A DNA stretch of 64,000 nt, from positions 42,259-106,258 of IMG/VR virus record IMGVR_UViG_2576861193_000004; one strand, 5' to 3'. The position numbers were made by a program, and so were the translations under genes. Shown here one piece after another: positions 1 through 64,000 of the stretch (within the stretch, counting starts at the first letter, position 1; every line of letters starts with the position of its first letter). This stretch comes from a virus. Taxonomy: Duplodnaviria > Heunggongvirae > Uroviricota > Caudoviricetes. A model generated the notes under the pieces. It saw only the letters and a program-made list of their open reading frames with translations, was not told where the DNA came from and made no database searches.

Positions 1-306
1 CCACGGAACTTCCGTCGTTTCGCAGCCTGCACGATCGGCATAAGATGCTTCTGCTGATTCATCAGTATGTGAATGCCAGATTGCGATAACATCACCCGCA
101 TCCTCTGCCGCCATAATGTCGTCAACGTGCATTACAAAAGTGTTCTGCGGGTTCTCCGAAACATTCCGCGCTTCCATAAAGCGATATTTGTCGCCATTAG
201 TTCTAACCAGAAAGCCACACGCTTCATTAGGGTAGCGATTTATGGCGCAGAGATAGATTTGCTGCATAACGTCAGAGCCAAGCTCAGGGATTGCTTTATT
301 ACCCAT
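1..306 (-). CDS. tail assembly protein K-like (JAB/MPN N-terminal part); 3' end lies beyond window start
   Basis: Minus-strand translation from ATG at 304-306: MGNKAIPELGSDVMQQIYLCAINRYPNEACGFLV...IWHSHTDESAEASYAD, a JAMM-type HxH..S..D motif; start overlaps stop of the L-like gene as in lambda; absent from ORF track because truncated. Confidence 0.55.
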   Translation of the reverse strand, partial: MGNKAIPELGSDVMQQIYLCAINRYPNEACGFLVRTNGDKYRFMEARNVSENPQNTFVMHVDDIMAAEDAGDVIAIWHSHTDESAEASYADRAGCETTEVPW

Positions 307-1030
307 ACCGCGTAGCTCCAATAAATCCGCCAAAATGGATCACACCGTCGGCAAAATAATTCCGACGCGCATTACAGGCGTCATAACGTTTTGTGCAGTA
401 ATCCGCACCAGACATAGACGTCTGCTGGTTATTTTTGTCGAAATATGGACCGGTATAGCCGCATTCTGGCCCTCGGTATTTCCACGGGCAGGTGTTTTTA
501 ATGATCTGACGATACGGCAGTTGCACCCCCATCAAATCGAACACACTGGACAATTCAAACTCGACAACCTGATGAGTTTCGAGAGTTTTCTGTTCGATAA
601 ACCACATTTCATCCGGGAAATGTTGGTTTGGATCTGCTGTTGGGTTGCCGTCTTTAAAATTAACGGCATCGAGGAAGCGAGCCAGCGTCATCTTGCGAAT
701 AATGCGGCAGCCAACAAGATCGTCGTTCGCCTGAACTTCCGCAGAGACGGTTCCGGCAAAGTTCGATACCTGAATTTTTGGACGTGGCAACGTTCCCTGG
801 CCAGTTTTGTCAAAGCCTGATGCTTTGATTGGCCACGGCTCGTATGTCACTCCTTGCCAGACGACCGGTTGCATCAGTTCGTTTGTTCCGGCGTGGAAGA
901 ATAGCTTCCCCCCTGAAGTTGTGTTCGACATATCCAATACGAACAACTCAATGAGTGCAGAGGGAGATAAGCTCTGAATATCAGCTTTAATTCCCATTGT
1001 TTCATCCTTGAAATAAGTAGGCGCTAACAT
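299..1030 (-). CDS. minor tail protein L-like
   Basis: 243 aa; sits between M-like and K-like genes; Cys cluster CPWKYRGPECGY..C..C consistent with the Fe-S site of the gpL family. Confidence 0.65.
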   Translation of the reverse strand: MLAPTYFKDETMGIKADIQSLSPSALIELFVLDMSNTTSGGKLFFHAGTNELMQPVVWQGVTYEPWPIKASGFDKTGQGTLPRPKIQVSNFAGTVSAEVQANDDLVGCRIIRKMTLARFLDAVNFKDGNPTADPNQHFPDEMWFIEQKTLETHQVVEFELSSVFDLMGVQLPYRQIIKNTCPWKYRGPECGYTGPYFDKNNQQTSMSGADYCTKRYDACNARRNYFADGVIHFGGFIGATRYG

Positions 1031-1079
1031 CCTGTCAGCGCCACAATGATAGTAAATTAGTACTTACTTATCCAGATGC

Positions 1080-1415
1080 TTAAGCCTCAAATACTTGTCT
1101 GAATGTAGCAGTTAAGACACAGTACCCCTGATATCGCTTGACCGTATGACTGTCACATACAACTACAATCTGCTTGCCTCTTGGATTAACCCAATAGAAC
1201 GATTCAACACCTGATCGCTCAGTCAGGAAGTCATCGATTGCATTAATTTCGTTGTATGATCTGGTAAAGGTTAACGACCATTCTTCTTTAATACGATTAA
1301 GACCTTGAGCCTGTCGCTGCTCGTAGTCATCACCAAAATTAAGTACCGTTACATTCGGTTTTACGCTCTTTTCAGATTCGTAATCTGGATACCAATTAAA
1401 CGTTTGTCTTTCCAT
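1080..1415 (-). CDS. minor tail protein M-like
   Basis: 111 aa ORF directly downstream of tape measure gene and upstream of L-like gene; size and synteny of lambda gpM. Confidence 0.6.
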   Translation of the reverse strand: MERQTFNWYPDYESEKSVKPNVTVLNFGDDYEQRQAQGLNRIKEEWSLTFTRSYNEINAIDDFLTERSGVESFYWVNPRGKQIVVVCDSHTVKRYQGYCVLTATFRQVFEA

Positions 1416-1457
1416 CTCACATCCTTGTGAGACTGCCCCGGTCGGGGCAGTCGATAG

Positions 1458-4400
1458 TTAGTTACGTTGAGTGTTTGGGTTGAGTGATCCGCCAGGGCGT
1501 TTCTCTTGAGCGATAGTCTCAAGCGCGATTGCTTTCATCCGTTGAGCGGCATTGTTCCATATGCTTTCTGTATCGCCGGATTCTGTCGTGCTACCGTCAC
1601 TATGGACGTTGATCTCAATTGATACAGGAGAAAGAACATTTCCGCCTCCACTCATACCATCGGTACTGAGCGTTACAGGGATTGTTCGGCCATCAGGCAA
1701 TGGAACATACGCCTCATTCATAGAACCTTCCCCAAACAACGCTAATTGAGGCGAGTTAGCAATACCGCCTTTCTGGTATGCCCGGAGCGGGATCACGCCG
1801 TCTTTTCCGAATATTCCTCCATTTGCAAACTTCGGGATTGCAGGAATGCCTTTAGTTCCGTCAGCCACACTGCTGGTTGCGGTTTTAGCAGAGCTTGATG
1901 TCACGCTGTCGAAACCACCGCCAGCCCAAGCTGAAACAAGACCAGATGCAACCGTTGCTCCAAAACTCAACCACTTATTACCAGAGCCGGAAGCATTAGC
2001 TCCAAGCATTGCAAACGCGGCAGACAGCGCGCCGGTAACAGAGCTTAGGTTCTGCATCGAGAAGATGGAGTCCTTCACTGCTTTTGTCTCAGCATCTTTG
2101 GCTTCAGTGCTATCAAATAGCCCTGATACCCAGCTACCAATCGCATTTGTTGCTGTGCCAATTGCGCTGGTGGTCTGCTGTGTTGTTTGCCCCAATCCAG
2201 TTACCGAACTGGACGTCTCCTTCGTGGCTTCTCCTACTGACTTGTCGCCGTTAACAGTGTTACCCATTCGTACACCTTGATTGGCAACTGCGGAAGCAAC
2301 CCCGGTGAGCAAATTACCACTCTGTAAACTACCAGCTGCGGTGGTTCCCATCCCCAACATGTTCATTAGAGGCAGCGTGATCTGCGACTTCACGACCATA
2401 TTGGTGATATCTTTCAAAATGGACTGAGATAGGCTGGAGAAGCTCATCTTCCCGTTAATAACGAAATCAGTCAGGACATCAGTTAAGCCACTAAACAAAT
2501 CAGTCCAGGTGCTTTCGATCTGCTCTGCCAGGTTTTCGTATTCCAGTGCCAACTTCTGCGTCGCAGTCCCCGTCTCTTTAATAAGCGCGGTATTGCCAGC
2601 AGCAATCAGTTGATTGATTTTCTTTGTATAAAGCGCCACAACTTTAGGATCAGACGCCTTATCACGAAGTTCTATCAACGCTTTGAGATTGCGGTTGTAG
2701 GTGTCTTCGAAATCAGCAACTTTCTCTTCACGAGACGGCGTATAGCCAGCACTAATAATGGAATCCGACTCCGGTGCCCAGGTGGAGATCATTTGCTCAA
2801 CATTGCGGCGATTAAACATCTCGCGATATTCAGGTGTCGCATTTTTGAGGTCTTCAAGACGTTTTTTCGCCTTGTCGATCATCTCTTGAGTGATGAACTC
2901 GTTAGGAACCGCATTAGCCAAATCAGTCAGCGATTTCGTTGTATCGCGAAGAGACTGATCAAACGATACCGTAGCCTTAGAGCTTTCACCCATTTGCCCC
3001 ATAAGCTGATCGGCTTTGTCCAGAGCCTTCTGGTATCCGGCTGCCAGTTTCTGTTGCGCTGCCTGTTCCTTCTTGGCCGCACGCTGCGAGGCGTTAGCTG
3101 ATCGTTGGGCTGCTTTCTCGGCTGCTGCTGCATCCTGTTCACGAGCTTTAGTCAGTGCGGCAATGGCTGCGGCACGCTCTTCATCGCTCATTTTCTCCAG
3201 AGAGCTGGCACTGGATGCTTTCTGCAAATTAAGCTGCGTCTTGAGTTGTTTAGGCCCAATAATCGGCTTACCTTCGAAGTCCATCATCGGAGTGCCGTCA
3301 GGCAAAGTACGTTGATAAGTCGCAGAATCCATCTGGTTTCGCATATATTGCGCCAGCGCCTTCTGAGCTGCTTTATCAGTTGTACCTAACCCCAGAACAG
3401 TCCCCTGGTTTGACATTACGCCCTTACCAGTTTTGGCCGCGTTATCTCTCTCGAACTCTGCCTGAGTCAGTTCCTGAGCGACGACTTCCAAATTCTCCTG
3501 ATAACCACGAATACTGCCTTGCAGTTTCTTGATCTGCTCGGTGTTTCCTTCCTTTTTCGCTTTTTCAAGCTGATCATTAAGAGTGGCTATTTGCCCCTCG
3601 ACAGCATTCTTACGAGAAGAAAGTGAATCAACCAGTTTTTGCGCAGGCTCCAGATAGCTTTTGTTTACCGTTTCACGTAACGGTGCCAATAGTTTGTTCT
3701 TTTCGTCATCAGAAAGTGAATCGTCATCATTGATTTTTTGGATCTTCTCCAGAGCCTCTTGACGAGCTTTAGCGAATGTTGCCGCAAAGTCTCTATTCTC
3801 TTCCCGTATTTTCTCTATCTGTGATTCTGCCGCATCTTTTGCAAGACGTTTGGCTACAGCAATGTCTCCGCGTTCAATTGCCCCAGTAGTTTTATCGCGT
3901 TTCTTACGAAGGTCATTTAGCTCATTTTCTATACGCTTACGTTCATCCTGATTAATCTTTACTGTAGTTCCGGCCATACCCGGCCCATAAACCACCTTTT
4001 CGCCAGATTTTAACTCTTGTTCCTTTTGCGTGATTTGTTGCTCAAGACGCGCTTTATACTCCGCCATTTGTGCACGTTTGGCCGCTGTCATCGCTTCTGG
4101 TATTTTCCTAATCTCGTCAACGACCTTTGAAGTTTCGCTGCGGAGCATGGTCATGTACGTGATTAGGCCAGCAACAGCTACAGTGGCAACTGTAAATGCT
4201 GCCCCTATAGGGTTTGCTGCAATGAACGCCGTTAATCCAGCAAAAGCGCCTTTAAGCCCCGTAATCGCCCCACGGATGGCGAAAATAAGAGAGGGGATCG
4301 GAGCCAGCCCCATACGTGCCGCACGATTGAATCGAGTTACTGCTGTAGCGCCGAGGTTAAATGGAGTCTGTATGGCGGTCGCCATCGTGGCAAAGGTGCT

Positions 4401-6038
4401 AACCATCTGGCTGCCTGCGCCAACTACCCCCATGATCCCTGCTCGCATCAGTTTGAACGCAACCATCGCGGCCACGACCTTACCGAGATTAATTACCAGC
4501 TCTTGGTTCTTTGCTAACCATTGAGCAAGCTGACGCAACCCATCGATTGCCGTCGTTAACCCCGAACCTAAAGAATTGGCAAACGAAATCCCTTCGGCGC
4601 TATTCATGATTGAAGCCAGTTCTTTCATCCCCTTCGATAGAGAATCCAGATATCCGGCCTGACCAACCCGATCAGCAAATAACGTGAATGACGTCTGAAG
4701 TTGCGCCAGCGCACCTGTGTAGGTTTGCATCATGTCTTTCGCTGCGTTCTCATTCTCCGCACGCAGACCAACAAACATCAGAGACAACGCCTGTTTTGCC
4801 TCAACCGTACCGCTGGCAACGGCTTTAGTCAGTTCCCCCATAGTGATGCCTGCGGCGTCTGCCATTGCCTGCATCGCGTTAGGAACGGCTTCACCTAATT
4901 GCTGACGTAGCTCTTCCATTGACACAACGCCCTTACCGGACATCTGCTGAACGGCCACAGCCGCACGTTTCAACAGCTCACTATCACCACCAAAACGAGC
5001 AACGGAGTCCACCAGCGCCTTCAGAGAACCATCGGTTGGATCTAAGCCAGCAGAACGAAACTTCACGAAGGAGTCTGTTAACGCCTGCATCGCGAACGGC
5101 GCATTTTGAGCCATGTCTACGATGTACTTCATATCATCAGCGGCAGCCTGGCCCGGGTTGGACTTCTCCTTATTCAACCCTCGAAGCATCACCCGCATAC
5201 GTTCCATTTCGGCCGCAGCTTCAACAATAGGCTTCTGCCACCCAAACATGATGTCAGTAACCGTTCTGGCTGCATCTCCGATCTCGCCAAGCAGGAAAAT
5301 GTTGCCACGAAGGCCAGAGAACATACCTCCTTCGTTACTTTTACCGCTATGGCCAGAAGCGCCGCTACGCCGCCCGCTACCACCATCGCCACTTCCAGAT
5401 GTACGAACGCGTACCGGCTTGCTAATCAGTTGCTGACGTCCGATAACTTCGTCCATCTGCTCACGAACCTTTTTCAGTCCCTCGGCAGCCTGACTCGTTG
5501 TGACACCCCAATTACTGAGTCGCTTCGTCGTGGTATTAAGGCGCGTATTCATGCCACTCACGGACGCAGAGGCTTCTTTGACCTCCGTACCAAAGCGGCT
5601 TGCGCTTTTGCTTGCATAGGTCGCCCAATCAGAGAAATCATTTAGCTCTGATTGCACTTTACGTAATGACGCGGTGAGTTTATCTACTGAAGAAGTTGTC
5701 GTATCGACGCGCTCAATCAGGGCTTTAAGACCAGAATTGAGGCTGGTGATGTTGCCACGCATTTTACGCGTAGCATCTGAAGCAAGCTCAAAACCGGCAG
5801 CTACATCCTGTAGTTTATCTGCCGTAGAATCGAGCTTGCTTTCCAGAACGCCAATGATACGGGCGACCGAACCCAAAGAGCGTTCAAAGGTTTGGATTTT
5901 TTGAGCAGGCTTTGTTACCTGCTCACCAAATCGAGTAAGCAGTTTCCCCGCACGATCGATTGACGCTGTAAACTGTTTGTCTTCCAGCGACAGGATAAAC
6001 TCTACGTTTTGTGACATTCCCTTGTCATCCTCTGCCAA
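1458..6038 (-). CDS. tail tape measure protein
   Basis: 1526 aa, long alpha-helical/coiled-coil regions with Gly/Ala-rich hydrophobic segments, between chaperone and M/L/K genes. Confidence 0.85.
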   Translation of the reverse strand: MAEDDKGMSQNVEFILSLEDKQFTASIDRAGKLLTRFGEQVTKPAQKIQTFERSLGSVARIIGVLESKLDSTADKLQDVAAGFELASDATRKMRGNITSLNSGLKALIERVDTTTSSVDKLTASLRKVQSELNDFSDWATYASKSASRFGTEVKEASASVSGMNTRLNTTTKRLSNWGVTTSQAAEGLKKVREQMDEVIGRQQLISKPVRVRTSGSGDGGSGRRSGASGHSGKSNEGGMFSGLRGNIFLLGEIGDAARTVTDIMFGWQKPIVEAAAEMERMRVMLRGLNKEKSNPGQAAADDMKYIVDMAQNAPFAMQALTDSFVKFRSAGLDPTDGSLKALVDSVARFGGDSELLKRAAVAVQQMSGKGVVSMEELRQQLGEAVPNAMQAMADAAGITMGELTKAVASGTVEAKQALSLMFVGLRAENENAAKDMMQTYTGALAQLQTSFTLFADRVGQAGYLDSLSKGMKELASIMNSAEGISFANSLGSGLTTAIDGLRQLAQWLAKNQELVINLGKVVAAMVAFKLMRAGIMGVVGAGSQMVSTFATMATAIQTPFNLGATAVTRFNRAARMGLAPIPSLIFAIRGAITGLKGAFAGLTAFIAANPIGAAFTVATVAVAGLITYMTMLRSETSKVVDEIRKIPEAMTAAKRAQMAEYKARLEQQITQKEQELKSGEKVVYGPGMAGTTVKINQDERKRIENELNDLRKKRDKTTGAIERGDIAVAKRLAKDAAESQIEKIREENRDFAATFAKARQEALEKIQKINDDDSLSDDEKNKLLAPLRETVNKSYLEPAQKLVDSLSSRKNAVEGQIATLNDQLEKAKKEGNTEQIKKLQGSIRGYQENLEVVAQELTQAEFERDNAAKTGKGVMSNQGTVLGLGTTDKAAQKALAQYMRNQMDSATYQRTLPDGTPMMDFEGKPIIGPKQLKTQLNLQKASSASSLEKMSDEERAAAIAALTKAREQDAAAAEKAAQRSANASQRAAKKEQAAQQKLAAGYQKALDKADQLMGQMGESSKATVSFDQSLRDTTKSLTDLANAVPNEFITQEMIDKAKKRLEDLKNATPEYREMFNRRNVEQMISTWAPESDSIISAGYTPSREEKVADFEDTYNRNLKALIELRDKASDPKVVALYTKKINQLIAAGNTALIKETGTATQKLALEYENLAEQIESTWTDLFSGLTDVLTDFVINGKMSFSSLSQSILKDITNMVVKSQITLPLMNMLGMGTTAAGSLQSGNLLTGVASAVANQGVRMGNTVNGDKSVGEATKETSSSVTGLGQTTQQTTSAIGTATNAIGSWVSGLFDSTEAKDAETKAVKDSIFSMQNLSSVTGALSAAFAMLGANASGSGNKWLSFGATVASGLVSAWAGGGFDSVTSSSAKTATSSVADGTKGIPAIPKFANGGIFGKDGVIPLRAYQKGGIANSPQLALFGEGSMNEAYVPLPDGRTIPVTLSTDGMSGGGNVLSPVSIEINVHSDGSTTESGDTESIWNNAAQRMKAIALETIAQEKRPGGSLNPNTQRN

Positions 6039-6294
6039 ATATTTGCATCAGTTGCTCTTTGGCGTCAGGGTCTGCCTTATCCTGGCTTGGATCGTAGACT
6101 TTATCTGTTACGACTGGTCTTCCAATCCTGAGTTGCAAACCCTCCATGAACGCCTTCACAGCCTCGCCATCCGCCTGGGACGCACGAGCGACTTGTAAGT
6201 TGCGGACATCCTCTTCCGCACGCAGACGGTCTATATTGCGACTGAGCATCCAGAACATCGTGAGAGGAACGTTCAGTAGCTCTAATGGCGACAC
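6025..6294 (-). CDS. probable frameshift extension of tail assembly chaperone (gpT-like part of G/GT)
   Basis: Alternate-frame ORF between gpG-like gene and tape measure start, overlapping tape measure start by 14 nt; lambda-like G-T synteny. Confidence 0.35.
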   Translation of the reverse strand: MSPLELLNVPLTMFWMLSRNIDRLRAEEDVRNLQVARASQADGEAVKAFMEGLQLRIGRPVVTDKVYDPSQDKADPDAKEQLMQIFGRG

Positions 6295-6374
6295 GGCGTA
6301 GTGAGCAACTACACGACTGAAATAGAATCCGAGATCTATTGAGACGGTCCTTGTCCCGGATTCATCGCGGGAAA

Positions 6375-6692
6375 TTACTTTGCCCCTTCGCCAGCCGCTT
6401 TTTCGTTTTCTTCATCAATCACTTCCATAGCGAAGGTGAAGATCTGCTGGAGTTGCGGAACAGTCAGTTTTTCAAGAACTTCGTCAGGTACTGAAGGGAT
6501 AACCTTACGAACCAGATCTGCATAAGCTGTCACTTGCTCAACAGGAGACATGTTCTTGAGATCTTTGCCTTCCATCTGCTTGATGGAAACAAAGAGGCCG
6601 ACGGTCATTTCAACGATGGGATATTCTTTGCCACCAAATTTGATGCTTTTTTTCGGCGGCAGAATGGAGTCGAGATCGAGTAATTTGGTCAT
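6375..6692 (-). CDS. tail assembly chaperone (gpG-like)
   Basis: 105 aa with acidic C-terminus, located between major tail and tape measure genes. Confidence 0.55.
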   Translation of the reverse strand: MTKLLDLDSILPPKKSIKFGGKEYPIVEMTVGLFVSIKQMEGKDLKNMSPVEQVTAYADLVRKVIPSVPDEVLEKLTVPQLQQIFTFAMEVIDEENEKAAGEGAK

Positions 6693-6753
6693 GGTTTAAA
6701 TCCTTTTAAACTCATACAGAGGCCCATCCATGGGCCTCTTGGGTTATCACAAT

Positions 6754-7500
6754 TTAGCTTGCGGCAGTTACAGAGACGGCTTTGGTCGCCTTCTTGGCAC
6801 CGTCATTAGTTGTGAAGGTGATATTGGCTGAACCGACAGCTTTACCAGTTACCAGTCCGTTCTGATCTACGGTCGCTTTATCAGTCGCATCAGAGCTCCA
6901 CACGCCAGTCTTATTGGTTGCATCGGCCGGGGTGAAGGTTGCGCTCAATTGAACTTTAGTGCCCACTTTTACGGTCGGTGAAGACGGGGTCAGCGTGACG
7001 CTCTCAACCGGCTTTGGGAGGCTCATTTTCCCCAACACGCCAGCGTCGTCCGGGTAAGCGGAAAACTCAACTGAGAACACGCGAACGTCGTCAGACTGGT
7101 AGGTCATGGTGAAGTTACCCGCGGTTGCTGCTTTAGGGATGGTCAGAACATAATCCGTCGCATCCTGCGGGGTCAGCACCAACTCTTTCGCAACGTCGAT
7201 CAGGTTCACTCCCTGCGCAGACGTGATGGTTACGGTATCTTCGCCAGAACTCAGCGTGGAACCTGGCATCAGATCGACCATGTTTTTCAACACGGATTCA
7301 GCCAGCGGCGCAGTAATGGTGATGTTGCGGCCCTGGATCAGCTCGGAGATCGTGGTCTGGCCCAGCTGGTCTACGGTCACTTTCAGCGTTTCGGTTGCGA
7401 TTTCAACCTGAACACCACCTTTGGTGTAACCCAAATCCACACCACCAAACGACACCTTACAGGCACCAAGTTTGATGTTTTTTACATGGGTATTAGACAT
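6754..7500 (-). CDS. major tail protein with C-terminal Ig-like (Big_2-type) domain
   Basis: Start taken at MSNTHVKNIK (ATG 7498-7500); C-terminal VTLTPSSPTVKVGTKVQLSATF..TNKTGVWSS..ATVDQNGLVTG..GSANITF is an Ig-like repeat pattern; synteny. Confidence 0.7.
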   Translation of the reverse strand: MSNTHVKNIKLGACKVSFGGVDLGYTKGGVQVEIATETLKVTVDQLGQTTISELIQGRNITITAPLAESVLKNMVDLMPGSTLSSGEDTVTITSAQGVNLIDVAKELVLTPQDATDYVLTIPKAATAGNFTMTYQSDDVRVFSVEFSAYPDDAGVLGKMSLPKPVESVTLTPSSPTVKVGTKVQLSATFTPADATNKTGVWSSDATDKATVDQNGLVTGKAVGSANITFTTNDGAKKATKAVSVTAAS

Positions 7501-7546
7501 TGATGGAAAACTCCTTTTTCCGTTAATTCTACGCATTCATTGCGCT

Positions 7547-7570
7547 AATAGTAAGTATATACTTACCAAT
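7547..7570. promoter_or_regulatory. motif-2 palindrome (ATAGGTAA-n-TTACCTAT family)
   Basis: aatagtaagtatatacttaccaat upstream of major tail gene. Confidence 0.45.
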
Positions 7571-7574
7571 TGAG

Positions 7575-7931
7575 TTAATTCAATAAATAGCCAGCAAATT
7601 CAACAGGAATGCCTGCTTCTATTAATGCCCCATCATTTTTGGGATAAATGATTGGCATCGCCATCGGTCGTACAAGTCGAAAATACACACCACCAGATTC
7701 CGTTTCCTCTACTGGAAACATCTCAATGATTTTATTGGCTTTCTCAACCGTCGTAGTAATTGACGAACCACGCACAATGATTGTGAATGATTCGTGATAA
7801 AAGCCCTGTAGCTCATGATCGATGCTGATGCCGGTATTTGGATTAATAAGCAGGACGCCAGATTTCACATTGGCAGGCAAGTAGTGACAGAAAATGTCAG
7901 TCCCGACCGTGCCAATCTTTGCCTTCTGCAT
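7575..7931 (-). CDS. hypothetical tail/head-tail joining protein
   Basis: ORF in structural module; start set at internal ATG (MQKAKIG) just after stop of upstream gene at 7960. Confidence 0.35.
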   Translation of the reverse strand: MQKAKIGTVGTDIFCHYLPANVKSGVLLINPNTGISIDHELQGFYHESFTIIVRGSSITTTVEKANKIIEMFPVEETESGGVYFRLVRPMAMPIIYPKNDGALIEAGIPVEFAGYLLN

Positions 7932-7959
7932 CAAACTTGCAAACGCTTCAATAAACACA

Positions 7960-8433
7960 TTAACCTCTCGTAAATCCGGCTTTTCTGGCAGCCTCAAGAA
8001 TCGCTTCTGAGAACTGCTTCTCGCTAATTTCCACCGCTCTTTCCAGAAAGTGTGGCCCAACACGGGGTTTAACACCGGCAATTGGTGGGTTTGTCACGTT
8101 CTTCATTCGAGAAAGATAACCGAGTCGGTATTTACCCAGCTCCATGTACTTAGCATAGTCACCTACTTCTACACCCGGATGCCCCTGACGTGGTTTTGCT
8201 CCAGACACAGAAAGCTCAATGCGCAGCCCTGAATAACCTTCTTTAATCACCCTGGCAAAGATAGCTGTCTCCAGAGATCCGGTTTCCAGCGGGGCCATTG
8301 CACGGCTGAGGCGCTCAACCAAACGCGCCAGCTTTTCCATGTCCCGAATAAGATATCGCTTAAATGCTTTCTGGCTGTTATTGAGTCTATTCCCCGCACG
8401 TTTGAACTGATGCGCATCGTATTTCAGACCCAT
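7960..8433 (-). CDS. hypothetical head-tail connector / tail completion protein
   Basis: 157 aa ORF in head-tail module; position only. Confidence 0.4.
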   Translation of the reverse strand: MGLKYDAHQFKRAGNRLNNSQKAFKRYLIRDMEKLARLVERLSRAMAPLETGSLETAIFARVIKEGYSGLRIELSVSGAKPRQGHPGVEVGDYAKYMELGKYRLGYLSRMKNVTNPPIAGVKPRVGPHFLERAVEISEKQFSEAILEAARKAGFTRG

Positions 8434-8768
8434 ATATTCGCCCCTACTTCAAGATGCCCAGGTCTTCCTCGTAGCCCCCAGCGGCGATGAACACTGGACA
8501 CCTTTAATTTTTGACCTTCAAGGATCAGTACATCATCAAGTTGTACAGCCGCTTCTAAAGGGACAACTAACACAGCATCAAACAGCTCCAGACTCGCCTT
8601 ACCACGACTACCAGAGCTATCAGCACGAACTGACGATTTCTCATTACTCTGTTCGAACTTAACCACGCCGACATTCGTCTTCCTGACGAATTGTAATTGC
8701 GCCTCACCGTAAACGTTCTTTGCGCCAAAGCGGTAGATCGCAATTTCTGTTTGCCATGAAATATTCAT
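8424..8768 (-). CDS. hypothetical head-tail joining protein
   Basis: Start taken at MNISWQTEIAIY; roughly 115 aa, typical size and position for a head closure/adaptor protein. Confidence 0.35.
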   Translation of the reverse strand: MNISWQTEIAIYRFGAKNVYGEAQLQFVRKTNVGVVKFEQSNEKSSVRADSSGSRGKASLELFDAVLVVPLEAAVQLDDVLILEGQKLKVSSVHRRWGLRGRPGHLEVGANIWV

Positions 8769-8847
8769 GCTCTCTCCCTGTTGTTGTCGGTCGCTCTCAT
8801 TACTGGCCAAAAACCCTTTAGACCAAAAGTAAATAATGCGACTGGCG

Positions 8848-9681
8848 TTACGCACGGCGAACAATCATACGGTTGTTGATGTAACTGACCAGCAAGCGCC
8901 AGGTGCTACGAGCCACATGCACGTTTGCAGCTTTACCGGTACGGTACATGTTGGTTGTTTCACCGATGGACTCTGACAAAATGCCATCCTCTCGTGCTGC
9001 GGCTACATCATTGCCATTTGCGATCTCACACGCTTCGTTGACAACGGCAAGCATCAACGCTTCTTTGAAGTAGTCAGGGAACTCTTCAAACTTCTCCTGC
9101 GTCATCTTTTCCCAATCGACTAAATCATGCCGGTACGCTCCATCTGCTCCCCACGGAATATCATACACATTCAGCATATTTTGAGGGCGATCGTATCGGT
9201 CAAAGTCGATACGTAGAATTTTGCGGATTGAGAACGGTAAAGTTTTAATTCGTCTGGTAGCCTCAATGAGACGCTTGCGCATTAAGCCTTCACCATCCGA
9301 CAGCAAAGTGTCCCCATTCAGCATATCGATCGCCTGCATTTGAGCATCAGCGACAGTTGCAAACGACTGTTCTGGTATCGACAGTTCAAAACTATTCAGC
9401 AGAACATACATTTGCCGCTCTTCATGCGTCAGACCCGATGCAACAGCCTTCACAATGACGTACCGCAGATCTCGCTCTTTCTCAGAGAGCTGGTTATATT
9501 CAGCCGACACGACAACCGGAATCGACATTTGACCGTTGGTAATTTCTAGCGGCTCGCCATCAACGAGAATAGCCCCGGTGCTGTCCTTTACTGTGTAGGT
9601 GGCAGATTCGATATCCAGCACGTTGAAGGCAAATGAAAGAGAAACAGCTTCACCGCTACGATACGAGTCGATCTGCGCCAT
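8848..9681 (-). CDS. hypothetical structural protein
   Basis: 277 aa ORF between capsid-side and tail-side genes. Confidence 0.35.
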   Translation of the reverse strand: MAQIDSYRSGEAVSLSFAFNVLDIESATYTVKDSTGAILVDGEPLEITNGQMSIPVVVSAEYNQLSEKERDLRYVIVKAVASGLTHEERQMYVLLNSFELSIPEQSFATVADAQMQAIDMLNGDTLLSDGEGLMRKRLIEATRRIKTLPFSIRKILRIDFDRYDRPQNMLNVYDIPWGADGAYRHDLVDWEKMTQEKFEEFPDYFKEALMLAVVNEACEIANGNDVAAAREDGILSESIGETTNMYRTGKAANVHVARSTWRLLVSYINNRMIVRRA

Positions 9682-10115
9682 TACTCACCACCTTGTGCTT
9701 TCAGGATGCCGTCAATCATTTCGACAATTCCTTTCGCTTTGACACCAACCTGATTACCAATAACTCGTAGACCGGCAATACCTTCGTTGTCTGCAATTGA
9801 CTCCAGTTCTTCTCGTGTGAAAGTCTGGATCTGTTTGGCCGGTTCATCTGGTGTCCCACGTTTCATTGGCACAATGTCAGGCGCTGCTGGCTCGGTAATC
9901 AGGTCTGCTGTCAATTCACCACGATCACTGTATGCGGCAGACGGAGAAACATTTTTGCCCTCTACTGTTGACGCTCGCATTGAAGCACAAATCCTCTGCT
10001 GATCGATAAAAGGCAACTCCGCTACGGATACCCCGTTCTCGAACTGAACGCCACACAGCATTCCCGAATAACCGGAAAATTGCGGTTCTAATAAAACAAT
10101 TTTTGCTGGTTTCAT
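9681..10115 (-). CDS. hypothetical structural protein
   Basis: 144 aa ORF, end-to-start abutting neighbour at 9681. Confidence 0.3.
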   Translation of the reverse strand: MKPAKIVLLEPQFSGYSGMLCGVQFENGVSVAELPFIDQQRICASMRASTVEGKNVSPSAAYSDRGELTADLITEPAAPDIVPMKRGTPDEPAKQIQTFTREELESIADNEGIAGLRVIGNQVGVKAKGIVEMIDGILKAQGGE

Positions 10116-10159
10116 AACGCTTTCTCTCCACTTGGGCGGCGAAAGCCGCCCAATATCGG

Positions 10160-11080
10160 TTATTCCTGTGCGGCAGTAACTTCTACAGTTGCTGTCGCTT
10201 TGTGGCTACCATCTTGGGTAGTAACCTCGATTGTGGCAGTACCAGCCGCAACGCCAGTTACAACACCGGTTTCGCTATCCACCGTTGCAAACTCGGTATT
10301 TTTGGATTCCCAAGTAACGGTTTTATTTGTGGCTCCTGCCGGCTCGACATTTGCGGTCAGCTGAACAGTTTTGTTTGCCTCAACGGTTGTGCTATTTGGG
10401 TCGATTTCGACGGCGGTAACAGCCACAACAGGCGCAGTTACTTCCACCGTTGCAGTTGCCTTTTTGCTGCCATCTTGGGAAACGATCTCAATCGTCGCAG
10501 TGCCAACTTCTACACCAGTAACGTTCCCGCTCTGGTCTACCGTTGCCTTATCTTCATTTTTGGAAGACCAGGTAACAGCCTTATTCGTCGCATTTGACGG
10601 CTGAACATTCGCTTTCAGACTGACTGATTTCCCTTTCTCAACAGACGTTGATTCTGGCGTTACCGTTACGGATTGAACGGCTACCGGATTTACGGTGACT
10701 TCCACTGAAGCGGAAAGCTGGGTTTCCTGATCAGTTGCAGTAATTTTTACTTTGCCTGGTGCTACGCCAGTTACTAATCCAGTGCCGTTAACGGTTGCAA
10801 TTTGGTCATTTGCTGACTTCCAGGTGAATGAACTGGCACTCTTACCCATACTAATACCTGCACTAAGTTGAACAGTTTTCCCAACCAAAACTGACGGTGA
10901 AGCCGGGGTTATGTTTACGGATTGGGAGAGGGGAACCGCCTGCAAACAAGCAGATAGCTGACTTTGTTGCCGCTCGGTTAAAGGTTCATCGGAGATAGAA
11001 TTGGTAAATCCGGCACGGCACATATGCCCCGTAAAATCCGAAAATGCCTCTTCCGTAATCTTCATCTTTTGTTCTGGCAT
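10160..11080 (-). CDS. Ig-like (Big_2) triple-repeat protein, probable capsid decoration protein
   Basis: Three tandem copies of about 85 aa each (VTV.P..TVE..K.VQL.A.V.P..ATNK.VTW.S....ATVD..G.VTG...GTATI) immediately downstream of major capsid gene. Confidence 0.55.
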   Translation of the reverse strand: MPEQKMKITEEAFSDFTGHMCRAGFTNSISDEPLTERQQSQLSACLQAVPLSQSVNITPASPSVLVGKTVQLSAGISMGKSASSFTWKSANDQIATVNGTGLVTGVAPGKVKITATDQETQLSASVEVTVNPVAVQSVTVTPESTSVEKGKSVSLKANVQPSNATNKAVTWSSKNEDKATVDQSGNVTGVEVGTATIEIVSQDGSKKATATVEVTAPVVAVTAVEIDPNSTTVEANKTVQLTANVEPAGATNKTVTWESKNTEFATVDSETGVVTGVAAGTATIEVTTQDGSHKATATVEVTAAQE

Positions 11081-11153
11081 TTCTCGCTCCTACAAAAAGG
11101 GTGGGCGTATAGCCCACCCTTTAACATAGATAACTACTTATCTACTACACTGA

Positions 11154-12029
11154 TTAAATTTTTACATTGGTCAGTGCAGCGATAGCCTTATCGTGCTTAT
11201 TCGCCAGAGAGCAGTACCACTTCACACGGGTACGTACTGCGTCTTTGTTCTGTACAGTACCAATGTTTTCAACAACGATACCTGCGTTGTCGCCGCCATA
11301 CAGACCAGTAACGCCGTTCTCTTCTGACAGATGCAGGCAGTAGATGCTTGCTTTGCCAGAATCGGTCGGGATGAAGTCGTTGATGATGAACGGAACGCCG
11401 TTATGACACAGCATCGGACGACCGAAGTTCTCCATCATGATTTCAGACGGACCTACGTTTACTGTACGCAGCAGCGCACGGTAAGCACGCAGGTGCTCTG
11501 AACGCATCATGATGCAGTCAGCACCAAGATCTTTCACCGCATCGACCAGTTCGTCGAACATAGAGAAAGTCATAGATGCACCGGCGATATCGATCTTCTG
11601 ATCTGCGTGCATCAGGCGTGGAATGCCGTCAAACGCCTTGTTGTTGGAGCTGGAGTCACCCAAAATCAGGTTGCGACGGAACGCACGAGCCAGACCTTTA
11701 ACTTTCTGACGAACCTGAATAGCCAACTGGTTGTTGGTGTCGGCCATAGTGGTCGCCAGGAATTTATCAACGTCTACGTCACCAGCCAGAATACGCAGTT
11801 TCGCAACGCATTCTTCGAAGGTTGCTGCACCTTCAGGGATGGTGTCGTTAACGTCGATGAAGGTAGCTTCACTCAGCGTTTTTTCACGGTTGTACAGATA
11901 TGCCTTTGAATTAATTTTCATAAAAGGCAGGATGGCAAACAGGTCATCGCGATCGATGATAGTTTCGATCACACCCTGTTCAAGTTCGTTGTTAGACAGC
12001 TTTTCAGCTTCTTCACGCAGTAATGGCAT
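11154..12029 (-). CDS. major capsid protein (HK97 fold)
   Basis: 291 aa, position after scaffold and before decoration protein, composition typical of HK97-fold capsid proteins. Confidence 0.8.
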   Translation of the reverse strand: MPLLREEAEKLSNNELEQGVIETIIDRDDLFAILPFMKINSKAYLYNREKTLSEATFIDVNDTIPEGAATFEECVAKLRILAGDVDVDKFLATTMADTNNQLAIQVRQKVKGLARAFRRNLILGDSSSNNKAFDGIPRLMHADQKIDIAGASMTFSMFDELVDAVKDLGADCIMMRSEHLRAYRALLRTVNVGPSEIMMENFGRPMLCHNGVPFIINDFIPTDSGKASIYCLHLSEENGVTGLYGGDNAGIVVENIGTVQNKDAVRTRVKWYCSLANKHDKAIAALTNVKI

Positions 12030-12054
12030 CTATCAATTCCCTTTGATTTAGATG

Positions 12055-12942
12055 TTACTTAAGTCCAATTTTCCCCAGACCGGAGGCCAACTTATCCATA
12101 GTCGACTTGTTCTTCGGTTGGGATATTGTGTAGGTCGATTTGGAATGTGAGCCTACACCCTGCTTGGCTTCGCTACGCATCAATGCGTCAGCTTCCGGAT
12201 CTGCCCGCACAATGCGTTCAATCGCGGATTCAAACGGCAACGGCTTACCTTCACCGTCAACCAGAACAGCTCGTTCTTTGTGACCTGCCGGTTTGTCATA
12301 ACCCACTACGCTACCGTCTTCACCCACTTCAAAATGAGAACCGTAGATCACGCGGGCTTTTGCCGGGGTCATCAGAACTTTGTCACGTAGGAAGAGAGAG
12401 TTACTGAAGGAAGCGCCCACGGTCATCTCGACTAATTGAGATTTCAGTGATGCGTTTTCACTTTCCAGTGCTGCATAACGTTCGTCACGCTGTGCCAGCT
12501 CTGCCTGGTGTGCTTCGATCATCTGTTTTTTAACAGCATCGAACTCACCACGACGCTCCAGTTCAGCTTGCTCCGCCTCACGACGTGCGTTTTCTGCGGC
12601 CTGTTCAGCTTCTAAAAGCTGGCGAGCACGAGCCGGATCGATATCACCGTACTGAGCAAGCTGATCGGCCAATGTGCGCTCTTTCTCTTTGCGCTTCATG
12701 TTCTCCTTCAGCAGTTCAGCACCAGCTTTCTTGGTTTTACGAAGTTCGGCCAGTAACTCTTCCTGAGTCATGCCAGCGTATTCGTCATCGCCCTTCGGCT
12801 GCTCTTTTTGTTCACCCTGTTTGTCAGGATCTTGTGTACTCTGCTCATTATCAGCAGCTACACCGCCAGCGCCTCCACGCTCATGCGCTTCAGCAACATC
12901 CATCAGACCACGACGGGCCAAAAGCATTTGCCACAGATTCAT
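12055..12942 (-). CDS. head scaffolding protein
   Basis: 295 aa, highly charged helical repeats (AEQAAENARREAEQAELERR, ELAQRDERYAALESENASLKSQL) between portal and capsid genes. Confidence 0.55.
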   Translation of the reverse strand: MNLWQMLLARRGLMDVAEAHERGGAGGVAADNEQSTQDPDKQGEQKEQPKGDDEYAGMTQEELLAELRKTKKAGAELLKENMKRKEKERTLADQLAQYGDIDPARARQLLEAEQAAENARREAEQAELERRGEFDAVKKQMIEAHQAELAQRDERYAALESENASLKSQLVEMTVGASFSNSLFLRDKVLMTPAKARVIYGSHFEVGEDGSVVGYDKPAGHKERAVLVDGEGKPLPFESAIERIVRADPEADALMRSEAKQGVGSHSKSTYTISQPKNKSTMDKLASGLGKIGLK

Positions 12943-12963
12943 AAAAATTCCTTTTGTTACTTA

Positions 12964-14538
12964 TCACTCGTTCTCTTGAGTAGATGAGTCCCCATTCCCT
13001 CGGGGTTGATCTTGCCCGCTTTCTTGGGCCGCACCACGATCATAAGTAAGTACTGACTTATTTTCAAGGGTATTTAGATCATTTTTTGGAGGAAAATTCA
13101 AGAGATCTTTATCAAATTCCTTTTTCATCGCCTCAGTAATGTTCGGGAAAATCTTCTCAATAAGCATTTCCATCTGGTGACGACGTACAGAGTCCGGTGC
13201 CTGAAGTAATGACAGTTTCTCGGCAACAGAAAATTCATCAGTAAGGCCACGAATATCGAAACTTTCTGGATACGCAATTAAAGAGTGGTCTTCGTCCAGA
13301 TCTACCCCCATCCATTTCGCAACCAGTAGCATGATTTGGCGTTCAGCCCTTTCCAGACGCTCTGCTTTTGTGACAAGCAAGCTATTTACACGCTGGAAGT
13401 CATACATTTTTGCGGCACCAGATGAATTATCGATTCCCTGTGCGTTGTCCTGCTTCGTTCGCTCACCAGCTACACCAACTGAATGGTAGATTTCGTTAAT
13501 CACCGTCTTAATCGTAGTGATGATCATCTGAGCTTGTTTCGGGTCTGGTGACAGATAAAACGGCTGGTTTCCACCTTCAGAATCGTAGGTGAAGACTCGC
13601 TTTGTGCCCATTTCAAGCACTTTAGTGTGGTTTTCATCACCAGGTAAAAGCGACTGTACCGGTATAGCCAACTGGCTAAATGTCTGATCCTGAATAATGG
13701 CATCAAGGTTTGACAGATAGTTTGCAACCGCACGATCAAGATAAGCAATATCATCGATCAACGATGGGCTGAAATACGGTGATTCACTTTCTCCAATACA
13801 ATCAACAGGAAACACAGGAACTACGCCGAGATTATGCGCGCCGCTGTCCTCTAAAATAACTTTTGCCTGACGACGACCTGCTCCACCAGCCCCCTTCTTC
13901 ACTTCCTCACGGAACAGATACCACTCGTTTTGTGTCCACAGACGATAACGTTGGTATTCCTGACCTGTAGAAGTAAAAGGATCTGCGTCATCGCGAGCGA
14001 CTTCCACAATTAACGCCCATAACATATTCCCGTCGTCGTCCCATGCCACATCCAGCATTTGCTGAGGTGAAATCCAGTAGGCGTAGGCGCGAGCATCTTT
14101 CTTTTTCTCGTCAGCTACTGACTCAACATCACCACTCATCGTGCTATCGACAACAACCCATATGCGACCGTAAATAGACGACTGCAAATCAATAGCGGCC
14201 ATAAATGAGTCAATAGAGGCATTCTGGCGAGTCGCACGTTTCCAGAAATTGCGGATCTGCTCTGGTGCCTCTTCGATATTTCTATGAATGTCTTCTTTAA
14301 AGAGATATTTGTTGATGAGGTTTACCACCTCACGAGTGTGGTTGAAGCGATAAGCACGCTCAACTCGCTCCTTAAACTCCTGATCTCCCTCTTTAAAGTA
14401 ACGAAAGATATTGTCTGTAAACCAACCACGCCCGCCAGCGTAAGTGCTGGCGAGGAAGTCCCAATGTTCTTTTTTCTTTTCGTATTCCGGGTGGCGTCGC
14501 GCCACCAGATCCTTAATTTGTTTGTCGTTCAATTCCAT
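12964..14538 (-). CDS. portal protein
   Basis: 524 aa ORF directly downstream of large terminase; size and synteny. Confidence 0.8.
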   Translation of the reverse strand: MELNDKQIKDLVARRHPEYEKKKEHWDFLASTYAGGRGWFTDNIFRYFKEGDQEFKERVERAYRFNHTREVVNLINKYLFKEDIHRNIEEAPEQIRNFWKRATRQNASIDSFMAAIDLQSSIYGRIWVVVDSTMSGDVESVADEKKKDARAYAYWISPQQMLDVAWDDDGNMLWALIVEVARDDADPFTSTGQEYQRYRLWTQNEWYLFREEVKKGAGGAGRRQAKVILEDSGAHNLGVVPVFPVDCIGESESPYFSPSLIDDIAYLDRAVANYLSNLDAIIQDQTFSQLAIPVQSLLPGDENHTKVLEMGTKRVFTYDSEGGNQPFYLSPDPKQAQMIITTIKTVINEIYHSVGVAGERTKQDNAQGIDNSSGAAKMYDFQRVNSLLVTKAERLERAERQIMLLVAKWMGVDLDEDHSLIAYPESFDIRGLTDEFSVAEKLSLLQAPDSVRRHQMEMLIEKIFPNITEAMKKEFDKDLLNFPPKNDLNTLENKSVLTYDRGAAQESGQDQPRGNGDSSTQENE

Positions 14539-14550
14539 TTGAATAACCTT

Positions 14551-14570
14551 AGATAATTACTTACCTATCT
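14551..14570. promoter_or_regulatory. motif-2 palindrome
   Basis: agataattacttacctatct between TerL and portal. Confidence 0.45.
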
Positions 14571-15821
14571 AGAACCACCAAGAATAACACGGTTTTTGAC
14601 TGGATACCTACGATGTACTGGATAGCCCAATGCGTCTGCACTATGCTCAATGCCACCTGTCTTATCCATATCTCGTGTTCCAGGCTTGTAGATGACTTTT
14701 TCCAATGAATCAATCAAATGCTTGCACTTCGGATCGATATACAGCCGGATATCTCCAGATGCGGTCATCAGCATTCGGTTAACAGCATTAACACGATCCG
14801 CAATTGGCGGGTGCTTTTTCGAATAATCGACACGTAAGAATCCCTTCTCTTTGAATATGTCGACGTCAGACTCCCCGCGAGCATGTTGGCGATAAGCACC
14901 TGCCGGATCTGGAAATACCGTTATCTGTGATTTCCAGCGCCAGAAGCGTCTCTCAAGCTCATCACAAACCTCTGCCGTGTTAGAGGAAAAGAGCACCAAT
15001 TCATCAATTGCCCATAGCTCACCATTTGGCTGAGGTTGCAAAATTACTGAAGACATCGGGTCAATGTTGAAGTCCTGCCCTACCCATATAGGCAACCGAG
15101 GGTTGAACTGAAGCGGTTTTACATGCACGTTACGATCGAACGGGTAGTAAACGCGCCCGGACATGTTCTCAAAGCTCGCCAGGTACTCCTGAGCGAACGA
15201 TTTCGGGTCCATATCGTTCTTAGCAGCTTCAATTTCCGCCGTAGGCACAAACGGAGAATCGGCAGTTACAAACTGCCAGCTCTTCCACTGTCCCTTTCTT
15301 TGCAGCTCTACGTTCTGGCCTATAGTCCACAGTTTGTGAAATTCCGAGAAGCCTTTTGGCGTACCAATGATCAGTGCACCGCCGCGTGTCGATGAAAGAG
15401 TAGGTCGTAACACCTTGTACCAGGTGTCAGCCTTCATATCCTGAAATTCATCAAGCACTACAAAATGCAACGCTACGCCGCGCAGAGTGTCAGGCTTATC
15501 AGCACCTTTGAGGGCGATCTCCGAACCGTTCTTCAACACGATTGTCATCGTGGTGTCGTTCTTTTTCCTAACCCACTTACGAGGCAGAACTTCCTGTAGA
15601 TCGTCCCACAAAATCTGGCGAGCCATCTGGTAAGTAGGAGCGACATACCAGACCCTTTGCTTTTTTTCCTTTGCCGCCGCACGAATAATAGTGGAGATCG
15701 ACAACCGGGATTTTCCCCAGCGTCGACCAGCACAAACAACTTTAAATCGATGCGGAGACTGGAAGACTTTCATCTGTCCAGAATGCAGTTGCACAAGACT
15801 GAGCGAGGACGGGATTGCCAT
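14565..15821 (-). CDS. terminase large subunit
   Basis: 418 aa; Walker A VVCAGRRWGKS, Walker B-like VVLDEFQD, C-terminal nuclease-like region; start overlaps stop of TerS-like gene. Confidence 0.85.
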   Translation of the reverse strand: MAIPSSLSLVQLHSGQMKVFQSPHRFKVVCAGRRWGKSRLSISTIIRAAAKEKKQRVWYVAPTYQMARQILWDDLQEVLPRKWVRKKNDTTMTIVLKNGSEIALKGADKPDTLRGVALHFVVLDEFQDMKADTWYKVLRPTLSSTRGGALIIGTPKGFSEFHKLWTIGQNVELQRKGQWKSWQFVTADSPFVPTAEIEAAKNDMDPKSFAQEYLASFENMSGRVYYPFDRNVHVKPLQFNPRLPIWVGQDFNIDPMSSVILQPQPNGELWAIDELVLFSSNTAEVCDELERRFWRWKSQITVFPDPAGAYRQHARGESDVDIFKEKGFLRVDYSKKHPPIADRVNAVNRMLMTASGDIRLYIDPKCKHLIDSLEKVIYKPGTRDMDKTGGIEHSADALGYPVHRRYPVKNRVILGGSR

Positions 15822-16453
15822 TATTCGTCCTCCCCTTCACTTCCATCATCTGTCGCATCAAATTCGCTTAGAGCTTCTTCTTCCAACGTCTCAAGCAATT
15901 CGTCATCGATGATTTCAGGCTCGTCGTCTTCCTGACGTAATTTCGCCACCTGGGAAGGCGTAAGCTCACCAAATACCAGGTTCGGAATTTCTTCCTCGTC
16001 ATTTTCCGCATGATCCATGCCCAATGCTTTGGACGAAACTTCAAAGCATTTTGCAAGGGTATTACTGGCTCTCTGTAAGCTCTTGAGAGAATCCTCAATC
16101 GCCCCTAAAGGCCTACCCTCACGTTTGGCCGTAGTGACTTCGACCATCACCATCTGCCCCAACGCATACGCCCAGCCGTCATAACGTGTACGACGTTCTT
16201 CTATCTTTTCCGCACGGGCTTTAGCGCGAAGCTCTGCGTCAGATTTAAGAGACTCACGAACCATCTTCCCAACAGAGTCCGCGCCTTTCTCTAATCCTCG
16301 CTTTTTGAAATGTCTGGAGAGTGTTTCACGACGAATGCCGTACTCTTCCTCCAGCTTTGAGAGTGTATATTCGCCTGACGTCCATTTGGCTTCAGCTTCG
16401 GCCCACTCCGCTGGTGTCAGGCGAGTTTTTACCTCGTCTTTTTCGACCGTCAT
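15821..16453 (-). CDS. terminase small subunit (putative)
   Basis: 210 aa, N-terminal HTH-like segment (TLSKLEEEYGIRRETLSRHFKKRG), acidic C-terminus, translationally coupled to TerL. Confidence 0.5.
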   Translation of the reverse strand: MTVEKDEVKTRLTPAEWAEAEAKWTSGEYTLSKLEEEYGIRRETLSRHFKKRGLEKGADSVGKMVRESLKSDAELRAKARAEKIEERRTRYDGWAYALGQMVMVEVTTAKREGRPLGAIEDSLKSLQRASNTLAKCFEVSSKALGMDHAENDEEEIPNLVFGELTPSQVAKLRQEDDEPEIIDDELLETLEEEALSEFDATDDGSEGEDE

Positions 16454-16492
16454 AGATCCCTCTAAAACACACAGAGCGCGTCCATGCGCTCT

Positions 16493-16508
16493 AAAACAAC
16501 TTGTTTAC
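16493..16508. promoter_or_regulatory. motif-1 palindrome (AAACAAnTTGTTT)
   Basis: aaaacaacttgtttac upstream of TerS-like gene. Confidence 0.45.
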
Positions 16509-16518
16509 TGCATCTGCT

Positions 16519-16534
16519 AACCAACTTGTTTTCT
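16519..16534. promoter_or_regulatory. motif-1 palindrome
   Basis: aaccaacttgttttct. Confidence 0.45.
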
Positions 16535-16649
16535 GGGGTGTTTAATTAGGTCTGGGCATGTCTTATTAAGCCTGCTTCCGTATATATTTAATAAGTTACT
16601 TATTATTTATATATACAGAAGCAGGTCTTTAAATAAGCTCCCAGACCGA

Positions 16650-16916
16650 TTACATCACCAGTAACTTCGCTTTGGCTCGACCTAAAGTGGTTAACCCAAG
16701 AGTTCGGCGGTGATAGCGATTGTCACTGCGTTGGCGCGTATGCCCTTTCTCCACCAGCCCCTTTTTTATCAGAGCGCGAATTGAGAACTGGATACTTTGC
16801 TTGGTTGTCTTGTACGGCAAAACTTCAAGCAATTCGTCCAGATCAAGTAAATGACCTCGCTCATAACCGAGATTGAGCGTTTTGATGATGTCCTTTTGTT
16901 TATCGGTTAACGTCAT
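16650..16916 (-). CDS. small winged-helix DNA-binding protein (putative regulator)
   Basis: 88 aa; helix-turn-helix-like segment TTKQSIQFSIRALIKKGLVEK; last gene of 5-gene operon. Confidence 0.35.
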   Translation of the reverse strand: MTLTDKQKDIIKTLNLGYERGHLLDLDELLEVLPYKTTKQSIQFSIRALIKKGLVEKGHTRQRSDNRYHRRTLGLTTLGRAKAKLLVM

Positions 16917-16925
16917 GGCAAATCC

Positions 16926-17816
16926 TTATGCCGGTAAAGCAATTTCTAACGGTTTATCCAAAGGTTGTTTGTCGAATGCCAGCAGTGGCAGCGTGTCAGG
17001 CAGTCGACGACCAAAGTCAGGGTTTCGGTACACACCATACAACGGAGACGTAAAGCTCAGGTTGTGAATGTCCTTGAGCAGCTTCACAATGCTGGCCTCG
17101 TCCACCAGACTGTCGGCAATGTCCTGAATCGTCGTGCCACGATTCCGCCCAGCTTTTGCCAGGGAACTGTTCTTGTGGTAGTCCGCCACCAGATCACGCA
17201 GTGCACGGCGACGACGAGACTCGCTCATTGCGAACAACTCTTTGACGATCGCCTCGTTATCACCAGGGTCGGAACGGAAATGGCGCTGGAATACACGCAG
17301 TGCACTTTCATAGCTCTTCGGTCGCTCAGGGCGGATGAACTTAAACCCTGCTTTCATGGCGAAGGGATTGTATTTGCTCATCGAGGACTGGATCTCAATG
17401 ATTGGCCGGTCATGCATCCTGCTAACCAGGTTAATCATTCGATAAGAGACGCCTACGCCACGATACTGAGTATCCACAACTGAGCGACTGATCACCGCAA
17501 AGTTGTTATTCACGTACCGACCCCAGTACTGGTTAGCCACGGTGGTATTAGTGGTTGGTTTCAACTTAGGAAACATGCGGTGGCGAGGTGCCAGCAGTAG
17601 TTTCGGGTAAGCCATAACCACGACGCCCACCAGACGGTCATCAAGTTCGCAGCGATAGTAAGTTGGCGCGAAAGGTTTGCCGTCTGTTTTGTAGTGAAGC
17701 GACTTAAGAGCGTGCCAGTCCTCTACAGTTCCCTTTGTGACAGTCATTCGCTCCAGAAAGTCCAGATGACGCGGAAACTCTTCAGGGCGGTAGCGTTTAA
17801 TGATGATGTCCGTCAT
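16926..17816 (-). CDS. GNAT-fold acetyltransferase-like protein with long C-terminal extension
   Basis: 296 aa; acetyl-CoA motif-A-like QYRGVGVS and motif-B-like NPFAMKAGFKF; 4-nt overlap with upstream ATPase gene. Confidence 0.45.
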   Translation of the reverse strand: MTDIIIKRYRPEEFPRHLDFLERMTVTKGTVEDWHALKSLHYKTDGKPFAPTYYRCELDDRLVGVVVMAYPKLLLAPRHRMFPKLKPTTNTTVANQYWGRYVNNNFAVISRSVVDTQYRGVGVSYRMINLVSRMHDRPIIEIQSSMSKYNPFAMKAGFKFIRPERPKSYESALRVFQRHFRSDPGDNEAIVKELFAMSESRRRRALRDLVADYHKNSSLAKAGRNRGTTIQDIADSLVDEASIVKLLKDIHNLSFTSPLYGVYRNPDFGRRLPDTLPLLAFDKQPLDKPLEIALPA

Positions 17817-18478
17817 AAATGAACCTCATCATGACTACCATTGTGATATTCCACCTTCACGCGTTCTTTGTAGTGCTTGGTGATCTGCATATCCGGGCGC
17901 AGCGCGTTCTTCAGGTCTTCGTGAGTCGTCGCCACCATTACCGTCGCACCAACCTTTCGAGCGGCACGCTGGAGGTTAGATGCCACAACCTGAGCGGTTA
18001 CACGGTCTAGAACAGCACCGAACTCGTCAGCAGCCCACACTTTAGCGCCTGACTCAATCAGTTTGGCAATCTTGAGACGATATTTCTGACCGTCTGACAT
18101 TTCAGAAGGCTTGCGAACAAACAGATATGCATCGTTCAGACCAGCCATAGATAACAACCCAAGCGCATCGCTGGTCGTTTTGCCCAACTGATCGATGACG
18201 TTAACCTCATTATCGAAGGTAAAATCATCGATGGAGGCTACAGACAGCCCTTCATCCTTCATCTGTCGTTGCAACTCGCGCAGCACAACGGATTTGCCGG
18301 AACCGGATTGGCCGGTGATGTACACCACATCGCCCTGCTTCACTTCCAGCTCCAGATTGTCGTAAAGCGTCCACTCTTTTTCGTCCAGGCCAAGCCCGAA
18401 CGACTCAGCGATTTCCAACGTGCGCGTGGTTTTATTTACGCGTGTCTGAAACGATACGTTGATGATGTATTTGCTCAT
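17813..18478 (-). CDS. stand-alone ABC-type ATPase
   Basis: 221 aa; Walker A GQSGSGKS, signature-like LSDGQKYR, Walker B VWAADEF, H-loop TTHE; no transmembrane domain. Confidence 0.7.
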   Translation of the reverse strand: MSKYIINVSFQTRVNKTTRTLEIAESFGLGLDEKEWTLYDNLELEVKQGDVVYITGQSGSGKSVVLRELQRQMKDEGLSVASIDDFTFDNEVNVIDQLGKTTSDALGLLSMAGLNDAYLFVRKPSEMSDGQKYRLKIAKLIESGAKVWAADEFGAVLDRVTAQVVASNLQRAARKVGATVMVATTHEDLKNALRPDMQITKHYKERVKVEYHNGSHDEVHL

Positions 18479-19143
18479 GCAGCCATCTCCCCGGAAGAGA
18501 TCTTCTCCGCATATGCCACAAATGCGTCTACACCGCTTTCTCCCGTCATTTCTTCCATATGGGCAAGCAAATCACCAACAACAATGGCAGAGCCAGCAGG
18601 GAGCGTTTTAAAGCCCAATACGTCGACAACACGTACTTCTTCCGCTGCAACTTCATGACTGATCTCGGTGTGTTCATCCTTCTGTCGTTTAGTTTCTTCG
18701 CCAAGATCGATAACTAGCGAGTCGGTGTCCATTTCTTCTGTCATGCTGCCAACGAGAACATTCAACTCACGCTCTTCAAAGCCGAAAACCTCGATATCGT
18801 CCAGAACAAGCGACTCAAGCTCTTTCTGTAGCTTAATTGCATCGTAATCAATGCTGGCAAGTCGGTTATCTTCAAGACGCTTCGCACGAACCTCGTCATC
18901 ACTGAGATCATCGCGAACAATAACCGGTACGCGCTCAAGTCCAGCAAAAATTGCAGCCTCACGGCGGCCGTGGCCAGTAATAATTACGTCGTTCTTATCG
19001 ACCGTAATTGGCTGGTCAAATCCGCGCTTTTTAATGGCTGCGGCCAGATCTCGGATCTGCTGTTCATCATGCTTTTTGGCATTCATCTCATAGGGAATAA
19101 GATCTGCCGGGTCGCGATATACGATTTCAAACTTTTTGGTCAT
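18475..19143 (-). CDS. ParB/Srx-fold (ParB-like nuclease domain) protein
   Basis: Start set at ATG 19141-19143 (TAATG overlap with upstream stop); ParB-box-like IITGHGRREAA. Confidence 0.6.
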   Translation of the reverse strand: MTKKFEIVYRDPADLIPYEMNAKKHDEQQIRDLAAAIKKRGFDQPITVDKNDVIITGHGRREAAIFAGLERVPVIVRDDLSDDEVRAKRLEDNRLASIDYDAIKLQKELESLVLDDIEVFGFEERELNVLVGSMTEEMDTDSLVIDLGEETKRQKDEHTEISHEVAAEEVRVVDVLGFKTLPAGSAIVVGDLLAHMEEMTGESGVDAFVAYAEKISSGEMAA

Positions 19144-19841
19144 TACATACGCTCCTTGTAGTAGTCGACCAGCCACACCAGAGCCTCACCAGCGTTTTCC
19201 ATTTCATTGCCAGTATTAATTGCCTGGTCTTTGATGATGTTTTTTATGGTTTCTGCAACGCGATCTGACGCATCGAAAGTTACTTTGAAGCGCATGGTCT
19301 GATGTTCCGCACCGACACGTTCGGTTTTCTCTCGTTTGTCGGTATCGACAGGCTCATCACTACCACGAGACAACGCCTCCAGTGCTTCAAGGTCGATTGC
19401 CGCCTCTTTTGCTAAAACCATCGAGATTTCGTCGTCATACGGGGCGATTTCAGACAGTTGATAGTCAAGTTCTGACTGAATTTCTTCAATGAAGCGCTGC
19501 AATGCGATTTGGTCGTCTTCACCGTATCGCTCGTTGTCCACCAGTGACATCTGTTTAGCTACGACATCGCTAATTTTGCCCACAGAAAGCACCGGAACCG
19601 TTGAAATTCCTTGCTCAATAGCAGCACGCCAGCGATGTTCGCCGCCGAGGATTTCAAAAAATCCATCTTCAAGTTCACGAGCCAAAATTGGCTTAAAAAA
19701 GCCCAATTTTTCGATAGAACCTTTCAGTTTTTCAAAATTCTGCGCACCAACCGAATTGGTGTTCCAGGTATTCGGGCGAAGGTTGGCAACATCAACCTGC
19801 AAAATCGTGATTTTTACATCCATTTTATTGCTACAATCCAC
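19143..19841 (-). CDS. ParB/Srx-fold (ParB-like nuclease domain) protein
   Basis: 232 aa; ParB box II-like ILGGEHRWRAA; first gene of operon, motif-2 palindrome just upstream. Confidence 0.6.
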   Translation of the reverse strand: MDCSNKMDVKITILQVDVANLRPNTWNTNSVGAQNFEKLKGSIEKLGFFKPILARELEDGFFEILGGEHRWRAAIEQGISTVPVLSVGKISDVVAKQMSLVDNERYGEDDQIALQRFIEEIQSELDYQLSEIAPYDDEISMVLAKEAAIDLEALEALSRGSDEPVDTDKREKTERVGAEHQTMRFKVTFDASDRVAETIKNIIKDQAINTGNEMENAGEALVWLVDYYKERM

Positions 19842-19842
19842 T

Positions 19843-19866
19843 ATGTAATCACTTACTTATTATAAT
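19843..19866. promoter_or_regulatory. motif-2 palindrome
   Basis: atgtaatcacttacttattataat in divergent region between ParB-like operon and helicase. Confidence 0.45.
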
Positions 19867-19905
19867 AGCCAAATAACATACAAAAGGCACTAAGGAAAGA
19901 GGTTT

Positions 19906-21465
19906 ATGACTGTTCGGATTGTATCTAACGCAGTAAATGCACTTATTTCTGGCGCAGATGACAAGGTAAAGCAACTGGTGCAACAGATGTTGAGCTACGA
20001 AGTCGAGACTGGCGACTGGAAGGGCACAAGCACGATGTTCAACTGGAGTAAAAACTCGTTCCCTGCTGGCTTTGCCAAGCCTGTAGCGGCGAACTTGAAC
20101 AAGGCGGGCATCAAATGTGTTCATATCCGCAAAGACAAAGCCCCGGCGCTTGGAAAGCCAAATCCGGCGGTCAACCCATTCCCATACAATCCTGATTATG
20201 CATATCAGGATCAGACTGTGGAAACACTGGTTCGAGAGGGAATGATGATTGCGCAGATCGCTACTGGTGGCGGGAAATCTAATGTTGCCTGCAAAGCAGC
20301 TGCACGTATCGGTCGAATGACATTATTTTTAACAACCCGCTCTGTTCTGATGTTTCAGATGGCCGAAAACTTCCAGAGATCCATCGACTACCGCGCCGAA
20401 AATGGCGAACCGTGGTTAAAAGACCAAAAGGTTGGAGTCATTGGCTCGGGTGAGTTCCAGGTATCACGACATATCAACGTCGCTACAGTTCAAACTCTGG
20501 CAAGTTTCCTTGAAGAACCACCACGCGATGCAACTCCAGATAAGAAGAGCTACCACCTCAAACGTCGGGACTTGGTGAAACGCTTCCTTTCAAGTGTGTC
20601 TCTTCTTATTCTGGAAGAGGCGCATGAGTCTTCAGGCTCTAATTTCTATGACATCGCCAGATTATGTGCGAACGCAGACTATCGCCTGGCGCTTACGGCA
20701 ACGCCGTTCATGAAGGATTCTACGGAAGCCAACATGCGTCTGATGGCAGTGGCCGGGCGAATTGAAATAAAAGTCACGGAAAAGTATCTGATTGATAGAG
20801 GCATTCTGGCAAAGCCATACTTCCTTTATCATAAAGTTGCCTACAAGCCGGACGAGGCCAGAATCAAGGCAGAACTTGCCAACAAACACCTCAATTTTAG
20901 AGTAGGTATGAGCACTGCCTACCAAAAGGCTTATCAGTTGGGGATCGTGTATAATTTGGGACGTAATGAGGCCATTGTTCGCGAAGCATTGCTCTATAAG
21001 CAACATTCTCTCAATTGTATGACTCTGGTTCGTCTTAAACGCCACGGGCAAATCCTGATGGAAATGATGAAAGAGTCCGGCCTTAGAGTTGACTTCATTT
21101 ATGGGGAATCGAACCAGTCGACAAGGCAAGCAAAGCTGAACAGTTTAGCGTCTGGCGACATAGATGTTTTAATAGGCTCGACTATTCTGGATGTCGGTGT
21201 TGATGTGCCAAACGTTGGTGCGGTCATTCTTGCTGGTGGTGGGAAAGCAGAAGTTGAAATGAGACAACGTGTCGGTCGTGGCTTACGAGCCAAGAAGAAT
21301 CAGGCAAACGTGTGTTTTGTCACTGATTTCATTGACATTAGCAACAAATACCTGTTGTCTCACTCTTATGAGCGAAAACACATCATCGACACCACACCTG
21401 GCTTTGCAGAAGGTGTATTGCCTGTTGATGGCGCATTCGATTTTGGAGTTCTGAAACGAGATTAG
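19906..21465 (+). CDS. SF2 DEAD/DEAH-box DNA helicase
   Basis: 519 aa; Walker A ATGGGKS, DEAH-like LEEAHE, TATP motif, QRVGRGLR motif VI; RBS aggaaagagg upstream. Confidence 0.75.
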   Translation: MTVRIVSNAVNALISGADDKVKQLVQQMLSYEVETGDWKGTSTMFNWSKNSFPAGFAKPVAANLNKAGIKCVHIRKDKAPALGKPNPAVNPFPYNPDYAYQDQTVETLVREGMMIAQIATGGGKSNVACKAAARIGRMTLFLTTRSVLMFQMAENFQRSIDYRAENGEPWLKDQKVGVIGSGEFQVSRHINVATVQTLASFLEEPPRDATPDKKSYHLKRRDLVKRFLSSVSLLILEEAHESSGSNFYDIARLCANADYRLALTATPFMKDSTEANMRLMAVAGRIEIKVTEKYLIDRGILAKPYFLYHKVAYKPDEARIKAELANKHLNFRVGMSTAYQKAYQLGIVYNLGRNEAIVREALLYKQHSLNCMTLVRLKRHGQILMEMMKESGLRVDFIYGESNQSTRQAKLNSLASGDIDVLIGSTILDVGVDVPNVGAVILAGGGKAEVEMRQRVGRGLRAKKNQANVCFVTDFIDISNKYLLSHSYERKHIIDTTPGFAEGVLPVDGAFDFGVLKRD

Positions 21466-21467
21466 TT

Positions 21468-21746
21468 ATGAGCGAAAAGAAAACAACTTATTGCCAAGTG
21501 GCATTGTCTGATAAGGCCAATGAAAAACTTGGAAAATTTCAAATAAAACTCAAAGAGAAAAAAATCAAGATGTCTAAGGCTGAAGTTATCAATGCCATTC
21601 TGGAGACGATGACTATGGCTGAATTTGACAAAGTCACATCTGCCGTTGGGGTTTCCGCTAAGACGCGTGAGAAAATCATGCGCATCTATGAGAACTCCAA
21701 TATGACAAAAAAAGATCTAGAGGAAATACTGAGCAGGTTGCCGTAA
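21468..21746 (+). CDS. hypothetical small protein
   Basis: 92 aa ORF starting 3 nt after helicase stop. Confidence 0.3.
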   Translation: MSEKKTTYCQVALSDKANEKLGKFQIKLKEKKIKMSKAEVINAILETMTMAEFDKVTSAVGVSAKTREKIMRIYENSNMTKKDLEEILSRLP

Positions 21747-21811
21747 CATTTCATATTTACCCCCTATCTACTAATTCTATGATGTGCTCACTTGTTAGAA
21801 AGGAGCACATC

Positions 21812-22378
21812 ATGAGTTGGTTAAAAGAATTATCATTTGTTGACACCACTGGCGCTAAGAAAAATCATTCTTTCTGGAAAGTCAGCGATCCTTCTGATTT
21901 TCTTGTTGGTGCTAATGCTGCTTTTGAATTGCTTAACTTTTATCAACGTTATCCTGAAATGAAACACAGTCCACTCCTGTACAGAATAACAAACGATATG
22001 AATAGGTCTGGTTTATTATCAAGTGAGTCAGCGAAAGGCTTTTTTAGCAAAATTACGCCACACATATCATTCGATTCAGCAAACGAAATTGATTATCTAC
22101 CCACGAAACCTCAAGAACAATTATCTGTACCACCTGAGAAAAAAGAAAGACGAATTTCCAGCATTGAAAATATATCGAAAGAGCTTCGCACAACAACGTT
22201 GAGGCTGCTGAACTTTCTTACGCTACTTAATTGGATAGATGATCAAACATTGATTCCATCAACCGATGCGTTGGATAACAGAGTCCTTAGGCTGAACAAA
22301 AAATCGCAATTTGGTTTTGTGTTCACCAAAAAAGGTGAAGATTTAATCAAAAGAAAATATAGATTATTGAATGATTAA
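21812..22378 (+). CDS. hypothetical protein
   Basis: Start set at MSWLKELSF (ATG 21812) preceded by GGAG; ORF track start 21779 would lie inside an inverted repeat. Confidence 0.3.
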   Translation: MSWLKELSFVDTTGAKKNHSFWKVSDPSDFLVGANAAFELLNFYQRYPEMKHSPLLYRITNDMNRSGLLSSESAKGFFSKITPHISFDSANEIDYLPTKPQEQLSVPPEKKERRISSIENISKELRTTTLRLLNFLTLLNWIDDQTLIPSTDALDNRVLRLNKKSQFGFVFTKKGEDLIKRKYRLLND

Positions 22379-22523
22379 TAGTCTACATGCAGGTGTATGA
22401 GAGCACCTGCATGTGACACTCATCACATTTTTTGAAGCACACACCTCCGGCTGAAAAAATTTCTTGATTGGCTGAACGATATTTGTAGGCTTTTCAATTG
22501 ATAACTAAGGTCGGATACTGTAG

Positions 22524-23012
22524 ATGAGTATTTCTATAAACAAAATAATTAACTCTTTACGACATAAAATATCACATGGAAAAGATGTTCTTTTTAAAGA
22601 AAAATATTATCTATTCAACTTAGAGCCGTACAAATGTACAAAATTTTATATCACTCGGAACCGTAAATATTCAGTTTCAATCACAAAAGACATGAAGAAA
22701 ATCTCTTCAGAAGAGTACTTCATATCACATATTTATATCTACCCATTTAAATTAGAACCATTAAATATAATTCTTCCTACAATAAAAGGGGTTGAACTTG
22801 AAGGTTATACTTTAAGCTCTAACTTTAATGATATGGGTGTACAAAAACCAGGGACAAGGTCATACTACGCCTACAAAGTAAAATGCAATAACTACAACGC
22901 ACTTAACATGCTAATCAGCAAACTTGAAACGGAGATAGTCGAAGGAAATCTAAATGATGATCATGAAAAATTAGAACAAATAGAAAAACTTAGAAAGTGT
23001 GATGTTAAATAA
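22524..23012 (+). CDS. hypothetical protein (AT-rich, Lys/Tyr/Asn-rich)
   Basis: 162 aa; first gene of translationally coupled trio; lower GC than flanks. Confidence 0.3.
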   Translation: MSISINKIINSLRHKISHGKDVLFKEKYYLFNLEPYKCTKFYITRNRKYSVSITKDMKKISSEEYFISHIYIYPFKLEPLNIILPTIKGVELEGYTLSSNFNDMGVQKPGTRSYYAYKVKCNNYNALNMLISKLETEIVEGNLNDDHEKLEQIEKLRKCDVK

Positions 23013-23627
23013 TTGGATTATCATGATATGAAAATGAAACTTTCGTTACTCCTTGCTTGTATATACCTCCCGGCGTTTCCCGCCAACGCATTATCAGATT
23101 TCGTCTCTGACATGCAAAAAACGTACAGCATGTTTACCTCCGAAGACGTAGTAGAATACAAATCACGAGGTCTGAATCAGCCAGTTTGGTTCAGATTCTC
23201 AGACAACGCAGAAGAAACAATACTTAATGGAGGAAAAGAAAGATTACGGTTGCAAATTAACGGGACCGCTGTACCAGAAAACGTTAATGTAAGCTCTGAC
23301 GAAGCCATGAAGCCATCTGGAATTGTTTTAGAAGTTCAAGACGGCACACTTTACTGTGATGAAATGGCTACAACAGGTTGCCAAGTAAACATTAGGGTTG
23401 GCAATGAAGAGCCTATCGTTACTTACGCCAAGGCTGAAGGGAATACAAGTGGAAAGGTATTGTTTATCGATGAAAATATCTCAAAACGTATCGTTCGTGA
23501 CATACAGAAAACAGCTAACTCTAAATCCGTCGATAAAAAAATCTATGTTGAGGTTCCCTTCTTTGTCGTTGGTAACAAAGAATTTAAATTTGGGTTGCTG
23601 AAAACACCTCTAAGAGTATCAGAATGA
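23013..23627 (+). CDS. hypothetical secreted protein (Sec signal peptide)
   Basis: N-terminus MKMKLSLLLACIYLPAFPANA with AxA cleavage-like site; start abuts previous stop. Confidence 0.35.
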   Translation: MDYHDMKMKLSLLLACIYLPAFPANALSDFVSDMQKTYSMFTSEDVVEYKSRGLNQPVWFRFSDNAEETILNGGKERLRLQINGTAVPENVNVSSDEAMKPSGIVLEVQDGTLYCDEMATTGCQVNIRVGNEEPIVTYAKAEGNTSGKVLFIDENISKRIVRDIQKTANSKSVDKKIYVEVPFFVVGNKEFKFGLLKTPLRVSE

Positions 23628-24148
23628 GAACATTGGACATCACCTACGGCATACCGGCTGAAGTCTGGCCGCGAGACTACGAACATGCTGAGAACATACT
23701 TATGTTCTGGCGGAAGAACAACATTCCTGTAAGAGTCACGCTTGAAGACGGTCAGGTGTTTTGCATGTACGTTCAGGGGACAATGCCTTCACGCAATAAG
23801 CTAGATTTATGCCCGATTCCATATGATAAAGAAAATCGTATAAGACTCCCACTTGAGCGCATTAGCACAATTGAATCAGGTGTAATCGATGGCATTGCTC
23901 GCGAGTTCAAAGGTAGGCTAACAATACATCCAGACTATGTTGACAATCAGCCATCACGCCGTGACTTTTTTGCGATATGTCGCAAGGCTTATCAAAACGA
24001 CCAATCTATAAGGGTCTACATGACAGACGGTCGTGAAATAGAAGGGGTGTCAAGAGGCGTTGATGCTTGCCAGGTCACTCTTAAGTTAGAAGACGGCAGA
24101 AAAATACTTGTTTTCTTCGATTGGGTTGAACGAATCCTTCCATTTTAA
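23624..24148 (+). CDS. hypothetical protein
   Basis: 174 aa; 4-nt overlap with upstream gene; followed by hairpin terminator. Confidence 0.3.
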   Translation: MRTLDITYGIPAEVWPRDYEHAENILMFWRKNNIPVRVTLEDGQVFCMYVQGTMPSRNKLDLCPIPYDKENRIRLPLERISTIESGVIDGIAREFKGRLTIHPDYVDNQPSRRDFFAICRKAYQNDQSIRVYMTDGREIEGVSRGVDACQVTLKLEDGRKILVFFDWVERILPF

Positions 24149-24160
24149 ATCTATAAGGGT

Positions 24161-24190
24161 AATAACCGGCTAAGTCCGGTTATTATTTTA
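24161..24190 (+). terminator. rho-independent terminator after accessory operon
   Basis: aataaccgg-ctaagt-ccggttatt perfect 9-bp stem followed by atttta. Confidence 0.5.
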
Positions 24191-24341
24191 CATGCCATTC
24201 ATTTAAAACTCTTTCAATGCCACCCCGTATAAATATATAAGGTTAAAGGCCCGAATTGATTATTTATTTAGGGAACACCTTCGACGATCTCGCTTTTATT
24301 TCTAGGACTTTCATCCCTGCAGAAAATTTAAAAAAAAACAC

Positions 24342-24370
24342 TTGCAATCTTTTTTCACGTATTGATAATT
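24342..24370 (+). promoter_or_regulatory. sigma70-like promoter for gene 24444-25094
   Basis: TTGCAA (24342-24347), 17-nt spacer, ATAATT (24365-24370); about 70 nt 5' UTR then AAGGA-ATG. Confidence 0.4.
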
Positions 24371-24443
24371 GAACTCGTCGAAAGCGAGCTGGCTAACGAC
24401 AGTAAAAATAAATTCATTTTAATTTTTCGTAAGGATGTCCATC

Positions 24444-25094
24444 ATGGCTAACATTATCATTTCTAAAAAGTCCATCATTGAAGCTGCTGCCATTGTATCC
24501 GACGAGCTGCGCGAAAAAGCAGATCTGGCAACTCAAACATATAACGAACATTATAAAAATGGTACGCACACAAAAGCAGACAAAGCAAACATGCAAGCTG
24601 CGACCACTAAACTTGCTTACTTCATCAACAACGTTGTGAACGCAGTAGAAGACGAAAAATTATGCTCTGTTTTCTACTATGCGATTAAAGCAAGCAAACA
24701 AGCGCCAGAAGTATTTTTCCGTGATGCAATGACTAATAGTTATTCTCTGGAAAAACTGGTTTATCTGGTTAAATCAATTAAATCTGGTAAATGCGTTTAC
24801 TCCATCGCTGATATGTCTGGATCTCGTGTATTCGCTTTAATCGATATGATTAACGACGAGATCGACACGTTCACCAATGGCGCTGTTTTCGATTTAATGA
24901 ATGAAGCTAAAAAAGCGTGCGAAATTAAATTGGACGCTGGCTATACTCAAGCCAACCAGTTGATCAATCTTTGCGAACGTCTTGGACTTGTTGAGAAAGT
25001 CAAAGGAATGGGAAGCGCAAAAGCTGGTACGCAGCAATATCGCTTTATTAAAAATGATTTCTATAACTATCTGGCTGATGCTTTCAAAGCGTAA
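24444..25094 (+). CDS. hypothetical protein (stand-alone, own promoter and terminator)
   Basis: Start set at MANIIISKK with RBS AAGGA; 217 aa; no family recognised. Confidence 0.35.
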   Translation: MANIIISKKSIIEAAAIVSDELREKADLATQTYNEHYKNGTHTKADKANMQAATTKLAYFINNVVNAVEDEKLCSVFYYAIKASKQAPEVFFRDAMTNSYSLEKLVYLVKSIKSGKCVYSIADMSGSRVFALIDMINDEIDTFTNGAVFDLMNEAKKACEIKLDAGYTQANQLINLCERLGLVEKVKGMGSAKAGTQQYRFIKNDFYNYLADAFKA

Positions 25095-25107
25095 TTAATG
25101 GAATCTT

Positions 25108-25128
25108 GCGCCCACTATGGGCGCTTTT
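25108..25128 (+). terminator. rho-independent terminator (copy 1 of duplicated hairpin)
   Basis: gcgcccactatgggcgc + tttt. Confidence 0.6.
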
Positions 25129-25141
25129 AAGGAGCTTAATC

Positions 25142-25372
25142 ATGTTTATTCTTATCGCTGGCGTTAACGTGCGCAATGAATATTTTGTTAATCGCATCGC
25201 TGGGATCGCTGGTTACGCTGGGCGCGCAGTCGAGTTCATAAATGAAACAACGCGAAGAATTGACTTATTGAACGACCAGGAGCGAAAAAAAGCAGACGTG
25301 AATGACGCTGATATATTTTTAATGTTGAAAGCGTTTGTAGAAATGGGATTCAAAATTAGTTTACACAAATAA
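25142..25372 (+). CDS. hypothetical small protein
   Basis: 76 aa from ATG 25142 with RBS aaggag; flanked by identical hairpins. Confidence 0.25.
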   Translation: MFILIAGVNVRNEYFVNRIAGIAGYAGRAVEFINETTRRIDLLNDQERKKADVNDADIFLMLKAFVEMGFKISLHK

Positions 25373-25378
25373 AATCGA

Positions 25379-25401
25379 GCGCCCACTATGGGCGCTTTTT
25401 T
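25379..25401 (+). terminator. rho-independent terminator (copy 2 of duplicated hairpin)
   Basis: gcgcccactatgggcgc + tttttt; identical 21-bp unit to copy 1. Confidence 0.6.
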
Positions 25402-25860
25402 CGTTTCCAATACTCCCACCATAACGCGCCATCATTGGCGCGTTTTTTATTGTCTTTAACTCGCTCCAACAACATAAAAATAAGCACCAAAATAACGCCA
25501 TAGACGCGCTTTTATATCCTTGTCAGTACATACCCATTACTTAACACATTAACGCGCTTAAAACGCGTTATATTGCGCTATAGAGTATGGTTAATCATTG
25601 GCTTTTAGTCTTGCTATGTGATCCGCGTTTATTTGTCGGCGCGGATCGGCTCTTTGTGTTGTTTTGTATCCGCTCGCGTATTATGTGCGCGTGATTTTTC
25701 ACATAATCACACCACTTAATCACATATGTGATTACGCTACGAAAGAAATCTGGATGTCTCAGGCGACGAAAGTCATCATAATTTTCCCCGCTCACCTGTC
25801 CGACAACCGCTGGTTGGATTCCACCAGCTTCCCGATGTTTTTTCTACATAAAGGCGAATG

Positions 25861-25981
25861 CAGCCGTTTCCCGAAAAAATCCTGGCCGTTTCCCGTCGGC
25901 TCATGAATGCGTTCCTCGCCGTTTCTGAAAATTTCCCTGCGGCAGCTGGTGGCTATAGAGAAAGGGCCGTTTCTGGCCCTC
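25861..25981 (+). repeat. iteron-like direct repeat array (4 copies, GCCGTTTC core)
   Basis: cagccgtttcccgaaaaaa / tggccgtttcccgtcgg / tcgccgtttctgaaaat / gggccgtttctggccc at roughly 21-27 bp spacing. Confidence 0.5.
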
Positions 25982-25988
25982 TTCTCAG

Positions 25989-26471
25989 TTACACGCCATC
26001 AAGGATGTGGATGCGGTTGCTTGCGTATACATTCAGCATAAAGTTAGCGCAAAACAGTTTCCATGTATCAACGCCAGCGGTATACGTAATGTTTTTGCAT
26101 TTAATTGCATTGTTGGCGATCCGCATCCCCTGCGATACTGCTTCATCGTCGGAAAATTTGAACGACGATTGAGTTTTAATCCAGACAGAAATCTGCGTAG
26201 CGAACTCAATCAGCTTGGACTGGCAGAATCGCCCGGAGCGCACCGGAAAGACGAACGTTCCGAATCCAGAATTTACCACATACGCTTTCTCAAATACCCG
26301 CGAGTAACGACGATTGCCAATGATGTCGCGTGCAATAATGCATTTTTCTTGTGCTGACAGTTCTACCGTCTCATTGTCGCGCCATGCACCAAGTACTCGT
26401 TTTTCAATGTCAGAGAACGTTACAGCGATATTGCCATGTGCGGGTGCGTTTACAGTAGCGATAAAATTCAT
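25989..26471 (-). CDS. hypothetical protein
   Basis: 160 aa; motif-1 palindrome 20 bp upstream of start. Confidence 0.3.
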   Translation of the reverse strand: MNFIATVNAPAHGNIAVTFSDIEKRVLGAWRDNETVELSAQEKCIIARDIIGNRRYSRVFEKAYVVNSGFGTFVFPVRSGRFCQSKLIEFATQISVWIKTQSSFKFSDDEAVSQGMRIANNAIKCKNITYTAGVDTWKLFCANFMLNVYASNRIHILDGV

Positions 26472-26490
26472 GATTAATTCCTTATCGTAA

Positions 26491-26508
26491 ATAACAAATT
26501 GTTTTCTT
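26491..26508. promoter_or_regulatory. motif-1 palindrome
   Basis: ataacaaattgttttctt, 20 bp upstream of start at 26471. Confidence 0.5.
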
Positions 26509-26821
26509 GTTGGTGTTAATTATCGTTGTACGAATAAGGCGTCAAAGTGGAAAGTTGCGGTAGCCGGACGGGAACAGGTGGGTTTGTCGGTTGCCTGGAG
26601 GTAAGAGGTTGGTGTTTTTAGCCTGCGGGAAACAGGATGGTCATTTAAGGCCACCAATGCTGATGGCCTTAATAATTATCGCCCTATTACGCTAAGGATC
26701 TTTTCCTCAACTGATTTGTTGTTGCGACTAAACTGCCTTGCGTATCTGATGACAGAAGAGGCGTTTTGCTTTCTGACCAATTCGACTCTTTCCTTCAGGG
26801 TTTTCTTGAAATCGCCCATAT

Positions 26822-27196
26822 TTACCACCAGGCGCAGAAGGTCAGTCTGTTATTGTGAAAGTCGTGGTTCCTGATCAGGTCTTCCACAAGTTTTTTCAGC
26901 TTATCCACGTCATGCCAGTAACCTTCGTCGTACTCCTGACTGCCGAAGAAAAAACCTTCCCGAGTAGGCAAGTACTCTTCGCAATTGCTTTCGTTTATGT
27001 GCATCAAATGAGCTTTCAGAAGACAAATGTCATTCATCGTTAATTCTAAAAGCTCACAATTTTCGACTTCACCTACGTTGCGCTCCATCCACCCAACGAG
27101 CGCATTGAACTTACGGAAGTAAGCAACCTGCTTTCTGGATGCCTCGTTATTCAGATCGTTTTTAGGCTGTGTCTCGATATAGATATCAAGTCCCAT
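26822..27196 (-). CDS. hypothetical acidic protein
   Basis: Start set at MGLDIYIE with RBS AAGGAAACC; motif-1 palindrome upstream; possible 46-aa coupled ORF downstream (about 26684-26821). Confidence 0.3.
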   Translation of the reverse strand: MGLDIYIETQPKNDLNNEASRKQVAYFRKFNALVGWMERNVGEVENCELLELTMNDICLLKAHLMHINESNCEEYLPTREGFFFGSQEYDEGYWHDVDKLKKLVEDLIRNHDFHNNRLTFCAWW

Positions 27197-27252
27197 GATG
27201 GTTTCCTTATTAAGTTGCTTCAGTGAAATCATTTTCACAAATCAGATAAGGC

Positions 27253-27268
27253 AGAAAACAAATTGTTA
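27253..27268. promoter_or_regulatory. motif-1 palindrome
   Basis: agaaaacaaattgtta. Confidence 0.5.
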
Positions 27269-27313
27269 TCGGGCATAATAAAATGGCGCGGTTTACGCGC
27301 CATTTAAAGAGGA

Positions 27314-27709
27314 TTAAGCGAATACGCTTTCAGGGATTAAGGTGTCGGCAGGAATGCCAGAGGTAATGCGCAGACCGTACTGGCCAATCCAGGTGGTGCT
27401 GGTGTTCAGGCTGGAGGCGAATACGGTGTTAACCATATTCATCATGGTTTCAAACACCTCTTCATCAACCTGGCGGAAGTAGTTCTCGATTTTCAGCAGC
27501 AGCGGGTCAGTTGCATCGAGAATGGACTGGTATTGAGTCGCGTACTCGCCGCCGGAGGCATCACCTTTACGCACGATCGTACTGGCCTGGACTTCGGCAC
27601 CAGTTTCGGTGTTGTACGTAACAACGGTAATTTTTGCCACATTCTTACCTTCGGCGGTTTCAGAGGCATAGTAAACATCAACTGTCAGTTTTTCGCGTTT
27701 AACGGTCAT
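27314..27709 (-). CDS. hypothetical protein
   Basis: Start set at MTVKREKL with RBS GGAGAG; motif-2 palindrome upstream. Confidence 0.3.
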   Translation of the reverse strand: MTVKREKLTVDVYYASETAEGKNVAKITVVTYNTETGAEVQASTIVRKGDASGGEYATQYQSILDATDPLLLKIENYFRQVDEEVFETMMNMVNTVFASSLNTSTTWIGQYGLRITSGIPADTLIPESVFA

Positions 27710-27775
27710 TTCACTCTCCGTAGTGTCTTGGTTATTTTTATATTCTATGATCGTAAGTATGTACTTACAATACAA

Positions 27776-27805
27776 AAAAGCCCCGTAAGGATGGCGGGGC
27801 TGTCG
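27776..27805 (-). terminator. rho-independent terminator
   Basis: Minus strand agccccgccatccttacggggct followed by tttttg. Confidence 0.5.
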
Positions 27806-27835
27806 TACGGTCGACTAATTACCACTTGCACATTA

Positions 27836-28147
27836 TCAGGCTATTGCCATCACTGATGCTCTCTGAATCTCTTGCTGGGCCACGCGGTTAACTTCCATCA
27901 AAGCCAGTTCGAGCTGATGTTCCGGCCACATTCTTTGAAATGCCACCCAGCCTTTTCCACGCTGGCGACGAACATTCATTACATAACGAGTAAAGGTGTT
28001 TTTATCGAAAGACACCGCTGTTTCACGGAACAGACGAATAGAGGTTCCATTGGCAACGATGTCCAGCAAAGTTAATTGAGCAACCAGCGCAGGCTTCTCT
28101 TTTCTCTTCTGGTCTTTGTCCAGACCAAGAACCAATGATTTTTTCAT
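27836..28147 (-). CDS. hypothetical basic protein
   Basis: Start set at MKKSLVLGL; motif-1 palindrome immediately upstream. Confidence 0.3.
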   Translation of the reverse strand: MKKSLVLGLDKDQKRKEKPALVAQLTLLDIVANGTSIRLFRETAVSFDKNTFTRYVMNVRRQRGKGWVAFQRMWPEHQLELALMEVNRVAQQEIQRASVMAIA

Positions 28148-28157
28148 CACAACTCCG

Positions 28158-28174
28158 TAAACAACTTGTTTTCT
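28158..28174. promoter_or_regulatory. motif-1 palindrome
   Basis: taaacaacttgttttct preceded by caactccg. Confidence 0.5.
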
Positions 28175-28300
28175 CAATGGCGTAAATAATACCAGTAAGA
28201 AAACGGCTACAAAGCATATTGATCAGGTGCATGAGCGATATGCAGGTTCTTCCCTGCGGCTATAGAGAAATTAAGCCAGCAATGCTGGCTTTGGTTGGGG

Positions 28301-28630
28301 TTACTCGAATACTTCAAGAAACTCCTGAACGTCCCAATGCTGGACGAGGTGAAGATAGACCTTAGAAATCACGTCATTTTCGCTATCGCATGTGAAGTAG
28401 TACTTCTGGCTGCGGTTGTATGTGTCCACACAAAATTCGCTCATATCCATAAAGTCAGCATCTTCACCCATGTCGCAAATCATCAAAGCAGGTGCGTCAT
28501 CACGAGTCATCAGCTCCAGCACCCATCTTGAATTAATCAGAGTGGAAGACCAACCTTCCAGCTCATAGAACTGGTCAAACTCTTTTTGAGTCAATTTCTT
28601 GATTTGGTTGATGTCGATATTTGCAAACAT
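28301..28630 (-). CDS. hypothetical small acidic protein
   Basis: Start set at MFANIDINQ with RBS AAGGA; Asp/Glu-rich; motif-1 palindrome in 5' UTR. Confidence 0.3.
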   Translation of the reverse strand: MFANIDINQIKKLTQKEFDQFYELEGWSSTLINSRWVLELMTRDDAPALMICDMGEDADFMDMSEFCVDTYNRSQKYYFTCDSENDVISKVYLHLVQHWDVQEFLEVFE

Positions 28631-28642
28631 AAAGCAATCCTT

Positions 28643-28658
28643 AAACAACATGTTTTCT
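28643..28658. promoter_or_regulatory. motif-1 palindrome
   Basis: aaacaacatgttttct in 5' UTR of 28301-28630. Confidence 0.5.
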
Positions 28659-28991
28659 TGATGGTGTTATTATCGCAATAACGCACAGGCGAAAAAGGAT
28701 TTTATTCCGGTGAATGTGGTTTTGGCAGTGAGTTTTCAGGTTCAGTACCGAGTACACTTTTTACATTATTCTGATTTAGTGGCCGAAGGTGGCTGGTGGG
28801 CAGAATAATCATCTCCCCGAAAACCTACTGAAATCGATTGTGACCCGCTGACTGTCTGGCACAATTACGCTGTAGTTGGGCATTCAGAGGGAATCCAGCG
28901 GTAAGTAAGTTCGCCTGCACGTGAGCGCCTCTCTTCTTCCCGCACATTACAGGTGGGTAGCCGCAACTCTCCCTATCGCTATACCGGTACG

Positions 28992-29129
28992 CCGCCGTTC
29001 CTGAACCGGCATCGAGCCTTTTCCCGAAATCCACACAGGCAACTCGACCGTTTCCCTGAAAACCTCCAGCCGTTCCCCGAAGGCAACCCAGCCGTTTCTG
29101 TAGCGGGATGCAGCCTTTTCCCTGTATGG
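28992..29129 (+). repeat. iteron-like direct repeat array (6 copies, GCC(G/T)TT(T)CC core)
   Basis: cgccgttcctgaa / gagccttttcccgaaat / cgaccgtttccctgaaaac / cagccgttccccgaagg / cagccgtttctgtagc / cagccttttccctgtat at about 22 bp spacing; same family as array at 25861-25981. Confidence 0.5.
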
Positions 29130-29229
29130 ACCTAAGGCTGACCGTAGGGGTGTTACGGGGGATAAAATCAGGAGTTGATTAAATACGAAAAAGGAGGCGA
29201 CACCCCTCCTTCCCTCCCCACTTATACAT

Positions 29230-29995
29230 ACCTGTCTTGTTCGCTATACATGTTGTGTTTTCTTCGTGTTTTATCTGTCTCAACCTCTCTATAGGCGTTA
29301 ATGCTCACTCCTTCCAGAATGTTCTATACGGCGACTATTTCTGTTGGTGAATTGGGTGTGTTGTTTTCTCTGTCGGTGTATGTGGTTTCGTTCGTTTTGC
29401 GGTGGTTCTTCTATGGGGTGTTCTCGTCGTTTTGGTGATTGTTCTTCTCCGTGTATGGAGTAATGGCAGGTGGGCGATTCCTTTCGTTATTGTGTTTGAG
29501 TTGTTTGTCTGGAGTGTGAAAGGCTTTTGTAGTTATTCGTGTATTGGGTAATGGCGTTTCCCGTGATTGTTATGTTTCGTGTCTTTTGGGATTGAGAGAA
29601 ACCTTGCGGTTACAGGCTTCGTTGGGGTTTCAGTGATTCTGGTGTTTCTTCGCTGTTTGGGTAATGGCGTGTCGTGGGTATCGCGCGTATGAATGTTTTC
29701 GGATTGCCTGTGAAAGTTAGGTTGGTTGTCCGGTAGCCTGGGGAGAAGAGGTGGGTCTTTTCGGTAGCCTGCCATAAAGAGGTTGGTTGTTTTGGGGAAT
29801 GGCATGTGTGTTATTTAGTTGTTTTGTTATGCCTGAAAATAAGTTGTTTATATGGTTGTGTAACGCAACGGGAACGATTTTGAGCGTGTGTTTTTGTTGG
29901 TGGTGTGTTGGGTCGTCTGTGGTGAAAATTGGACGCTGTGGCGCTGTCTGCTGCGTAGAATTACGGGTATAAGAAGTGATGTGTGAATACGTCAA
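29230..29995 (+). other. ORF-free tract with extreme G+T strand bias (C+A-rich on minus strand)
   Basis: Plus strand almost devoid of A and C over about 0.75 kb; only low-complexity ORFs on minus strand; contains CGGTAGCCTG..AGAGGTKGGT motif also present at 26555-26620. Confidence 0.5.
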
Positions 29996-30192
29996 TTTTT
30001 TAGACCAAATCGGGTGAAAGCGTTGACGTTTCGTTGATCTGTTATTCAGTTGTTTTCTTATTGGTATAAACAACGTTAACCTATTGATATTTAAAGGTGT
30101 GATTGCAGGTATGGAAGGAGAGTAGTGGCGATCAACAGATTCTTATAGAAAAGAATCAAATTGTGACCGCCATTATCAATAAGTTGCAACCG

Positions 30193-30762
30193 TTAGTTGT
30201 TCAGATAAACATTTGGAACACGGACGTAGAAGTTCCTGTCGCCGGTAAGTTCCAGAGTAATGTTAATGTCATTACCATTGTCTAGTGTAGCCGTTGCTCT
30301 ATAGAACTTATCCGTCACCTTGTCCTCTATTGTCACCTTCATACATTTTGGTGCAGTCGAACCGTTATTCTCTTTCAGAATAGTTGTCACGAGAGGGCAG
30401 GCTGCTTCTTCAAGAGCAACCTCGTCCTTGTGTGGGATGCCGATGAAGATAATCCAAGCCAGCGACGCAACGATTATGATAAATGGCACTCTGCTGCCTT
30501 TTGTAATAGTCGCGCGCTTCCAGAGATAGACAGGCAGGAGGAATACCCCCCATAGAATTGAAGGTGGTTCACAGCCAGACTCCGATAGAGCCATTCTGTC
30601 AGCTACTAACAAACCGATGGTAGTTACACCCCCAATTATAATAGCGTAATTGGTATACTCTTCCGGCGATACTCCAAAGAAGAAAGGCATGAACGCTAGA
30701 ATCCACGCATAAATGTTATTCAGAGGTTTTGTTTGTTGGTTCTGGGTTTCCATCACATCCAT
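30193..30762 (-). CDS. hypothetical membrane protein (N-terminal TM helices + C-terminal soluble domain)
   Basis: Hydrophobic segments IYAWILAFMPFFFGV, AIIIGGVTTIGLLVA, ILWGVFLLPVYLW, FIIIVASLAWIIFIGI. Confidence 0.35.
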   Translation of the reverse strand: MDVMETQNQQTKPLNNIYAWILAFMPFFFGVSPEEYTNYAIIIGGVTTIGLLVADRMALSESGCEPPSILWGVFLLPVYLWKRATITKGSRVPFIIIVASLAWIIFIGIPHKDEVALEEAACPLVTTILKENNGSTAPKCMKVTIEDKVTDKFYRATATLDNGNDINITLELTGDRNFYVRVPNVYLNN

Positions 30763-30914
30763 TCCATCACATAAAAATCGCGTTTATATATTATCAATTT
30801 TCTCACTTGTATAACCTAAATACGCATCCGTTTATCAATCCACCTTCCACAAACATCAGCTTTAGCTATGAAAAATAACAATCTCAAAGTGAAAACCATT
30901 ATCATAGGAAACGA

Positions 30915-31100
30915 TTAGATGAGATGGTCTAATTCATCATCTATCATTGCTTTAACACTTGAGTCATTAACCCCGTATTGATTTATGAGCCGTTTCAGCT
31001 CCGGTGAAAACTGAAGGTAGATATCGTGAGCGTTTTTCACTGTAGGTTCAACGCCACGCATTTCAAGCGCCTTTAGTAGATATGAGTCTTCTTTAAGCAT
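30915..31100 (-). CDS. hypothetical small protein
   Basis: 61 aa ORF downstream of 31137-31436. Confidence 0.25.
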   Translation of the reverse strand: MLKEDSYLLKALEMRGVEPTVKNAHDIYLQFSPELKRLINQYGVNDSSVKAMIDDELDHLI

Positions 31101-31136
31101 AAATTCTCCGTTATCTAGTATGAAGCGATTGCCGGA

Positions 31137-31436
31137 TTACCATTGCCAGCACTCTAGCCCTTCAACGACCGGTGCACCACAATCAAAATGTACAGAGTCA
31201 AAGCCTACATCAAGTACTTTCTGAATGTTAGCAATCGCGCCTTCGGATATACCATATCGACGCAAGTCATCTTTCCAGACATCATCCTGTAACCCGGCGT
31301 GGACAATACAACCGCCATCAATTTGTGAAACCCAATCCAGCTCATTGCTTGCGATCATGAATCGGCGAGCATCTTCCTCTGATGTATGAGATGAACTGAT
31401 CAATGCCACCTGGTAGGCTTGGGTAATGTTCAACAT
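31137..31436 (-). CDS. hypothetical protein
   Basis: 99 aa; two motif-1 palindromes upstream (31448-31465, 31497-31514). Confidence 0.3.
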   Translation of the reverse strand: MLNITQAYQVALISSSHTSEEDARRFMIASNELDWVSQIDGGCIVHAGLQDDVWKDDLRRYGISEGAIANIQKVLDVGFDSVHFDCGAPVVEGLECWQW

Positions 31437-31447
31437 TTCAACAACTC

Positions 31448-31465
31448 CGAAACAATTTGTTTTCT
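31448..31465. promoter_or_regulatory. motif-1 palindrome
   Basis: gaaacaatttgttttctt preceded by caactccg. Confidence 0.5.
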
Positions 31466-31496
31466 TATGTGGCTTATTATCTCAATCAACAAAAGG

Positions 31497-31514
31497 TAGA
31501 AAACAAATTGTTTT
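31497..31514. promoter_or_regulatory. motif-1 palindrome
   Basis: agaaaacaaattgtttta; last phage-type signal before metG terminator. Confidence 0.5.
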
Positions 31515-31549
31515 AGGGTTTGTTAAAGTCAGAAGGGGTTGTGTCTATA

Positions 31550-31580
31550 TGAAAATGCCCAGCGTGTTGCCGGGCATTGC
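31550..31580 (-). terminator. putative terminator downstream of metG
   Basis: aatgccc-N11-gggcatt 7-bp stem just after metG stop, followed on minus strand by ttcatat. Confidence 0.35.
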
Positions 31581-31597
31581 GAACAGAGGTTGTTTAA

Positions 31598-33631
31598 TTA
31601 CTTAACCTGGTGGCCTGGTTTAGCACCAGCATCCGGGCTTAACAGGAAGATATCTTTCCCGCCGGGGCCAGCAGCCATCACCATGCCTTCGGAGATACCG
31701 AAGCGCATTTTACGCGGAGCCAGGTTAGCCACCATAATGGTGTGACGACCAATCAGTGCCTGTGGGTCTGGATAAGCAGAACGGATGCCTGAGAAGACAT
31801 TACGCTTTTCACCACCGAGATCCAGTGTCAGACGCAGCAGTTTGTCAGAACCTTCGACAAACTCCGCGTTTTCAATCAGCGCCACACGCAGGTCAACTTT
31901 GGCGAAGTCGTCAAAGGTGATGGTTTCCTGAATCGGGTCGTCAGCCAGTGGGCCAGTTACCGGTGCAGCTGTGGCTTTCACTTCTTCTTTGGATGCTTCC
32001 ACCAGTGCTTCCACCTGTTTCATATCGATACGGTTATACAGTGCCTTGAACGGATTCACTTTATGGCCCAGCAGCGGTTGCTGGATACCATCCCAGGTCA
32101 GTTCTGTATTCAGGAATGCTTCTGCACGTTCAGTCAGTTTCGGCAGTACCGGTTTCAGGTACGTCATCAGCACGCGGAACAGGTTAATGCCCATAGAGCA
32201 AATCGCCTGCAGGTCGGCATCGCGGCCTTCCTGCTTCGCCACCACCCACGGAGCCTGTTCATCAACATAGCGGTTAGCCAGGTCAGCCAGTGACATGATT
32301 TCACGGATAGCTTTGCCAAATTCGCGGCTTTCCCACGCTTCACCAATCACTTCAGCGGCATCAGTGAAGGTTTTGTACAGTTGCGGGTCAGCCAGTTCGC
32401 TTGCCAGCACGCCGTCAAAACGTTTGTTGATAAAACCTGCATTACGGGAGGCCAGGTTAACCACTTTGTTCACGATATCGGCATTCACGCGCTGAACAAA
32501 ATCTTCCAGGTTGAGATCGATATCATCAATGCGCGAAGAGAGTTTCGCAGTGTAGTAGTAACGCAGGCTGTCGGCGTCAAAATGATTCAGCCAGGTGCTG
32601 GCTTTAATAAAGGTGCCGCGAGACTTGGACATCTTCGCGCCGTTCACCGTCACATAGCCGTGAACAAACAGGTTGGTCGGCTTGCGGAAGTTGCTGCCTT
32701 CCAGCATGGCAGGCCAGAACAGGCTGTGGAAGTAAACGATATCTTTACCGATGAAGTGGTACAGCTCGGCGGTGGAGTCTTTCTTCCAGTATTCGTCGAA
32801 GCTGGTAGTGTCGCCGCGTTTGTCGCACAGATTCTTGAAGGAACCCATGTAGCCAATCGGCGCGTCCAGCCAGACGTAGAAATATTTGCCCGGTGCGTTC
32901 GGAATTTCAAAACCGAAGTACGGCGCATCGCGGGAGATATCCCACTGTTGCAGGCCAGATTCAAACCACTCCTGCATTTTGTTTGCCACCTGCTCCTGCA
33001 ACGCACCGCTGCGGGTCCATGCCTGCAACATTTCGCTGAAAGAGGGCAGATCAAAGAAGAAGTGTTCAGAATCACGCATTACCGGCGTAGCGCCAGAAAC
33101 CACCGATTTCGGCTCGATCAATTCAGTCGGGCTATATGTTGCGCCGCAGACTTCACAGTTATCGCCGTATTGATCTGGCGCTTTACATTTAGGACAGGTG
33201 CCTTTTACAAAACGGTCCGGCAGGAACATGCCTTTTTCCGGGTCGTACAACTGAGAGATAGTGCGGTTTTTAATAAAACCGTTCTCTTTCAGGCGAGTAT
33301 AGATAAGCTCAGACAACTGACGGTTCTCTTCGCTGTGCGTCGAGTGATAGTTGTCATAGCTGATGTTAAAGCCTGCGAAATCAGTCTGGTGTTCCTGACT
33401 CATTTCGCCAATCATCTGCTCCGGTGTGATACCAAGCTGCTGTGCTTTCAGCATGATCGGCGTACCGTGGGCATCGTCGGCACAGATGAAATTAACCTCG
33501 TGGCCGCGCATTCGCTGGTAACGAACCCAGACATCAGCCTGGATGTGCTCCAGCATATGGCCGAGGTGGATTGAGCCGTTAGCGTACGGCAGCGCGCACG
33601 TCACCAGAATTTTCTTCGCGACTTGGGTCAT
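31598..33631 (-). CDS. metG: methionine--tRNA ligase
   Basis: Translation from [26 protein letters not shown] (HIGH motif) through KMSKS to C-terminal tRNA-binding domain ending [10 protein letters not shown]; 677 aa from ATG 33631; ORF track N-terminal extension rejected. Confidence 0.95.
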
Positions 33632-33788
33632 AGTAGGCATTACTTCTTTGTAGTGAAAAGGGGCTTGATAGTAACAAAATGGCCTTATGTCTGCCATGTG
33701 ATAACAGCATTTCTCATAAATGATTAAATGTCGTAGCTGGAGTACACTACAAGGCGACAATTGCGCAAATTAAAATAAAGGAGACGGG

Positions 33789-34889
33789 ATGAGCGAGTCC
33801 AAATCGCCGGATGCCCTGAGAGCAATGGTAGCCGGTACGCTGGCTAATTTTCAGCACCCAACCCTGAAACACAACCTGACTACGCTTAAAGCGTTACACC
33901 ATGTTGCGTTGATGGATGACACACTGCATGTCGAACTAATCATGCCTTTCGTGTGGAATAAGCCTTTTGAAGACCTGAAAGAGCAATGTAGTGGTGATCT
34001 GCTCCGTATCACTGGCGCAAAGGCTATTGACTGGAAGCTGTCGTACAACATTGCCACGCTTAAGCGCGTCAAAAACCAACCAGGCATTAATGGCGTTAAG
34101 AACATTATCGCCGTCAGCTCAGGCAAGGGCGGCGTGGGTAAATCCTCCACGGCGGTAAACCTGGCACTGGCGTTGGCTGCTGAAGGTGCGAAAGTTGGTA
34201 TTTTGGATGCCGATATCTATGGTCCATCAATTCCAACCATGCTGGGCGCGGAAAACCAACGTCCAACCTCACCTGACGGTACTCACATGGCACCTATCAT
34301 GTCTCATGGCCTGGCAACCAACTCTATTGGTTATCTGGTCACCGACGACAATGCAATGGTGTGGCGTGGACCGATGGCCAGCAAGGCGCTGATGCAGATG
34401 TTGCAGGAAACTCTATGGCCTGATCTGGACTATCTCGTTCTCGATATGCCGCCGGGCACTGGTGATATTCAGTTGACGCTGGCGCAGAACATTCCTGTAA
34501 CTGGTGCGGTTGTGGTAACTACGCCGCAAGACATCGCGCTGATCGATGCGAAGAAAGGCATTGTGATGTTCGAAAAAGTCGAAGTGCCGGTACTGGGTAT
34601 CGTCGAAAACATGAGTGTGCATATTTGCAGTAACTGCGGTCATCACGAGCCAATTTTTGGCACCGGTGGCGCACAGAAACTGGCCGAGAAATACAACACG
34701 CAGTTGTTAGGCCAAATGCCACTTCATATCTCTCTTCGTGAAGATCTGGATAACGGAACACCAACCGTTATTAGTCGTCCAGATAGCGAATTTACGGCTA
34801 TTTATCGTGACCTCGCAGATCGCGTTGCTGCCCAAATGTATTGGCAAGGTGAAGTAATACCTGGCGAAATCGCATTCCGCGCAGTGTGA
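33789..34889 (+). CDS. apbC: Fe-S cluster carrier ATPase ApbC/Mrp
   Basis: 366 aa; Walker A SGKGGVGKS, CxxC-type motif CSNCGH; divergent from metG with a 157-bp intergenic region as in E. coli. Confidence 0.9.
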   Translation: MSESKSPDALRAMVAGTLANFQHPTLKHNLTTLKALHHVALMDDTLHVELIMPFVWNKPFEDLKEQCSGDLLRITGAKAIDWKLSYNIATLKRVKNQPGINGVKNIIAVSSGKGGVGKSSTAVNLALALAAEGAKVGILDADIYGPSIPTMLGAENQRPTSPDGTHMAPIMSHGLATNSIGYLVTDDNAMVWRGPMASKALMQMLQETLWPDLDYLVLDMPPGTGDIQLTLAQNIPVTGAVVVTTPQDIALIDAKKGIVMFEKVEVPVLGIVENMSVHICSNCGHHEPIFGTGGAQKLAEKYNTQLLGQMPLHISLREDLDNGTPTVISRPDSEFTAIYRDLADRVAAQMYWQGEVIPGEIAFRAV

Positions 34890-34890
34890 T

Positions 34891-34920
34891 AAAAAGGCGG
34901 TGCATTGCACCGCCTAATCA
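34891..34920. terminator. bidirectional hairpin terminator between apbC and the umuD'-like gene
   Basis: aaaaa-ggcggtgca-t-tgcaccgcc; A-run on one side gives a U-run for the minus-strand transcript. Confidence 0.5.
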
Positions 34921-34926
34921 GTTCTC

Positions 34927-35316
34927 CTACATCACGGGACAATCATCAAACTCGCCACTTCTTGCGTCGTTGATAATGTGAGTGATCACACCAAACACGG
35001 CATTGCTGCCCGTGCATCCATCGTCATCCTTTGGCAATGCTTCCTTCTTACCGGTTCTTAAATCCTCCAGATGCTGACGTGGGTACTTCCGGTATCTTTT
35101 TACGCGATATTCCCCATCCAGAGCGCATACAAGCAGAGAACCATCAACCGGGGTAAGTGAGGAATCGACCACCAGCAATGCACCCTGTAATATTCCCTCA
35201 CGATGATGACTATCAGCTGCCCTCATGAAGTAGGTCGCTGAAGGATGTCTAATTATCTGCTGATCAAGAGAAATACGGCTCTCAGCATAATCCGCCGCAG
35301 GAGAAGGGAAGCCCAT
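34927..35316 (-). CDS. umuD: UmuD'-like peptidase S24 protein (P1 HumD-like; encoded without the UmuD N-terminal arm)
   Basis: 129 aa starting MGFPSPAADY, which matches UmuD just after its autocleavage region; LexA box 20 bp upstream. Confidence 0.75.
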   Translation of the reverse strand: MGFPSPAADYAESRISLDQQIIRHPSATYFMRAADSHHREGILQGALLVVDSSLTPVDGSLLVCALDGEYRVKRYRKYPRQHLEDLRTGKKEALPKDDDGCTGSNAVFGVITHIINDARSGEFDDCPVM

Positions 35317-35334
35317 AGCGTTTTCACCTCAGAG

Positions 35335-35354
35335 TACTGTTTATCCATACAGTA
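35335..35354 (-). promoter_or_regulatory. LexA (SOS) box
   Basis: Gene-strand TACTGTATGGATAAACAGTA = CTGT-N8-ACAG consensus, followed by GAGG RBS and ATG of the umuD'-like gene. Confidence 0.7.
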
Positions 35355-35414
35355 TACATTAAAGATGCTTGAAGTGTGCAATAGCGCGATGCTTTGCGCT
35401 CGCCTGGTGGCGCG

Positions 35415-35678
35415 TTATTTTTTGGCTATATCTTCTTTCTGATATACCGGATCGTTTCCTTTTGGCAGCAGGAGGCTTAACTGCCGGTAGTGCCGTAGCC
35501 GTTCCATGAAATAGGTGCGCAGGTTCTCAGGTTGCTCACGGGCTACCTGTTCCGCTATGACGGGTATGTTCAATCGCTCTTTGTAGGCAACCCCCCTGGC
35601 AGCCAGGTCAACGTTAACTTTATTCCTTTCTTCCTGGCTTTTAGCTGCTATGTTCCATTCGTTCATATTAAATCCCAT
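35415..35678 (-). CDS. holE: DNA polymerase III theta subunit homolog (P1 Hot-like)
   Basis: [42 protein letters not shown] closely parallels E. coli theta [42 protein letters not shown]; true start may be the internal MNEWNIAAK. Confidence 0.65.
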
Positions 35679-36134
35679 CCAGAATAATTGAATAACGGCT
35701 ATTATTTAGTCGCCGCAATATCTTCAAAGTTTTTTTTCTCACCCCATTGCTTTTTGCGCACAGCTTATCTGGCTTGCGGTGCGCGAAATGTAAATTCGCC
35801 TTCAGAGTTATCCACAAAGTTATGCACTTGCAACGGGGCCATTTTCCTCATACCGTGTTTGCACACACAGGAAATGGATATTTTATTAATTGAATTTTAT
35901 TAAATAATAATGATAAGGAGAAAATTTGAGATGTAATCATGACATTAATAGATAGGGCCTGCATTACAGGCCCCAACTACATCAAGGAATTCACAGTTCC
36001 CTGATTTTTATACCGAAAACATGTGCCGTAAGTTCACGTTAACGACTTTCTTTCACCGAATCCAACTATATAGAGGTTGGGTTTCTACGTCAACGTGAGA
36101 GCACGCAGCTTTACATTAGACGAGGATTACCCTG

Positions 36135-36272
36135 ATGATTGTATTTTTTCAGTTTCTAAGTGCATTTTTAAATGCGCCTGTTCTTAGCCAAGTGCTGGCG
36201 ATTGTCTTCATCGTGGTTCTGATATGGTTTTTCAAGTCAGTGATAAACAGAGGCGTGCGCTGGCTTATTTAA
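36135..36272 (+). CDS. small hydrophobic peptide (45 aa), possible membrane toxin-like protein
   Basis: MIVFFQFLSAFLNAPVLSQVLAIVFIVVLIWFFKSVINRGVRWLI; RBS gagga 8 nt upstream; below ORF-track size cutoff. Confidence 0.3.
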   Translation: MIVFFQFLSAFLNAPVLSQVLAIVFIVVLIWFFKSVINRGVRWLI

Positions 36273-36804
36273 TGTCGCGATGAGATATTAATTCCCTTGC
36301 TGTTTAACCATTTTTTGTGTGTGCTGGTGAGCGTGTGAAGGCTCAATTTGTTGCCCACCAGTATTTACTATTTCTAAGCTCCACAGTGTCACTTCCGCAC
36401 AAACAACTTAGCGCGGAATCAGTATTCGGCCCAAGATGTAAAAAGCCAACCTGCGTTATGGTTCGCATTTCCAAATAGTGTTCTGAACGCCCTTGCCGGG
36501 CGCGAGATGTAGATTAGCGTTCACGCTATGCTGATATACGGCTTTAGACTTTCCATATTGCTGACAGGCTTTATCTGCGGTTTTTTGCAGGCTATCCAGC
36601 CCATACCAGCCATCAGACTGGATGCTTACCTTTTCACCGTCATTGTATTGCACCATCGCGCACCCAAACATGGCTATCATCGCACCGACAATACCACTTT
36701 TCCAAAAAGCTCTAATTAGGTCATTCGTTACCTAATGTCCGAACTGCTAAAGCATCCAAGTTGCTGTAGAATCACCGCCAATTACATAAGCCTGAAATAA
36801 GTGG

Positions 36805-38367
36805 ATGAAAATGACAAGTATTCAACAACGTGCAGAGCTTCATCGTCAAATCTGGCAAATTGCTAACGATGTCAGGGGTTCGGTCGATGGATGGGATTTT
36901 AAGCAATACGTTCTGGGCGCACTTTTCTACCGTTTTATCAGCGAAAATTTTTCCAGTTATATTGAAGCCGGTGATGACAGTATCTGTTATGCGAAACTGG
37001 ATGACAGCGTAATTACTGATGACATTAAAGACGATGCCATCAAAACTAAAGGCTACTTCATCTACCCCAGTCAGCTTTTCTGCAACGTAGCTGCGAAAGC
37101 AAATACTAATGACAGACTGAATGCAGATTTAAACAGCATCTTCGTTGCTATCGAAAGTTCTGCTTACGGTTATCCTTCAGAAGCAGACATCAAAGGTTTG
37201 TTTGCTGATTTCGATACCACCAGTAACCGCCTGGGTAACACCGTTAAAGATAAAAATGCCCGCCTGGCTGCGGTTCTGAAAGGGGTTGAAGGGTTAAAAC
37301 TTGGTGACTTCAACGAACATCAGATTGACCTGTTCGGTGATGCCTATGAGTTCCTGATTTCTAACTATGCGGCAAATGCCGGTAAGTCAGGCGGTGAGTT
37401 CTTTACACCGCAGCACGTCTCCAGGCTGATTGCACAACTGGCAATGCATGGCCAGACCCACGTTAACAAAATCTACGACCCGGCAGCGGGTTCCGGCTCA
37501 CTGTTGTTGCAGGCGAAAAAACAGTTTGATAACCACATCATCGAAGAAGGCTTTTTCGGTCAGGAAATCAACCATACGACCTATAACCTGGCGCGTATGA
37601 ACATGTTTTTGCACAATATCAACTACGACAAGTTTGATATCAAGCTGGGTAATACACTGACTGAGCCGCACTTCAGAGATGAAAAACCGTTTGACGCCAT
37701 CGTATCTAACCCACCGTATTCGGTGAAATGGATTGGCAGCGATGACCCGACGCTGATTAACGATGAGCGTTTTGCCCCGGCTGGCGTTCTGGCCCCCAAA
37801 TCCAAAGCTGACTTTGCGTTTGTATTACATGCACTGAACTATCTTTCTGCCAAAGGTCGTGCTGCGATTGTCTGCTTCCCGGGTATTTTTTACCGTGGCG
37901 GCGCGGAGCAGAAAATCCGTCAGTATCTGGTCGATAATAACTATGTCGAAACCGTGATTTCACTGGCACCGAACCTGTTCTTTGGCACCACCATTGCAGT
38001 AAACATTCTGGTGCTGTCTAAACATAAAACGGATACCAACGTTCAGTTTATTGACGCCAGCGAACTGTTCAAAAAAGAGACTAACAACAATATCCTGACC
38101 GATGCCCATATCGAACAGATTATGCAGGTATTTGCCAGCAAGGAAGATGTTGCTCATCTGGCGAAATCTGTCACGTTTGAGACCGTTGTCGCGAATGACT
38201 ATAACCTGTCGGTAAGCAGCTATGTGGAAGCGAAAGATACTCGCGAAATTATCGATATCGCTGAGTTGAATGCAGAACTGAAAACCACGGTCAGCAAAAT
38301 CGACCAGTTGCGTAAAGATATTGATGCGATTGTGGCTGAAATTGAAGGCTGCGAGGTGCAGAAATGA
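36805..38367 (+). CDS. hsdM: Type I restriction-modification methyltransferase subunit
   Basis: 520 aa; AdoMet motif [10 protein letters not shown], catalytic NPPY (VSNPPYS); start of next gene overlaps stop by 4 nt. Confidence 0.95.
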
Positions 38368-39599
38368 GCGAGTTGAGTTATCTGGAAAAATTGCTGGATG
38401 GGGTTGAGGTTGAGTGGTTGCCATTGGGGAAACTAGGTGAATTAGTTCGTGGAAATGGATTGCCTAAGTCTGATTTTACCGAATCTGGGGTTCCTGCCAT
38501 ACACTATGGTCAGATATATACTTTTTACGGATTATCTACTGAAACAACAAAGTCATTTGTTTCCCATGAAACGGCGAAGAAGCTTAAAAAGGTTAACTCT
38601 GGTGATGTTGTTATTACTAACACAAGCGAAAATTTTACTGATGTTGGTAAGGCGCTTGTTTATCTAGGTAAAGAGCAAGCTGTTACTGGTGGCCATGCAA
38701 CTATTTTCAAGCCAAATAGCACTATTATTGGGAAATACTTTGCCTATTTCACGCAAACGGATTCTTTTGCAAATGAGAAAAGGAAATACTCCAAGGGAAC
38801 TAAAGTAATTGATGTGTCTGCATCGGATATGGCGAAAATTATTATCCCTATCCCCTGTCCGGAAAATCCCAAAAAATCCCTTGCTATCCAGTCTGAAATC
38901 GTTCGGATTCTGGACAAATTTACTGCACTTACCGCTGAGCTTACCGCTGAGCTTACCATGCGTAAAAAACAGTACAACTACTATCGCGACCAATTGCTGA
39001 GTTTTAAAGAAGGTGAGGTTGAGTGGAAAACTTTGGGAGAAGTGGCTCAATACTCGAAAACAAGAATTAGTTTCGAACTACTTGATGAAAGGAATTATGT
39101 TGGCGTAGATAATCTGCTGCAAAACAGAGCAGGAAAATCATTATCTAATCATGTACCCACATCAGGTAAATTAACGGAGTTTATACCTAACGATATACTG
39201 ATTGGGAATATCCGCCCATATTTGAAAAAAATTTGGCAAGCAGATTGTATCGGTGGAACAAATGGCGATGTATTGGTTATTCGTTGCATAGATAGCTCAA
39301 TAAATACCAGATATCTATATCAGATTTTGGCAGATGACAAATTCTTTGAATACAACATGCAGCATGCTAAAGGAGCAAAAATGCCGCGTGGCAGTAAAGA
39401 GGATATAATGAAATACCCAATCCCTGTACCGCCACTCACCTTGCAAGCTCGCATTGTCGAAATACTCAACAAATTCGATACCCTGACAAACTCCATCACT
39501 GAAGGTCTTCCGCGTGAAATCGAATTACGCCAGAAACAATACGAATACTACCGTGATTTACTGTTCAGTTTCCCAAAACCTGAAACTGTCAGTAATTAA
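38364..39599 (+). CDS. hsdS: Type I restriction-modification specificity subunit
   Basis: 411 aa; conserved N-terminal, central ([42 protein letters not shown]) and C-terminal ([35 protein letters not shown]) regions separating two variable target-recognition domains. Confidence 0.9.
38931..38954 (+). repeat. tandem 12-bp repeat (ACCGCTGAGCTT x2) encoding TAEL-TAEL in the HsdS central spacer
   Basis: accgctgagctt accgctgagctt read directly in sequence. Confidence 0.8.
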
Positions 39600-39720
39600 T
39601 TGACCATTGCTACCGACCGGGCCACCTTAACACCCGGTCTGTATATAGACTATTTTTTACGCGCCGGAAGTCACTCTTAACGCCCTTCCGGCCCTTGCCA
39701 GGCGGCACAAAGGATGCGCT

Positions 39721-42700
39721 ATGACTCATCAAACACACACCATTGCTGAATCCAATAACTTTATCGTCCTTGATAAGTACATCAAAGCTGAGCAAACAAG
39801 CGACAGCTACCAGAGCGAATCGGACCTGGAACGTGAACTGATTCAGGACCTGCGGAATCAGGGTTATGAATTTATTTCCGTAAAATCACAGTCGGCAATG
39901 CTGTCCAATGTTCGGGAACAGCTTCAGAGCCTCAATGGTGTGATGTTTAATGACAGCGAGTGGCGGCGCTTCACGGAGCAGTATCTGGACAATCCCAGCG
40001 ATGGTATTCTGGATAAGACCCGTAAAATCCATATCGACTATATCTGCGACTTTATTTTTGACGACGGGCGTCTTGAGAACATCTATCTGATCGATAAAAA
40101 GAATCTCATGCGCAACAAAGTGCAGATTATCCAGCAGTTTGAACAGGCAGGTTCTCATGCTAACCGTTATGACGTCACGATCCTGGTTAATGGCTTGCCT
40201 CTGGTGCAAATCGAACTGAAAAAGCGCGGCGTGGCGATTCGTGAGGCTTTCAACCAGATACATCGTTACAGCAAAGAGAGTTTTAACAGCGAAAATTCCC
40301 TGTTTAAGTATCTGCAACTGTTTGTCATTTCTAACGGCACCGATACCCGTTATTTTGCCAACACCACAAAGCGCGATAAAAACAGTTTTGACTTCACCAT
40401 GAACTGGGCGAAATCAGACAACACGCTGATTAAAGACCTCAAAGACTTTACCGCTACCTTTTTCCAGAAACATACCCTGCTTAATGTTCTGGTGAACTAC
40501 AGCGTGTTTGACAGTAGTCAGACGCTACTGGTGATGCGACCGTACCAGATTGCAGCTACCGAACGGATCTTATGGAAAATCAACAGCTCCTATAAAGCGA
40601 AAAACTGGTCTAACCCCGAAAGCGGTGGCTTTATCTGGCACACCACTGGTTCCGGTAAAACACTGACCAGCTTTAAAGCCGCGCGTCTGGCAACTGAACT
40701 GGACTTTATTGATAAAGTCTTCTTCGTGGTCGACAGGAAAGACCTCGATTACCAGACCATGAAGGAATATCAGCGTTTTTCGCCAGACAGCGTCAACGGC
40801 TCGGAAAATACCGCAGGTCTTAAACGAAATCTGGATAAGGACGATAACAAAATTATCGTCACCACTATTCAGAAACTTAATAACCTGATGAAAGCAGAAA
40901 GCGACCTGCCTGTATACAATCAGCAAGTGGTGTTTATATTTGATGAATGCCACCGCAGCCAGTTTGGAGAAGCGCAGAAAAACCTGAAGAAGAAATTCAA
41001 ACGCTATTATCAGTTTGGTTTTACCGGCACCCCTATTTTCCCGGAAAATGCCTTAGGCTCAGAAACGACCGCCAGCGTATTTGGTCGTGAATTGCATTCG
41101 TATGTAATTACCGATGCGATTCGTGACGAAAAAGTGCTCAAATTCAAGGTGGACTACAACGATGTGCGGCCACAGTTTAAGTCTTTAGAGACAGAAACTG
41201 ACGAGAAAAAACTGAGTGCGGCTGAAAATCAGCAGGCGTTTCTTCATCCCATGCGTATTCAGGAAATCACGCAATATATCCTGAACAACTTCCGCCAGAA
41301 GACTCACCGTACTTACCCCGGCTCCAAAGGTTTTAATGCCATGCTGGCAGTAAGCAGCGTGGATGCCGCGAAAGCCTATTACGCGACGTTTAAACGGTTA
41401 CAAGAGGAAGCCGCTAATAAATCTGCTACCTATAAACCACTGCGTGTTGCGACAATCTTCTCCTTTGCCGCCAATGAAGAACAAAATGCCATTGGTGAAA
41501 TTTCCGATGAAACTTTTGATACCAGCGCAATGGACAGCAGTGCTAAAGAGTTTCTTGACGCTGCAATTCGTGAGTATAACAGCTATTTTAAAACTAACTT
41601 CAGCACCGACAGTAACGGTTTTCAGAACTACTATCGTGATTTAGCCCAACGGGTTAAAAATCAGGATATCGATCTGTTAATTGTCGTTGGGATGTTTTTA
41701 ACCGGCTTCGACGCTCCAACATTGAACACGCTATTCGTCGATAAAAACTTGCGTTTTCACGGCCTGATGCAGGCATTCTCCCGTACCAACCGCATTTATG
41801 ACGCTACTAAAACCTTCGGTAACATCGTCACTTTTCGGGATCTGGAACGCTCAACCATTGATGCCATAACGCTGTTTGGTGATAAAAATACTAAAAATGT
41901 GGTGTTAGAAAAGAGTTATGCAGAGTATATGGAAGGCTTTACTGATGCTGCTACAGGTGAAGCTAAACGCGGCTTTATGGCAGTAGTTTCAGAACTGGAA
42001 CAACGGTTCCCTGACCCTGCCAGTATTGAAAGTGAAAAAGAGAAGAAAGACTTCGTTAAACTGTTTGGCGAATACCTGCGTGCCGAGAACATCCTGCAAA
42101 ACTATGATGAATTTGCCACGCTGAAAGCCCTGCAACAAATCGATCTTAGCGATCCTGTTGCGGTAGAAAAATTCAAAGAAGAACATTATGTGGATGATGA
42201 AAAGTTCGCTGAATTGCAAACGATTCGTCTCCCTGCTGAACGCAAGATTCAGGATTATCGTTCTGCCTATAACGATATTCGTGACTGGCAGCGCCGCGAG
42301 AAAGAAGCTGATAAAAAAGAAAAATCAACCACTGACTGGGATGACGTGGTTTTTGAGGTCGATTTGCTGAAGTCTCAGGAAATAAACCTGGATTATATCC
42401 TTGGACTGATTTTCGAACACAACAGACAAAATAAAGGCAAGGGCGAAATGATCGAAGAGGTCAAACGCTTAATTCGTTCAAGCCTGGGGAACCGGGCGAA
42501 AGAGGGCCTGGTGGTCGATTTTATTCAGCAAACGAACCTGGATGATTTACCAGACAAAGCCAGCATCATTGACGCGTTCTTTACCTTTGCTCAACACGAA
42601 CAGCTACGTGAAGCAGAAGCGTTGATTAAAGAAGAAAATCTCAATGAAGAGGCGGCGAAACGCTATATTCGCACGTCTTTAAAACGCGAATACGCCACCG

Positions 42701-42837
42701 AAAATGGCACAGAATTAAACGAGACATTACCAAAACTTAGTCCGTTAAACCCGCAATATAAAACGAAAAAACAGACGGTTTTCCAGAAAATCGTCACGTT
42801 TATTGAAAAGTTCAAAGGAGTAGGTGGGCAGATATAG
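39721..42837 (+). CDS. hsdR: Type I restriction enzyme R subunit
   Basis: 1038 aa; helicase motifs [12 protein letters not shown] ([11 protein letters not shown]), endonuclease-type N-terminal region; 120-bp gap after hsdS with no intervening gene. Confidence 0.95.
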
Positions 42838-42895
42838 TGTATTAATCTGAACCAGATCTGGCAGATATCTGTGCAAATTGCAGATAGCTGTCAGA

Positions 42896-43306
42896 TCAAG
42901 CCATCGTAGGGATGTCTGTATCCACTTTGAACTCCGGTACACCAACGAACTCTTTAACCTTCATCTGATAGCCGGTTCTGTCAGTTTTGATGACTTCCTG
43001 CTTGCCCTCGATAAATTGCTCACGCCACTCGTCGCGACGGGAAGCTGGCATGATCAGCAAAACGTTAGTCATATCCGTGACCTTCCTCCAGTACTCGGCC
43101 CAAATATTCTGTTTCACCCATTCCAGATCGACTTTATCCAGCCAAGCTCGATTCAAACGTGAGCGATCTTCATCTGGTCGATGGTTTAGTCTCAGCAGGC
43201 GATTAATCATGTTGTGGCGTTCGTCGCCATAAACGAAGTCGTGTACCTGATACATGAAGGCGATCTCTTTCTCGCACTCGGCCACGATTTCGTGGATGAC
43301 ATTCAT
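42896..43306 (-). CDS. hypothetical protein
   Basis: 136 aa ORF; no family recognised. Confidence 0.3.
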   Translation of the reverse strand: MNVIHEIVAECEKEIAFMYQVHDFVYGDERHNMINRLLRLNHRPDEDRSRLNRAWLDKVDLEWVKQNIWAEYWRKVTDMTNVLLIMPASRRDEWREQFIEGKQEVIKTDRTGYQMKVKEFVGVPEFKVDTDIPTMA

Positions 43307-43378
43307 TTCCTGCCGATAGTCGATAGTCGATAGCAGCGTTTGAGTTGGGATCGTCGATGATGGAAAGGGCTGTATTCA

Positions 43379-43420
43379 TAATAGCACCATTAAGAAGTGA
43401 TTTGTTTAATGGTGCTATTA
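43379..43420. other. perfect 15-bp inverted repeat with 12-nt loop
   Basis: taatagcaccattaa-gaagtgatttgt-ttaatggtgctatta; also a 3x gatagtc direct repeat at about 43312-43335. Confidence 0.6.
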
Positions 43421-43482
43421 TTTCAAAAATGAAAAGGTACTAAATAGAAATAAACCGGCAATCCTTCAAATAAAGGCATTGT

Positions 43483-44097
43483 CTAATCATACTTGGAGGT
43501 ATTTATCACCAGAATTTTGTTTGTATAAATCTTCTTAATATCCCATGTGACATTACCGGAATACCATTGGCCGTTATACACTTGGTTTCCAGTTGCACCT
43601 GTCATAGTTACATAGACAGGTCTGTCGTAATCGGTTCGTCTATAGTTATATACCCCAACCATAGCAGGCATTACTGCGCACGGATACCCCATATCTATTG
43701 TAAATTGTGGGTCAGAAATAGTGATAAGTTTCGCATCAAGGGGCATCATCTCACCGTGATACACCATTGCGCCTGCGCTGTTATACATGGCAATGCCATA
43801 GCCAGAATGTGGTAACACCATATCAGAAAAAGCATAAACTGTTATTGTTCCGGGGCTACCATTTACCTGATGCAATCTGAGAGCATTGTATCCGTTACTA
43901 TTTTCATGAATAAACATCATGTTCGCCTTATTACTGCTTTTTATGAAGAAAAAGCATGATTTGTTTGATGGGATTGATGTTTTAAAAACAGAACCTTTAG
44001 ATGCAGACATTGTCCCTTTATTAATCAGATTTTGCGGAGTAAATTCTGGACTCATCCACAAACCTCCATCTGATTGAGTAATTGACATCCCGAACAT
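43483..44097 (-). CDS. hypothetical protein (Gly/Ser/Thr/Asn/Tyr-rich, beta-rich)
   Basis: Start set at MFGMSITQSDGG (ATG 44095-44097) right after stop of upstream gene; low-GC region. Confidence 0.3.
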   Translation of the reverse strand: MFGMSITQSDGGLWMSPEFTPQNLINKGTMSASKGSVFKTSIPSNKSCFFFIKSSNKANMMFIHENSNGYNALRLHQVNGSPGTITVYAFSDMVLPHSGYGIAMYNSAGAMVYHGEMMPLDAKLITISDPQFTIDMGYPCAVMPAMVGVYNYRRTDYDRPVYVTMTGATGNQVYNGQWYSGNVTWDIKKIYTNKILVINTSKYD

Positions 44098-44099
44098 AA

Positions 44100-44381
44100 T
44101 TATCCCCAGTATGTGTATATGTAAGAACCAAGCCCCGTATATAAATTTGACCAACTAACCGTATTTCCATTAATAGTAACTTTCGGAACAGGTAAATTGA
44201 TGTAGTTGTCGTTGTTAAGAGGCATCAATGACCACACGGCATGAAGTGATTTACCCGGTGGCGGATTAGAGTACGTCTTAGAGCCTGATGACGCCGTAAA
44301 TCGATCAAGAAAAAAAATAGGTGTAAGGAAGCCAGTAACGTTAATTCCTTTATTGTTGTAAATCCCTGTACCGTATGCCAT
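44100..44381 (-). CDS. hypothetical protein
   Basis: 93 aa; coupled to downstream gene; low-GC. Confidence 0.3.
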   Translation of the reverse strand: MAYGTGIYNNKGINVTGFLTPIFFLDRFTASSGSKTYSNPPPGKSLHAVWSLMPLNNDNYINLPVPKVTINGNTVSWSNLYTGLGSYIYTYWG

Positions 44382-44435
44382 TTTTCACCCTTGTTTTTAT
44401 CAACACAATATGGCCGATCATGCGGCCATATCAGA

Positions 44436-45005
44436 TCAATTAGAGCTTTGAAAGACTTTGTGTGGTTGTGTTGCGAGGTTATGTCGATGGCTTAACTCAC
44501 GCATCATGTCTTCAAGGCGACTCTTTGTGTCGTCGAGTTGGTCGGCCATTGCTCCCAAAAGCTGACGAACGGCCATCGGATCATCGCTGTTTAGTGATGG
44601 CATTTTATAACCCGCCTGAGAAGACATAAGATTGAACGCAGACATCAACATCGTTAGAGAGGATTTAAGCCCAGCAATTTCACGATCTTTGCTGGCAATA
44701 ATCGCCTCACTCTTGTTAGTGTCATCAGTACGTTGAGTCTCGCTCACCATATCCAAAGTCGCCTGCAACTTATCAGCGAGCTCTTTTTCAGCAAGATAAT
44801 GAACGCCGAAATGATGTGCTAAAGCTACAACCTGAGTTGGTTCTTCAAAGGTGGAATTAAAATTAAGTACTGTAAACAGTCTCTCAAATATGGAAACGTC
44901 TTCTGTTCCCCGAACAATACCTAACATTTTGACAAGTTCATTAGCATCCATTTCTTCGAATAGGGCGTTTTGTTCATCAGCTATTGCTTTGCATTTCTCG
45001 CACAT
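44436..45005 (-). CDS. hypothetical protein
   Basis: 189 aa; 5' UTR AAGGAAAACAC-ATG with motif-1 palindrome upstream, same architecture as the TerB-like gene. Confidence 0.3.
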   Translation of the reverse strand: MCEKCKAIADEQNALFEEMDANELVKMLGIVRGTEDVSIFERLFTVLNFNSTFEEPTQVVALAHHFGVHYLAEKELADKLQATLDMVSETQRTDDTNKSEAIIASKDREIAGLKSSLTMLMSAFNLMSSQAGYKMPSLNSDDPMAVRQLLGAMADQLDDTKSRLEDMMRELSHRHNLATQPHKVFQSSN

Positions 45006-45022
45006 GTGTTTTCCTTAATTCT

Positions 45023-45040
45023 TAAACAAGTTGTTTTCTT
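45023..45040. promoter_or_regulatory. motif-1 palindrome
   Basis: taaacaagttgttttctt upstream of 44436-45005. Confidence 0.5.
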
Positions 45041-45302
45041 ATTGGGTTTATTGTGATGTGGCATATAAGGGGAGCAAGCTAAACGTAAAGGTGCAAACTC
45101 TCTATTTTGGTCAACGAAACACAAGGGCCATTTGGCCCTTGCCATTAACACGTTGCTTTACGGACTAGCGGATAGGCGAAGTAGATCGCCAAACCAATGA
45201 GGACGCCATCAGAAATGACAGACATCATCTTTCCCGTAAAATCCACCAACACCGCCATCACCAGAAGAGCAATGACGGTCACAAGCCGGAATCTCTCAAG
45301 CA

Positions 45303-45728
45303 TTAGAGATAAGCATCCAGTGACAACTGAAGCGCCTGGGCGATCTTTTTCAGTGCCTGCTCTTCTTGTTCACCAATGCCGTCCTGGTCGGCAATATCAA
45401 GGCACAGACACAGAACATCGACCGCCTCTGGAGTGCCCGCAATATCAGCCAGCTCACGCATAGCCTGCGCATTCGCAGAACGAGGGGACGCTTCGTAACG
45501 AGCACGGATATTGGCGCTCATTTGGGCAATTTCACCAGCAAACGGAGAAAACGCAGGCAGAGCTGCAATTGTCTTCTCAAGAATGGCAATTTCTTTTGCG
45601 TCACATGTGCCGTCGGCATAGGAGATCATGTACGCGCCCCACACGGTGGCCTCAACCGCATCACGGTTCTCCATTTTTTTGACTTCGATAACAGCTTTAC
45701 GAGTTTTCTTTTTGAAGAAACCTAACAT
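45303..45728 (-). CDS. TerB-domain protein
   Basis: 141 aa; two TerB-like acidic helical repeats (ISYADGTCDAKEIAILEKTIAAL and LCLCLDIADQDGIGEQEEQALKKIAQAL). Confidence 0.45.
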   Translation of the reverse strand: MLGFFKKKTRKAVIEVKKMENRDAVEATVWGAYMISYADGTCDAKEIAILEKTIAALPAFSPFAGEIAQMSANIRARYEASPRSANAQAMRELADIAGTPEAVDVLCLCLDIADQDGIGEQEEQALKKIAQALQLSLDAYL

Positions 45729-45750
45729 GTGTTTTCCTTTTGTTATTTGT

Positions 45751-45767
45751 CAAAACAAGTTGTTTTA
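45751..45767. promoter_or_regulatory. motif-1 palindrome
   Basis: caaaacaagttgtttta upstream of TerB-like gene. Confidence 0.5.
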
Positions 45768-45821
45768 TAGTTTCATAAATTGCTTACGCAAAGATGGTCA
45801 ATGCATATGCACTAACAACCG

Positions 45822-46010
45822 TCAGAAATAACCAAGTACCGAACCGACTGGAAAAACAAAAATCCCAACTACACGAGCCAAGGTCATGCCAGCCTGAAAC
45901 TTGAGATCACCTGAGCAAACGAGTTTTATAATGTTGGATACCCAACCGGCGGCCATGAGAGCCAGAATTGCCAGCCAAATTTTCCCAAAGTGATTTGAAA
46001 GCCAGTTCAT
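45822..46010 (-). CDS. small membrane protein
   Basis: 62 aa, two hydrophobic segments (IWLAILALMAAGWV, VVGIFVFPVGSVLGYF). Confidence 0.3.
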   Translation of the reverse strand: MNWLSNHFGKIWLAILALMAAGWVSNIIKLVCSGDLKFQAGMTLARVVGIFVFPVGSVLGYF

Positions 46011-46019
46011 ACAACCACC

Positions 46020-46514
46020 TTAGTCACAACATGATCCTGAGTAACTGGATGAACTTGAGGTATCGCATCCACCGTCATCCCATCCAGAGTGACAGGACGC
46101 TCTACTGTAGTGGTGGTAATTGTCGTCGACGGAGGTGTGGTGATGGATGAATCCGGCATCAAAAGGCTCTGACCGGCTGGTACGGTAATCGCTGCCAGAG
46201 TTGCCAAAATCACTCCGTAGGCCATTGGCTTCAGTCGATTTCGTTGAAAATTTTCCATGAGAACTGTCCTTGTGTGTCCGGGTTTCACGCAACACACGAG
46301 AAGCGACGCTATTACGCACCTTCTCCATGCCTACTGTCGTGCCCAGATTAGCTATGGCGGTAGCTTGCGCATTAATGCGCTTCTCCAGTTCAAACACTCG
46401 TTCTTCCAGTTCCGTAAGGCGTGCGGAAACACGACCACTAAACAGCTCGGTCAGCACCAGGCGAATTGAACGGGGACGTTTATTGAAAGAAGTGAAAGAC
46501 GTTTGACGGGCCAT
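46020..46514 (-). CDS. hypothetical protein; C-terminal half overlaps an alternative-frame ORF (46007-46258) so the true end is uncertain
   Basis: N-terminal 80 aa look protein-like (coiled-coil LTELEERVFELEKRINAQATAIANL); C-terminal half is low-complexity; the other frame encodes a hydrophobic N-terminus then a Pro/Thr-rich segment. Confidence 0.25.
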   Translation of the reverse strand: MARQTSFTSFNKRPRSIRLVLTELFSGRVSARLTELEERVFELEKRINAQATAIANLGTTVGMEKVRNSVASRVLRETRTHKDSSHGKFSTKSTEANGLRSDFGNSGSDYRTSRSEPFDAGFIHHHTSVDDNYHHYSRASCHSGWDDGGCDTSSSSSYSGSCCD

Positions 46515-46656
46515 GTGGATTCCATTCAGTGTCAGAAAGAGTTGCGGCTGGCCAAGCCAGCCGCCTTTTGGCGTTCCATCCTGGAACCGTACCTAACCGG
46601 TACTTCGTCATCCTGACGATTTATAAGATACCTGATTTATTATAGTGGGTAAATAC

Positions 46657-47265
46657 TTACTTATCTTTTTGTGACAAAAACCCAATGTCATGCTTGTGAG
46701 GCATATCAGCTGCGGAATAGGCGGCGATCTTCGCCAGACGGTCACACATTTCGTTCTCGCGATGACCTGCATGGCCTTTAACCCACTTCCAGCGGACATT
46801 ATGACGACTGGCGGCCGCGTCGAGACGTTTCCAGAGATCCACGTTTTTGACTGGCTTCTTCTCAGACGTGATCCATCCGTTACGCTTCCAGCCTTTCATC
46901 CAGAGCGTCATGCCGTTTTTAAGATACTGGCTGTCGGAATGCAGGATCACGTTGCAGGGGTACTTCAGACGCTCCAGCGCAATCAGGGCGCCCATCATCT
47001 CCATCCGATTGTTGGTCGTGCTGTGAAAGCCCTCAGAAAGCTCGCGCTCTTCGCCTCGATACTGGAGAACGATGCCGTAACCGCCCGGCCCGCCCGGATT
47101 TTTGAGGCAAGAGCCATCACTGAATACTTTTACGGTTTTGAGCTGGGGATTGAACTCGACTACGGGGGTTTTGAAGTTGGTACGGGATTGCTGGTGGGTT
47201 TGGTATCTGGCTTTGGACTTCGTGCGGCAGCCAGTATGTTGCCGGGCTGGGGTCTTGGTCGTCAT
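46657..47265 (-). CDS. rnhA: ribonuclease HI
   Basis: Core [58 protein letters not shown] parallels E. coli RnhA; start set at MTTKT. Confidence 0.8.
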
Positions 47266-47843
47266 TTTGGCTCCAGAATCGCGCGCCGCGACGATTTTTT
47301 TTTCCCTCGCGCGTGTGCGCACGCGTGCGTGTAAATATTAAAAATTTTTTAGAAAAGAAAAATTACTTCCCAGAACAGGTTTTAATAAAACCTGAACTGA
47401 ACGAACGAAGTGAGTGAAGTTCACCTCGAACGAAGTGAGAGGTTGTCTTTTCAGGTAATACTCTCCCAGGGAGGTGAGTACAAAATTACCTCACCAACCT
47501 GGTCGTTTCATAACCTGAAAAGTTATGACCTAAGTCTACTGCCAGCTTAGGCTTGGGAAGTTATGGATGACAGCACCCCAGAACCGAGATCTTCCCACAC
47601 TTTATGAAGGGGAGTACTGGATTCAACCTCTCGAAACACTCCAGACTCGACAATCATAAAGTGACCCTTCTCTCTGCCCACTTTGGTTCCCCCTTCCCCA
47701 ACCCCTAAACGGTGCCGGTTCTACGCTGGTAGTGAGCTTTTTTAAACCTGACGCCAGTGACGCTATCCCCCACCCATCAGGTCGAGCTGCCAAAAGTATC
47801 CGGAAGCGGATAGATTGTATCACTGGTTAGTGGTGTTTTGAAT

Positions 47844-47858
47844 GGTAAGTACTTACAT
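47844..47858. promoter_or_regulatory. motif-2 palindrome
   Basis: ggtaagtacttacat (perfect GTAAGTACTTAC palindrome). Confidence 0.45.
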
Positions 47859-47859
47859 A

Positions 47860-48090
47860 TTATATTGATTGATTAATTTCTCGCCCATGAAGCTGGACGT
47901 TCAGGGCAAACACCTCATTGATGAGTTCCCCTAACAGCTGCTCCACCAGCTCTTTGTGCTCGCCTGAATGAAGACATTTGAGCGACCATTCGTAGAGACT
48001 GAAAGCCTTATCGCGATCTTTCATCATGTCGCGCACTGTGGCCAGAAAATCGCTCTCAACGAGCGCTACGACGTTCGTCGGGTATACCAT
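47860..48090 (-). CDS. hypothetical small protein
   Basis: 76 aa ORF; motif-2 palindrome near 47844-47858. Confidence 0.25.
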   Translation of the reverse strand: MVYPTNVVALVESDFLATVRDMMKDRDKAFSLYEWSLKCLHSGEHKELVEQLLGELINEVFALNVQLHGREINQSI

Positions 48091-48292
48091 GATAGTTTTC
48101 CTTACTGTGGTTCATAAAATCGATTCTAGAGCGTCTGGAGAGGGGCTCCAGTAGGTTCTGAAGGTGTAAAACGGTCTGGGAGTTGTTTGGAAATCACGTC
48201 TTAAAAAGCCTGCGTCTGTATATATTAATAATTAGTACTTAGTTATTTATATATACGGAAGCAGGTTCTCAAACTAACTCCCAGACTGGTGT

Positions 48293-48886
48293 TTACGCTG
48301 CCTTTTTACGTGGTCTCTTCTTCCTGACAACATTGGCAGGGTCATAACCAACCAGCTTTTTCATCACCGCCAGCGGTATTTTACTGATGGTGTGCCCAGC
48401 TTCCTGACAGTAGCCACGGAAGATAAGCAACATGCTGCCACCAGGGTTGATGTCTACTTCCACCAGCCCAAGTTCAACATCCGGCTCAACAAATGCCACG
48501 CGGCCACCTGACAAGATGACTGTTTCGTTTGCGCACTCAGCCGCACGCTCATACCACCGCGTATCGAGGGATTGTGGTATCAGCATGATCGTCGTCACTC
48601 CACGCGTCTGCTCGCGAATGGCCGCTTCTATCCAGGGGGTGATTTTGGAGTAAGGCGGGTTAAGGAACGCCACAGTGCCAGGTTCTCCCCAACTGCACTT
48701 GAGCGCATCACGCTCAACACCGATAAAGTTCGGCAGGAGAGCATTATCTTTGTTGCAGGCGACGTCCACATCGAACTTTACGCCTATGTAACGTTGGATG
48801 GCGACAAACAACCACTGCGGTGTGCGCCAAAGGTCGCGAAGAGAGGCATCACGCTCTCGCTTTTTGATTTTTTCGGCTGCGATCAT
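48293..48886 (-). CDS. phage-type DNA N6-adenine methyltransferase (Dam-like, orphan)
   Basis: 197 aa; WRTPQWLF N-terminus and catalytic NPPYS motif; no adjacent restriction gene. Confidence 0.7.
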   Translation of the reverse strand: MIAAEKIKKRERDASLRDLWRTPQWLFVAIQRYIGVKFDVDVACNKDNALLPNFIGVERDALKCSWGEPGTVAFLNPPYSKITPWIEAAIREQTRGVTTIMLIPQSLDTRWYERAAECANETVILSGGRVAFVEPDVELGLVEVDINPGGSMLLIFRGYCQEAGHTISKIPLAVMKKLVGYDPANVVRKKRPRKKAA

Positions 48887-48896
48887 TACTTTACTC

Positions 48897-48921
48897 TGAT
48901 AGGTAAATACTTACCTATTTT
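48897..48921. promoter_or_regulatory. motif-2 palindrome
   Basis: tgataggtaaatacttacctatttt: perfect ATAGGTAA-ATAC-TTACCTAT, 10 bp upstream of Dam-like gene. Confidence 0.5.
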
Positions 48922-49041
48922 TTCATTTAATCCAACGGATAGCAAACAAAGAAGAACGCGCCAGATTCGCAAACGGGAAGCTCTCTGGCGCGTTTTATCG
49001 ATGCTGGGTATGCAATGAGCTTACCCAGCGTCCTAAAGCTC

Positions 49042-49914
49042 TCAGGGTGCTTTAGATCGCGCAGAGGAACATTGTTCAATGGAATACTCCGCTATGAATT
49101 TTTTGACGATCGGCGACTCTTTATTAAGCGTTAGATTTCCACCTTCTCTGGTGGCAATGCCTGTGGCCGGAAACACAGCCATCATCTGGCCAGCCTGAGT
49201 CGAAGCCGTGTTAAGTGGATATGGTTTCTCCGGGTAGCTCATTAGCGCCAGTTTAATGCTATTGCTGGTCGCCGTGTTCGTATCAAGAATATGGCGCATT
49301 GCGATTACCGTGTAGACGCTGATTTCCGGGCCACCACTAAACCAGTTCAGGAGGTTTAAGATTTTGTCTTTCGCTTTGACCGGCGCGCCTTCAAATGCGG
49401 CAGTAAAGCGCTCACTATCCAGACCGGCTGTCACATAGAACGATTCATCCTTACCCTCCAGCGTGAAGCGAGGTTTGGTCGGCGCACGCTTTGATTGTGC
49501 CTTCTGGTGTTTTGGCTGCTCTTCTTCAGGTTTAGGCCCAGACTCCACTGAAGGTAAAAGCGTTGGAGCTATATCGGTGGTCTCAGCGCTTCGAGCATCA
49601 AGTTCAGGTGTTGGCTCGTCCACTATCTCCGCAATAGGGCCACGCTCTGGCACCTCGACCTTCACCGATTCGTGTGCAATCTCAAGCTCTTCCAGAACGC
49701 CACTCAGATCGCCGGTAGAGCTGACATTCATGACTTCATCTGCCACCGCCTCGACTGGTTTTGCGATTGCATCATCCAGACCAGAAAGAAGATCGTCGAT
49801 CTCGTCGACACCGCTCATTTTCGCAGCTTTCTGAACCGGTTCTTCGAGAGATTGCAGCATTGCAGTCAATTCATCCAGGTCATCGTTTTTAACAATGTTT
49901 GAAACTGCGCTCAT
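49042..49914 (-). CDS. hypothetical protein
   Basis: Start set at MSAVSNIVKN; acidic/Pro-rich middle region. Confidence 0.3.
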   Translation of the reverse strand: MSAVSNIVKNDDLDELTAMLQSLEEPVQKAAKMSGVDEIDDLLSGLDDAIAKPVEAVADEVMNVSSTGDLSGVLEELEIAHESVKVEVPERGPIAEIVDEPTPELDARSAETTDIAPTLLPSVESGPKPEEEQPKHQKAQSKRAPTKPRFTLEGKDESFYVTAGLDSERFTAAFEGAPVKAKDKILNLLNWFSGGPEISVYTVIAMRHILDTNTATSNSIKLALMSYPEKPYPLNTASTQAGQMMAVFPATGIATREGGNLTLNKESPIVKKFIAEYSIEQCSSARSKAP

Positions 49915-50042
49915 TTTTAACTCCTTATGTTTTCGTTGGTGCATTTCCGCGTTTTGGTTGAGCTTATTCTGGCAAAACCTATCAGGCAGAAAAGTCATAA
50001 CTACAGGCAGTTAAAGGAACTGGAGGCAAAGAAAAAGCGCCA

Positions 50043-50597
50043 TCAGGCGCTTTCGAATGGGAGTTTGAAGAAGCCGTATTTCTCTCGGGCTTTGAAGAAA
50101 CACTGCATCATCAGATCAGTATCGTAGAGAGCACTGTGGGCTTTCTCACGGTCGTAAGTGAACCCAAGTGAGAATGCCAGCTCTTCCAGGCGTGGGCGCT
50201 TCCCATCCTCGGTAGCCCACAGGGAAAATAGAGTGTCAACCAGAGGGATTTCTGGCAATTTCACTCCATAGCTTCCGAACTCGTGGCGAATGAACGGAAG
50301 GTCAAAAGCCTCCCCGTTATGGGCGACTAACGCGCTACATGCCCCCATATATGCAGCAATCTTACCTGCGTGATCAGCCAACAGCGGTTCAGCAGCCAGT
50401 TCTTCCAGAGAGATACCATGTACAGCCTGCGCCTTCGGATCGATGCTACGACGCGGGTTGAAGCGCATCTCAAGGCTGTCAATGCGCTTCTGGGTTTCCA
50501 GTTCATAACGAGATATCGCGATTTCGATAATTTTGTGGCCGGATGTGAAGTCCAGCCCCGTGGACTCAATATCGACGCCACCGACAATCGTGGTCAT
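50043..50597 (-). CDS. DnaQ-like 3'-5' exonuclease (DEDDh)
   Basis: Exo I GVDIESTGLD, Exo II AHNGEAFDLPF, Exo III HSALYDTD. Confidence 0.7.
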   Translation of the reverse strand: MTTIVGGVDIESTGLDFTSGHKIIEIAISRYELETQKRIDSLEMRFNPRRSIDPKAQAVHGISLEELAAEPLLADHAGKIAAYMGACSALVAHNGEAFDLPFIRHEFGSYGVKLPEIPLVDTLFSLWATEDGKRPRLEELAFSLGFTYDREKAHSALYDTDLMMQCFFKAREKYGFFKLPFESA

Positions 50598-50606
50598 TGG
50601 TACTCC

Positions 50607-51041
50607 TTACAGCTTCTTCGCGCCTTTCAGCAGTGCGCCACGCACAAACTGAGCAGCCTTTTTTAGTGCGTCCTCGCCGCTTTCGCAGACGACCGGCTCA
50701 CGCCATTCGCCCGTTGACGTGTTGAGGAGCTGGATTTGGTTAGTCTCCAGGCAAACGGACACATACAAAACCGTACCGCCCGAGAGTTTGAGATGCATAG
50801 GAAACAGAGAGCGCTTGGTGCCGCCATTGAATTGCGACATCGCCGCATTAATGGCTTCACCAACCTCTTCCCCAACAAGACCTTGAACGGACTCAAACAC
50901 TGCTCGGATAGCCAGACGTGCTTCACGTTCACTCATTAAGGAACGGGATTGTTCGTCAGCAATACGGATCAGTGCTTCAATCGCTTTGCGATCTAATTCA
51001 TCCGACAGGGGAAGTTCATCTATCATTCTGTTTTTCCTCAA
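50607..51041 (-). CDS. hypothetical protein
   Basis: 144 aa ORF. Confidence 0.3.
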   Translation of the reverse strand: MRKNRMIDELPLSDELDRKAIEALIRIADEQSRSLMSEREARLAIRAVFESVQGLVGEEVGEAINAAMSQFNGGTKRSLFPMHLKLSGGTVLYVSVCLETNQIQLLNTSTGEWREPVVCESGEDALKKAAQFVRGALLKGAKKL

Positions 51042-51089
51042 TTCATTTCGCGTGTCTTATTGTCACACTGCCCAACAGGGGAACAACAT

Positions 51090-51734
51090 TCAGTGGAAGG
51101 TCACTCGTCCTGTTATACGGCTCTCGATGTTTTCAGTGGCTCTTTCCAGCACACGCAATACCGATCTGGCTCGCGCCTCAACCGTGCGGCACTTTTCAGA
51201 GATAATGAAAACCTGCAAATCGCCGGTATGGGGAAGGGCACTAATTTTCGTCAGCTCGCCACACATAAGTGCATCGATGCGAGCAACATAGAGACGGTCA
51301 AGCGATCCTCGCTGGGGACGCGCGAGATCTTTGCCGGAAAGATCAACGCCCGGGCGAAGACCCGCTATAGCATTAAAGTTGGAAATGGCCGCTTTGTGGC
51401 AAAACTGCTCAATGTCGAGAGCCAGCTCGATGCAGCGGTCTTCGTTGGTCTGGCCGACCAGGTCAAGCGTATAAGCCATGACATCGGCTGGCGTGCGGTC
51501 GATGACAAAACCTTCAACGCCGCGGGTGATCATCTCGATGTGTCTGGCAATCTCCATCTGAACCTGAAGACGCTCGTAAAGGGGCAAACGCTCGCCAACC
51601 TTCACCCCCAGACTGCTCATCAGCTTGCCAACACCGGCATCCACATACGGAATGCCATAGTGCGCATCGATGTACCTTGCCAGGGTTGTTTTCCCACTGC
51701 CCTGTGCGCCAGTGATTCCAATCCGGTAATCCAT
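51090..51734 (-). CDS. P-loop nucleotide kinase-like protein (dNMP kinase-like)
   Basis: Walker A IGITGAQGSGKTTL; 214 aa; sits in nucleotide-metabolism cluster. Confidence 0.45.
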   Translation of the reverse strand: MDYRIGITGAQGSGKTTLARYIDAHYGIPYVDAGVGKLMSSLGVKVGERLPLYERLQVQMEIARHIEMITRGVEGFVIDRTPADVMAYTLDLVGQTNEDRCIELALDIEQFCHKAAISNFNAIAGLRPGVDLSGKDLARPQRGSLDRLYVARIDALMCGELTKISALPHTGDLQVFIISEKCRTVEARARSVLRVLERATENIESRITGRVTFH

Positions 51735-52210
51735 TACGACCTTCTGTATACGATCTGCAAAAAGCCAGGCTCATCCTCATTTGCACGTTGGGTATAAGCC
51801 GTTTCGACTGGTACGAACCCTAAAGAACGCATCATTGGCGCCGGGAAGAACGCATCCGCGCACGGCACATCCACGCCAATATGCGATAGCCAGATCTCTT
51901 CTACGTATGGCAGAAATAGCGAATAAATCTGCCCGCCACCAATCACCCAGACCGGAGCTGGTAGTTTCAAAACGTCATCGATGCCAGCGGGGTAGAAACC
52001 ATTGGGGATATAGCCACGAGAGCGCGTCAAAATGAGGTTATGGCGCTCTGGCAGCGGGCGTTTGAGACTTTCCATCGTCTTACGTCCCATCACGACAGTG
52101 GCGTTTTTGGTGAGTTGTTTGAACAGTTTCAGATCGGTCGGGCAACGCCAGGGAAGTTCGTTGCCAATGCCGATTTCATAGTTGCGGCCGACAGCTGCAA
52201 TCATCTTCAT
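51734..52210 (-). CDS. folA: dihydrofolate reductase
   Basis: MKMIAAVGRNYEIGIGNELPWRCPTDLKLFKQLTKNATVVMGRKTMESL then VWVIGGGQIY; 158 aa. Confidence 0.85.
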   Translation of the reverse strand: MKMIAAVGRNYEIGIGNELPWRCPTDLKLFKQLTKNATVVMGRKTMESLKRPLPERHNLILTRSRGYIPNGFYPAGIDDVLKLPAPVWVIGGGQIYSLFLPYVEEIWLSHIGVDVPCADAFFPAPMMRSLGFVPVETAYTQRANEDEPGFLQIVYRRS

Positions 52211-52620
52211 TGGCTTACCTCATAGATGGTTGGTCGCTGGTGAGAATCTGCCAGCGCAGAACGCAGACGCGGATCATGAACCAGTGCGGCGATAAGTAAG
52301 TCGCCTTTGTGCTCTGCCAGCGTGCGCTTGATATGGGTTTCAAAACTGACACCGCGCGGAACCAGGTGGAGCCAGTCATAATCAATGCCGAAGTCCTTCA
52401 GCCAGCGCTTGGTTGGGCCTTCGAGCGCTTCCGGACGACTACTGATAAGCACCACTTCAGCACCGGAGCGAGCAAAACCACGCAACATGCGGCTGGTGGG
52501 AAAGATGAGTTCATCACCGGCAATGAGAGCGCCTGCATCCGCATCAGGCACTGCTTTGCGATGGCTGGCTCTCGCCAGCACACCTTCAATTTCACACAAC
52601 ACATACATCCCTCTGGCCAT
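52207..52620 (-). CDS. hypothetical protein
   Basis: Start set at internal ATG adjacent to thyA-like stop; coupled to DHFR gene (4-nt overlap). Confidence 0.3.
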   Translation of the reverse strand: MARGMYVLCEIEGVLARASHRKAVPDADAGALIAGDELIFPTSRMLRGFARSGAEVVLISSRPEALEGPTKRWLKDFGIDYDWLHLVPRGVSFETHIKRTLAEHKGDLLIAALVHDPRLRSALADSHQRPTIYEVSQ

Positions 52621-52621
52621 A

Positions 52622-53737
52622 TCACACCGCCACTGGAACCTTGATCCACGGAAGAGGGCTGTAGCCGCACACCTGCACACCTTCCCATTTGAAGTCGTCC
52701 AGTTCGGCCCATTCATGCGGGAAGATGACTACCGGGTCGGACTCTTTGGGCGGCTCGCGCTTCATCAGTTCCTCAACGCCTTCCATGTGGTTGTCGTAGA
52801 GATGAACGTCAAAGCCAAAATGCACGAATGCGCCAGCCATGTGGCCGGTGATCTTCGCGAGGAAGTGGGTGAGAATGCCGTAACCGGCGATGTTGAACGG
52901 CATACCAACAAAGGTATCGACACTGCGTTGAACCAGGCATGAGTTCAGAATGCGTTTCGGGATGCCCAGCTCGTCCAGCATGTTCTCAGTAATGCCGCCA
53001 TCTCTTTCCAGAAGACACAGCATCTGGGTGTAAATGGACTCGTGGCCGTGGCGGTTGTGCTGTATGCCAATGTCGGTGGCCATAGTCAGTCGGGTCTCAA
53101 AGTCCAGCTCGCGACTCCACAGTGAAAACACGAAATGGCATGGCGGCAGCTTCATATCTTCCAGTTCGCCAACATTCCAGGCATTCAGCAGGATGCGACG
53201 ATCTGTAGGGTTGGTGCGAAGCGTGTCAACGATACGCTGTAGCTGGTCAATTTCACGGGACAACACAACGCGATCTTCACTTACGCCCAGATACCCCTCG
53301 ACCTTGTACCCGCGCTCACGGAACGTGTCGATTTTGCGCAGATACTCGCTATGGCTCACGATGCGAGTGTCTTCCCACCGACGCCATTGCTTGCCATAGA
53401 CCGGGCCTAAATCGCCATTTTCATCGGCCCAGGCATCCCAGATTTTGACGCCATTGTCTTTCAGGAACTGGATGTTGCCTGTTCCTTTGAGATACCACTC
53501 CAGCTCAACCAGTAACGGCTTCAGATTGACGGCTTTTCCGGAGATAAGTGGAACAGATCCGCCCGTCAGCATGTAGCAGGAAGGGACATATGAAACACTT
53601 TTTGTGCCGGTTCCGGTGCGATCACCCGCGTGAACGCCAGTGTTGAGCACCGTTTCAACCACTTTGGCATACGAACCACTGGCAAACTGACCGTTCGTAA
53701 AGTCTCGATTCAGTAGGATAGACAAAATCAACCTCAC
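52622..53737 (-). CDS. thyA: thymidylate synthase family protein with two internal insertions
   Basis: DRTGTGT, WADENGDLGPVYGKQWRRW, RRILLNAWNVGELEDMKLPPCH (catalytic Cys), QRSVDTFVGMPFNIAGY, HLYDNH; about 371 aa versus about 264 aa for E. coli ThyA; start is GTG/TTG. Confidence 0.75.
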   Translation of the reverse strand: MRLILSILLNRDFTNGQFASGSYAKVVETVLNTGVHAGDRTGTGTKSVSYVPSCYMLTGGSVPLISGKAVNLKPLLVELEWYLKGTGNIQFLKDNGVKIWDAWADENGDLGPVYGKQWRRWEDTRIVSHSEYLRKIDTFRERGYKVEGYLGVSEDRVVLSREIDQLQRIVDTLRTNPTDRRILLNAWNVGELEDMKLPPCHFVFSLWSRELDFETRLTMATDIGIQHNRHGHESIYTQMLCLLERDGGITENMLDELGIPKRILNSCLVQRSVDTFVGMPFNIAGYGILTHFLAKITGHMAGAFVHFGFDVHLYDNHMEGVEELMKREPPKESDPVVIFPHEWAELDDFKWEGVQVCGYSPLPWIKVPVAV

Positions 53738-53741
53738 ACAA

Positions 53742-53768
53742 GATAAGTAAGCACATACCTATTATTTT
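53742..53768. promoter_or_regulatory. motif-2 palindrome
   Basis: agataagtaagcacatacctattattt immediately upstream of thyA-like start. Confidence 0.45.
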
Positions 53769-53904
53769 ATACAAGTTTATCTGTCAGAAGTGTGTAAGGC
53801 TAGGAGGGGAGTAAAAAAAATGGTGGCTCTTCGGCCACCATTGCAATGAGCAATTAAGAACTTGGACAATAAAACACGCCAAGGCAATATATAATGATAA
53901 GTAC

Positions 53905-54783
53905 TCACTTACAATTATTTTTTACCATCTCGTAAAGAGATGAGGACTTCGCCTTCTCAACAAAGCAAGTCAGATCCACATCGCTGTAGGTGGGAGATTT
54001 GAGGATCTTGCCATCAGAAACCCTGAAACCGATCATCATGTCAGTCCCTTCAGCATGGCAGAAGCCCAGGTCTTCCTTGTCATATTTGCAATTCTCTACC
54101 GCCACACGACGCTCTTCGGCGTCAGCCGGCCACAGCTTGGTCATGTTGGAACGGTGGATTTCTGCCACCAGCTCAACAATATCGATTCCGAGAAAATCAG
54201 CCAGACGGTAGGTCATCATGCAGGCAACGTAGATTTTGTTCATCACGCGGCGCAGCTCCTGCACCAATTCGGAATCGCTTATCGGCTTCGCTTCAAGTTT
54301 GTCAGCCAACGCATTCAGCATTAATGCAGCTTCTTTTGCTTCTTCAAACGGGATAGCCATATCGTCAAAGACCGTGTTGCCCGGAACCATGATGGTGTGG
54401 ATGAAGCGATCAACACTCTGCTCTTGGGTGTAGTAACTCATGCCCGTCGAGATGCCGCCTTTGATGGCCACCATTGTGCCGACGCCCACGTAAAGGAAGT
54501 CAGCCATCGCGTCCAGCAGTGCCGTCATATCCCCATTTTTGGCTGCCGGGATGCCCTCGGTAACTGCTTCTTCGTGGATCAGCTTGGCACGCAGACGCAG
54601 TAATGCCGGATCTGGAATGGCACGGCGTGGGTGCTGAAACAGTGTGTGGAACTGGTCAACCATCAGGTAGATGCTTTCCGTTGTCTTGCCGAAACCGGGA
54701 TTCAACTCGTAAGGCTCTGGTTTAAACCCCACGAGTTTGTCTGCGGCAAGTTTCAGATGATCGGTCAGTTTCGTAAATTTCAT
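53905..54783 (-). CDS. hypothetical protein
   Basis: 292 aa ORF. Confidence 0.3.
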   Translation of the reverse strand: MKFTKLTDHLKLAADKLVGFKPEPYELNPGFGKTTESIYLMVDQFHTLFQHPRRAIPDPALLRLRAKLIHEEAVTEGIPAAKNGDMTALLDAMADFLYVGVGTMVAIKGGISTGMSYYTQEQSVDRFIHTIMVPGNTVFDDMAIPFEEAKEAALMLNALADKLEAKPISDSELVQELRRVMNKIYVACMMTYRLADFLGIDIVELVAEIHRSNMTKLWPADAEERRVAVENCKYDKEDLGFCHAEGTDMMIGFRVSDGKILKSPTYSDVDLTCFVEKAKSSSLYEMVKNNCK

Positions 54784-55048
54784 GTTTTCTTTCCTTTAGA
54801 CTTCTTTTGATACGCCAATTTTGACCCAGCAGCGCCAGGCCACAAAGTGGTTAAACTCGGCTTAGAGGTATTCGAACTGGCTCGGGCCAGTGCAATCGAC
54901 AGCGAACTTTGTCAGCGCTTCATGCAGCTGGCAGCGGCTCGGTGGGCGTTACGTTTTACGATACTTATTATGTGTAGCCCAATTAAAAAGACCACTATAT
55001 ATAGTGGCCTCATGGTAATAGATAAGCACTTACCTATCAATTATCAAC

Positions 55049-55618
55049 TTATAAAATTCCAGCAAGAACATCGCGAACCTGACGGAATTGATCAGTTTGC
55101 ATACCGGTGTAAATCGATGCGACAGCGTCCGCAAGGTGCTCGTTTTTATTCACCAGCACTTCCTTGCCCGATTGCTTCCGGCGCAACCACGGGGCGTTTG
55201 GCTGCTTCTGCGTAGCCCACTGAATGATCTCTTCTTTCGACGTAGTCAGCTTATTCCCGACATAGTACTTAATCTCGTTTGGCGTGACCTGTATCAGTGG
55301 CTTATCCACACACGCCAGTACGCCAAGACAACCACCATAAGAAACCATCGCTCTAGCAGATTGACTGCCTACTGGCAGTTCACAGAACACTAAATGAACT
55401 TGGTCAATCAGTGGCTTAATACCACGCCAAATCTCGTTCAACCGCCGCATATCGTCACTGTTAACGCGAACTTGCTTTTTCGTATCACCAGCTTTCGTCT
55501 CAATGAGATGCAACTTATTGACCTGCAATGCACCTGAATCCAGTTCTATTTCTCCGATGGCAACGCCAAAATTTGACAGAGATGGATCGAGACCTGCAAC
55601 TTTGATTACTTTTTTCAC
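55049..55618 (-). CDS. hypothetical protein, possibly RuvC-fold resolvase-like
   Basis: N-terminus VAGLDPSLSNFGVAIGE resembles RuvC/RNase H-fold start; weak. Confidence 0.3.
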   Translation of the reverse strand: MKKVIKVAGLDPSLSNFGVAIGEIELDSGALQVNKLHLIETKAGDTKKQVRVNSDDMRRLNEIWRGIKPLIDQVHLVFCELPVGSQSARAMVSYGGCLGVLACVDKPLIQVTPNEIKYYVGNKLTTSKEEIIQWATQKQPNAPWLRRKQSGKEVLVNKNEHLADAVASIYTGMQTDQFRQVRDVLAGIL

Positions 55619-56391
55619 TCTGTGACCTCCATTTCAACAAAATGCGGTAGATTGTGCTCTTCGATAAATCGCTTACGCGCTAAGTAAGCCTCCAATTCAT
55701 CGTGACATTGATACAAGAAGACACACTCTCCTTTCCACACAACTCTAGCAACCCAAACCTTGTTCGTTTTGCAGTAATGAACGCCAGTAAACTTCGACGT
55801 ACTACCATCCACTTTCCCTTGTTTATTTGCACTCTGGACGTGCTTGTCAGCCCACCTCAGATTCCCTGGTTCATATCCCTTGCTGGAGTCGATGCGATCA
55901 AGCGTAACCCCCTCTACAACTCTCTCCGTATCGGAAAACGGATAGCCCTCAAGTACGGAAACATACCTGTAAAAATTATCAAAATCCTCGAACCCGGTGG
56001 CGTAAGATATTCCCCGTCCTCCATACTTTTCGTATCTTGCCCGATTTGGATTGTTACAACGCGCCTTCATACTTGCCCAAGTCCAGTACAGAGGGTTTTC
56101 CATGACTTTATATTCTGCGTTCTGGCGATATATTCCGGCACATTTGTTTGAGCAGGTCTTCTGTCTGACTCGCTTCGCGTTCTCAAGGTTTGCAGAGAAT
56201 CGATGACCGCAGATAAAGCATTCAAGCTCAACAATTCGGCGCTTACGCCCCCTTGAATCAAATATTGGCTCCAACTCTCTAATGAAATTTCCGTCGAAAT
56301 CGTCGGGATTGATAGGTTTCGCATCTTTTCTTAATTTTGTCGCTCTTCCTCTCACTTTTGGTCTCCTTACCACGTAGCCCAGGTTGGGCAT
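55615..56391 (-). CDS. HNH-type endonuclease with AP2-like DNA-binding domain (homing-endonuclease-like)
   Basis: Zinc-ribbon CFICGH..CSNKC, HNH-like LDRIDSSKGYEPGNLRWADKHVQ, AP2-like FTGVHYCKTNKVWVARVVWKGECVFLYQCHDELEAYLARKRF. Confidence 0.55.
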   Translation of the reverse strand: MPNLGYVVRRPKVRGRATKLRKDAKPINPDDFDGNFIRELEPIFDSRGRKRRIVELECFICGHRFSANLENAKRVRQKTCSNKCAGIYRQNAEYKVMENPLYWTWASMKARCNNPNRARYEKYGGRGISYATGFEDFDNFYRYVSVLEGYPFSDTERVVEGVTLDRIDSSKGYEPGNLRWADKHVQSANKQGKVDGSTSKFTGVHYCKTNKVWVARVVWKGECVFLYQCHDELEAYLARKRFIEEHNLPHFVEMEVTE

Positions 56392-57113
56392 TCCATTAGT
56401 TTCTGTTCAAGTGTCTTCTCCGGCTCGCGAGTTGGCGGCTTCGGAATGTCGTTAACTACGTGAATGCCATCGTTGATCAGAACGCCTGCAGCAATATCTG
56501 CATCAATAATGCTCTGGCCGATGAAATGCCGCATGATGTCAATAAGTTGGCACGCAGCCTTTTCATTCGCGTTGAATACGTGGGGGAGGAGAACTTCAAT
56601 AATCGCTACTTCACATCCCTTCTCGTAAAAGCAGAGTTTCGCCCGCTTTGAAATTGGCGCGTGCCGGTCATAGTCAACAGAGAAGCTGGCGAAGGCAGCA
56701 CCCGGCATTGCAACGTGATCCGCGCGTGCGTTAGCGTGTCGAATCAGATTAGTGAATGCGGTGCTGATGTGCGTCTCCATTGCATTGAAGAGTGCATTTT
56801 CTTGGATGTTCAGCGTTCCGGTTTCAGGAATCACAACGAACCCCGGCCCAGAATGTGGGAGATATCCACCTTCCGTAAATGGATTAATAAGGATCGGCGC
56901 AGTGCTTCCTGACGGCAGATTAGCCAAGCTCGGCATCAAAGGAGTCGATGACAATAGATTGGTTAATACCGAGAACTGGTTGTCGCTGATGTTTACGTTT
57001 TTCCACAAAAGTGCAGGCGGAGTTACTTTTGCTGTATGGTTGTTTATCAGCTTTATAGACTGCATCACGGCAAACATCTGCAAAAACTGCGTGCGGCTCA
57101 AGTTAAACGACAT
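56367..57113 (-). CDS. hypothetical protein
   Basis: 248 aa ORF. Confidence 0.3.
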   Translation of the reverse strand: MSFNLSRTQFLQMFAVMQSIKLINNHTAKVTPPALLWKNVNISDNQFSVLTNLLSSTPLMPSLANLPSGSTAPILINPFTEGGYLPHSGPGFVVIPETGTLNIQENALFNAMETHISTAFTNLIRHANARADHVAMPGAAFASFSVDYDRHAPISKRAKLCFYEKGCEVAIIEVLLPHVFNANEKAACQLIDIMRHFIGQSIIDADIAAGVLINDGIHVVNDIPKPPTREPEKTLEQKLMECPTWATW

Positions 57114-59019
57114 AGCTGCGCCCCTCTTTAACTTCGACAGTGATAATTTCCCGGAACCACGATTTCATCTCTTTGTGGGAGATGATCATCACTGTGCCAC
57201 GTTCACGCGCTTTGGCTTCCAGAATCCCCATGAGACGCTCCAGACCGGCTGTGTCGAGCGCGTCGTCAATTTCATCACCGATAAATAGCTCGATATTCTT
57301 ACTGGCGCGACTGGCAACCAGATCCTGCAAAGCCAGAGAGCACGCAATACGTACCTTACGCTTCTCACCACCAGACAAAGTCTGGAAGGATTTGCTGGAG
57401 CCTGTTTTGATTACGCTGATATTGAATTTGTCGCGATACTCACCTTTCTTCGTTGTCTCCATTGTCGACCATTCGGCAACGATATTGCCGTCCGACAGCG
57501 TGTTGAGATACTCCGCAGTCCTGATGTTCAGGAAAGGCGTAACGGAGGTCAGGATGTGTGAACGCACGCCTGCTGGGGAGTAAACCTGGCGGGCCTTCTC
57601 CAGCAACAGAGCCTGTTCCTGAATGCTCTTTAACTCATTTTTAAGTACTGCATGATTAGATTTATTGGCAGCCAGGTTGTCTTCATGGCGCTTAATAACG
57701 GCCAGAAATGGGTTTGCTTCCGCCATGATGCGATTCACTTCAGTACGCGCCCGCGCAACCATCGCTTCGACGGCCACAACTTCACGTTCGCGATGACGCA
57801 GCGCACTTAGCTCATTGGTCAGGCGTTCTATTGTGGAGATGATTTCTGAGACGTCGGGTGTGGCTGCGACCAGTGCAGACTCGATACCGAGTGCTTTCTC
57901 AAGACGAGTCTTGTGTTGAGCCACTGCCGCTGCTGATGTCTGCGCAAGGCCGATCTCATTGCGCGCTTGTTCAATGAAGCTCTCCTTCACCGTGGATAAA
58001 TCTTCTTCGCAGTAGGGCTTTCCGCACGTAATGCAGGGTGCCCCGATCTTTGTGCTGACCTCTTCAGCTTTGGTTTTAAACGAGCGAGCACGGTTTATCG
58101 ACTCGTTCTGTGCCGCTTCTGAAGTACGGATGCTTGAGCGGATCTCAGTAATAGCACTGCGCACCTTCAGCAGTTTGGCGTCATGCTCTTCTTTGGAGGC
58201 CAGCTTGCTGCGTTCGCCAGCAATCGCATTTTCCGTATCACGGATCTGTTCTGGCAGCGAGCGAATTTCCATCTCGACTTCAGACAGTGTTACCTCCGCG
58301 CCAGCCAAATCGGCTCGGGCCTTGTCCAGACGCTCGCCGCGATCGCGCTCCCAGCTTTCAGAGGACGCTTTGGCCGCCTCAATCTCTGACTGTGCAGTCT
58401 CGATAAGCGTGAGACAGGCGTCCATTTTGGATTTGGTAACGTCCATACGTGCGGCAGCTGCATTAGCACGCTCGCGGGCAATGGCATAGGCTCGCGTCAA
58501 TCGGTCGACGCCAGCAGCTTCTTCAACGATGGTTTTGAGGCTCTTGTCGGACATACCGGGCAGATCTGGCATCGCTTCCTGACTGGCGTAGATGGACGCC
58601 ATGAACACCTCTTTCGATGCCCCAATCAGACGTTCTACGAACGTCTGTGTCAGCGTGTCCTTGCCTTTGGTCATATCACCGTCTTCACCACGGACGATTA
58701 GTCGGTTCTTGAACTCTTTGTGTTTACGATGGCGAATGATCGCGTATTTCTTACCTTCGTCTTCAACTGTAACCATCACACGGCAGTTCTTCTCATGGCC
58801 CGTCGACAGCACGTCATCGCCTTTGACGCCATGTGCAGTCTCACCATACAGACACCACATTAAGCTATTCATCAGAGTGGATTTCCCGGCGCCATTGCTG
58901 GCAGCAGACGTATCGCCACTGTTCACACCCTGGATCAGCACCAGTCCACGCTGGTCTAACTCGACTTCTGCGCTGGCGATTGCCATAAAATTTTCAACCT
59001 GGAGCTTTAAAAACTTCAT
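57103..59019 (-). CDS. sbcC: SbcC/Rad50-like recombination ATPase
   Basis: Start set at MKFLKLQVENFMAI; Walker A NGAGKST, long coiled coil, signature LSGGEKRKV, Walker B FIGDEIDDALD. Confidence 0.75.
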   Translation of the reverse strand: MKFLKLQVENFMAIASAEVELDQRGLVLIQGVNSGDTSAASNGAGKSTLMNSLMWCLYGETAHGVKGDDVLSTGHEKNCRVMVTVEDEGKKYAIIRHRKHKEFKNRLIVRGEDGDMTKGKDTLTQTFVERLIGASKEVFMASIYASQEAMPDLPGMSDKSLKTIVEEAAGVDRLTRAYAIARERANAAAARMDVTKSKMDACLTLIETAQSEIEAAKASSESWERDRGERLDKARADLAGAEVTLSEVEMEIRSLPEQIRDTENAIAGERSKLASKEEHDAKLLKVRSAITEIRSSIRTSEAAQNESINRARSFKTKAEEVSTKIGAPCITCGKPYCEEDLSTVKESFIEQARNEIGLAQTSAAAVAQHKTRLEKALGIESALVAATPDVSEIISTIERLTNELSALRHREREVVAVEAMVARARTEVNRIMAEANPFLAVIKRHEDNLAANKSNHAVLKNELKSIQEQALLLEKARQVYSPAGVRSHILTSVTPFLNIRTAEYLNTLSDGNIVAEWSTMETTKKGEYRDKFNISVIKTGSSKSFQTLSGGEKRKVRIACSLALQDLVASRASKNIELFIGDEIDDALDTAGLERLMGILEAKARERGTVMIISHKEMKSWFREIITVEVKEGRSYVV

Positions 59020-59248
59020 ATAACACCTCTGATATCGTGTGTTAACTTTTGACCATCTTTCAATCTGAACTCCGTATGCGCGGGGAAGGATCTGCGATTC
59101 AATAAGCCTTTTCTGGTTAGCCTTCCAAGATAAAACGCTACGGGATTTCCTCCTGAAGGGTATGGCTTGTGAAACATAACCGTCTGGCCTTTTTGAAGTT
59201 TTTTCATCACGATGGCAAACTCTCGAAAGCTCCCATAATAACGTTGCC

Positions 59249-60334
59249 TCACACAGCCTCCGCACTCTCTGCTTCGGTCAAGATCTCCTGACACAGTATG
59301 TCCAGCTTGCTCAGGTCGAAGCCACCGTCAGTGTCGTGAACGATCTTGCAGTACGCCGCAACGGACTCGCCCAGGCTGTCAATTTTGCTGGTTTCCGCAG
59401 TACTGGCAGCGCCTTCCATCATCGATGCCTTGCGAATGAAGTTGCAGACGACACCCTTCGCGCCCATTGTTTTCAGGACGTTCTGAAGTTTGATGCCTTC
59501 TTCATCGCTCTCAACAACGGCACGGAAGCGCACGTAGTTGCCGCGAATCTGATCGTCATCTACATCGTCCTCAAGGTTCACGAATTTAGGTGCCGAGGTT
59601 TCGTGGTGAGTGAATGAGCCGTCCGGTTTGACGATCATGAAGCCGGCCAGTGAACCAACATCCCCCCAATTCTGGTGTGTCAGCGCCCCGATACTTACCA
59701 CTCCAGGCAGCACTTCTTTGTGGTTGTGGTAGTGCCCGGACAACAATAAACGGAAGCCGATATCTTTCAGTTCCTGTGCGTCGATGCCGACATCGGGCAT
59801 GGTGGGGATCGCTTTGTTGATTGAGGTATGTACAACAACATCATGGTTGTCACCATCCAGCCCGGAACGCAGCGTTTTGAGATCGCTGATAAGTTCTGCG
59901 TGGTTATTACGCCAGCTAATCAGATGGACGGTTACGTCGCCCATTTTGATGGAATGAGGACGTTTGCCGCAGACGATTTCCACACCGATTGAGCGCAGAG
60001 AGGCTGCTGCATTGGCGCTGTATACGGAATTGTTGGTTTCGAGGTCGTGGTTGCCAGCCAGCATTACCACCTTGAGACCCAACTCTTTGATGATCCACTC
60101 GTAAGTTTCGGTCACGAAATGCAGAACGGAAGGTGATATAGCACCGCGAACATGGAAGGTATCACCAGCTACCAGCATGTGCTTACAGCCAGCAGCTTTC
60201 ATCGCTTTGGCCGCCTCCTTCGTAGCGTCCAGTTGGATCTCCAGCCGAGAGTTAAGCCCGTCAGCGTTTGTTGTCGCAAAAGCATCCCAACGATGATAAT
60301 GGGGATCTGATATTACCCCGTATGGCAATGTCAT
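59249..60334 (-). CDS. sbcD: SbcD/Mre11-like nuclease (calcineurin-like phosphoesterase)
   Basis: Motifs ISDPHYH, VAGDTFH, GNHD, GHYH. Confidence 0.75.
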   Translation of the reverse strand: MTLPYGVISDPHYHRWDAFATTNADGLNSRLEIQLDATKEAAKAMKAAGCKHMLVAGDTFHVRGAISPSVLHFVTETYEWIIKELGLKVVMLAGNHDLETNNSVYSANAAASLRSIGVEIVCGKRPHSIKMGDVTVHLISWRNNHAELISDLKTLRSGLDGDNHDVVVHTSINKAIPTMPDVGIDAQELKDIGFRLLLSGHYHNHKEVLPGVVSIGALTHQNWGDVGSLAGFMIVKPDGSFTHHETSAPKFVNLEDDVDDDQIRGNYVRFRAVVESDEEGIKLQNVLKTMGAKGVVCNFIRKASMMEGAASTAETSKIDSLGESVAAYCKIVHDTDGGFDLSKLDILCQEILTEAESAEAV

Positions 60335-60448
60335 GTGTCTTTTCCTTTGTGGTTATTTTGATACAAATTCTAAGCGTGCATAAGAGGCATACAACCCAGA
60401 CAACACGGCACACAAAAGAATATAAAGGCACATGATAATGACAAAAAA

Positions 60449-60477
60449 ATAAGTAAGTAAATACCTATCAGATAGGG
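60449..60477. promoter_or_regulatory. motif-2 palindrome
   Basis: aataagtaagtaaatacctatcagatagg upstream of SbcD-like gene. Confidence 0.45.
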
Positions 60478-60730
60478 CAGCAACGATTTCTAAACGTCAC
60501 AAGCAATTTTATGAGAGCAGTCATTTACTGATGACAAGAAATGAAAAAGGAGAACGGACGGTGAAGTTGTGAGATGACATCTACGGCGTTTGCGTGTGTC
60601 GTCTTCAAACGCATCCGTCGGCCACAGTTTCTGCTCTTGAATAAAATTCACTCATGCATTAATCCCTAAAGCTCTCAGTGTCTTTCTAAGACACCATATT
60701 TTATGCCCGGTAAAAAGCATGAGTTTGCCT

Positions 60731-61375
60731 TTAAAACGTCTCTGAGGGCTTCTGACGCGCTCTGCTGATGTCTATTACCCCAGCTTTTGGACGAGGGTCT
60801 ACAAGATTCAACTCTTCAGCACTGTGATACTCCGTGTCGAACTCCCGATCGACATGGCGAATGTAAATGGCTGTCAGAAGGCTGTTATCATTCAGAAAGT
60901 GTCCGTAAGATTTGCGAATTACTTCGCCAACCTTCTCAATCTTCTCTCCGCCCATGCAGAGATGGTTAAATCGGCTGTGTTTCCGCAGCATTTCATCCAC
61001 CGGGCCTGAGTAGACCTTATCAACTCTCCCGAACCGGATGATATTTCCGGTATCAGCTTCAACCAGACAAACGAGTTTGCCAGGTTCGACACGATCTCGC
61101 CAAGTGACACCAGAGCGCAGTGTGTTGAAGTAGGGAGCATCCAATCCGATGATCGGTTTACGAAATGCTAGTAGTGGCACGTAACGTATGCAGCTGTTTA
61201 GGTGGAAATGCGCACCGGCGTCGTGGAGTTTAAGCCGGGTTTCGTTAATCGGGCATTTCGAAGCAATGCCGCAAAGGTCGCAGAGCAACTTCTGTTTGTT
61301 CAGACTAGTGTTTGATTCAATGGTGTAGGAGCCATCTTCAAGACGGCGAACCCAGCGCGTGCGTTTAAGATCCAT
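60731..61375 (-). CDS. hypothetical protein
   Basis: 214 aa; Cys pair CDLCGIASKC. Confidence 0.3.
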   Translation of the reverse strand: MDLKRTRWVRRLEDGSYTIESNTSLNKQKLLCDLCGIASKCPINETRLKLHDAGAHFHLNSCIRYVPLLAFRKPIIGLDAPYFNTLRSGVTWRDRVEPGKLVCLVEADTGNIIRFGRVDKVYSGPVDEMLRKHSRFNHLCMGGEKIEKVGEVIRKSYGHFLNDNSLLTAIYIRHVDREFDTEYHSAEELNLVDPRPKAGVIDISRARQKPSETF

Positions 61376-61460
61376 AATTCTTGTTCAAATAATTTTGTCC
61401 GGGGCAACGATAACGGATAAGGCGCACCGGAGTTTGCAAATGCCTGTTTACTTATTCACT

Positions 61461-61677
61461 TTATTCACAGGCCCGATCCAATATTTAGATCCCCAGAGAG
61501 ATCCTACAGAAGATCAAAAGAGATCCCAGATCGTCTCCAGCGCTTGCGGTTACTGGCTTGAGAAGGGGTTACTATCCACTATAGGGAGCAAAATAACCAC
61601 TGTAGAGAGCATAATAACCGCTATGAAGAGCAAAACAACCTCTCTGGAGAGTAGTCGGTATCCACTGTAGTGAGTAG
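61461..61677 (+). promoter_or_regulatory. origin-like region copy 1: DnaA box, GATC cluster, iterons
   Basis: TTATTCACA (61461-61469); six GATC within about 70 bp (61475-61542); then 4-5 iterons with core CCACTRTAGRGAG (61571-61677). Confidence 0.6.
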
Positions 61678-61844
61678 GAGACAATGTTTTAACTGGATAA
61701 CTCCGAGCCTGTTTTTCTGCGGCAGATGGCTGATATTCTTGGAAATATTGTAAATTTTGCGCTGCGGCGTGTTTATTTCGATCACACATTATCCCCAGAA
61801 GGGGAGTGATGCCTGATTTTGTAATTATCTGATTTTTATACACA

Positions 61845-62075
61845 GGCCCGATCCAGTAATTCAGATCCCTGTTAGAACCAAAGAGAACCACAAAGACCCA
61901 AAGAGATCCCCGGCCCCTGCAAACCGTTGTGCCACATGGCTTTAGAGGTTATCGATATCCACTATAGTGAGAATAACAACCACTATAGAGAGTAAATCAA
62001 CCACTATGGAGAGTAGAAAAACCGCTGTAGGCGGTAGGATAACCACTGTGATGGGTGCTACTATCCACTGTAATC
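61845..62075 (+). promoter_or_regulatory. origin-like region copy 2: DnaA box, GATC sites, iterons upstream of repA
   Basis: TTATACACA (61845-61853) followed by cacaggcccgatccagtaattcagatccc (near-copy of 61466-61492), then 5 iterons (61955-62075). Confidence 0.6.
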
Positions 62076-62117
62076 AGTAAAGGCACCCAAGCCGTCGAAT
62101 AAAAAGAGACATTTGGA

Positions 62118-63173
62118 ATGAGCGTAAACGACAATAAAAACATTGCGATAAGCGAAGCATTTTCCGAAACAGACAAAAAGACCGGCGAAGTTGTTACGTT
62201 AGTTCCTAACACCAACAACACAGTTCAGCCTGTTGCTCTGATGCGTCTTGGTCTCTTCGTTCCGACGCTGAAATCGACATCCAGGGGTAGAAAGGGGCAA
62301 ATGGTCTCTATGGACGCCTCCGCTGAACTCAAACAGCTGTCTCTGGCCAAAGCCGAAGGGTACGAGGATATAAGGATTGCTGGTCTTCGTCTTGATATGG
62401 ATAACGATTTCAAAACATGGGTGGGCATCATCCACGCGTTCGCCAAGCACAAGGTTGTTGGTGACACCGTCACGTTGCCGTTCGTCGAGTTCGTCAGACT
62501 TTGTGGCATACCAACAGCCAGATCGTCCGCGAAGTTACGTAAGCGCCTGGACAGCTCTCTAAGTCGTATCGCCACAAACACCATCTCATTCCGCAGCAAA
62601 GGCTCTGAAGAGTATTACGTTACGCACCTTGTGCAGACGGCAAAGTACAGTACCAAGAATGACACGGTCGAACTGAAGGCCGATCCTAAGATTTTCGAAC
62701 TTTACCAGTTCGACAAAAAGGTGCTTTTGCAACTTCGGGCCATCAACGAACTCTCCAGAAAGGAATCCGCGCAGGCGCTCTACACCTTCATTGAAAGTTT
62801 GCCACCAGACCCGGCGCCAATCTCATTGGCTCGCTTACGCGCCAGACTTAACTTAACCAGCCGTACCATTACCCAGAATGCGACAGTCAGGAAGGCGATG
62901 GAGCAACTGCGAGAGATCGGCTATCTCGATTACACTGAAGTGAAACGCGGCAGCTCGGTCTACTTCGTCATCCACTATAGACGGCCGAAGTTACGTTCGG
63001 CACTGCCGCCATCTATGGCCACGCCTGAAGATCCAGAAGATATCTTGTCAGGTGATGATCCGGAGGACATTATCGATGTTGCTCCTGAAGAAAAAGACGG
63101 GGAAATGGTCATGTTGAGCAAGGAAGAACTGGCGATTCTCGAAGAGCTGCGCAAGGCAAAGGCTCGCAAATAG
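62118..63173 (+). CDS. repA: iteron-binding plasmid replication initiator RepA (P1/RepFIB type)
   Basis: 351 aa; [62 protein letters not shown]; flanked by iteron arrays. Confidence 0.75.
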
Positions 63174-63180
63174 CCCAACC

Positions 63181-63790
63181 ACTGTAGAGAGTAAAAAGGC
63201 TCACTATCCACTGTAGTGAGCCTTTTTGTTTATCGGAAATGCAATATCCACTGTAGTGAGTAAAAGAAACCGAAGAATAACCACTGTAGGCAGTGCGCAC
63301 AAATCGCGAAGTAAATGTTAGTGGTTGCAAACATAGATAAAACAAGGGCTGAGAGGTTAGCGGTCACTGGGTATCTCTGTTAAGTCTACTCTCTACAGCG
63401 GTTATCGTCGCTCTCCTCATTGTTGACTATCCACTGTGAAGAGCAGAATTGGCTGACTTGACCTCTATCCACTGTAGTGAGTGGATATCCGTTTAAAACA
63501 GCGAAGATTTACTCTCCATAGTGGATATCCGCTGGAGGGGGCATTCCATCACTCTCTATAGTGGTTGTTTGTAGTCAGTGAACGCCTGTTTACTCACTAC
63601 AGTGTATAGCGACCCCGATAATCACCAATTTACTCACTACAGTGGATAGTTGATATCGTGGCAGAGGGTTTGCTCACTACAGTGGTTGGGGTGCATACCT
63701 GAAGGGTGTTCTACTCGCTACAGTGGTTATGAGCCGGATTCACACGCGGTGAGCTGGCTACTCACCGCAGTGGATAGTGTTATCAGTGGA
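63181..63790. repeat. downstream iteron array (incA-like), at least 9 copies in both orientations
   Basis: Repeated CCACTGTAGTGAG / CTCACTACAGTGG cores about every 40-60 bp. Confidence 0.6.
63193..63227 (+). terminator. rho-independent terminator after repA (hairpin built from an iteron)
   Basis: aaaaa-ggctcacta-tccactg-tagtgagcc-ttttt. Confidence 0.55.
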
Positions 63791-64000
63791 TTTTCTTCAG
63801 CAGACCCCAGAGTGTCCCGGCCTTCGTTGCGAGCTTACCTGTTTCCGGATCGTACATGCGCCATTCACGTCGCTGGTGGACAATATACCCATCTTCACGT
63901 TCCAGTCGTTCCAGTACGCCGGACTGCTTGAACCCTTTGGCACGCCAGGTGATGCTGCCAACTTACTGATTTAGTGTATGATGGTGTTTTTGAGGTGCTC
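63783..64000 (-). CDS. hypothetical protein, C-terminal part only (gene starts beyond window end)
   Basis: Minus-strand frame ending ...WRAKGFKQSGVLERLEREDGYIVHQRREWRMYDPETGKLATKAGTLWGLLKKIH with stop at 63783-63785. Confidence 0.3.

Follow-up and report, generated by a model that had tools for sequence, protein, structure and literature searches.

Two well-described plasmid replicons, that of phage P1 and that of the classical RepFIB plasmids, share their general architecture with the locus described here. In the R replicon of P1, a single upstream module, oriR, consists of tandem DnaA boxes, GATC heptamers with five annotated Dam sites, a GC spacer and five 21-bp-phased iterons, followed by repA and then by incA, an array of nine iterons (three direct, then six inverted) that starts at the repA stop. 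The annotated -10 element of PrepA lies between the last two incC iterons, and parAB directly follows incA. Classical RepFIB replicons (P307, F, pO157; pVM01) also carry a single upstream module, made up of a DnaA box, a cluster of five GATC and the five 21-bp iterons BCDD'D''; a leader of ~170 bp comes next, then a rep gene with a CTG start codon (PMC11983097) and a downstream control array, E-K. Experiments on RepFIB indicate that the upstream iterons go with the origin and that the downstream iterons exert control or displacement, consistent with handcuffing (PMC11983097). For phage-plasmids, the SSU5 supercommunity is IncFIB by typing (PMC7969092), PlasmidFinder lists a type 'IncFIB(pLF82-PhagePlasmid)', and the related phage-plasmid Cyrano is maintained at ~5.5 copies per cell (PMC9928086).

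The DNA analysed here, a stretch of 64,000 nucleotides referred to as the window, carries a replicon of this last kind. A 2.6-kb query displayed 89.3% DNA identity to Salmonella phage SSU5 over 100% of its length, and the E. coli plasmid pA320_p0 (typed IncFIB), whose record also encodes capsid, portal and terminase, is 100% identical to the region. The identical plasmid CP142569.1 and pMT are both IncFIB by MOB-suite, repA is annotated in plasmids identical to the region, and the matching plasmids are hosted by Escherichia, Salmonella, Yersinia, Enterobacter and Citrobacter. Collinear DNA homology to SSU5 and its relatives, with tailed-phage structural genes on the same replicon, places the element among the SSU5-like phage-plasmids. 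SSU5, pMT1, pLF82 (Cyrano) and, by literature typing, S. Typhi pHCM2 have the same replicon, which PlasmidFinder covers with the types IncFIB(pLF82-PhagePlasmid) and IncFIB(pHCM2); relatives of the SSU5/pMT1/Cyrano type are 81.5-100% identical in DNA over the whole 2.6 kb and 90-100% in RepA, and share two upstream modules, a downstream array of mixed orientation, and flanking ORFs of 214 aa and of cra-like type. The replicon type is IncFIB(pLF82-PhagePlasmid) / pHCM2 / pMT1, and both this type and the phage-plasmid nature of the region are already known and ordinary for the SSU5 / pHCM2 / pMT1 family. An earlier sequence-only reading had proposed a P1/RepFIB-type replicon and a phage-plasmid lifestyle; the former is borne out by RepA homology and an element-by-element match of the layout to the P1 R replicon, and the latter by the SSU5 and pA320_p0 matches. 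The main yield is the identification of the window as an SSU5-like E. coli phage-plasmid with a standard IncFIB-type maintenance replicon, of use for annotation but unsurprising, and it is very likely that a theta-type, iteron-controlled replicon of the RepFIB / P1-RepA lineage keeps an SSU5-like siphovirus prophage as a low-copy E. coli plasmid. The features of the replicon, preceded by one gene of its genomic context, are as follows.

48293-48886, minus strand: Dam-family N6-adenine methyltransferase of phage type, 197 aa, outside the replicon
61452-61676: module 1 (M1), distal to repA, with two DnaA boxes, six GATC, a GC-rich spacer and five iterons
61452-61469, plus strand: tandem DnaA boxes of M1, TTATTCACT at 61452 (one mismatch) and TTATTCACA at 61461 (perfect)
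61475-61532: heptamer tract of M1, six GATC at spacings of 13, 12, 12, 10 and 7 bp
61533-61571: GC-rich spacer of M1, from the last GATC to the first iteron, ctggcttgagaag, related to ctggcttagaag of P1 oriR
61572-61676, plus strand: iteron array of M1, five 19-bp predicted RepA-binding repeats at spacings of 21, 21, 21 and 23 bp
61677-61835: inter-module spacer, with a conserved DnaA-box-like site, TTATCCCCA, at 61789-61797
61836-62079: module 2 (M2), proximal to repA, with one DnaA box, three GATC and three decayed heptamers, a GC-rich spacer and six iterons
61836-61844, plus strand: DnaA box of M2, TTATACACA (perfect), conservation 0.96 in the SSU5 clade
61850-61908: heptamer tract of M2, GATC at 61850, 61864 and 61905, three 10-bp-phased slots decayed
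61955-62079, plus strand: iteron array of M2, six iterons at spacings of 21, 21, 21, 21 and 22 bp
62056-62064, plus strand: candidate repA promoter, extended -10 motif TGcTACTAT where the last two M2 iterons meet
62118-63173, plus strand: repA, from the ORF list, iteron-binding replication initiator of 351 aa with an ATG start
63175-63777: incA-like control array of 15 iterons, 14 strong and one weak, seven on the plus and eight on the minus strand
63175, 63204, 63244, 63277, 63427, 63465 and 63525 (weak), plus strand: downstream iterons
63387, 63510, 63550, 63591, 63631, 63671, 63712 and 63759, minus strand: downstream iterons
63192-63229, plus strand: intrinsic terminator, a hairpin followed by UUUUUGUUU, whose stem takes in the iteron at 63204

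Alignment of RepA with the P1 and RepFIB initiators had been named beforehand as the refutation test of the replicon assignment. RepA aligns with P1 RepA at 49% identity over 267 aa (E 1e-92) and with the classical RepFIB RepA of pVM01 at 61% over 330 aa (E 4e-144), and homology to P1 and P7 was also detected by tblastn. Of the Pfam families used to recognize Rep_3 initiators (PF01051/PF21205; Rep3_N, corresponding to WH1, and Rep3_C, corresponding to WH2), Rep3_N matches residues 115-225 (E 2.4e-11, 44.6 bits against a cut-off of 22.4 bits), while Rep3_C scores 20.7 bits against a cut-off of 21.1 bits. NCBIfam returned no model for RepA, and a sequence search found no relative among solved structures. 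RepA is classed as a Rep_3-family initiator, homologous to P1 and RepFIB RepA. Relative to P1 RepA, it is longer at the N-terminus and is extended at the C-terminus by an acidic stretch of 35 aa; it differs from classical RepFIB in its ATG start codon. Downstream of repA, the predicted terminator hairpin has a folding energy of -23.6 kcal/mol (z = -4.2), a stability reached by none of 200 shuffled sequences in RNA folding, and is followed by a U-run, in agreement with the order of repA and terminator given by the sequence-only reading. A pattern scan did not call this terminator, probably because its A-run pairs with the U-run. A search of 60.5-64 kb against Rfam returned nothing credible, the sole match (E 0.15) falling on the terminator and an iteron, and showed no sign of an antisense-RNA control system; a 2026 preprint on RepA copy-number mutants of a phage-plasmid concerns a different replicon, with CopA/CopT RNA regulation, and is not applicable here.

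The iteron, with the consensus ATAACCACTGTAGTGAGTA, is confined to this locus. Within 2.4 kb around repA there are 26 strong copies of the 19-bp repeat, plus the weak copy at 63525 and a weak look-alike inside repA; in a position weight matrix (PWM) scan all iterons score 17.6-29.9 bits, and no site elsewhere in the 64 kb exceeds 14 bits. It is unrelated to the P1 iteron, GATGTGTGCTGGAGGGAAA, and differs from the ATAAGCTGTGGCATGTTA-type iterons of classical RepFIB. The replicon does not share the iteron specificity or incompatibility group of P1 (IncY), the identical plasmid being typed IncFIB.

In the order and spacing of its elements, M1 resembles P1 oriR. The M1 iterons start at 61572, 61593, 61614, 61635 and 61658 (19.4-28.7 bits in the PWM scan, and also recovered by a repeat finder), and its DnaA boxes were located by consensus scan, a perfect box being a match to TTATNCACA. 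From tandem boxes through GATC heptamers of nearly equal spacing and a GC spacer to the five 21-bp-phased iterons and repA, the elements succeed one another as in P1, and the M1 heptamers are collinear with the five annotated Dam sites of oriR. On this alignment of parts, M1 is the position-by-position counterpart of P1 oriR. Its six GATC within 58 bp form the densest cluster in the window, the next best holding 3-4; when the 254 GATC of the window were placed at random 2000 times, six fell within a span of that size only once. All six are kept in 22 of 22 distinct SSU5-clade sequences, three isolated exceptions apparently being alignment slips. Among the same sequences mean column conservation is 0.88 for the DnaA boxes and 0.945 for the iteron array, the best conserved upstream segment, with 71% invariant columns. 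By analogy with P1, the heptamer tract would be the region of the origin where methylation-dependent melting and SeqA sequestration take place. The sequence-only reading had described this first module as a DnaA box, six GATC and 4-5 iterons, a description that holds, with the iterons now counted as five and a second, tandem box added.

The upstream origin module occurs in two copies, as the sequence-only reading had proposed, and each of them is conserved. Positions 61460-61675 and 61835-62056 align at 73% identity over 212 columns with a score of 74, the best of 200 shuffles reaching 19, and in the SSU5 clade the modules have a conservation of 0.88-0.96 compared to 0.83 for the spacer between them, the least conserved upstream segment. 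The DnaA-box-like site of that spacer is also found in SSU5, pMT1 and Cyrano. The spacer showed no similarity above shuffled controls to the leader or 5' end of repA, and its origin as a duplicated remnant of these was rejected. The two-module layout recurs across many genera, in 66 of the 97 distinct related upstream regions compared, and in the independently sequenced phage and plasmid records of SSU5, pMT1, Cyrano, Pantoea and Cronobacter, indicating that the doubled module is not peculiar to the window and, as judged from this distribution, is an old, conserved doubling. Tandem repeats are prone to slippage, and the copy number of the downstream array does vary between near-identical plasmids, so that a functionless doubling might be considered, either a neutral tandem duplication of recent date or an error of assembly; however, two copies that are only 73% identical, that are each conserved above the spacer between them, and that recur in 66 of 97 regions and in independent records refute this explanation, leaving it a nearly negligible probability. 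Pairwise comparison of the module heads gave identities with too much noise for the duplication to be dated or shown to be a single event. No published description of a two-module origin was found in the full-text literature searched, which yielded only typing and copy-number data, although older papers on pMT1, RepFIB or plasmid prophages may hold one.

The DnaA box and GATC-containing segment of the second module are as the sequence-only reading had them, but its near-identity to M1 does not extend beyond the first 27 nt (89%), and its array holds six iterons rather than five, starting at 61955, 61976, 61997, 62018, 62039 and 62061 (17.6-27.3 bits); one natural variant has five iterons in this array. 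The decayed heptamer slots read GAACC, GAACC and GACCC, and in the 22 distinct SSU5-clade sequences the three GATC of M2 do not vary and none of the three decayed slots reads GATC. One decayed heptamer differs in sequence between the window and its SSU5-type relatives. The last iteron lies 38 bp from the repA ATG. Iteron blocks upstream and downstream flank the initiator gene as in classical RepFIB, with two upstream blocks (5 + 6 iterons) and this 38-bp gap in place of the single module and longer leader. The candidate promoter occupies the position of the annotated PrepA -10 in P1 and, within this replicon, is found in the proximal module only, P1 having one upstream module and the present replicon two. 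It was not called by a generic sigma-70 scan, the best plus-strand site of which in the repeat region was a weaker TTTAGA-16-TATAGT at 61941-61968; this site is poorly conserved in SSU5, pMT1 and Cyrano and was rejected as the promoter.

Comparison of the 66 distinct two-module relatives revealed consistent differences between the two copies. These loci are phylogenetically related and their counts are not independent events, but the distal head holds more GATC than the proximal head in 62 of the 66, an equal number in four and fewer in none; it keeps 5-7 GATC in 64 of 66, against 0-5 in the proximal head. Six of the 66 (e.g., Franconibacter, Phytobacter and [Erwinia] mediterraneensis) have no GATC left in the proximal head but keep the iterons beside repA, and in a Cronobacter plasmid the GATC of this head are all lost and the head sequence is unrecognisable. 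The motif TGnTAnnnT at the last iteron junction shows the opposite distribution: 56 of the 66 proximal arrays carry it, and none of the 66 distal arrays does. In single-module relatives (P1, Pantoea) the GATC head and the promoter position occur in one array, and the Pantoea relatives carry the TGnTAnnnT motif in their sole array. An alternative replicon with the same flanking genes, in the SSU5-supercommunity phages PhiR41_1 (Escherichia) and pJN2-26 (Klebsiella), has a P1-like origin grammar of two DnaA boxes, 5-6 GATC, a GC spacer and iterons, but its RepA is 48.5% identical, its iterons are different, its upstream module is single and its intergenic region measures ~200-320 bp compared to 743 bp here.

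Retention of GATC in the distal copy and restriction of the -10 motif to the proximal copy suggest an origin in the distal copy and a repA operator in the proximal one. We therefore favour, with modest confidence, a model in which an ancestral P1-like origin and operator module was duplicated and its roles partly divided, M1 acting as the Dam-dependent origin and M2 as promoter/operator and control locus. By analogy with P1 and RepFIB biology, RepA monomers would bind the 21-bp-phased iterons of M1, host DnaA would bind the tandem boxes at its left end, and the duplex would open in the phased heptamer tract, whose six GATC would require Dam methylation and would be sequestered by SeqA when hemimethylated. 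Transcription of repA would start from the extended -10 between the last two M2 iterons, and given this position RepA would repress its own synthesis. The M2 iterons would thereby serve as the repA operator and as extra titrating or handcuffing sites, and together with the 15 downstream iterons would titrate RepA and handcuff the origin, keeping copy number low, while the Dam sites of M2 would be decaying after the division of roles. Against this model, the SSU5 clade as a whole retains in M2 a perfect DnaA box, phased heptamers and three GATC that do not vary, and M2 could still act as an origin. If correct, the division would provide a simple, testable case of separating origin and operator functions that overlap in P1, and would point to the iteron blocks for plasmid-curing or incompatibility tools against these phage-plasmids.

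It is rather unlikely that replication starts from M2, with the origin abutting repA like that of P1 and classical RepFIB, and with M1 an auxiliary element that supplies RepA-titrating or handcuffing iterons or a SeqA/DnaA sink. Every single-module relative has its origin directly upstream of repA, M2 retains its perfect box, three invariant GATC and six iterons, and its spacer, ctgcaaaccgttgtgccacatgg, resembles the classical RepFIB origin spacer, ctgcaaaccttgtcactcatgg. However, half of the Dam sites of M2 are gone here, and every one in 6 of the 66 two-module relatives, whereas M1 keeps 5-7 in 64 of 66, and titration alone would give a site no reason to retain its DnaA boxes and six phased GATC. 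The P1 origin mutagenesis of Brendler, Abeles and Austin in 1991 reportedly found the GATC heptamers to be critical for oriR, which also counts against an origin at M2. Nor does it seem probable that both modules are functional origins, redundant or alternating, for example one fully under Dam/SeqA control and one less sequestered. Both modules are more conserved than the intervening spacer and each has a DnaA box, phased heptamers and 21-bp-phased iterons, but the promoter motif is confined to M2, implying that the copies have diverged in role, and the two-array layout is kept in the six relatives and the Cronobacter plasmid that lack proximal GATC, so two origins are not needed to maintain it.

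Extended beyond the window, the division of roles becomes a proposal that we advance with a little less than even confidence: an ancient duplication of a P1-type origin, with the distal copy the Dam/SeqA-controlled origin and the proximal copy a promoter/operator and handcuffing partner that is shedding its Dam sites, throughout a large RepFIB-related clade that comprises phage-plasmids of the SSU5 type as well as plasmids of Pantoea, Rahnella, Erwinia, Cronobacter and Kluyvera. Loss of the proximal Dam sites might allow initiator synthesis to escape silencing by sequestration after each round of replication. The locus has comparative value in that the doubled module is conserved in a large clade including Y. 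pestis pMT1 and, by literature typing, S. Typhi pHCM2, with two copies that differ consistently, Dam sites being kept distally and the promoter motif proximally, and with a control array of variable length. If the proposal is true, the two-module region, together with a control array in which 41-bp units come and go between near-identical plasmids, would illustrate from nature how iteron replicons retune the control of initiation and copy number.

The incA-like array begins 2 bp past the repA stop, where incA begins in P1, and likewise runs direct and then inverted, the inverted tail having a period of 40-41 bp. With 15 iterons in the PWM scan it exceeds both the nine of P1 incA and the minimum of nine in mixed orientation counted by the sequence-only reading; the repeat finder also recovered the array. 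The number is 14 in SSU5, 13 in pMT1 and 12 in Cyrano, and E. coli plasmids that share more than 99% identity with the window have between 14 and 19.

The minus-strand gene that the sequence-only reading had flagged as Dam-like is recognized by Pfam as Dam (PF05869, 1.2e-36) and by TIGR01712, phage_N6A_met (111.9 bits against a cut-off of 97.05 bits). The protein is 96.8% identical to its SSU5 homologue, 38% to a Stx-phage enzyme and ~31% to other phage enzymes annotated as Dam or N6-adenine methyltransferase. We consider it very unlikely that the purpose of the enzyme is to maintain methylation of the plasmid origin without reliance on host Dam, a role that the sequence-only reading had raised. 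It is a bona fide phage Dam-family enzyme conserved in SSU5, the origin carries a conserved cluster of six GATC, and P1 also encodes a Dam-type methylase; however, the GATC specificity of the enzyme is putative, outside the SSU5 group even the nearest homologues found share no more than 31-41% identity with it, and GATC is neither enriched nor depleted in the window (254 observed, 255.5 expected), so that window-wide enrichment was rejected as support for a link to Dam. Escherichia, Salmonella, Yersinia, Enterobacter and Citrobacter all have Dam and SeqA, and with hosts that have their own Dam an element-encoded enzyme would not be needed in the plasmid state. Moreover, such enzymes are widespread in strictly lytic and integrating phages without a plasmid origin, which points to roles in lytic growth or restriction evasion.

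Small ORFs lying over the repeats, such as 61359-61670 (plus strand) and 61550-61891 (minus strand), were treated as by-products of the repeats. The replicon is flanked by the 214-aa ORF on the left and the cra-like ORF on the right, so that the control array is followed by the cra-like ORF and IS1 where P1 has parAB. This IS1, noted for the window in the comparison with SSU5-type relatives, is inserted immediately to the right of the array.

The 2.6-kb replicon region of the window is 100% identical to the E. coli plasmid pA320_p0 (CP142569.1), which MOB-suite types as IncFIB and non-mobilizable, and matches spanning at least 80% of this region, at identities of roughly 80% upward, occur in more than 150 other enterobacterial plasmids. 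It shares 89.3% identity with Salmonella phage SSU5 and 81.5% with Escherichia phage Cyrano (= pLF82), and the same replicon is present on the Yersinia pestis plasmid pMT. CP142569.1 has capsid, portal, and terminase genes as well as the same Dam-family gene at a collinear position, indicating that the window comes from an SSU5-like phage-plasmid, in agreement with the lifestyle proposed from the sequence alone. This class has already been typed as IncFIB (PMC7969092), a dedicated PlasmidFinder type, 'IncFIB(pLF82-PhagePlasmid)', exists, and the copy number of Cyrano is ~5.5 per cell (PMC9928086). The replicon is therefore already known, both as a catalogued type and as a sequence identical to database plasmids. 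Its RepA matches Pfam Rep3_N (2.4e-11), with a score slightly below the cut-off for Rep3_C, and is 61% identical to the classical RepFIB RepA of pVM01 (E 4e-144) and 49% identical to P1 RepA (E 1e-92). PhiR41_1 and pJN2-26, also phages of the SSU5 supercommunity, encode RepA proteins with 48.5% identity to that of the window. The alignments with P1 and RepFIB bear out the P1/RepFIB-type assignment of the sequence-only reading, which had named a failure of RepA to align with either initiator as evidence against it.

Within 61.4-63.8 kb, repA is the sole long ORF and is flanked by repeats of one 19-bp type. To locate these iterons, a position weight matrix (PWM) built from the repeats (consensus ATAACCACTGTAGTGAGTA) was iteratively refined and scanned over the 64 kb, yielding three arrays.

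Features of the replicon and the Dam-family gene
48293-48886, minus strand: phage Dam-family N6-adenine methyltransferase (PF05869 1.2e-36; TIGR01712 above cut-off)
61452-61676: repA-distal upstream module (M1)
61452: one-mismatch DnaA box, just before the perfect box
61461: perfect DnaA box, TTATTCACA
61572-61676: M1 iterons, five copies (PWM scan)
61836-62079: repA-proximal upstream module (M2)
61836: second perfect DnaA box, TTATACACA
61955-62079: M2 iterons, six copies (PWM scan)
62118-63173, plus strand: repA, 351 aa
63175-63777, both strands: incA-like downstream array, 15 copies, seven on plus and eight on minus (PWM scan)
63192-63229: terminator hairpin and U-run 3' of repA, -23.6 kcal/mol, z = -4.2

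Iterons of the three arrays scored 17.6-29.9 bits. Beyond them, the only site above 13.9 bits in the whole 64 kb was a weak look-alike within the 3' part of repA (62968-62986, TCATCCACTATAGACGGCC, 15.9 bits), which either may have arisen by chance from the coding sequence or may be an additional RepA site. The six GATC sites in the 58-bp span 61475-61532 form the densest cluster of the window, a density reached in 1 of 2000 random placements; window-wide GATC enrichment was not seen. Because the ORF, iterons, GATC sites, DnaA boxes, and hairpin were all found as described, the sequence-only reading is correct apart from a few details: iterons number six, not five, in the second module and 15, instead of "at least 9", in the downstream array; near-identity of the two GATC segments is confined to the initial 27 nt; and the Dam-like ORF, correctly placed, is encoded on the minus strand. 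Both the observation and its main interpretation hold.

M1 resembles the annotated P1 origin in order and nearly in spacings. The annotated P1 replicon begins with tandem DnaA boxes, followed by AGATCC-type heptamers that supply five Dam sites and by a GC-rich spacer ending ctggcttagaag (the M1 spacer reads ctggcttgagaag). Next comes incC, made up of five iterons of 19 bp phased at 21 bp; the -10 of the repA promoter falls between the final two of these, and repA and incA follow. The incA array starts at the repA stop codon and consists of three direct and then six inverted iterons; the array here starts 2 bp past the stop and likewise changes from mostly direct to inverted, so that the mixed iteron orientation is itself a P1-like trait, although the copies number 15 rather than nine. 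In contrast, the iteron sequences are unrelated to those of P1, consistent with a different incompatibility specificity.

Unlike in P1, the upstream module is present twice. Positions 61460-61675 and 61835-62056 align with 73% identity over 212 columns (score 74, compared to 19 for the best of 200 shuffles), and both copies share the order of DnaA box, heptamers phased at 10-13 bp, GC-rich spacer, and iterons at 21-bp phase. M1 holds two DnaA boxes, six GATC sites, and five iterons, while M2 holds one DnaA box, six heptamer slots, and six iterons; three of the M2 slots are GATC, and the remainder are decayed, reading GAACC, GAACC, and GACCC. No similarity was detected between the 159-bp inter-module spacer and the repA leader. 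This spacer, otherwise poorly conserved, has a conserved DnaA-box-like site at 61789-61797 (TTATCCCCA; ATATCCACA in Cyrano), recalling P1 oriR, which has a second set of DnaA boxes at its right end.

Among 118 RepA-relative loci drawn from species-representative genomes and IMG/VR, supplemented with individual records, two iteron arrays preceded repA in 66 of 97 distinct upstream regions. These derive from Kluyvera, Buttiauxella, Yersinia, Franconibacter, Pantoea, Rahnella, Erwinia, Phytobacter, Cedecea, Xenorhabdus, and IMG/VR viral contigs, and the Cronobacter plasmid pCrono684-1, examined individually, also has two arrays. A single module was found in P1, PhiR41_1, pJN2-26, classical RepFIB, and one group of Pantoea plasmids. 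The occurrence of the doubling across so many genera implies an old feature that has been conserved within a single RepFIB-related clade, and rules out an artefact or a peculiarity of either this genome or phage-plasmids.

The two modules differ consistently in their Dam sites. When the heads (the DnaA box and heptamer part of each module) were compared, the distal head had more GATC sites than the proximal one in 62 of the 66 two-module regions, an equal number in four, and fewer in none, although these loci are related by descent and the counts thus do not stand for independent events. Distal heads carry 5-7 GATC sites in 64/66 regions and proximal heads 0-5, with all proximal sites lost in six, including those of Franconibacter, Phytobacter, and [Erwinia] mediterraneensis; the proximal iterons are kept in these, as they are in the Cronobacter plasmid, which also lacks proximal GATC. 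An extended -10 motif (TGnTAnnnT; TGCTACTAT at 62056-62064 in the window) shows the opposite distribution: in 56/66 regions it is located where the two final iterons of the proximal array meet, compared to 0/66 for the distal array. In the window, the -10 itself would occupy 62059-62064, with a predicted repA transcription start at about 62070. The annotated -10 of P1 PrepA occupies the same place, and single-module Pantoea replicons carry the motif in their sole array. In the SSU5 clade (22 distinct sequences), the six M1 and three M2 GATC sites are all kept, the three decayed M2 slots are GATC in none, and conservation is 0.88-0.96 for the modules compared to 0.83 for the inter-module spacer.

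The GATC, -10, and conservation patterns fit duplication of a P1-like origin and operator module whose roles have been partly divided. M1 would serve as the Dam-site-rich origin, and M2 would combine the repA promoter/operator with a further control locus to which RepA binds, although in the SSU5 clade M2 still looks capable of origin function. By analogy with P1 and RepFIB, RepA monomers and DnaA would melt the duplex at the methylated M1 heptamer tract, and the hemimethylated origin would be sequestered by SeqA once fired. RepA itself would repress the M2 promoter, and the M2 and downstream iterons would limit copy number by titrating RepA and pairing with the origin.

Experiments on RepFIB have associated the upstream iterons with the origin and found that the downstream block by itself displaces the plasmid, consistent with handcuffing (PMC11983097). 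Downstream iterons number 14, 15, 16, 17, or 19 in E. coli plasmids >99% identical to the window, with length differences of whole 41-bp units in the inverted tail, and 14 in SSU5, 13 in pMT1, and 12 in Cyrano. The E. coli length variants include pGS04EC-1, pA320_p0, pP59A-2, CT01 unnamed1, and pE16EC1016-4. This tail (63510-63777 in the window) acts like a variable-number tandem repeat, and its length may tune copy number; under handcuffing or titration, copy number would fall as units are added. No published account of a conserved two-module origin with a variable control array was found in the literature covered, which did not extend to the 1989-1998 RepFIB/pMT1 primary papers, and the two-module origin, asymmetric Dam-site decay, proximal-only candidate promoter, and variable control array may be under-described.

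The Dam-family protein is 96.8% identical to its SSU5 counterpart, but identity drops to 31-41% for the nearest homologues found outside SSU5, such as those of Vibrio phage and Stx-phage and further phage methyltransferases with a Dam or N6-adenine methyltransferase annotation. Such homologues are present in many phages without a plasmid origin, and the known hosts have their own Dam and SeqA. A dedicated role in maintaining origin methylation is possible, though unsupported. P1 encodes a Dam-type enzyme as well, so the pairing of such a gene with this replicon type is itself P1-like.

On its left the replicon is flanked by a 214-aa ORF (60731-61375), which the Cyrano record annotates as 'ASCH RNA-binding domain containing protein', and on its right by a cra-like ORF (63783-63953). 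PhiR41_1 and Klebsiella phage pJN2-26 share both flanking genes, but the origin between these is single-module, the iterons differ, and RepA identity is only 48%; from these comparisons, the replicon looks like an exchangeable cassette in the SSU5 supercommunity. Two annotations in the GenBank record of pJN2-26 look doubtful: the phage attachment sites 'attR' and 'attL' flanking repA (1246-1265 and 2516-2535 of the extracted locus, L006), and a repA CDS that begins within the origin GC-rich spacer and continues across the iterons. The cra-like ORF, on the minus strand and homologous to the SSU5 'Cre-associated protein' and P1 Cra-like gene, spans 171 bp compared to 213 bp in SSU5, and its 5' end appears to be cut off by an IS1 whose left end lies at ~63948 (ggtgatgctgccaacttactgat...) and which extends past the window end; the IS1 of the identical plasmid is followed by a yehD-type fimbrial operon. 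Elsewhere, a 4.6-kb stretch (35454-40088) lacks GATC, compared to a window mean of one per 252 bp; it covers type I restriction-modification hsdM and hsdS and the region immediately upstream, has a GC content of 42-47%, and may be recently acquired cargo. At ~31600-35000 are homologues of the chromosomal housekeeping genes metG (methionine--tRNA ligase) and iron-sulfur carrier ApbC, named from the annotation of the matching plasmid by collinearity with CP142569.1 21588-24879, and close to these are a DNA polymerase III theta homologue and an S24 peptidase.
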